Of a DNA stretch of 30,563 bases, positions 1 to 30,563 are shown piece by piece. Below the pieces are notes generated by a model that saw only the letters and a list, made by a program, of their open reading frames with translations, made no database searches and had not been told where the DNA came from. The DNA comes from Gammaproteobacteria bacterium (GTDB taxonomy: Bacteria > Pseudomonadota > Gammaproteobacteria > Burkholderiales > SG8-39), in the NCBI GenBank assembly GCA_041486325.1, contig JBGPLD010000001.1, positions 1 through 30,563 on the forward strand, given 5' to 3'. A program made the translations under genes and the position numbers. Every line of letters begins with the position of its first letter. Position 1 is the stretch's first letter.

Positions 1-21
1 ACCTTCCTCCCGGTCATCGCC

Positions 22-1827
22 ATGCACCTCCTCGAACAGGCAGCTATCTTTCTTTTGACCGCGGTGCTGCTCGTACCGCTGTTCCAGCGCCTGAAGCTCG
101 GCGCCGTGCTCGGCTATCTCGGCGCGGGTATGTTGATCGGCCCGTGGGGCCTGGGCATGATCGGCGAGGTCCAGTCCACCATGCAGTTCGCCGAATTCGG
201 CGTGGTGCTGCTCCTGTTTCTGGTCGGACTGGAACTGCAGCCGAGCCGCCTTTGGGTGCTGCGACGGCCGGTGTTCGGGCTGGGCGGTGCGCAAGTGTTC
301 GCGACCGGGATCGTGCTTGCGCTCGCTGCGCTCGCGGTCGGGCTTTCGTGGCAGGCTGCGGTGGTAGCGGGTTTCGGGCTGGCGATGTCATCCACGGCTC
401 TGGTGCTTGCCTCGCTCGCCGAGCGCAAGCAGCTCGCCACCCGCCACGGGCGCGAAGCGTTTGCCGTCCTGCTGTTCCAGGACCTGTCGGTGATCCCGAT
501 ACTTGCGCTGCTGCCGCTTCTGAGCGGGTCCGCAGCGCAAACCTCGGGCGGCTGGATGGCGGCGGCAAAGGGACTGGCGGTGATTGCGGTGGTCGTCGTC
601 GCCAGCCGGTTGGTGGTACGCCCGGTGCTCAAGGCGGTCGCGACCTACGGCGGCCGCGAGGTATTCACGGCGGCGGCGTTGCTGCTCGTGATTGGCGCCG
701 CGCTTGTCATGGGAAAAATCGGCCTGTCGATGTCGCTCGGCGCGTTCCTCGCCGGGGTCCTGCTCGCCGATTCCGAATTCCGCCATGAACTCGAGGCCGA
801 CATCGAACCATTCAAGGGGCTGCTGCTCGGACTCTTCTTTATCGCGGTAGGCATGAGCACGAATCTCGCGCTCGTATGGAATCAGCCGCTCACCGTGCTC
901 GGCCTTGCCCTTTGCCTGATGCTCGTCAAGTTCGCCGTGATGGTCGCGATCGGCAGGATAGCCGGCGGGCCAAATGACGCCGTCCAGCGCCTTGCCGTGG
1001 CCCTCTCGCAGGGCGGCGAATTCGCCTTCGTGCTGTTCGCGGCTGCGGGTGGCTTGGGAATCTTCGATAGCGGCGCGGCGCAGATGCTGGTCGCGGTCGT
1101 CACTGTTTCGATGCTGTTCGCCCCGCTCGCCATCGGGCTGCACGAGCGCGCTCTTGCGCGCTGGCTCGAGCGCCACGCGGCGCCCGAGTTCGACGAGATC
1201 TCCGGACCCGGTAATCCGGTCATCATCGCTGGCTACGGGCGCATCGGCCAGATCGTCTCGCGCGTGCTGCGCATGTGCGGCGTGCCGTTCACCGCGCTCG
1301 AGGCGAGCTACCAGCAGGTGGATTTCGTGCGGCGCTTCGGCAGCAAGGTCTATTACGGCGACGCCTCGCGGCTCGAGCTGCTCGAGGCGGCGAAGACTAG
1401 CGAGGCAAAGCTCTTCGTTCTCGCGATCGACGACGTCGAGGCTTCGGTGAGGGCCGCTGCGGTCGTTCACAGGCATTTTCCGCAGGTTCCGATCATTGCG
1501 CGCGCGCGCAATCGCGTTCACTTTTTCCGTCTGCGCGACCTCGGGGTGAAAGTAATCTACCGCGAAACGTTCCCTGCGAGCCTCGACATGGCCCGCCACG
1601 CGCTGCTCAGTCTGGGATTCGGAATCGCGGCTTCCGAACGCGCGGTCGCGCTGTTCAAGCGGCACGACGAGGAGCGGCTCGAAGCGCAATACGCGGTGCA
1701 GCACGACGAAGCACAGCTTATCCAGACTTCAAAGGAAGCCGCTGCGCAATTGCAGGAGCTGTTCGAAGCCGACGGCCTCCAGCCGCTGGCGGGACTCTCG
1801 CAGGCCGCCGTTGGGCGCGCGAAATGA
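22..1827 (+). CDS. kefC: Glutathione-regulated K+ efflux antiporter, KefB/KefC family (CPA2)
   Basis: 601 aa; about 380-aa hydrophobic Na/H exchanger domain with AEFGVVLLLFLVGLEL, LLFQD and RHELEADIEPFKGLLLGLFF (KefC HALESDIEP-like); C-terminal KTN/RCK domain IIAGYGRIGQ...YGDASR. KefB vs KefC is not resolvable by eye. Confidence 0.9.
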   Translation: MHLLEQAAIFLLTAVLLVPLFQRLKLGAVLGYLGAGMLIGPWGLGMIGEVQSTMQFAEFGVVLLLFLVGLELQPSRLWVLRRPVFGLGGAQVFATGIVLALAALAVGLSWQAAVVAGFGLAMSSTALVLASLAERKQLATRHGREAFAVLLFQDLSVIPILALLPLLSGSAAQTSGGWMAAAKGLAVIAVVVVASRLVVRPVLKAVATYGGREVFTAAALLLVIGAALVMGKIGLSMSLGAFLAGVLLADSEFRHELEADIEPFKGLLLGLFFIAVGMSTNLALVWNQPLTVLGLALCLMLVKFAVMVAIGRIAGGPNDAVQRLAVALSQGGEFAFVLFAAAGGLGIFDSGAAQMLVAVVTVSMLFAPLAIGLHERALARWLERHAAPEFDEISGPGNPVIIAGYGRIGQIVSRVLRMCGVPFTALEASYQQVDFVRRFGSKVYYGDASRLELLEAAKTSEAKLFVLAIDDVEASVRAAAVVHRHFPQVPIIARARNRVHFFRLRDLGVKVIYRETFPASLDMARHALLSLGFGIAASERAVALFKRHDEERLEAQYAVQHDEAQLIQTSKEAAAQLQELFEADGLQPLAGLSQAAVGRAK

Positions 1828-2765
1828 ACGGCGGAGTGCTGCGAGCCAAATCAGGAATAAGAACGGTTACGTGTCGCGTTTTGCTCGTCACGTTGTGCCT
1901 TACGCTCGGCGCGGCGCCCACGCCGGGCATCGCGGCATCGGCCCCGCCGGCGAAGAAATTCAGCCACGGCCTGCTTTGGCGCGTGTCCAAGGCGGGCGTT
2001 CGGCCAAGCTACATCTTTGGAACCATTCACGTCTCCGACCCGCGCGTGCTCGATATTCCGGATGTCGTCAGCCGTGCCCTGGCACGCTCGAAGCGCTACT
2101 ACATGGAGAGCGTCCAGGGCGAGCGCGAGGCGGCGCGCTTCTTCGAGGCGGCGCAGTTCGAGGACGGGCGCAGGCTCGAGCCGCTGATCGGCGCCGAAGC
2201 CTACGCGAGTGTCGCTGCCATGCTGCGCGAGCGTCAGGTCCCGGACGAAGTGATCGAGCGCATTAAGCCCTGGGCAGCGCTTGCAAATTTCACCGTCACG
2301 CCCGAGGATTATGAGAACACGACGCTCGACCAGAAGCTGCTCGCGCTGGCGCGGGGGCGGCGGCTTCGTGTGATGGGTCTCGAAGGCATCGAGGAGAAGA
2401 TCTCGGCGTTCGACCAAATTCCGCTTGACTCTCAGGTCGAGCTGCTGAAGCACGCGCTCGCGCATCGCGACGATCTCGCGGCGATGGTCGAGTCAATCAT
2501 CCGGGCATGGATGAAGCGCGACCTGCAAGGCATGCACGCGGTGAACGACAGGATTGCGGCTCGCTTTCCGGAGATGGCGGAGCACTACCGCATCCTCTTC
2601 AGGCGCGTGGTCGAGAACCGCTCCGTAGTCATGGCGCACCGCCTCTTCATGCCGCTACGCGAGGGAAGGGCCTTCATCGCCATCGGCGCCAACCACCTCT
2701 ACGGCGAGGAGGGTGTGCTGGCGCTGATCGAGCAGCAAGGGTACCGGGTCGAGCGGGTGTATTGA
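1824..2765 (+). CDS. TraB/GumN (Tiki-superfamily) protein, probably exported
   Basis: N-terminal hydrophobic signal-like stretch; LLWRVS...SYIFGTIHV, GLEGIEE, C-terminal FIAIGANHLYGEEGVLALIEQQGYRV; ATGA overlap with the kefC stop. Start uncertain. Confidence 0.8.
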   Translation: MNGGVLRAKSGIRTVTCRVLLVTLCLTLGAAPTPGIAASAPPAKKFSHGLLWRVSKAGVRPSYIFGTIHVSDPRVLDIPDVVSRALARSKRYYMESVQGEREAARFFEAAQFEDGRRLEPLIGAEAYASVAAMLRERQVPDEVIERIKPWAALANFTVTPEDYENTTLDQKLLALARGRRLRVMGLEGIEEKISAFDQIPLDSQVELLKHALAHRDDLAAMVESIIRAWMKRDLQGMHAVNDRIAARFPEMAEHYRILFRRVVENRSVVMAHRLFMPLREGRAFIAIGANHLYGEEGVLALIEQQGYRVERVY

Positions 2766-2805
2766 GCCGCAATCAAAACGCTCAAAAATTCGAAACATTG
2801 ATCGG

Positions 2806-2811
2806 TACAAT
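2806..2811 (+). promoter_or_regulatory. Possible -10 element (TACAAT) for purN
   Basis: TACAAT at 2806-2811 in an AT-rich gap; no convincing -35 or TG extension. Confidence 0.35.
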
Positions 2812-2817
2812 AACGGC

Positions 2818-3444
2818 TTGAAAAACATCGTCATCCTCATCTCCGGCCGGGGCAGCAACATGGAAGCGATCGTGCATGCACAATTGCCCGCGCGTATCGC
2901 TGCGGTAATCAGCAATCGCCCCGACGCCGCGGGGCTCAAGTTTGCAACGCAGTCGGGTATTCCCACCGCAGTGGTCGATGACCGCGAATTTCCTGCGCGC
3001 GACGCCTTCGATGCCGCGCTTGCGAAGGCGATCGACGGTCATGCGCCGGATCTCGTCGCGCTCGCCGGTTTCATGCGCGTGCTCACGCAGGGTTTCGTGA
3101 AACGTTATGAGGGCAGATTGATAAACATCCATCCGTCGCTGCTGCCGGCTTTTTCCGGGCTGCACACGCACCGGCGCGCAATCGAAGAAGGCGTAAAGAT
3201 GCACGGCTGCACGGTTCATTTCGTCACCCCCGAGGTCGACCGCGGGCCTGTCATCATCCGGGCCGAGGTGGCTGTTCGCCCGGGCGACACCGAAGAATCG
3301 CTCGCTGCCCGCGTTCTAAGCCAGGAGCACCGAATCTATCCGATCGCCGTGCGCTGGTTCCTCGAGGACAGGCTCGTCGTCGAAAACGGGACCGTGCGCG
3401 TTAACGCAGCAGACGCCAGACAAACGCTGCTTTCCGAAGAATGA
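2818..3444 (+). CDS. purN: Phosphoribosylglycinamide formyltransferase
   Basis: MKNIVILISGRGSN start, LAGFMRVL, INIHPSLLP, GCTVHFV..EVDRGP; TTG start. Confidence 0.97.
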   Translation: MKNIVILISGRGSNMEAIVHAQLPARIAAVISNRPDAAGLKFATQSGIPTAVVDDREFPARDAFDAALAKAIDGHAPDLVALAGFMRVLTQGFVKRYEGRLINIHPSLLPAFSGLHTHRRAIEEGVKMHGCTVHFVTPEVDRGPVIIRAEVAVRPGDTEESLAARVLSQEHRIYPIAVRWFLEDRLVVENGTVRVNAADARQTLLSEE

Positions 3445-4148
3445 TTCCGAGCGCCATGAGGTACCGCCGAAACGCCCTGTTTGCTTTGTTTCTGTGTTCC
3501 GTTGCTGCGCAGGCGGCGCCGCCGCCCCGCGTAACGCTTACCTATGAAATTACATACGACGGCATGATTCGCGGGAAGGGCGAGGTGGTGGAGACTCTGG
3601 AGCACGACGGCAATTCCTACGCAATTACTTCCGAAGTGAGAGGGAAGGGAATCCTGGCGCTGATAGGGGTGCTGAAGCGCACCAGCCGCGGCAGCATCAC
3701 GCCGCGCGGTCTCAGGCCGGACGAATTTCTCGACCAGCGCGGAAGCAGATCTCCGGTAAGGGCCAGATTCGACTGGCGCGCGCGATCGCTGACGCAGGAG
3801 AGAAACGGCAGGACGGAAACGATCGAGATGCCGGCATCGGCGCAGGACCCCTTGAGTCTCGCGTACAATTTTTCATTTATTCCGCCCGCGGGCAAGGTGT
3901 TCGAAATCGTGCGCGCTGACGGCCGCGGGCTGACGCCGTTCCGCTTCAACGTAGTCGGCACCGAGAAACTGACAACGCCCGCCGGCGAGATGCAGACGCT
4001 GCACATCGCGAAGGAGCGCGATGGTCCCGATGACAAGAGCACTGAAATCTGGTTCGCGAGCGAGCACGATTATTTGCCAGTGCGCGTCCTCGTCGTGGAC
4101 AAGGACGGCACCCGCGCCGACCAGGTCCTCACGCGCATTGGCAATTGA
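3441..4148 (+). CDS. DUF3108-family exported protein
   Basis: Signal peptide ending in AAQA, beta-rich body, AQDPLSLAY, GTEKLTTPAGEMQTLH, IWFASEHDYLPVR; ATGA overlap with purN. Alternative start ATG 3456. Confidence 0.7.
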   Translation: MIPSAMRYRRNALFALFLCSVAAQAAPPPRVTLTYEITYDGMIRGKGEVVETLEHDGNSYAITSEVRGKGILALIGVLKRTSRGSITPRGLRPDEFLDQRGSRSPVRARFDWRARSLTQERNGRTETIEMPASAQDPLSLAYNFSFIPPAGKVFEIVRADGRGLTPFRFNVVGTEKLTTPAGEMQTLHIAKERDGPDDKSTEIWFASEHDYLPVRVLVVDKDGTRADQVLTRIGN

Positions 4149-5404
4149 TGCGCTTCTCGCGCCCGCTCCTCGACGCCTGCACCGCGGCGTTCGCCGCCGT
4201 GCTGCCCCTAGAGCAACCCGCAGACTCGACGCTCTCAGCGTTCTTCCGCTCGCACCCGAAAATCGGCCAGCACGACCGCGCCGTCGTCGCTGAATCCGTG
4301 TACGCAGCGCTGCGCCGGCGCAGGCTGCTCGAGCGTGCCGCCGCGACGCGCTCGCCGCGACGCCTTGTGCTGGCGACGTGGACGGTGCTGCTGGGCGCGA
4401 ACCTGCGAGAGCTCGAACCCTGGCTACGGGGGGACGAGACCGAATGGCTGGCCGTGGTCAAGGGCGATGCGCGCGCACCTCAGCCCTTCGAGATCGAATG
4501 CGATCTTCCCGACTGGGTGCTCGAGCGGCTGCGGCCGCGGTTTGACGATGCCGCCCTGCTGCGGATTGCGAAGGGATTGCTGCAGGCCGCTCCGCTCGAT
4601 CTGCGCGTAAACCTCATGAAGACGACGCGAGAGGCGGCGGTCGATCGGCTTGCCGCGGACGGACTGCGCGGCGTGCCCACGCCTTATTCGCTTGCGGGAA
4701 TCAGACTCGAAACGAAGCCCTCGATCAACCGGCATCCGCTCTATCTCGACGGAAGCATCGAGGTGCAGGACGAGGGCAGCCAGCTGGTCTGCGACCTCGT
4801 CGCTCCCAGACGTGGCGAGATGGTCGTGGACTTCTGCGCCGGCGCGGGCGGCAAGACGCTCGCGCTGGGCGCGCTGATGCGCTCGACCGGGCGGCTCTAC
4901 GCGTTCGATGTCTCGCCTGGGCGCCTGGCGAAGCTCAGGCCGCGGCTTGCGCGCTCGGGGCTGTCCAATGTGCACCCTCAGCGCATCGAACGCGAAAACG
5001 ACGCGCGCGTGAAACGTCTCGCCGGCAAGATCGACCGGGTGCTGGTAGACGCACCCTGCAGCGGACTGGGCACGCTGCGGCGCAATCCCGATATGAAATG
5101 GCGGCAGACAACGCGGGACGTGGCGGAACTGGCCGAGAAGCAGAATGCGATTCTTGGCGCGGCGGCGCGGCTGGTAAAGCCCGGCGGGCGGCTGGTGTAC
5201 GCGACCTGCAGCATTCTCGACGAGGAGAACCGGCGCATCAGCGAGAAATTTCTAGCGGGAAATCCGCAATTCGCGCTGCGGCCGGCGGGCGAGGTCCTAA
5301 GAAAGGAGCGAATCGAGCTCGATACTGGCGAATTCCTCGAGCTTTGGCCGCACCGGCACGGCACCGACGGATTTTTCGCCGCCGTTTTCGAGCGCAGCGC
5401 GTAA
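4148..5404 (+). CDS. RsmB/NOP (Fmu/Sun) family SAM-dependent m5C RNA methyltransferase
   Basis: VQDEGSQL, DFCAGAGGKT, VLVDAPCSGLG, YATCS, TDGFF. ATG 4148 overlaps the upstream TGA (TGATG), preferred over TTG 4145. Confidence 0.92.
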   Translation: MRFSRPLLDACTAAFAAVLPLEQPADSTLSAFFRSHPKIGQHDRAVVAESVYAALRRRRLLERAAATRSPRRLVLATWTVLLGANLRELEPWLRGDETEWLAVVKGDARAPQPFEIECDLPDWVLERLRPRFDDAALLRIAKGLLQAAPLDLRVNLMKTTREAAVDRLAADGLRGVPTPYSLAGIRLETKPSINRHPLYLDGSIEVQDEGSQLVCDLVAPRRGEMVVDFCAGAGGKTLALGALMRSTGRLYAFDVSPGRLAKLRPRLARSGLSNVHPQRIERENDARVKRLAGKIDRVLVDAPCSGLGTLRRNPDMKWRQTTRDVAELAEKQNAILGAAARLVKPGGRLVYATCSILDEENRRISEKFLAGNPQFALRPAGEVLRKERIELDTGEFLELWPHRHGTDGFFAAVFERSA

Positions 5405-5429
5405 GGAATTGAAGCAACGCGAGTAATTG

Positions 5430-5481
5430 ACCCGAAACCTCGCGCAAGTACTTGATAACGGTAAAACCTCCGGTTTCGGGT
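5430..5481. promoter_or_regulatory. 10-bp inverted repeat enclosing a consensus IHF site upstream of the desaturase promoter
   Basis: ACCCGAAACC (5430-5439) / GGTTTCGGGT (5472-5481); 5445-5457 reads TATCAAGTACTTG on the minus strand, a full match to WATCAANNNNTTR. Confidence 0.55.
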
Positions 5482-5491
5482 AAAGTATCGG

Positions 5492-5519
5492 TTGCCTGTT
5501 GCGGAAATTCACGTAAAAT
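5492..5519 (+). promoter_or_regulatory. Sigma70-type promoter for the desaturase
   Basis: TTGCCT (5492-5497)-N16-TAAAAT (5514-5519), followed by AAGGAG RBS and ATG 5544. Confidence 0.6.
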
Positions 5520-5543
5520 CCGCGGCAAAATACAAGGAGTCCA

Positions 5544-6728
5544 ATGGACAACCCGCTGTTTTCGGGCGTATTTGACCTCCCCTGGTGGGGCCTCATTCTT
5601 GCGGTCCTGTTCCTGACCCACATCACGATAGTCAGCGTGACGGTGTTCCTGCACCGCTGCCAGGCGCACCGTGCGCTCGAGCTGCATCCGGTCGTGAGCC
5701 ATTTCTTCCGCTTGTGGTTGTGGATGACGACGGGCATGGTGACAAAGGAATGGGCGGCGATCCATCGCAAGCACCACGCCAAATGCGAAACGCCGGACGA
5801 TCCGCACAGTCCGCAAGTTGTGGGCATCAACCGCGTGCTCTGGGGCGGGGTGTTCCTGTATGTTAAAGAGGCGTACAACCGCGAGACCATCGAGCGCTAC
5901 GGCCACGGCACGCCCGACGACTGGGTCGAGCGCAACATCTATTCCCGCTACCTGATCCTCGGCATCACGACCATGGGCGTCGCGGACGTGGTGCTCTTCG
6001 GCGTCGTGCCGGGGGTGCTGATACTGCTCACGCAAATCGTCTGGATCCCGTTCTGGGCGGCCGGTGTGATAAACGGCATCGGCCACTTCTGGGGCTACCG
6101 CAGTTGGTCAACCGAGGACGCGAGCACCAACATCGTGCCCTGGGGCATTCTCATCGGCGGCGAGGAGCTTCACAACAACCACCACGCGTACGCGACGTCG
6201 GCCAAGCTCTCGAACAAGTGGTACGAGTTCGACATCGGCTGGATGTACATCCGCATTCTTGAAGCGCTGGGCCTGGTGCAGGTGAAGAAGGTGGCGCCGA
6301 CGCCGCGCTTCACAGAGGCGAAGCCGGCGGTGGATACGGAGACATTGCAGGCGGTTATTACCCACCGCTACGACGTGCTCGCGAAATACGCCAAGTCGCT
6401 TAAGCGGACCTATGCCGAAGAACTCGGCAAGCTGCGCCGCTTTGCGCCGCACGACGTGCATGTTCTGCAGAGCCTGAAGCGCTGGCTGCACCGCGACGAG
6501 AGGACGCTCGGCGAAACCGAGCGCGCGGATCTAGAGAAGGGGCTGTCGAAGTCGCGCGCGCTGCAGACGGTGTACTCAATGCGCGCGGAACTGGTGACAC
6601 TGTGGGAGCGCTCTACCGCCACGCGCGAGCAACTCGTCAGGCACCTGCAAGACTGGTGCCACCGCGCCGAGGCGAGCGGCATCCGTCCGCTGGTGGAGTT
6701 CTCGCACCGGCTGCGCAGCTACGCGTAG
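5544..6728 (+). CDS. desA: Membrane fatty acid (acyl-lipid/acyl-CoA delta-9) desaturase, DesA family, with C-terminal helical extension
   Basis: Three His boxes HRCQAH, HRKHH, HNNHH; GEELHNNHH; EFDIGW; about 125-aa soluble C-terminal extension. Confidence 0.9.
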   Translation: MDNPLFSGVFDLPWWGLILAVLFLTHITIVSVTVFLHRCQAHRALELHPVVSHFFRLWLWMTTGMVTKEWAAIHRKHHAKCETPDDPHSPQVVGINRVLWGGVFLYVKEAYNRETIERYGHGTPDDWVERNIYSRYLILGITTMGVADVVLFGVVPGVLILLTQIVWIPFWAAGVINGIGHFWGYRSWSTEDASTNIVPWGILIGGEELHNNHHAYATSAKLSNKWYEFDIGWMYIRILEALGLVQVKKVAPTPRFTEAKPAVDTETLQAVITHRYDVLAKYAKSLKRTYAEELGKLRRFAPHDVHVLQSLKRWLHRDERTLGETERADLEKGLSKSRALQTVYSMRAELVTLWERSTATREQLVRHLQDWCHRAEASGIRPLVEFSHRLRSYA

Positions 6729-6736
6729 AGCAGAGT

Positions 6737-6764
6737 CGTCATTCCCGCGCAAGCGGGGATACAG
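6737..6764. repeat. dRS3/REP-like palindromic element (single copy in window)
   Basis: CGTCATTCCCGCGCAAGCGGGGATACAG; core ATTCCC-N8-GGGGAT is one mismatch from the ATTCCC-N8-GGGAAT dRS3 consensus. Confidence 0.65.
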
Positions 6765-6789
6765 AAAACCCGCTGCTGGCGGGTTTTTT
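6765..6789 (+). terminator. Rho-independent terminator after desA (potentially bidirectional)
   Basis: AAAACCCGC-TGCTG-GCGGGTTTT, with a T6 tract at 6784-6789. Confidence 0.85.
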
Positions 6790-6827
6790 GTTCGTCCCCC
6801 CAATACCGTGCGCGTCCATGTGCCGGG

Positions 6828-6856
6828 CTGACACGTCCCGCCCCTGCTGATACAGT
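6828..6856 (+). promoter_or_regulatory. Promoter for the amidohydrolase gene
   Basis: CTGACA (6828-6833)-N17-TACAGT (6851-6856) with TG extension at 6848-6849. Confidence 0.5.
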
Positions 6857-6895
6857 GCGGGCACACGTTCAATCTTGATCGGAGATTGGCAATTC

Positions 6896-7855
6896 ATGGT
6901 AACGAAAAAGAAACCATTCATCATCGCGCTCGAAGAGCATTACTACGACGCCGAGGTGGCCAGGCATTTCCGCGGTGGCGATCCGTCGCCCGCGACGCGC
7001 CAACGACTGGAGGATCTGGGCACGCTGCGATTGAAGGAGATGGACGAGGCCGGCATCGACGTCCAGGTCATTTCCCACGGAGCGCCAGCGACTCAGCGAT
7101 TGGACGCGCAGACCGCCGTTCCGCTTGCGCGCCGGGCGAATGATCGGCTGCATGAGGCGGTCCGCGCCCATCCCGACCGGTTCGCGGGCTTTGCTGCGCT
7201 GCCCACGGCCGATCCCAAGGCGGCTGCCGATGAGCTCGAGCGCGCCGTCACCAAGCTCGGTTTCAAGGGCGCCATGGTGCACGGGCCCACCAACGGGGTC
7301 TTTTTCGACGACAAGCGGTTCTGGCCGATCTTCGAGCGTGCGCAGGTACTGGATGTTCCGCTCTACGTGCACCCTTCGGTGCCTCACCCGGCCGTTGTCG
7401 AGGCGTATTACAAGGACTATCTGAAGGATTTTCCCTCGCTGCTCACTGCGGCATGGGGCTTCACCGTCGAGACCGCCACGCAGGGCATCCGGCTCGTGCT
7501 GAGCGGCGTCTTCGACGCCTATCCGCGCGTGAAGATCATCCTCGGGCATCTGGGCGAATCGCTGCCGTTCTCGCTCTGGCGGATCGACATGGCTCTGGCA
7601 CGCGAAGGCAACCGTCCCGCGTCGTTTCGCCAGTACTTCTGCGAGCATTTCTACATCACCACGAGCGGCAACTTCTCGAACCCGGCGCTTCTGTGCTGCA
7701 TCATGGAGATGGGAGTCGACCGGATCCTCTTCTCGGTGGATTACCCGTTTGTCGAGAACAAGCCCGGAACGAAATGGATGGAGAGCGTGCCGCTTTGCGC
7801 CGAGGACCGGGAGAAAATTCTGAGCGGCAACGCGAAGCGGCTGCTTAAGATGTAG
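6896..7855 (+). CDS. Amidohydrolase_2 family protein (non-oxidative aromatic acid decarboxylase-like: LigW / 2,3-dihydroxybenzoate / gamma-resorcylate decarboxylase group)
   Basis: IIALEEHY metal motif, MDEAGIDVQVIS, PLYVHP, IILGHLGE, LFSVDYPF. Start moved to ATG 6896 (GGAGA RBS at 6881-6885). Substrate not assignable. Confidence 0.85.
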   Translation: MVTKKKPFIIALEEHYYDAEVARHFRGGDPSPATRQRLEDLGTLRLKEMDEAGIDVQVISHGAPATQRLDAQTAVPLARRANDRLHEAVRAHPDRFAGFAALPTADPKAAADELERAVTKLGFKGAMVHGPTNGVFFDDKRFWPIFERAQVLDVPLYVHPSVPHPAVVEAYYKDYLKDFPSLLTAAWGFTVETATQGIRLVLSGVFDAYPRVKIILGHLGESLPFSLWRIDMALAREGNRPASFRQYFCEHFYITTSGNFSNPALLCCIMEMGVDRILFSVDYPFVENKPGTKWMESVPLCAEDREKILSGNAKRLLKM

Positions 7856-7874
7856 ATCAGGCCGCGGCACAGAC

Positions 7875-7902
7875 AAAGAGCCCGTTATCGCGGGTTTTTT
7901 TT
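7875..7902 (+). terminator. Rho-independent terminator between the amidohydrolase and rpmG
   Basis: AAAGAGCCCG-TTATCG-CGGG followed by T8 (7895-7902); the lower stem relies on G-U pairs, so it works best on the + strand. Confidence 0.7.
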
Positions 7903-7903
7903 G

Positions 7904-8059
7904 CTACTTGATCTTCCCCTCTTTATAGATCACGTGCTTCCGCGCCACGGGGTCGAATTTCTTCATCTCCAGCTTCTCGGGCTTGGCGCGCCTGTTCTTG
8001 GTGGTGGTGTAGAAATGGCCGGTTCCGGCGGTGGATTCAAGCTTGATTTTCTCGCGCAT
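7904..8059 (-). CDS. rpmG: 50S ribosomal protein L33 (missing from the ORF track)
   Basis: Hand translation: [51 protein letters not shown] (51 aa, Cys-free form), directly downstream of rpmB. Confidence 0.97.
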
Positions 8060-8076
8060 TATCGCGGCTCTTCGGA

Positions 8077-8310
8077 CTAGACGATGCCGCGCTCGCGCAA
8101 GTCGGCGAGAACGGCTTCGATGCCCTTCTTGCTGATTATGCGCAGGCCGGCGGTGGAAATGCGCAAGGACACCCAGCGCTTCTCGCCGTCAACCCAGAAG
8201 CGGCGGTAATGCAGGTTGGGCAGGAACCGGCGCTTGGTCTTGTTGTTGGCGTGGGAGACGTTGTTCCCCACCTGCGGCTTCTTCCCCGTAATCTGGCAGA
8301 CGCGTGCCAT
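8077..8310 (-). CDS. rpmB: 50S ribosomal protein L28
   Basis: [33 protein letters not shown]. Confidence 0.98.
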
Positions 8311-8336
8311 GTGCTGCTCCGGAACGAAAGGGGCGA

Positions 8337-8366
8337 ATTATAGGCCGGTAAGTCGGGGAATATCAA
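8337..8366 (-). promoter_or_regulatory. Sigma70 promoter of rpmB-rpmG
   Basis: Minus strand TTGATA (8366-8361)-N18-TATAAT (8342-8337). Confidence 0.8.
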
Positions 8367-8411
8367 GCCGGGAATTCGCTCATCCTTCGCGCCCTCTGCG
8401 GTAAGCAGTCC

Positions 8412-9086
8412 CTACAGCAGTCCGCGCTCGGCAAAGGACAGAGTGCGCGTTCCCGCGACGATGAAATGGTCGAGCACCTGGACGTCCACCAGCGCGAGCG
8501 CTGCTTTCAGCGAGCGCGTGAGAATTTCGTCGGCGTGGCTGGGCTCGGCGATGCCAGAGGGGTGGTTGTGGGCGAAGATCACGGCGGCGGCATTGGCCTT
8601 CAACGCGCACTTCACGACCTCGCGCGGGTAGACACTGGTCTGCGTCAGCGTGCCGCGAAACAGCTCTTCGAACGCGATTACTCGATGCTGCGCATCGAGC
8701 AGCAGCACGACGAACACCTCGTGCTCGCGCCCGCCGAGCGAAAGGCGGAGATAGTCGCGCACCGCCCGCGGCGAGGACAGCGCGTCGCACGAGGACAATT
8801 CCTCCTTGAGGGCGCGGCGTGCCAGTTCCAGTGCCGCCTGGAGTTGCGCAAGCTTGGCATTACCCAGGCCCGGCGTTTCCGCGAGGCTGCTGGAGTCCGC
8901 TTCGAGCAGCGCCGCGACCGAGCCAAAGCGCGAGAGCAGCGCACGCGCGAGATCCACCGCGCTCTTACCCCTGACTCCGGTGCGAAGAAGGATCGCGAGC
9001 AGTTCGGCGTCGGCGAGCGATCGGGCGCCGAGCGCGAGCAACCGCTCGCGCGGGCGTTCCTGAAGCGGCCAGTCCGAAATCGCCAC
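8412..9086 (-). CDS. radC: RadC / JAB (MPN) domain protein, UPF0758
   Basis: [24 protein letters not shown], HhH region, [28 protein letters not shown]; classic position between coaBC and rpmB; GTG start. Confidence 0.95.
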
Positions 9087-9145
9087 GGTGAGGTTTTTCC
9101 CTTAGAATCGCACCCTTACGCCATAACGCACAGATACGAATCGCG

Positions 9146-10336
9146 ATGACCGGTCTCTCCGGAAAACAGATTCTGCTCGGGATCACCGGCGGTATCGCCG
9201 CCTACAAGGCGGCGGAGCTGACGCGCCTTTTCGTCAAGGCGGGCGCCGACGTGCGCGTCGTCATGACCGACGCCGCCTGCCGGTTCATCACGCCGACGAC
9301 AATGCAGGCGCTCTCGTCCAAGCCGGTTTACTCCGATATGTGGGACGCGCGCGTGCCCGACAGCATGGGCCATATCGAGCTGTCGCGCGACCGCGACCTG
9401 ATTGTGGTCGCGCCCGCGAGCGCCGACTTCCTCGCCAAGCTCGCCAACGGGCTCGCCGACGATCTGCTCTCCACGCTGTGCCTTGCGCGGCGCTGTCCGC
9501 TGCTGGTCGCGCCGGCGATGAACGTCGAGATGTGGGGAAACGCGGCCACGCAGCGCAATATTGCGCGCCTGCGCGTGAACGGCGTAGTTATTCTCGGGCC
9601 GGCGGCCGGCGACCAGGCCTGCGGCGAAACCGGCATGGGCCGCATGCTTGAGGCAAAGGAAATCTTCGCCGAAGTCGCGGGTGCCTTCGGTCCCAGGCTG
9701 CTTGCCGGGAAGAAGGTGCTCGTCACTGCGGGACCGACCTACGAGCCGATAGATACGGTGCGGGGCATCACCAATCTGAGTTCGGGCAAGATGGGCTACG
9801 CCGTGGCACAGGCCGCGGCGGAGGCCGGCGCGAAGGTGACGCTGGTTTCGGGCGCGACCTCGCTCGCCACGCCGGCGGGGGTCGAGCGACAGGACGTGCT
9901 CACCGCGCGCGATATGCACCGGGCGGTAATGGCGCAGGCAAGAAGCGCAGATGTTTTCATTTCCGTCGCCGCCGTTGCCGATTTCCATCCGGTCGATCCC
10001 AAGCCGCACAAGATCAAGCGCGGCGACGGTAGCCTTAGCCTGGAGTTGGCACCGAATCCCGACATTCTAGGGGAGGTCGCGGCGATGAAAAATGCGCCGT
10101 TCTGCGTCGGCTTCGCCGCCGAAACCGAGAACATGAAGGCGAATGCGCAGGCCAAGCGCAATAAGAAAAGCATCCCTCTGCTCGCCGCGAACCTCGCGCA
10201 GGAGGCGTTCGGCAAGGACACCAACGCGCTGACGCTGTTCGACGATCAGGGCGTACACGAGCTCGCGCGCGCACCGAAGATCGTTGTTGCGCGCCAGCTC
10301 GTCGCACACATCGCGAAGATGCTGTTGGGGCGTTAG
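9146..10336 (+). CDS. coaBC: Bifunctional phosphopantothenoylcysteine decarboxylase / phosphopantothenate-cysteine ligase
   Basis: [61 protein letters not shown]. Confidence 0.97.
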
Positions 10337-10344
10337 GCAGCTCA

Positions 10345-10794
10345 TTGAGAAACCTCGACGTCAAGATCCTCGATCCGCGGTTGCGCGAAGCCATGCTGCA
10401 GTACGCCACTGGCGGTGCAGCGGGCCTCGATCTTCGCGCCTGTATCGCCTCGCCGCTCACGCTCGCCGCCGGCGCGGCCGAATTGGTGCCCAGCGGCCTC
10501 GCCATCCATCTCGCCGATCCGGGGTACGCCGCAGTGGTGTTGCCGCGATCCGGGCTCGGGCACAGGCACGGCATCGTGCTCGGCAACCTCGTGGGGTTGA
10601 TCGACTCGGACTACCAGGGGCAGGTGATGGTCTCGGTGTGGAACCGCTCGGGTCAGGCATTCACGATCCAGCCGATGGACCGGATCGCGCAGCTCGTAGT
10701 GGTCCCCGTAGTGCAGGTCAAGCTGAACGTGGTGGAAGAATTCGCCGTGAGCGCTCGCGGCACCGGCGGTTTTGGAAGTACAGGAAAAAGCTGA
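10345..10794 (+). CDS. dut: dUTP diphosphatase
   Basis: [39 protein letters not shown]; TTG start. Confidence 0.97.
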
Positions 10795-10829
10795 TCAGCA
10801 AAATCTGATCGCTGCGGTGCGTTGGGGGT

Positions 10830-10863
10830 AACGGGGGAAGAGGGCGCTCCCTCTTCCCCTGTT
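10830..10863. terminator. Strong hairpin between convergent dut and fccB
   Basis: AACGGGGGAAGAGGG-CGCT-CCCTCTTCCCCTGTT: 15-bp stem with one G-U pair; no long U tract on either side. Confidence 0.55.
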
Positions 10864-10906
10864 CCAATCTTACCCAGCGAGGGAAGCGCAAACCGTCAGG
10901 TTTGCA

Positions 10907-12199
10907 CTAACCGAGCATATCGGCCCAGATATTCTGCCCCCACGCCCAGCCATAGCCGCCTTCGATTTCGCTGCGTCCCGACGACACACCGCCTGAGCCG
11001 GGCACCGCGAGCAGCGTTTTCTGCCCGGCGTCGTATCGGTGCACTGAGGCGACGTGGATTCCTTCTTTGTCGCTGACGAAGCTGTAGCAGGTATTCGTGA
11101 TCACCGGCTGAGGGTTCGGCTGGCGGCCATTCATGATTTCGATGATCGCAGCCGCGGCGATCTTTCCGTGCTGGTTGGCCATGTGGCCCGATTTCGGCAT
11201 TGCCGGCGCCGACAGCGTGGAATCGCCGAGCACGTGGATTCCCTTGTGGGCAAGCGATTCCATCGTGAGCCAGTCCACCCCGCACCAGCGGTTGTTGGCG
11301 GTAACGAGGCCCGCTGTGCGCGCGACATCGCCCGCGCGCATCGGCGGCAGCACGTTGAGCACGTCGCCCTTGATGGTGTCGAAGTCGGTCTTCACGGTCA
11401 TGGCGTGCGCGTCGACCGCTTTGACATCGTTGTTGTTGCGATAATCGACAATGCCGCCGTACAGATCACGCCACGCCGCCTTGAACAGCGGGCCCTTGGA
11501 TACGACGTCTTCGTTGGCGTCGAGGACCAGCACCTTGGAGCGCGGCTTCGCCTGCTTGAAATACCAAGCTACCTGGCAGGCGCGCTCGTACGGTCCCGGC
11601 GGGCAGCGGTAGGGCGCTTTGGGGATGGAGAGGATATAGACGCCGCCATCGCGCATCGTCTCCAGCTGCTGGCGCAGCGCGGTTGTTTCCGGCCCAGCTT
11701 TCCAGGCGTGCAGTAGGGTCTTTTGCGCCTCCGTGTTGTAGCCCTCGATCTGATCGTGCATGAAGTCCACGCCCGGCGACACGATCAGCCGGTCGAAGGG
11801 CAGGTCCTCAATGCGTTTCAGGCCGACCCGCTTCTTTTCAACGTTGATGCCGGTCACTTCGTCGCGGATTACCTGCACGCCATATCCGCGCAGTCCGGCG
11901 TAGCCGCGCGTGATGTCGCCCATCTGCTTGCTTCCCCCCAGCACGAGGTTCGAGATCGGGCAGGAGACGAACTCAGTGCTTCGCTCGATCATGAATACCT
12001 CTATCGTGCCCTCGCTCCACATGCGCAGGTACTTAGACGCTGTGGCGCCGCCATAGCCGCCGCCAATGACGATGACGCGGCCGACGGGCTTCCTGGCCTC
12101 AGGGGCTGCTGTGCAGCCCAAAATGACGGAAGAAGCGGCTGAAGCGGCCGCGCCCGCAGCCGCGGCCTTGATGAACTTGCGTCGCGTGAACTGGCTCAT
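10907..12199 (-). CDS. fccB: Flavocytochrome c sulfide dehydrogenase, flavoprotein subunit (FccB/SoxF)
   Basis: True start ATG 12199 (AGGGG RBS): MSQFTRRKFIK Tat signal, VIVIGGGYGG FAD motif, redox Cys in YRCPPGPYER and NTCYS, PKSGHMAN; 430 aa. The 5' part of track ORF 10907..12568 is spurious. Confidence 0.9.
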   Translation of the reverse strand: MSQFTRRKFIKAAAAGAAASAASSVILGCTAAPEARKPVGRVIVIGGGYGGATASKYLRMWSEGTIEVFMIERSTEFVSCPISNLVLGGSKQMGDITRGYAGLRGYGVQVIRDEVTGINVEKKRVGLKRIEDLPFDRLIVSPGVDFMHDQIEGYNTEAQKTLLHAWKAGPETTALRQQLETMRDGGVYILSIPKAPYRCPPGPYERACQVAWYFKQAKPRSKVLVLDANEDVVSKGPLFKAAWRDLYGGIVDYRNNNDVKAVDAHAMTVKTDFDTIKGDVLNVLPPMRAGDVARTAGLVTANNRWCGVDWLTMESLAHKGIHVLGDSTLSAPAMPKSGHMANQHGKIAAAAIIEIMNGRQPNPQPVITNTCYSFVSDKEGIHVASVHRYDAGQKTLLAVPGSGGVSSGRSEIEGGYGWAWGQNIWADMLG

Positions 12200-12207
12200 G
12201 ATTGCCC

Positions 12208-12522
12208 CTATTTCGCTTTCTGCGCCGCGAAAAACGCGGCCAGCGCCTCGATCTGCTCGTCGGTGTAGCCTTTCGAAATCTGATGCATGAGGGTCGCGGG
12301 GCGCGCGCCGGACCTGAAATCCTTCATCTGCTGGACGAGGTAGGTTCTCTGCTGGCCAGCGAGGTTCGGCATGCCCTGTTGGCTCACTCCGTTGGTGCCA
12401 TGGCAGTTGGCGCAGGCGGCGGCGAGATTGCGCTCGAAGCTGGGATCGGCGCCTTGCGCAAGGGCGGGCAGGGCAAGGGCCGCGCCCGCGAGGAGCACGG
12501 CGGCAAGCAGCAGACGGATCAT
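12208..12522 (-). CDS. fccA: Monoheme cytochrome c subunit of the flavocytochrome c (FccA-like)
   Basis: Start ATG 12522 (GAGGAG RBS); signal peptide, single CANCH heme motif, distal Met in TLMHQISKGY; 104 aa. Confidence 0.88.
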   Translation of the reverse strand: MIRLLLAAVLLAGAALALPALAQGADPSFERNLAAACANCHGTNGVSQQGMPNLAGQQRTYLVQQMKDFRSGARPATLMHQISKGYTDEQIEALAAFFAAQKAK

Positions 12523-12604
12523 GGTGTCTCCTCGGCGGCGCAATATTGCTGTCCGACCGAGTTTCCACGGCGCCGGATACCCTGTCAAGAGCCGAGCTGG
12601 GGCG

Positions 12605-12630
12605 AAATAAAAAGGCTGCCCGCGGCAGCC
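12605..12630 (-). terminator. Rho-independent terminator of clpS-clpA
   Basis: Minus strand GGCTGCC-GCG-GGCAGCC-TTTTTATTT. Confidence 0.75.
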
Positions 12631-12656
12631 CATTTCTACAGAAAGCGTGGAGCCGA

Positions 12657-14933
12657 TCAGGTTTCCGACGCGACCTCGGAGACCTTGTCCTCCACGAACT
12701 TGAGCTCGATCTTGCCGCTTTCGTCGATGTCCACCGTCACCTTGCCGCCGTTGGCGAGCTTGCCGAACAGGAGCTCGTCGGCCAGCGCACGGCGGATCGT
12801 GTCCTGGATGAGACGCGACATCGGCCGGGCTCCCATTGCCGGATCGAAGCCGTGCTTGGCGAGATACGCGCGCAGTGCGTCAGTAAAGGCCGCCTCGACT
12901 TTCTTCTCGTGAAGTTGCGCCTCGAGCTGCATGAGGAATTTGTCCACCACGCGCAGGATGATATCGTGGTCGAGTGATTTGAACGAGATGGTCGCATCGA
13001 GCCGATTGCGGAACTCTGGCGAGAACAGGCGCTTGATCTCGACACTCTCGTCGCCTGGCTCCTTCTTCGAAGTGAAGCCCATGACCGGGCGGTTGAGAGC
13101 TTCTGCTCCGGCGTTGGTCGTCATGACGATGATGACGTTCCTGAAGTCGGCCTTCCTGCCGTTGTTGTCGGTGAGCGTGCCGTGATCCATTACCTGCAGG
13201 AGGATGTTGAAAATGTCCGGGTGCGCCTTCTCGATCTCGTCGAGGAGCAGCACTGAGTAGGGCTTCTTGGTGACGGCCTCGGTCAGGAGGCCCCCCTGAT
13301 CGAAGCCGACATAGCCGGGCGGCGCGCCGATCAGGCGCGACACCGCGTGCCGCTCCATGTATTCGGACATGTCGAAGCGATGCAGCTCGATGCCCATGCA
13401 ATACGCGAGCTGGCGCGCGACCTCGGTCTTGCCGACGCCGGTGGGTCCGCTGAAGAGGAAGCACCCGATCGGTTTCTGCGGATTGGCGAGCCCGGAGCGC
13501 GCGGTCCGGATTGCCGCGACCAGCGCTTCAATGGCATTGTCCTGGCCGAACACCACCGCCTTCAGGTCACGGTCGAGGTTCTTGAGCGTGGCCCGATCAT
13601 CCTGGGAAACCGAAGCCGGGGGGATGCGCGCGATCTTTGCGATGATCTCCTCGATCTCGGTTTTGCCGACGACCTTTTTCTGCTTGGACTTGGGCAGGAT
13701 CTTCTGCGCGGCGCCGGCTTCGTCGATGACGTCGATCGCCTTGTCGGGCAGGTGCCGATCGTTGATGTAGCGAGCAGAAAGCTCCGCCGCGCTGGTGAGA
13801 GCGTTGCCGCTGTACTTGATCCCGTGGTGCGCCTCAAAACGCGATTTTAGGCCGCGCAGGATTTGCACGGTCTCTTCGATCGAGGGTTCGGTCACGTCGA
13901 TTTTCTGGAAGCGCCGCGACAATGCATGGTCTTTCTCGAACACGCCACGGTACTCGTTGTAGGTGGTCGCGCCGATGCATTTAAGCGCGCCCGTCGACAG
14001 CGCGGGCTTGAGCAAGTTCGAGGCGTCCAGCGTTCCGCCCGAAGCCGCACCGGCGCCGATGAGCGTATGGATCTCGTCAATGAACAGGATCGCGTTGGGG
14101 TTGTCCACCAATTGTTTGAGCACGGCCTTCAGCCGCTGCTCGAAATCGCCGCGGTACTTGGTGCCGGCAAGCAACGCGCCCATGTCGAGCGCGTAGACTT
14201 GGCATTTCGCCAGGATTTCCGGTACCTGGCCCTCGACGATGCGCCGCGCGAGCCCCTCGGCGATCGCCGTTTTGCCGACGCCTGCTTCGCCCACGAGCAG
14301 CGGGTTGTTCTTGCGCCGGCGGCACAGCGTCTGAATGACGCGCTCGATCTCGCGCTCGCGGCCGATGAGCGGATCGATCTTGCCGACCAGCGCTTGCGCG
14401 TTGAGGTTGAGCGTGTAGGTTTCGAGCGCGCCGCCCGTCTGCTGCTCCTCGCCCGCCGTTTCCTGCTCGGCTTCGCCTCCTTTCGCGTCCTTTGATTGCG
14501 GCGTTTTGGTGATGCCGTGCGAAATGTAATTGACCACGTCCAGGCGCGTGACGCCCTGCTGGTGCAGGAAGTACACGGCGTGCGAGTCCTTTTCGCCGAA
14601 GATCGCAACCAGCACGTTGGCCCCGGTGACCTCTTTCTTGCCCGAGGACTGCACGTGCAGGATCGCGCGCTGGATGACGCGCTGGAATCCGAGCGTCGGC
14701 TGAGTGTCGATCTCCTCTGTGCCGGCGACCGTGGGGGTGTGCGCGATGATGAAGTCCCCCAGCGCCTTTCTCAGCTCATCGATGTTGGCGGCGCAGGCGC
14801 GCAGTACCTCGGCGGCAGTCGGATTGTCCAGCAAGGCGAGCAGCAGGTGCTCGACGGTGATGAACTCGTGCCGCTTCTGGCGCGCCTCCACGAATGCCAT
14901 GTGAAGGCTGACTTCAAGCTCCTGCGCAATCAT
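12657..14933 (-). CDS. clpA: ATP-dependent Clp protease ATP-binding subunit ClpA
   Basis: [27 protein letters not shown], two Walker A motifs ([16 protein letters not shown]), [21 protein letters not shown]; 758 aa; downstream of clpS. Confidence 0.97.
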
Positions 14934-14991
14934 CGTATCCTGTCCTCTCGCCTGGAGTAACTACAGGGATGCGAATCCCTTTTGCCCAACT

Positions 14992-15300
14992 TCAAGTCTC
15001 CTCCATAACGCATTGTAGCGGGTGCTGGTACTTGCGTGCATACGCGACGACCTGCTCGACTTTGGTCGTGGCGACGTCCTTGGGGTACACGCCACAGATT
15101 CCCATTCCTTCGCGGTGCACCTTGAGCATGACCTGGGTGGCTTGTTCCCGCGTCATGGAGAAGAACCTCTGCAGCACCGCAACCACGAATTCCATGGGGG
15201 TGTAGTCGTCGTTCAGGAGGACGACCTTGAAAAGAGGGGGAGGCTTGAGCTTGGCTTTCTTGGGCTCGAGCAGAACGCCTTCTCGCAGACGGGTCGACAT
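14992..15300 (-). CDS. clpS: Clp protease adaptor ClpS
   Basis: [34 protein letters not shown]. Confidence 0.97.
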
Positions 15301-15509
15301 ATTTCATTTAACTTATGCCAGAAGCTAGTGTCCGTCAAACCGGTATGGCCGGTTTCCCGAACGAAAGATCTCGGCTCCATGCCCTCGCTTTCGATAGAAA
15401 ATGCCCGTATTCCGCAGAAGAACTTGATTCAGTAATGTAGTCTCTGCCGTCGCCGCACGCAACCTTAAACGCTTCGGCGGAACAAGGGGTTGACGTTCTC
15501 CCCGGGCAC

Positions 15510-15538
15510 TTGACGCCGCCGCCCAAAGCGCGTAAAAG
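15510..15538 (+). promoter_or_regulatory. Candidate promoter for the cold-shock gene (implies a 5' UTR of about 100 nt)
   Basis: TTGACG (15510-15515)-N17-TAAAAG (15533-15538). Confidence 0.45.
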
Positions 15539-15650
15539 CCTTCCCTGTGTTTGTCCTCCATGCGGTTTGCAGGCGTTAAATCCCTCTGCTGCGTTGAAGT
15601 GCAGGCATAGTTCGGGGACGTTTCCCGGTTTAATTTTTCAGGAAGGCTCT

Positions 15651-15857
15651 ATGCCAACAGGTACGGTTAAGTGGTTCAATGATGCCAAGGGTTATGGCTT
15701 TATAACCCCGGATGACGGTGGCGAAGATCTGTTCGCGCACTTCTCCGCGATCCAGATGAGCGGATTCAAGACGCTCAAGGAAGGACAAAAGGTCCAGTTC
15801 GAGGTCACGCAAGGCCCGAAGGGCAAGCAGGCTTCGAACATCCAGTCGCCGAGCTAG
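15651..15857 (+). CDS. cspD: Cold-shock domain protein (CspD position, divergent from clpS)
   Basis: [34 protein letters not shown]; 68 aa from ATG 15651. The cspD label rests on synteny. Confidence 0.85.
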
Positions 15858-15872
15858 CAGCAACCGGCTCGC

Positions 15873-15983
15873 TCGGGCGGCGTAGCCGCCCGACGCAATA
15901 CGCCCCCTTTGATTTTCGGCTCCGGGAAACCGGGGGCGAATGATCTTTTTTTGTTTGGCCGCCTCGCGCGGCCGATTTCTTTT
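15873..15983 (+). terminator. Three consecutive hairpins / tandem terminators after the csp gene
   Basis: TCGGGCGGC-GTA-GCCGCCCGA (15873-15893); GAAA-tetraloop hairpin 15915-15940 followed by T7 (15946-15952); TTGGCCGC-CTCGC-GCGGCCGA (15955-15975) followed by TTTCTTTT. Confidence 0.65.
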
Positions 15984-16053
15984 GGAATGTAACAGCCTGC
16001 TGCGCCCCCCGCTGGAACATCTTTTCCCGCCGGAGCCGGGGAGCGGTGATCCC

Positions 16054-17268
16054 TCAGTGCATGCGGCGCTTGAGTTCGGCGTCAACCGCAGTCAGGAATT
16101 CATCAGTGGTCAGGAACGGATGATCGGGCCGGATCAGGATGGCGAGGTCCTTGGTCATCTTTCCGGACTCGACGACATCGACGCAGACCTTTTCCAGGGT
16201 CTCCGCAAATCCGATCACCTCCGGCGTGTTGTCCATGCGGCCGCGAAAGATGAGCCCGCGCGTCCAGGCGAAGATCGAAGCGATCGGATTGGTCGAGGTC
16301 GGCTTGCCCTGCTGATGCAGTCTGTAGTGGCGGGTCACGGTGCCGTGCGCGGCTTCGGCCTCGACTGCCTTGCCGTCGGGCGACATCAGCACGGACGTCA
16401 TGAGTCCGAGCGAGCCGTACCCTTGCGCGACCGTGTCCGACTGCACGTCGCCGTCGTAGTTTTTGCAGGCCCACAGGTAGCCGCCACTCCACTTGAGACT
16501 TGAGGCCACCATGTCGTCGATGAGGCGGTGCTCGTAGGTAAGCTTGACCGCCTCGAATTTCTGCTTGAATTCCGAGTCGAATATCTCCTGGAACAGGTTC
16601 TTGAAGCGTCCGTCGTAGGTCTTGAGGATGGTGTTCTTGGTGGAGAGATACATCGGGTAGTTGCGCTGCAGCGCGTAGTTGAAGCAGGCGCGCGCAAAGC
16701 CCATGATCGACTCGTCCAGATTGAACATCGCCATGGTCACACCGGCGCCCGGGGCCTTGAACACCTCGCGCTCCACGGCCGGCCCCCCGCCCTCTGGCTG
16801 GAAGCTGAGCTTGATCGTGCCCGGGCCGTCGAATTTGATCTCGGTCGCGCGGTACTGGTCGCCGAAGCCGTGACGTGCGATCACCAGCGGCTTGTTCCAG
16901 TGCGTGACGATGCGCGGAACGTTCTTGCAGATGATCGGTTCGCGAAAGATCGTCCCGTCGAGAATATTGCGGATCGTGCCGTTCGGGCTGCGCCACATCT
17001 GCTTAAGGTTGAATTCCTTCACTCGCGCTTCGTCCGGCGTAATGGTGGCGCACTTCACAGCAACGCCGTATTGCCTTGTGGCATTGGCGGAGTCGATGGT
17101 GATCTGGTCATTCGTCCTGTTGCGCGCCTCCACCCCCAGATCGTAGTACTTCAGGTCGACGTCGAGGTAGGGAAGAATCAGTTTCTCGCGAATGATCTTC
17201 CATATGATGCGCGTCATTTCGTCGCCGTCCATTTCGACAACGGGATTCTTGACCTTGATTTTGCTCAC
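16054..17268 (-). CDS. icd: NADP-dependent isocitrate dehydrogenase, type II (eukaryote-like homodimer)
   Basis: [73 protein letters not shown]. Start GTG 17268 with CAGGAG RBS. Confidence 0.95.
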
Positions 17269-17370
17269 GGAATGCTCCTGCAATTTTCGGGATGAACGGA
17301 AACGGTCGGCGCAGGCATCCAGTGTCGTTGCGGCCGCGCGGGAAAGACAGGTAGCCTGATCCGGGAAGGC

Positions 17371-17383
17371 CGCTATTATAGCG
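17371..17383 (-). promoter_or_regulatory. -10 element of icd embedded in a palindrome
   Basis: Minus strand TATAAT (17380-17375) lies inside CGCTAT-T-ATAGCG; -35 weak. Confidence 0.5.
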
Positions 17384-17520
17384 AATCGCCGCGTGCGCCG
17401 AATTTCCCGGCGTGGCGGAACCCTCGCTCTGCGTCGGACTCGGTCAACGTGATGATCGGTCGTGCCGTGACCTGGGAACGGCCACGATTCGTAGTGTCAT
17501 TTTTCGAAAGGAAAGGAGCC

Positions 17521-17730
17521 ATGAAGAAGAACATTACCCTGCTCGTTGCAGCCACCTTCGCGGGCGTGAGCGGGTTTGCGGCCGCGCAGGCCACGGCCCC
17601 TGCCGCGCCCTCCCCCGCAAAGGCGGAGAGCGTTAAGCCGCAGGCAAAGACCGACGCGCCGAAGCCTGAGGCCAAGGTGAAGAAAGCCAAGCCGGCCAAA
17701 AAGGTCAAGAAAGCCAAGGCAGCTAATTGA
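17521..17730 (+). CDS. Small exported Lys/Ala/Pro-rich low-complexity protein #1
   Basis: AAGGAG RBS, ATG 17521; MKKNITLLVAATFAGVSGFAAA signal peptide, then ...AKVKKAKPAKKVKKAKAAN; 69 aa. Confidence 0.8.
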   Translation: MKKNITLLVAATFAGVSGFAAAQATAPAAPSPAKAESVKPQAKTDAPKPEAKVKKAKPAKKVKKAKAAN

Positions 17731-17736
17731 TTGATT
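17724..17736 (-). promoter_or_regulatory. Consensus IHF site at the end of miniprotein #1, upstream of #2
   Basis: Minus strand AATCAATCAATTA is a full match to WATCAANNNNTTR. Confidence 0.5.
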
Positions 17737-17901
17737 TTACAATGGAAGTTTGCCAGGCAGGACTTTCGTCCGGCTAGATATTCACATTGCAGTGCCGGCT
17801 CGCTTGTCAACCGCAGGGTGGGAAGGGCGTTACTGGGAGGGACTGGTTCCGAACCAAAGGACCGGTCGCAACCTGATTCTTAACCACGCAGAGAGGGAAA
17901 C

Positions 17902-18123
17902 ATGAGGAAGCTGATCTCCATCCTGGTCGCCGCGGCGTTTGTCGTATCCAGCGGTGCGGTATTTGCCGCGTCCCACGTCGGCGCCCAGCCCATGGACAAG
18001 AAAGATGAAATGAAGAAGGACGCGAAGAAATCCGACAAGAAGGCTGAAAAGAAGCCCGCCAAAAAGACCGCAAAGAAGGACGCCAAGAAGGGCGAGCCGA
18101 AGAAGGACGACGCGAAGAAGTAA
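17902..18123 (+). CDS. Small exported Lys-rich repeat protein #2
   Basis: GAGGGA RBS; MRKLISILVAAAFVVSSGAVFA signal peptide, then ten KK dipeptides at about 4-residue spacing; 73 aa. Confidence 0.85.
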   Translation: MRKLISILVAAAFVVSSGAVFAASHVGAQPMDKKDEMKKDAKKSDKKAEKKPAKKTAKKDAKKGEPKKDDAKK

Positions 18124-18171
18124 TTCGTCTTCTGACGAATCCAAGGCAGGGGCTGAATCCCTGCCTTTTTT
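18123..18171 (+). terminator. Small hairpin plus Rho-independent terminator after miniprotein #2
   Basis: ATTCGTC-TTCT-GACGAAT (18123-18140), then AAGGCAGGG-GCTGAAT-CCCTGCCTT (18143-18167) with a T run to 18171. Confidence 0.8.
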
Positions 18172-18198
18172 ATTGTTCGCTCCGGATCGAATGACCTC

Positions 18199-18639
18199 GT
18201 GAGAAGCTTGGCGGCCGCGTTGATCGGCGCAACCCTGTTCGCGTCGGGCGGCGCCTGCGCACAGACGCCGGTGACGACACTTTCGGCCGGCATCCACCTG
18301 ATTCGCGCCGAAGTGGCATTCACGTCCGAGTCCCGGGCCCAAGGACTCATGTTCCGCCGGTCGCTTGGCCCCAGCGAGGGCATGCTGTTCGTGTTTCCGC
18401 AATCCGAAGTCCACTGCATGTGGATGAGGAATACCCTTATCCCGCTCTCGGTTGCTTTCATCGACGAGAAGGGGAAAATCGTCAGCATTTCAGACATGCA
18501 GCCCCGGACGGAGACTTCTCATTGCGCTGCGGACCGGGCCAAGTACGCACTGGAAATGGAGCGCGGCTGGTTCGCGAAAAAGGGCATCGCGGCCGGCGCA
18601 AGCATCGCGGGCCTGGATAAGACGCCGGCGGCGCGCTAG
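18199..18639 (+). CDS. DUF192 family exported protein
   Basis: Signal peptide; AEVA.T..SRAQGLMFR, GMLFVF, MWMRNTLIPLSVAFID, YALEMERGWF; GTG start. Confidence 0.85.
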   Translation: MRSLAAALIGATLFASGGACAQTPVTTLSAGIHLIRAEVAFTSESRAQGLMFRRSLGPSEGMLFVFPQSEVHCMWMRNTLIPLSVAFIDEKGKIVSISDMQPRTETSHCAADRAKYALEMERGWFAKKGIAAGASIAGLDKTPAAR

Positions 18640-18649
18640 CGGGCGGCGG

Positions 18650-18683
18650 AAAAGCAGCGGATGGCCGCAGGGCCATCCGCTGC
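18650..18683 (-). terminator. Terminator for the PuuD-like gene (13-bp perfect stem, may act on both strands)
   Basis: GCAGCGGATGGCC-GCAG-GGCCATCCGCTGC (18654-18683); T4 on the minus strand (18653-18650). Confidence 0.7.
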
Positions 18684-18729
18684 CTGATTGCGAAGCGCGC
18701 AGAAGAGAAGGCCTCTCCCGCGCTGCCAG

Positions 18730-19218
18730 CTATCCGAAGAACAGCGCGCTATGGGCGCCGGCCGCCATGAAATACAGCATGGGAATGGACAACGCGGTGT
18801 TGGTGCGCGACGCAAGGAAAGCGACGCGGCGCGCCTTGTTCTTTTCCTCGTCGGTCGCCGATACCATGCCCAGGATCTTCTTCTGGTTGGGCCAGATCAG
18901 CCCCCAAACGTTGATAAGCATGATGGTGCCGAGCCAGGCGCCGATGCCTATCGCCAGATGCGATTTCTGCAGCAGGAAAGTCGCGAGAAAACCGGAGCCC
19001 AGCAGCGAGGCGCCGGCGAGCCAGGTTACCACCGCGGCCCAGCGGAAGTACAGCAGTGCGCGCGGCATGACGTGCTTGGAGATGCCGGCCGAGGTGCCGT
19101 CGGCTGACGCGGCCTTTGCCGCAGCGACATTCACGAAGTTGAAGTAGTACAGCAGTCCGATCCACATGACACCGGCCATCAGGTGGACCCAGCGCGAGAT
19201 CGCAGGTAACCATTCCAT
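18730..19218 (-). CDS. Membrane protein of the Urate_ox_N / PuuD N-terminal family, lacking a cytochrome c domain
   Basis: Start ATG 19218 (GGAGG RBS); RWVHLMAGVMWIGLLYYFNFV, ALLYFRWAA, GAWLGTIMLINVWGLIWPNQKK, ASRTNTALSIPM; 162 aa; no CxxCH. Confidence 0.7.
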   Translation of the reverse strand: MEWLPAISRWVHLMAGVMWIGLLYYFNFVNVAAAKAASADGTSAGISKHVMPRALLYFRWAAVVTWLAGASLLGSGFLATFLLQKSHLAIGIGAWLGTIMLINVWGLIWPNQKKILGMVSATDEEKNKARRVAFLASRTNTALSIPMLYFMAAGAHSALFFG

Positions 19219-19220
19219 GG

Positions 19221-19319
19221 TCAGCCTCCCAGGGCGTACGAGACGATATTGTGCAGAATCAGGGTGAGGATCAGGCCTGCAATGATCGTCCCCCACAGTG
19301 AATCAAGCGGATTGCTCAT
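19221..19319 (-). CDS. 32-aa single-TM micropeptide upstream of the PuuD-like gene
   Basis: GGAGA RBS, ATG 19319; MSNPLDSLWGTIIAGLILTLILHNIVSYALGG*; its last codons (GGA GGC TGA) form the RBS of the next gene. Confidence 0.7.
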   Translation of the reverse strand: MSNPLDSLWGTIIAGLILTLILHNIVSYALGG

Positions 19320-19499
19320 GGTAGGTCTCCCGTTGATCGCGGCCCGCCACCCGGCGGCCCGCGTCATTCTCTGTCCAAAGCGAGTCCGATTGCAAGCACA
19401 GACATTCAAACCTTTGCGCCGCGATGGGGCTTGCAGGCGCTCCGCCGGGTCCTATTGTCCACATGCACGAAAAGTCCAGCCTGCGGCGAAGGCAAAGGC

Positions 19500-19847
19500 T
19501 TAAACCATTCCCGACAACACCAGCCCGAGCACTAGCGCGCCTCTCGCCATCGAAGTCCATGCCGGGTGCCCCACGTTGCGGGAGCAGCGCCAGGCGAGCC
19601 GGAACCAAGCGAGATAGGTCAGGAACCTCGCAACATCCAGCGCGTCGCCCCAGCCGCCGTGGCCCGCAGAACGCGCGCCTTCCGAAAACAACACCAATGC
19701 GCTGGTCAGCCAGCCGACCGGGATGCCGGCAAGCCACCAGACCTTCCACAGCCTTTCTTTCCCGTCGGCTGTTCGCGATTGAAACTGCCTGATCGGGGCG
19801 AGAAGTTTTCCGATTCCGTGGCGATGCATTTTCAATCCAAAGCTCAT
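19500..19847 (-). CDS. Hypothetical Trp-rich membrane protein directly downstream of xseA
   Basis: 3' end of track ORF 19500..20546; ATG 19847 (alternative 19829), 8 nt after the xseA stop; RLWKVWWLAGIP..., YLAWFRLAWRCS, about 3 hydrophobic helices. Confidence 0.6.
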   Translation of the reverse strand: MSFGLKMHRHGIGKLLAPIRQFQSRTADGKERLWKVWWLAGIPVGWLTSALVLFSEGARSAGHGGWGDALDVARFLTYLAWFRLAWRCSRNVGHPAWTSMARGALVLGLVLSGMV

Positions 19848-19855
19848 GGTGACTG

Positions 19856-21211
19856 CTAGCGCGACCGTTCGACGCGAGCGGTGGCGCCGCCCTGCGCGAA
19901 AGTGATATCGACGGTTTCGCCGGCGATCAGGCTCGCCCCGCGCCGCACGATCCGGCCCGAGGCGTCCCGGACCACGCTGTAGCCGCGATCGAGGACCGCG
20001 GCGGGATCGAGATGTGAGAGGCTCTCGCCAAGGCGCGCGTAGTGGGCGGTGGCGCGTTCGATTCCCGCGCTTGCAGCTGTGCGCAGGCGCGCGAGCAATT
20101 GCGTCGACCTTTCCGACAGGTCGCCAATGTTGGGTATCCGCGCGCGGCTGCGCTGTACCAACTCGCCGAGCTTCCAGTACCGCTCCGAAAGGCCGCGAGT
20201 CGCGATTTGTGCGAGCCGAAGCCGCAGCTGGCCGAGCAGCTCGGCCTGGGCCTGCAGTCTTTCCCCCGGGTGCACAAGGCGCCGGCCGAGGTGATCGACG
20301 AGTTGCATGCGGCCTTCGAGTTCGCGTTTGACGCACAGGGCGAGACGCATCGCCAGCTCGCCGATGGCCGCGAGCAGCGCGGCGCGCTCGGGGCTGACCA
20401 GCTCGGCCGCGGCAGTCGGCGTGGGCGCGCGCCGGTCGGCGGCAAAGTCGGCGATAGTGAAATCCGTTTCGTGACCGATACCGGTCACCACCGGAATCGG
20501 GCAGGCGCGCAAGGCGCGCGCAATGCTTTCCTCGTTGAAGGCCCAAAGATCCTCAATGCTGCCGCCGCCGCGCACCATCAGCAGCACGTCGCAATCGCCG
20601 CGCCTCCCGGCAAGCTCGAGCGCGGCGGTGATTTTATCGGCCGCACCTTCGCCCTGGACCGGCACCGGGTAGACGATCACGGCAATCGAAGGATTGCGGC
20701 GGTGTAGAGTGGTGAGCACATCGCGCAGCGCCGCAGCCTGTAGGGACGTGATTACCCCGATCACGCGGGGGAATGCGGGCAGGGCGCGTTTTTTTGCGGC
20801 GTCGAACAGTCCTTCTTTATCGAGCTTTTCGCGCAACCTGAGAAAAGCCTCGAACAACGCGCCGAGGCCGGCGCGCCGCATGGTTTCGACATTGAGCTGG
20901 AGGTCGCCGCGCGGCTCGTAGAGTGTCACGAGCGCCCTCGCCTCCACATTCATGCCGTCGCGCGGTACCCAGTCCAGATATTGGTGCCGGTGGCGGAACA
21001 TGACGCAGCGCACCTGCGCCTGCGGGTCCTTCAAGACGAAATAAGCGTGCCCGGACTTGGCAAGAGTGAGATTGGAGATCTCGCCGCAGACCCAGAGCAG
21101 CGGATATCGGTGCTCGAGCAGGTCGCGAATACCCCGGGTCAGCGCCGAAACTGTAAGAATTTCAGAGGGAAGGGGCCCGGGAACCCGCGCCAGTTCTTGT
21201 TCTTGTGGCAT
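19856..21211 (-). CDS. xseA: Exodeoxyribonuclease VII large subunit
   Basis: LTVSAL, WVCGEISNL..SGHAYF.LKD, AALRDV, RGGGSIEDLWAFN, GIGHETDFTIADF.AD.RAPTPTAAAE, LDRGYS. Confidence 0.97.
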   Translation of the reverse strand: MPQEQELARVPGPLPSEILTVSALTRGIRDLLEHRYPLLWVCGEISNLTLAKSGHAYFVLKDPQAQVRCVMFRHRHQYLDWVPRDGMNVEARALVTLYEPRGDLQLNVETMRRAGLGALFEAFLRLREKLDKEGLFDAAKKRALPAFPRVIGVITSLQAAALRDVLTTLHRRNPSIAVIVYPVPVQGEGAADKITAALELAGRRGDCDVLLMVRGGGSIEDLWAFNEESIARALRACPIPVVTGIGHETDFTIADFAADRRAPTPTAAAELVSPERAALLAAIGELAMRLALCVKRELEGRMQLVDHLGRRLVHPGERLQAQAELLGQLRLRLAQIATRGLSERYWKLGELVQRSRARIPNIGDLSERSTQLLARLRTAASAGIERATAHYARLGESLSHLDPAAVLDRGYSVVRDASGRIVRRGASLIAGETVDITFAQGGATARVERSR

Positions 21212-21225
21212 GTTGCGAGTCTAAC

Positions 21226-21234
21226 CTATCCACA
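21226..21234 (+). promoter_or_regulatory. Outlying DnaA box (1 mismatch)
   Basis: CTATCCACA vs TTATCCACA, 14 bp upstream of the xseA start codon. Confidence 0.55.
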
Positions 21235-21294
21235 GTGCGATTCCGGCCGGTGGCGCACTATGAGCGGTTGAGGTGACGGCCGAAGGATTACACA

Positions 21295-21341
21295 TAAGCT
21301 GTTGAGAGAGAATAACAAAATCAGCAGATCAACTTTTGGTC
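21295..21341. promoter_or_regulatory. IHF-like and Fis-like sites next to the DnaA-box triad
   Basis: 21295-21307 minus strand TCTCAACAGCTTA (12/13 to WATCAANNNNTTR); 21327-21341 GATCAACTTTTGGTC fits the degenerate Fis pattern G-N2-YR-N5-YR-N2-C. Confidence 0.4.
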
Positions 21342-21392
21342 AGTTAGTAAAAAATCCTTTCGCGCGATTCACTTACGCTTTCTTTTTTTCAA

Positions 21393-21427
21393 GTATGCAC
21401 AACCTTATCCACAGTATTTGTGGATAA
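21393..21427. promoter_or_regulatory. DnaA-box triad (DARS-core-like architecture)
   Basis: GTATGCACA (21393-21401, 1 mismatch) -ACC- TTATCCACA (21405-21413, perfect) -GTATT- TGTGGATAA (21419-21427, perfect, inverted). Confidence 0.85.
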
Positions 21428-21527
21428 GGTTACGGACTAATTTGCGTGCTTCCTGCGCTGGATCTCAAATCCGCAAATTTTCAAGCGATTTGCAACTGAT
21501 CCGGACAATTTCTTTAAAATCTTCACC

Positions 21528-21556
21528 TTGCCGAAACCCCCGTCGCAGGCTAGAGT
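21528..21556 (+). promoter_or_regulatory. Sigma70 promoter of the exbB-exbD-lpxK-ycaR-kdsB cluster
   Basis: TTGCCG (21528-21533)-N17-TAGAGT (21551-21556), then GGAGAG RBS and TTG 21589. Confidence 0.65.
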
Positions 21557-21588
21557 GTGCGCGTTTTTTGTTCGACTGGAGAGCATCA

Positions 21589-22224
21589 TTGTTTGCCATC
21601 ATTCAGTCTGCGGGCTGGCCCATTTATTTCCTGCTTGCCGTGTCCATCACCGCCGTGGCGCTGATCATCGAGCGGTTCATTATTCTTCGCAAAGAGCGGA
21701 TCGTACCGAAAGGCCTGATCGAAAAGGTCGTAGCCGTCTACCACAAGCAGGGCATGAACGACGAGACACTGGCAAGGCTGGCACAGGATTCGCCCCTTGG
21801 CCAGGTACTGGCTGCCGGATTGCGCAATTCCGAGAGCTCGCGTGAAGTGATGAAGGACGCTATCGAGGAAGCCGGGAGCGCGGTCACACACGAACTCGAG
21901 CGTTTTCTGACGACGCTGGGCACCATTGCCATGATCAGCCCGCTGATGGGCCTTTTCGGCACCGTGGTCGGCATGATCGAGATTTTCGGCTCGCAGTCGC
22001 CCTCCGGAGCCAATCCCCTGCAGCTCGCGCACGGCATTTCGGTAGCGCTGTACAACACCGGGTTCGGCTTGGTGATCGCGATTCCAGCAACGATATTCTT
22101 CCGCTATTTTCGCGGAAAAGTCGAGGGGTTTGTGATCGAGATGGAGCAGCAGGCCGCGAAGCTGGTTGACGTCGTTCACGGTCAGCGCTTCGACTTTCAG
22201 CAACCAGCGCGAACGCAGGCATGA
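21589..22224 (+). CDS. exbB: MotA/TolQ/ExbB proton channel family protein
   Basis: Start moved to TTG 21589 (MFAIIQSAGWPI); LGTIAMISPLMGLFGTVVGMI, GISVALYNTGFGL.IAIP. Confidence 0.9.
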   Translation: MFAIIQSAGWPIYFLLAVSITAVALIIERFIILRKERIVPKGLIEKVVAVYHKQGMNDETLARLAQDSPLGQVLAAGLRNSESSREVMKDAIEEAGSAVTHELERFLTTLGTIAMISPLMGLFGTVVGMIEIFGSQSPSGANPLQLAHGISVALYNTGFGLVIAIPATIFFRYFRGKVEGFVIEMEQQAAKLVDVVHGQRFDFQQPARTQA

Positions 22225-22637
22225 AGTTCGCGCGCACTCCGAAGGAAGACCCGGAGATCAATCTGATTCCGATGATCGATGTGCTCCTGGTGATCATCAT
22301 CTTCCTGATGCTTACCACGACCTACTCCAAGTTTGCCGAATTGCAAATCAATTTGCCGAGCGCCGAAGCTGAAAAGCAGCTTGATCGCGCCAATGAAATC
22401 AGTATTGTGATCAGCGCCGGCGGCCAATACATGCTGCAGCGCAAGCCGATTCAGTTCCGCGACGTGGCGAACTTGGCCGAGGAGCTCCGCCGCGCCGGGG
22501 CCGGCATGAAGGACGCGATTGTCGTCATCAACGCCGACAATAACGCCACCCATCAGTCGGTCATCCGAGTCATGGACGCGGCGCGCAGGGCCGGCTACGG
22601 CCAGGTTGCGTTCGCGGTGGAGCAGGCAACGAAATAG
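22221..22637 (+). CDS. exbD: ExbD/TolR family protein
   Basis: EINLIPMIDVLLVIIIFLM, INLPSA, INADNNATHQSVIRVMD; ATGA overlap with exbB. Confidence 0.92.
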   Translation: MKFARTPKEDPEINLIPMIDVLLVIIIFLMLTTTYSKFAELQINLPSAEAEKQLDRANEISIVISAGGQYMLQRKPIQFRDVANLAEELRRAGAGMKDAIVVINADNNATHQSVIRVMDAARRAGYGQVAFAVEQATK

Positions 22638-22683
22638 CGCACGGCGCGGCCCGTGTAGGCGCAGCCCGGAACACCTGCCGCCC

Positions 22684-23661
22684 ATGAATTTCGCCGCGCG
22701 CCACTGGTACCGGCTGAGCCCGGTTTCCATCCTGCTGTATCCGGTCAGCCTGATATTCCGCCTCCTGGTTTCGCTACGCCGCTGGCTCTACCGTACCGGG
22801 ATTCTGCGCTCGGTGAGCCTGCCGGTCCCGGTGATAGTCGTCGGCAATCTGACTCTGGGCGGCACCGGAAAGACGCCTCTGGTCCTGTGGCTTGCAGAGA
22901 AGTTGCGCGGCCAAGGGTGGAGCCCAGGTATCGTCTGCCGCGGTTACGGCGGAACCCACGCCGGACCGCGCGCAGTAACACGGGGCGATGACGTCGGGCA
23001 AGTGGGCGACGAGGCGCTGTTGCTCTGCGAGCGCGCGGACTGTCCCGTCTGGATCGGAGCCGACCGCGCCGCGTCCGCGAGGGCAATGCTTGCCGCACAC
23101 CTCGAATGCGACTTGATCCTGTGCGATGACGGCCTGCAGCATTATCGGCTGCAGCGCAGCTTCGAAATCGCCGTGGAGGACGAGCGCGGCTTCGGCAATG
23201 GCTTGTTGCTGCCGGCCGGGCCTTTGCGCGAGCCGGCGAGCCGGCGCGTGGATGCAATCGTGATTAACGGCGGCGAGACCAGGCCCGGCGCGTTCCGGAT
23301 GAGTCTCAGGCCGGCGGGGTTTTGCCGCGTGGACGATCCGGGGAAGCAGGTGGCTCCCTCCGAGCTCTCGGGACGAAGGCTTCACGCCGTGGCCGGAATC
23401 GGCAATCCGGAACGGTTTTTTGCGGAGCTGATGCGCATGGGGCTGATATTTTCACCACATGCGTTTCCCGATCACTACCCGTTCCGGTTTGAGGATCTCG
23501 AGTTCGCCGACTGCGACTTTGTGCTGATGACCGAGAAGGATGCGGTAAAATGCCGGCAATTCGGGCGGCGCGACCTGATCGCCCTGCGGGTCGACGCCGA
23601 GCCCGATCCTGCCCTGGCCGACCTTATTCTTAGACGCATACATGGACGCGCGCCTGCTTGA
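22684..23661 (+). CDS. lpxK: Tetraacyldisaccharide 4'-kinase
   Basis: Start moved to ATG 22684; [70 protein letters not shown]. Confidence 0.95.
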
Positions 23662-23824
23662 TATCCTCGTGTGCCCGATCTGCAAGGGGCCGCTCGTCTA
23701 CCGCAAGACCCAGTCTGAGCTGATCTGCAAGGCCGATCGGCTGGGGTTTCCTATCCGGGACGACATCCCGGTCATGCTGGAGGATGAGGCACGCAAACTC
23801 GAGCCGGCCGAGGAAGTCGAGTAG
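23642..23824 (+). CDS. ycaR: Trm112 family protein (YcaR/UPF0434)
   Basis: [18 protein letters not shown]...[16 protein letters not shown]; conserved position between lpxK and kdsB. Confidence 0.93.
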
Positions 23825-23853
23825 GCCGAGCGGTCTCTCGGGAACCGTCGCGC

Positions 23854-24627
23854 GTGAGCTTCACGGTCGTCATTCCGGCACGGTTCGCCTCCACTCGTCT
23901 CCCCGGAAAGGCGCTTGCCGACCTGGGCGGCAAGCCCATGGTGGTGCGCGTGGCCGAGCGGGCGCGCGAGAGCGGGGCGCGGCAGATCTATATCGCGACC
24001 GACCACGACGAAATTGCCCGCGCCGTAGAGAATCACGGGTTTCAGGCGGCCATGACGCGGGCAAATCATCCAACGGGGACCGATCGCGTCGCGGAGGTCG
24101 TGGGACGCCTTGATCTGGCGCCCGAGGCCGTGGTGGTAAACGTCCAAGGCGACGAGCCGATGATCGAGCCGGGGCTGATCCGCGCAGTCGCCGCATTGCT
24201 CGCCGATGCTTCCGACGCGGCGATCGCGACTGCCTGCCATCCGATCCGTGACGCCGCCGAGCTGTTCAATCCCAACGTGGTCAAAGTGGTGCTCGATCAT
24301 GCCGGGCTTGCGCGCTATTTCAGCCGCGCGCCCATTCCTTGGGCGAGAGATGCGTTCGCCGGCTCCACTTCGACGCTGCCGGCGGGGCTTCCGTGCTATC
24401 GGCACATCGGCATCTATGCCTATCGCGCCGAATTTCTGCGCGCCTACCCCAGTCTCGCCCGTTCTCCTCTCGAGGAATGCGAGGCGCTCGAGCAGTTGCG
24501 CGCGCTCTGGCACGGATATGCAATCGCCGTTGCAGTGCGGCAGGACGCGCCGCTTCCAGGGGTGGACACGCCGGAGGACCTGGAGCGCGTGCGCGTGCTG
24601 TTTGACCCGGCCAGCCATAAACGGTAA
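23854..24627 (+). CDS. kdsB: 3-deoxy-manno-octulosonate cytidylyltransferase (CMP-Kdo synthetase)
   Basis: [58 protein letters not shown]; GTG start. Confidence 0.97.
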
Positions 24628-24666
24628 GGTTGGTTCCGGGGCGCCGGGGGAGGCGCTCCGCCGTAA

Positions 24667-25335
<669 letters not shown>

Positions 25336-25348
25336 TCTGCGCAATACC

Positions 25349-26608
25349 GTGAAACAGATGAACGCTTTCTACGCTCAATCAGGCGGCGTCACCGCCGTCA
25401 TCAACGCCAGCGCCGCGGGCGTGATCGAAACCGCGCGTAAGCACAAGAACCGTATCGGCAAGGTCTACGCCGGACGCGACGGCATCATAGGTGCCCTCAC
25501 GGAGGACTTGATCGACACAAGCAAAGAACAGGCGAACTCCATCGCGAGGTTGAAGACCACGCCCGGGGGTGCATTCGGCTCCTGCCGCTACAAGCTGAAG
25601 GGCATCGAGGATCACCGCGCCCAATACGAGCGCATGATCGAAGTATTCCGCGCCCACGATATCGGCTATTTCTTCTACAACGGCGGTAACGACTCCGCCG
25701 ACACTGCCTGGAAGATATCGCAAGTCGGAGTAAAACTTGGCTATCCGCTCATCTGCGTGGGGATTCCCAAGACGGTCGACAACGACCTTGCGATCACCGA
25801 CAACTGCCCAGGCTTCGGCTCGGTGGCGAAATACGTCGCGACCTCGATCCGCGAGGCGGGATTCGATGTCGCCTCGATGGCGAAGACCTCGACGAAAGTT
25901 TTTGTCATGGAGGTCATGGGTCGGCACGCCGGATGGATCACCGCCGCCTGCGGTCTCGCCGCCGACCGGGAAGGCGACGCGCCGCAAATACTTCTTTTTC
26001 CGGAAATCCAGTTCGACGAGGAGAAGTTTCTTGAGCGGGTCAAGGAAGTCGTGGAACGCGACGGGTACTGTGCGATCGGCGTGTCGGAGGGTCTGCGCAA
26101 CCAAGAAGGAAAGTTCCTGTCCGAGACCGGGCTTAAGGACGCCTTTGGCCATTCGCAGCTCGGCGGCGCGGGAGAGATTGTTGCCAGGCTCGTCCGGGAC
26201 CGACTCGGCTACAAGTACCACTGGGCGCTAGCCGATTATCTGCAGCGCGCGGCGCGGCACATCGCATCGAAAGTGGACGTGGACCAGTCCTACAAACTCG
26301 GCGTCGCCGCAGTCAAGCTTGCGATCGCGGGCAGGAACGCAGTGATGCCGGTGATCGAGCGCTTGTCGAACAAACCCTACCGCTGGCGCATAGGCGTCGC
26401 CAATCTTGCCGACGTCGCAAACAAGGAAAAGATAATGCCGCGCGACTATATCACCGCGGACGGATTCCACATCACTCCGAAGTGCCGCGTGTATCTCTCC
26501 CCGCTGATCCAAGGCGAAGCGCCGCCGCCGTTCAGGAACGGGCTGCCCGATTACGTGAAGCTGAAGAACGCGCCCGTTCCCAAGAAGCTTCCCGCATACC
26601 GGATCTGA
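25349..26608 (+). CDS. pfp: 6-phosphofructokinase, predicted PPi-dependent
   Basis: YAQSGG, NGGNDS (Asp at the donor-specificity position), PKTVDND (Lys), [15 protein letters not shown]; GTG start. Confidence 0.88.
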
Positions 26609-26627
26609 GCTCGTTCGCAATCGCTGC

Positions 26628-26636
26628 TGCTATAAT
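26628..26636 (+). promoter_or_regulatory. Extended -10 promoter of hppA
   Basis: TGcTATAAT, a perfect extended -10, about 57 nt before ATG 26694. Confidence 0.75.
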
Positions 26637-26693
26637 TCCGCGCCTTTCATCCATTCAGGCCCGGGACAAGGGCCTCATTCAGGGGAGAGATTA

Positions 26694-28766
26694 ATGAGCG
26701 GAGGTCTCTGGTTAGCCATCATCTGCGGCGCGACGGCGCTTGCCTACGGGGCTTGGCAAATATCCTGGATCCTGCAGCAGCCTGCCGGCAACGACCGCAT
26801 GCGCGAGATCGCGCAGGCCATTCAGACCGGTGCCATGGCCTACCTGAACCGCCAGTACACCACCATCGGCGTCGTCGGCGTGATCCTATTCCTGGTGATC
26901 GGCCTCGTTCCGGGGCTCGGATGGGCGACCGCTTGGGGATTCGCGGTCGGTGCGATCCTGTCGGGGACGACCGGTTATATCGGAATGAATATCTCGGTTC
27001 GCGCCAACGTGCGTACCGCGGAGGCTGCCCGGGTCGGGCTGAATGAAGCGCTGACGCTTGCCTTCCGCGGCGGTGCGATCACGGGCCTCCTCGTCGTGGG
27101 CCTCGGCTTGCTCGGTGTCGCGGGCTATTACGCAATCATGGCCAATTCAGCGGCACCCGGCGCCGCATATAGTGACATCATCAAGCCGCTTGTAGGTCTC
27201 GGATTCGGCGGGTCGCTCATTTCGATCTTCGCTCGGCTCGGCGGCGGCATCTTCACAAAGGGGGCCGACGTCGGCGCCGACCTCGTCGGCAAGGTGGAAG
27301 CGGGAATTCCCGAGGACGACCCGCGCAATCCGGCCGTGATCGCCGACAACGTCGGCGACAACGTGGGGGACTGCGCCGGCATGGCGGCGGACCTCTTCGA
27401 AACCTTTGCCGTAACTCTCATCGCGACAATGCTTCTAGGCGCCTTGGTGGTCAAGACCACCACGGACGCCGCGCTCATCTATCCGCTCGCATTGGGTGGC
27501 GTATCAATCATCGCTTCCATTATCGGCTGCATGTTCGTCAAGGCGCAGCCGGGCAAGAAGATCATGAGCGCGCTCTACCGCGGACTCATCGTCGCCGGCG
27601 TGCTCGCCGCGATCGCCTTTGTCCCCGTGACGTACTGGATCATGGGCAACGTGGTGAAGGAGGTCCCGTTCGAGATTCTCGGCTCTCAACAGATGATTAC
27701 GATCTGGCACCTGTGGGGTGCGGCGCTGGTCGGTCTGGTGCTGACCGCGCTCATGGTGATCATCACCGAGTACTACACAGCGACCGAATATTCGCCGGTG
27801 CGCCACGTAGCGCAGGCTTCCACCACAGGCCACGCGACCAACATCATTGCGGGCTTGGGCGTTTCGATGCGGGCGACGGCCTGGCCGGTACTCGCTGTGT
27901 GCGCCGCAATCCTCGTTGCCTACAATCTCGCGGGGCTCTACGGCATTGCCATCGCCGCGACTTCAATGCTGTCGATGACCGGGATAATCGTCGCGCTGGA
28001 CGCCTATGGCCCGATCACCGACAACGCCGGTGGCATTGCCGAGATGGCGAAACTGCCGGACTCGGTGCGCGCCATCACCGATCCGCTCGATGCGGTCGGC
28101 AACACCACCAAGGCAGTCACGAAAGGCTACGCCATCGGCTCGGCGGGCCTCGCGGCCCTGGTGCTCTTTGCCGACTACACGCACGCGCTCGAGCATGCCG
28201 GGAAGACGCTGTCTTTCGATCTCTCGAACTACAAGGTGATCATCGGCCTCTTTATCGGCGGTCTGGTGCCTTATTTGTTTGGCGCGATGGCGATGGAAGC
28301 GGTGGGTCGCGCCGCCGGCGCGGTGGTGATCGAAGTGCGCCGGCAGTTCAAGGAGATCCGGGGAATCATGGAGGGTACCGCGAAGCCCGAATACGGCGTC
28401 GCAGTGGACTTGCTCACGCGCGCAGCAATCAAGGAAATGATCGTGCCGTCGCTGCTTCCTGTCCTGGTGCCGATCGTGGTGGGACTGACCCTTGGGCCGC
28501 AGGCGCTCGGCGGCGTGCTCATGGGCTCGATCGTCACCGGGCTGTTTGTTGCGATCTCGATGACGACTGGCGGCGGCGCCTGGGACAACGCCAAGAAATA
28601 CATCGAGGATGGCCATCACGGCGGCAAGGGTTCCGACGCGCACAAGGCCGCGGTCACCGGCGACACGGTGGGCGATCCTTATAAGGACACGGCCGGCCCG
28701 GCGGTCAACCCGCTCATCAAGATCATCAACATCGTCGCGCTGCTGATCGTGCCGTTGATGGTCTGA
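26694..28766 (+). CDS. hppA: Membrane-integral H+-translocating pyrophosphatase, K+-independent type
   Basis: [62 protein letters not shown] (Lys = K+-independent signature), [20 protein letters not shown]. Confidence 0.95.
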
Positions 28767-28784
28767 TTGCGGGCGTTTGCGATG

Positions 28785-28813
28785 AAGGGCGGCCGCGACA
28801 GCTGCCCTTTTTT
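28785..28813 (+). terminator. Rho-independent terminator after hppA
   Basis: AAGGGCGGC-CGCGACA-GCTGCCCTT with a T run to 28813. Confidence 0.8.
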
Positions 28814-28816
28814 CAT

Positions 28817-29761
28817 TCAGCTGCCGAATGCGGCTTCGATTCTTTCGCTTGTCACGGTTTCCATCCCGGGTTTGAAGCAATCAAAGGTCTCGACGCCGGG
28901 CATCGAGCGCAGCCAGGTAAGCTGACGCTTCGCCAGCTGGCGCGTGGCGAAAAATCCGCGGTCGCGCAGCTCGCCGGCGCCAATACTGCCATCGAGAAAC
29001 TGCCAAGCCTGACGATAACCGACGCAGCGCATCGAAGGCAATCCAGGATGCAGTGCGTAACGATCCTTTAGTGAGCGAACTTCATCCACTAGGCCCAGCC
29101 TTAGCATCGCATCGAAGCGCGCCTCGATGCGCCGGTGCAACGCGCCGCGGTCGGACGGCACGAGCGCGAGCTGAACCAAACGGAAGGGGAGCCCCGTCCG
29201 CTTGCGCCGCCCGAGCAACTTCGACATGGGTTGTCCGGTAAGCCGGTAAATTTCCAGCGCGCGCTGAATGCGCTGCGTATCGTTCGGCTTGAGCCTCGCG
29301 GCAGTCGCGGAGTCGACGCTGGCGAGTTCCGCGTGCAAAGCCGGCCAGCCGCGCTGCGCTGCCTCGGCGTCGATCTCCGCGCGCACAGCGGCGTCGGACT
29401 GCGGCAATTCGGAAAGCCCGTCGCGGAGGGCCTTGAAGTAGAGCATCGTGCCGCCGACCAGGAGCGGGATGCGGCCGCGCGCGGAAATCTCCCGTATCAG
29501 TCCGATGGCGTCGGTGCGAAACCGGGCCGCCGAGTAGGCTTGAGTGGGCTCAATGATGTCGATCAGGTGATGGGGGACCTCGGCAAGCTCTGCCGCCGTC
29601 GGTTTGGCCGTGCCAGCGTCCAGGTCCCTATAGACCTGCGCCGAGTCGACGCTGATGATTTCGATCGGAAATCGGCGCGCGAACGCCATCGCAAGCGCGG
29701 TCTTGCCGCTTGCGGTCGGACCCATGAGCAGGACGGCCGGAGGAAGCGCCCCGCGTGACAT
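28817..29761 (-). CDS. miaA: tRNA dimethylallyltransferase
   Basis: [59 protein letters not shown]. Confidence 0.97.
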
Positions 29762-29765
29762 GGAG

Positions 29766-30563
29766 CTAGCGGCCGCGCAGAAAAAGCTTGTCCAGATCCG
29801 GAAGACTCATCTGGTACCACGTCGGCCGGCCGTGATTGCACTGCCCCGAGCGCTCGGTTTCCTCCATTTCGCGCAGCAGCGCGTTCATTTCCGGCACGGT
29901 CAGGGCACGATGGGCGCGCACCGCACCGTGGCAGGAGAGGGTGGCGAGTAGCTCGTTCTGGCGTTCCGTGAGTACGCGGCTGGCGCCGTATTCGCGGATG
30001 TCTTTCAAAACCGCGCGCGCAAGCTCCGCGGCGTCGGCTGCGGCCAGCATCGCGGGCATCGCGCGCACGGCAAGCGCGGCGTGGGAGATAGGCGCGACGT
30101 CGAAGCCGAGCAATTTGAGCGTGGAGCCGTGTTCTTCGGCGGTGGCCATGTCGAGACGGTCGGCAATGAACGTCGCAGGGATGAGCAACTTTTGTGTGTT
30201 CATGGCGCGCGAATCGATCGCAGTCTTCAGCTTCTCGTAGAGAATGCGCTCGTGCGCCGCGTGCATGTCGACCAGAACGAGCCCTTGCTCGTTCTGCGCA
30301 AGAACGTAGATCCCGTGCAATTGCGCCAACGCATAGCCCAGAGGAGGCAATCCCTGGGCGCCGGACACCGGCGCGTCGTCCGGCCGGGTCGCGCGAGCCG
30401 GGGCGAACATTGCGGTATAGCTGGCACTTGGCTGCGCCAGGCCGAGCGCGGTCTGGACAAAGCGCGGCTGCGTCGCGTGCGACGCCAGGGCAACCGGAGA
30501 GGCGAGCGCTGCGGGAGTCTCGGCCGCGGTTCCGGAAAGCCCCTTGGCGACCGCGTGCAGCAC
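29766..30563 (-). CDS. mutL: DNA mismatch repair endonuclease MutL, 3' portion (5' end beyond the window)
   Basis: [50 protein letters not shown]; upstream of miaA. Confidence 0.96.

Follow-up and report, generated by a model that had tools for sequence, protein, structure and literature searches.

In Escherichia coli, the DARS loci release ADP from ADP-DnaA; deletion of these loci delays initiation, and extra copies advance it. The datA locus has the opposite activity and inactivates DnaA by datA-dependent DnaA-ATP hydrolysis, together with IHF. In a DARS, box I and box II for DnaA have opposite orientations across a 5-bp space, and a head-to-head DnaA pair releases the ADP (Sugiyama et al., PMC6868365). 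Only 2 of 52 similarly arranged E. coli box pairs turned out to be DARS (Hansen and Atlung, PMC5835720). In DARS2, an IHF site lies between the core and a Fis site (PMC11724364). Tandem boxes 2 to 3 bp apart are a general form of stable DnaA site, including at promoters, and the 3-bp tandem double box is the standard DnaA site at the E. coli nrdA, polA, and purH promoters (Stringer et al. 2024, PMC11317965). In the searchable literature, control of the DnaA nucleotide state by DARS1, DARS2, and datA has been shown solely in E. coli. Sequence conservation of DARS and datA has been documented for eight close gammaproteobacterial relatives only (supplement of PMC4245941, which gives nine names including E. 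coli); a 2017 review refers loosely to “beta- or gamma-proteobacterial species,” but the primary data are all from gammaproteobacteria. A reading of the present DNA made from the sequence alone (here, the sequence-only reading) proposed a DARS analogue in a betaproteobacterium and knew of no earlier description of such a site in Betaproteobacteria. Our literature searches on DARS in Betaproteobacteria and on sites at xseA or priA likewise found nothing, although Fujimitsu 2009 might list betaproteobacterial candidates.

The window, meaning the whole stretch of 30,563 nucleotides that was analyzed, is one contig (C1) of a metagenome-assembled genome (MAG) of which 1.69 Mb was recovered in 326 contigs (approximately 60% complete, 63.6% GC). 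Within it, xseA, with its ATG at position 21211 of the minus strand, and an exbB-like gene followed by exbD and lpxK are divergently transcribed from an intergenic gap of 377 bp (21212 to 21588). The GC content of this gap is 46%. The encoded XseA was approximately 50% identical to homologs from Sulfuritalea, Propionivibrio, and Rhodocyclaceae and 71% identical to that of one MAG among the public-genome matches listed. The dnaA gene of the source genome is on a separate contig (C114), consistent with its reported absence from the window. The features of the gap are given in Table 1.

Table 1. Genes and predicted sites in and around the xseA-exbB intergenic gap (coordinates are positions in the window)
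Feature	Position	Strand	Basis or remarks
xseA (exonuclease VII large subunit)	19856-21211	-	Pfam Exonuc_VII_L, E = 6e-100
Distal (fourth) DnaA box, CTATCCACA	21226-21234	+	7 of 8 specified positions; oriented as boxes III and II
IHF-consensus site, WATCAANNNNTTR (minus-strand reading)	21295-21307	-	12 of 13 positions, equal to 8 of 9 specified positions
Fis-consensus 15-mer, GATCAACTTTTGGTC	21327-21341		6 of 6 specified positions of GNNYANNNNNTRNNC
Conserved block (A-tract and CCTT, then GATTCACTTA)	21350-21376		Genus alignment; between Fis-like site and box III
DnaA box III, GTATGCACA	21393-21401	+	Tandem with box II, 3-bp gap
DnaA box II, TTATCCACA, perfect	21405-21413	+	Sequence match
DnaA box I, TGTGGATAA, perfect, inverted	21419-21427	-	Convergent with box II, 5-bp gap
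Putative exbB promoter (TTGCCG, 17 nt, TAGAGT)	21528-21556	+	Conservation in genus alignment; read by eye
exbB-like gene (MotA/TolQ/ExbB family)	21589-22224	+	Pfam; followed by exbD and lpxK

The three proximal boxes form a triad with a 9-3-9-5-9 layout, exactly at the positions and in the orientations proposed for it (two tandem boxes 3 bp apart and an inverted box 5 bp farther on). Matches to TTATCCACA with no more than one mismatch numbered seven in the window, compared with 1.85 expected, and none of 100 shuffled sequences reached seven. Perfect DnaA boxes are few in the 1.69 Mb recovered (five in total), and two of these five form the box II/box I pair. Elsewhere in the window, lone one-mismatch boxes were found within coding sequence at 18419 to 18427 (minus strand) and 19455 to 19463 (plus strand); these are probably chance matches.

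The E. coli DARS cores used for comparison were read from the NC_000913 sequence. The DARS1 core, in the bioD-uvrB gap (NC_000913.3, approximately 813,107 to 813,141), reads TTATCCACT, 5 bp, TGTGGATAA, 3 bp, TGTGTATTA, and the DARS2 core, in the gap before mutH, reads TTATCCCAG, 5 bp, TGTGGATAA, 3 bp, GGTGTAAGA. The 9-3-9-5-9 spacing that the sequence-only reading had given for DARS1 is thus the spacing found in the reference sequence, and DARS2 has the same geometry. In reverse complement, the window triad aligned with both cores without gaps, with identical box order, orientations, and 5-bp and 3-bp spacings. Box I faces box II over 5 bp, and box III has the orientation of box II and stands 3 bp from it. 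Like the DARS cores, the triad is chromosomal, noncoding, and apart from oriC, the last as judged from a complete relative (G029). As a positive control, the E. coli K-12 chromosome was searched with the pattern CACA-N3-TTATCCACA-N5-TGTGGATAA, allowing up to three mismatches. The matches were solely DARS1 and one site inside the DARS2 region; datA, oriC, and DnaA-regulated promoters were not retrieved with this pattern at this threshold. The second of these matches, the sole one in K-12 besides DARS1, is a triad-like site at NC_000913.3 positions 2,969,135 to 2,969,164 (L034, 3136 to 3165), which reads TTATTCACC, 5 bp, TGTGGATAG, 3 bp, TGTGAAGAA and lies approximately 300 bp from the DARS2 core.

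The likeness to DARS1 extends beyond the arrangement of three 9-mer boxes, with I and II convergent over 5 bp and III in tandem over 3 bp. Box II is the perfect and invariant box, with changes in boxes I and III tolerated in the module, and the whole is noncoding and upstream of a DNA repair gene, toward which the boxes run in the order I-II-III. There are also differences. DARS1 has no need for IHF or Fis, whereas the present locus carries an IHF site at a fixed position, a Fis-like site, and a distal DnaA box; the DnaA of the host lacks Gln208; and the locus belongs to another clade and adjoins other genes.

The divergent order of xseA and exbB is kept across the order and was found at 29 of the 30 relatives' loci recovered in an XseA homology search. 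At the exception (L030), exbB was undetected and the triad was nonetheless present. A scan of the xseA-exbB gaps, which had been suggested as a check on the spacing, recovered the triad with invariant 3-bp and 5-bp gaps in all 22 same-genus gaps and in all 7 gaps from other families. Box II was perfect in all 30 xseA-exbB gaps found by protein homology, and boxes I and III varied. With up to two mismatches allowed, the triad was present in 322 of 401 genomes of the order, compared with 0 of 401 for a reversed control pattern. When spacers of 0 to 12 bp were permitted between perfect convergent boxes (81 genomes), all 10 pairs found had a spacer of exactly 5 bp. The sequence of that spacer is not kept: the 34 aligned modules carry 31 distinct 5-nt spacers, and beyond the genus only the 9-mers are conserved. 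Spacing is therefore constrained across the order while spacer sequence is free, and the observed element is real, nonrandom, and ancient.

The source genome contains a second triad, on contig C284 (L076, positions 1228 to 1262), between hemE and priA and approximately 86 to 90 bp before priA. It reads TTATCCACA-CAG-TTACTCACA-CAATC-TGTGAGAAA, again in the 9-3-9-5-9 layout, with a distal TTATACACA box at −177 relative to box II and a weak IHF match. A CCTT motif stands 32 nt before box III in both the xseA and the priA modules of this genome. In complete relatives, the two conserved module sites are likewise the gaps upstream of xseA and priA, giving at least two modules per genome. The boxes run III-II-I toward priA, the reverse of their order toward xseA. 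A scan of public genomes with the exact pattern returned at least 120 loci (L088 to L207); among the 120 matches listed, 23 adjoin priA, 8 adjoin xseA, and 88 lie elsewhere. Taxa with exact triads among these matches included Xanthomonadales/Lysobacterales, Woeseiaceae, Chromatiales, Pseudomonas, Legionella, Nitrosomonas, Sulfuritalea, and Rhodocyclaceae.

Outside Betaproteobacteria, exact triads adjacent to priA were observed, among the matches listed, in Pseudoxanthomonas, Stenotrophomonas, Rhodanobacter, Luteimonas, Cycloclasticus, and Chromatiales-type MAGs. Family f10 carries a tandem duplication of the module before priA, with the two copies approximately 450 bp apart, and an enlarged xseA-exbB gap contains several module copies; copies in this family were located at positions 2950 and 3415 of L067, 2977 and 3413 of L072, 3036 to 3949 of L074, and 2985 and 3199 of L068.

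The accessory sites of the window, all three of which had been picked out in the sequence-only reading, were reproduced at the same positions: the fourth box, the IHF match at 12 of 13 positions, and the Fis-like 15-mer. All lie on the box III side of the core, in the outward order Fis-like site, IHF site, and distal box, with offsets from box II of −78, −110, and −179, respectively. The distal box is 15 nt upstream of the xseA start codon, the IHF site follows it after 60 nt and precedes box III by 85 nt, and the entire module measures 202 bp (21226 to 21427). Offsets were compared across families by anchoring 24 xseA-type and 10 priA-type modules on box II. The best IHF match fell at −107 to −112 in 22 of the 24 xseA-type modules and 8 of the 10 priA-type modules, and many xseA-type modules and 9 of 10 priA-type ones, drawn from several families, had a DnaA box on the same strand at −177 to −188. 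Of the 24 xseA-type modules, 10 had a perfect Fis-consensus match precisely at −78, and 4 of these were among the 7 recovered through XseA homology alone; the Fis-like block was strongly conserved in the genus alignment.

Compared with DARS2, which combines a core with IHF sites IBS1-2 and Fis sites FBS2-3 in the rppH/ygdT-mutH gap, the module has the same core geometry and likewise gathers a core and IHF- and Fis-type sites into a locus of approximately 200 to 260 bp. The layout of these accessory sites differs. In DARS2, the IHF site is on the box I side, at approximately 190 bp, whereas that of the module is 85 nt from box III, and the IHF site is not placed about equidistantly between core and Fis site, as the Fis-like site, at −78, falls inside the interval from the core to the IHF site at −110. 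The proposal of a DARS analogue is thus supported in part, by the core geometry, the conserved spacing, the fixed IHF and Fis-like sites, and the location away from the origin in complete relatives, and the accessory layout is not of the DARS2 type.

Proteins on which such a locus would draw were also sought. Hda is encoded in the source genome, and ADP-DnaA should therefore be produced. Genes for IHF and Fis were not recovered in the source genome, which is approximately 60% complete; IHF-alpha and a Fis homolog were found in G022, a genome of the same genus, and in three further families. In E. coli DnaA, Gln208 at the head-to-head interface is needed for the DARS-dependent release of ADP (PMC6868365). 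The DnaA of the source genome has Ser at the equivalent position; among five relatives that retain the triad, one has Gln, three have Arg, and one has Ala. DnaA residues Leu290, Arg285, Phe239, and Lys243 are conserved.

Positions 21226 to 21427 are best read as a putative noncoding control locus for DnaA and IHF, of the same class as DARS and datA and most probably DARS-like. The arrangement is best explained as a predicted platform of approximately 200 bp on which DnaA and IHF would assemble, in the class of the E. coli loci that switch the nucleotide state of DnaA. We tentatively propose that the module acts by DARS-type ADP release. In such a mechanism, DnaA would occupy the perfect box II and recruit protomers both to box III (head to tail, across the 3-bp gap) and to box I (head to head, across the 5-bp gap). 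The head-to-head pair would weaken the hold on ADP, and apo-DnaA would depart and rebind ATP. IHF at its site would bend the DNA and so bring DnaA on the distal box, together with any protein bound at the Fis-like site, against the core, which they would modulate. Observations that cut against a DARS function include the Ser in place of Gln208, the datA-like placement of the IHF site and distal box, the generic nature of the III-II pair, and the small share of similarly arranged E. coli box pairs that are DARS. The tandem III-II pair is indeed a generic DnaA site, and the inverted box I alone is specific to DARS.

In a possible, if rather doubtful, alternative, the module is an operator or titration site. 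It would bind DnaA tightly with no change in nucleotide state and either couple transcription of xseA/exbB and priA to DnaA or buffer DnaA. The III-II pair resembles the double boxes of the nrdA, polA, and purH promoters in its 3-bp tandem arrangement, in an often AAG or GAG spacer, and in a G after the box; the full triad pattern, with its third, inverted box at 5 bp, retrieves none of these promoters and no other DnaA-regulated promoter in E. coli. The position of the distal box just before the xseA start and of the second copy approximately 90 bp before priA makes a transcriptional role plausible, both neighbors are replication or repair genes, and DARS1 itself is described in one account as affecting uvrB transcription (PMC6015884). 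Against this alternative, the putative exbB −35 and −10 elements, conserved in the genus alignment, lie approximately 100 bp past box I. A scan of the xseA-exbB gap for the sigma-70 consensus reported no promoter. An xseA promoter near box III or near an ACTTA block was considered and rejected, as the spacer lengths were wrong. The orientation of the triad to the neighboring gene also differs between the xseA and priA loci. Moreover, a fixed 200-bp architecture that includes an IHF site stands before unrelated genes, and most of the matches listed are in contexts other than xseA and priA; such an architecture exceeds the needs of an operator.

The scaffold of the module resembles the inactivating locus datA, as its core resembles the reactivating DARS. 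As read here, datA (in the glyVXY-queG gap) consists of box 7-gag-box 2, 56 nt, the IHF site, 84 nt, box 3, 3 bp, and inverted box 4. An IHF site between same-strand boxes is thus common to both, with the same order and site orientations, with distances of 56 and 84 nt in datA compared with 60 and 85 nt in the window and 59 and 84 nt in priA-type modules (offsets that are fixed across families), and with a proximal cluster that ends in an inverted box. The sizes also agree, as the minimal datA locus spans 200 bp (PMC11724364, Fig. 1E legend). On these grounds, the module might, like datA, inactivate DnaA and so lower initiation potential, with an IHF bend joining ATP-DnaA on the distal and proximal boxes for ATP hydrolysis. 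In one family, moreover, the priA module lies approximately 100 to 160 kb from dnaA, as datA lies near oriC. Such a function is nevertheless unlikely. In datA, the proximal boxes converge as a pair separated by 3 bp, whereas in the module a tandem pair is joined to a 5-bp convergent pair; the distal site of the module is a single box rather than the double box (7 and 2) of datA; the triad pattern retrieves the DARS loci of E. coli and not datA; and chromosomal position is not conserved. A hybrid, possibly ancestral element that joins a datA scaffold (60/85 nt) to a DARS head-to-head core is an improbable reading as well. If it were true, datA and DARS of E. coli would be specialized descendants of one IHF-dependent device, and the xseA and priA copies would share the work of switching DnaA between off and on, or each would act at its own time in the cell cycle, when it is replicated.

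It is very improbable that the xseA-exbB site is a replication origin or a second origin, as clustered DnaA boxes and an IHF site in an AT-rich gap might suggest. Modules occur at least twice per genome, dnaA is elsewhere, and a search of the gap for the repeated AT-rich 13-mers of an origin found none. GC skew, which had been proposed as a means of locating oriC, was sampled on the complete, one-contig relative G029 (L210 to L229), the source genome being in 326 contigs. The skew changed sign at 1.65 to 1.81 Mb (origin) and at approximately 3.45 Mb (terminus), and the xseA and priA modules, at 2.59 and 0.14 Mb, are approximately 0.86 and 1.6 Mb distant from the origin switch. The dnaA gene of this relative is at 1.28 Mb and thus seemingly approximately 0.4 Mb from the origin according to the sampled skew. 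In a further genome (G093), the xseA module is approximately 1.4 Mb from dnaA. The priA modules lie approximately 92 kb from that gene, in a region whose noisy skew does not allow their placement relative to the switch.

It is scarcely credible that the site is an accidental palindrome, a hairpin in RNA or DNA, or an operator bound by some other dimeric regulator, as a perfect inverted repeat (13 bp, 5-nt loop) could suggest: beyond the genus only the 9-mers are kept, box III and the distal box also match the DnaA box, a search of Rfam gave no credible match (16.8 bits against a threshold of 111.8), and changes in box I are uncompensated in box II in 30 of 34 modules, which argues for selection on protein sites rather than on a hairpin and led to rejection of the latter.

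A DARS-like locus thus stands as the preferred reading, and new here are the E. coli specificity control, the exclusive 5-bp spacing, the match to the datA scaffold, the Gln208 result, and the placement by GC skew. The exact DARS core geometry is kept across most of a betaproteobacterial order, twice per genome. [quoted passage not shown] Because the triad core is laid out as are the E. coli sites that recharge DnaA, Betaproteobacteria may time replication likewise, with a device so far known from E. coli and its close relatives, and the generality of DNA-catalyzed DnaA recycling would become directly testable in cultivable species.
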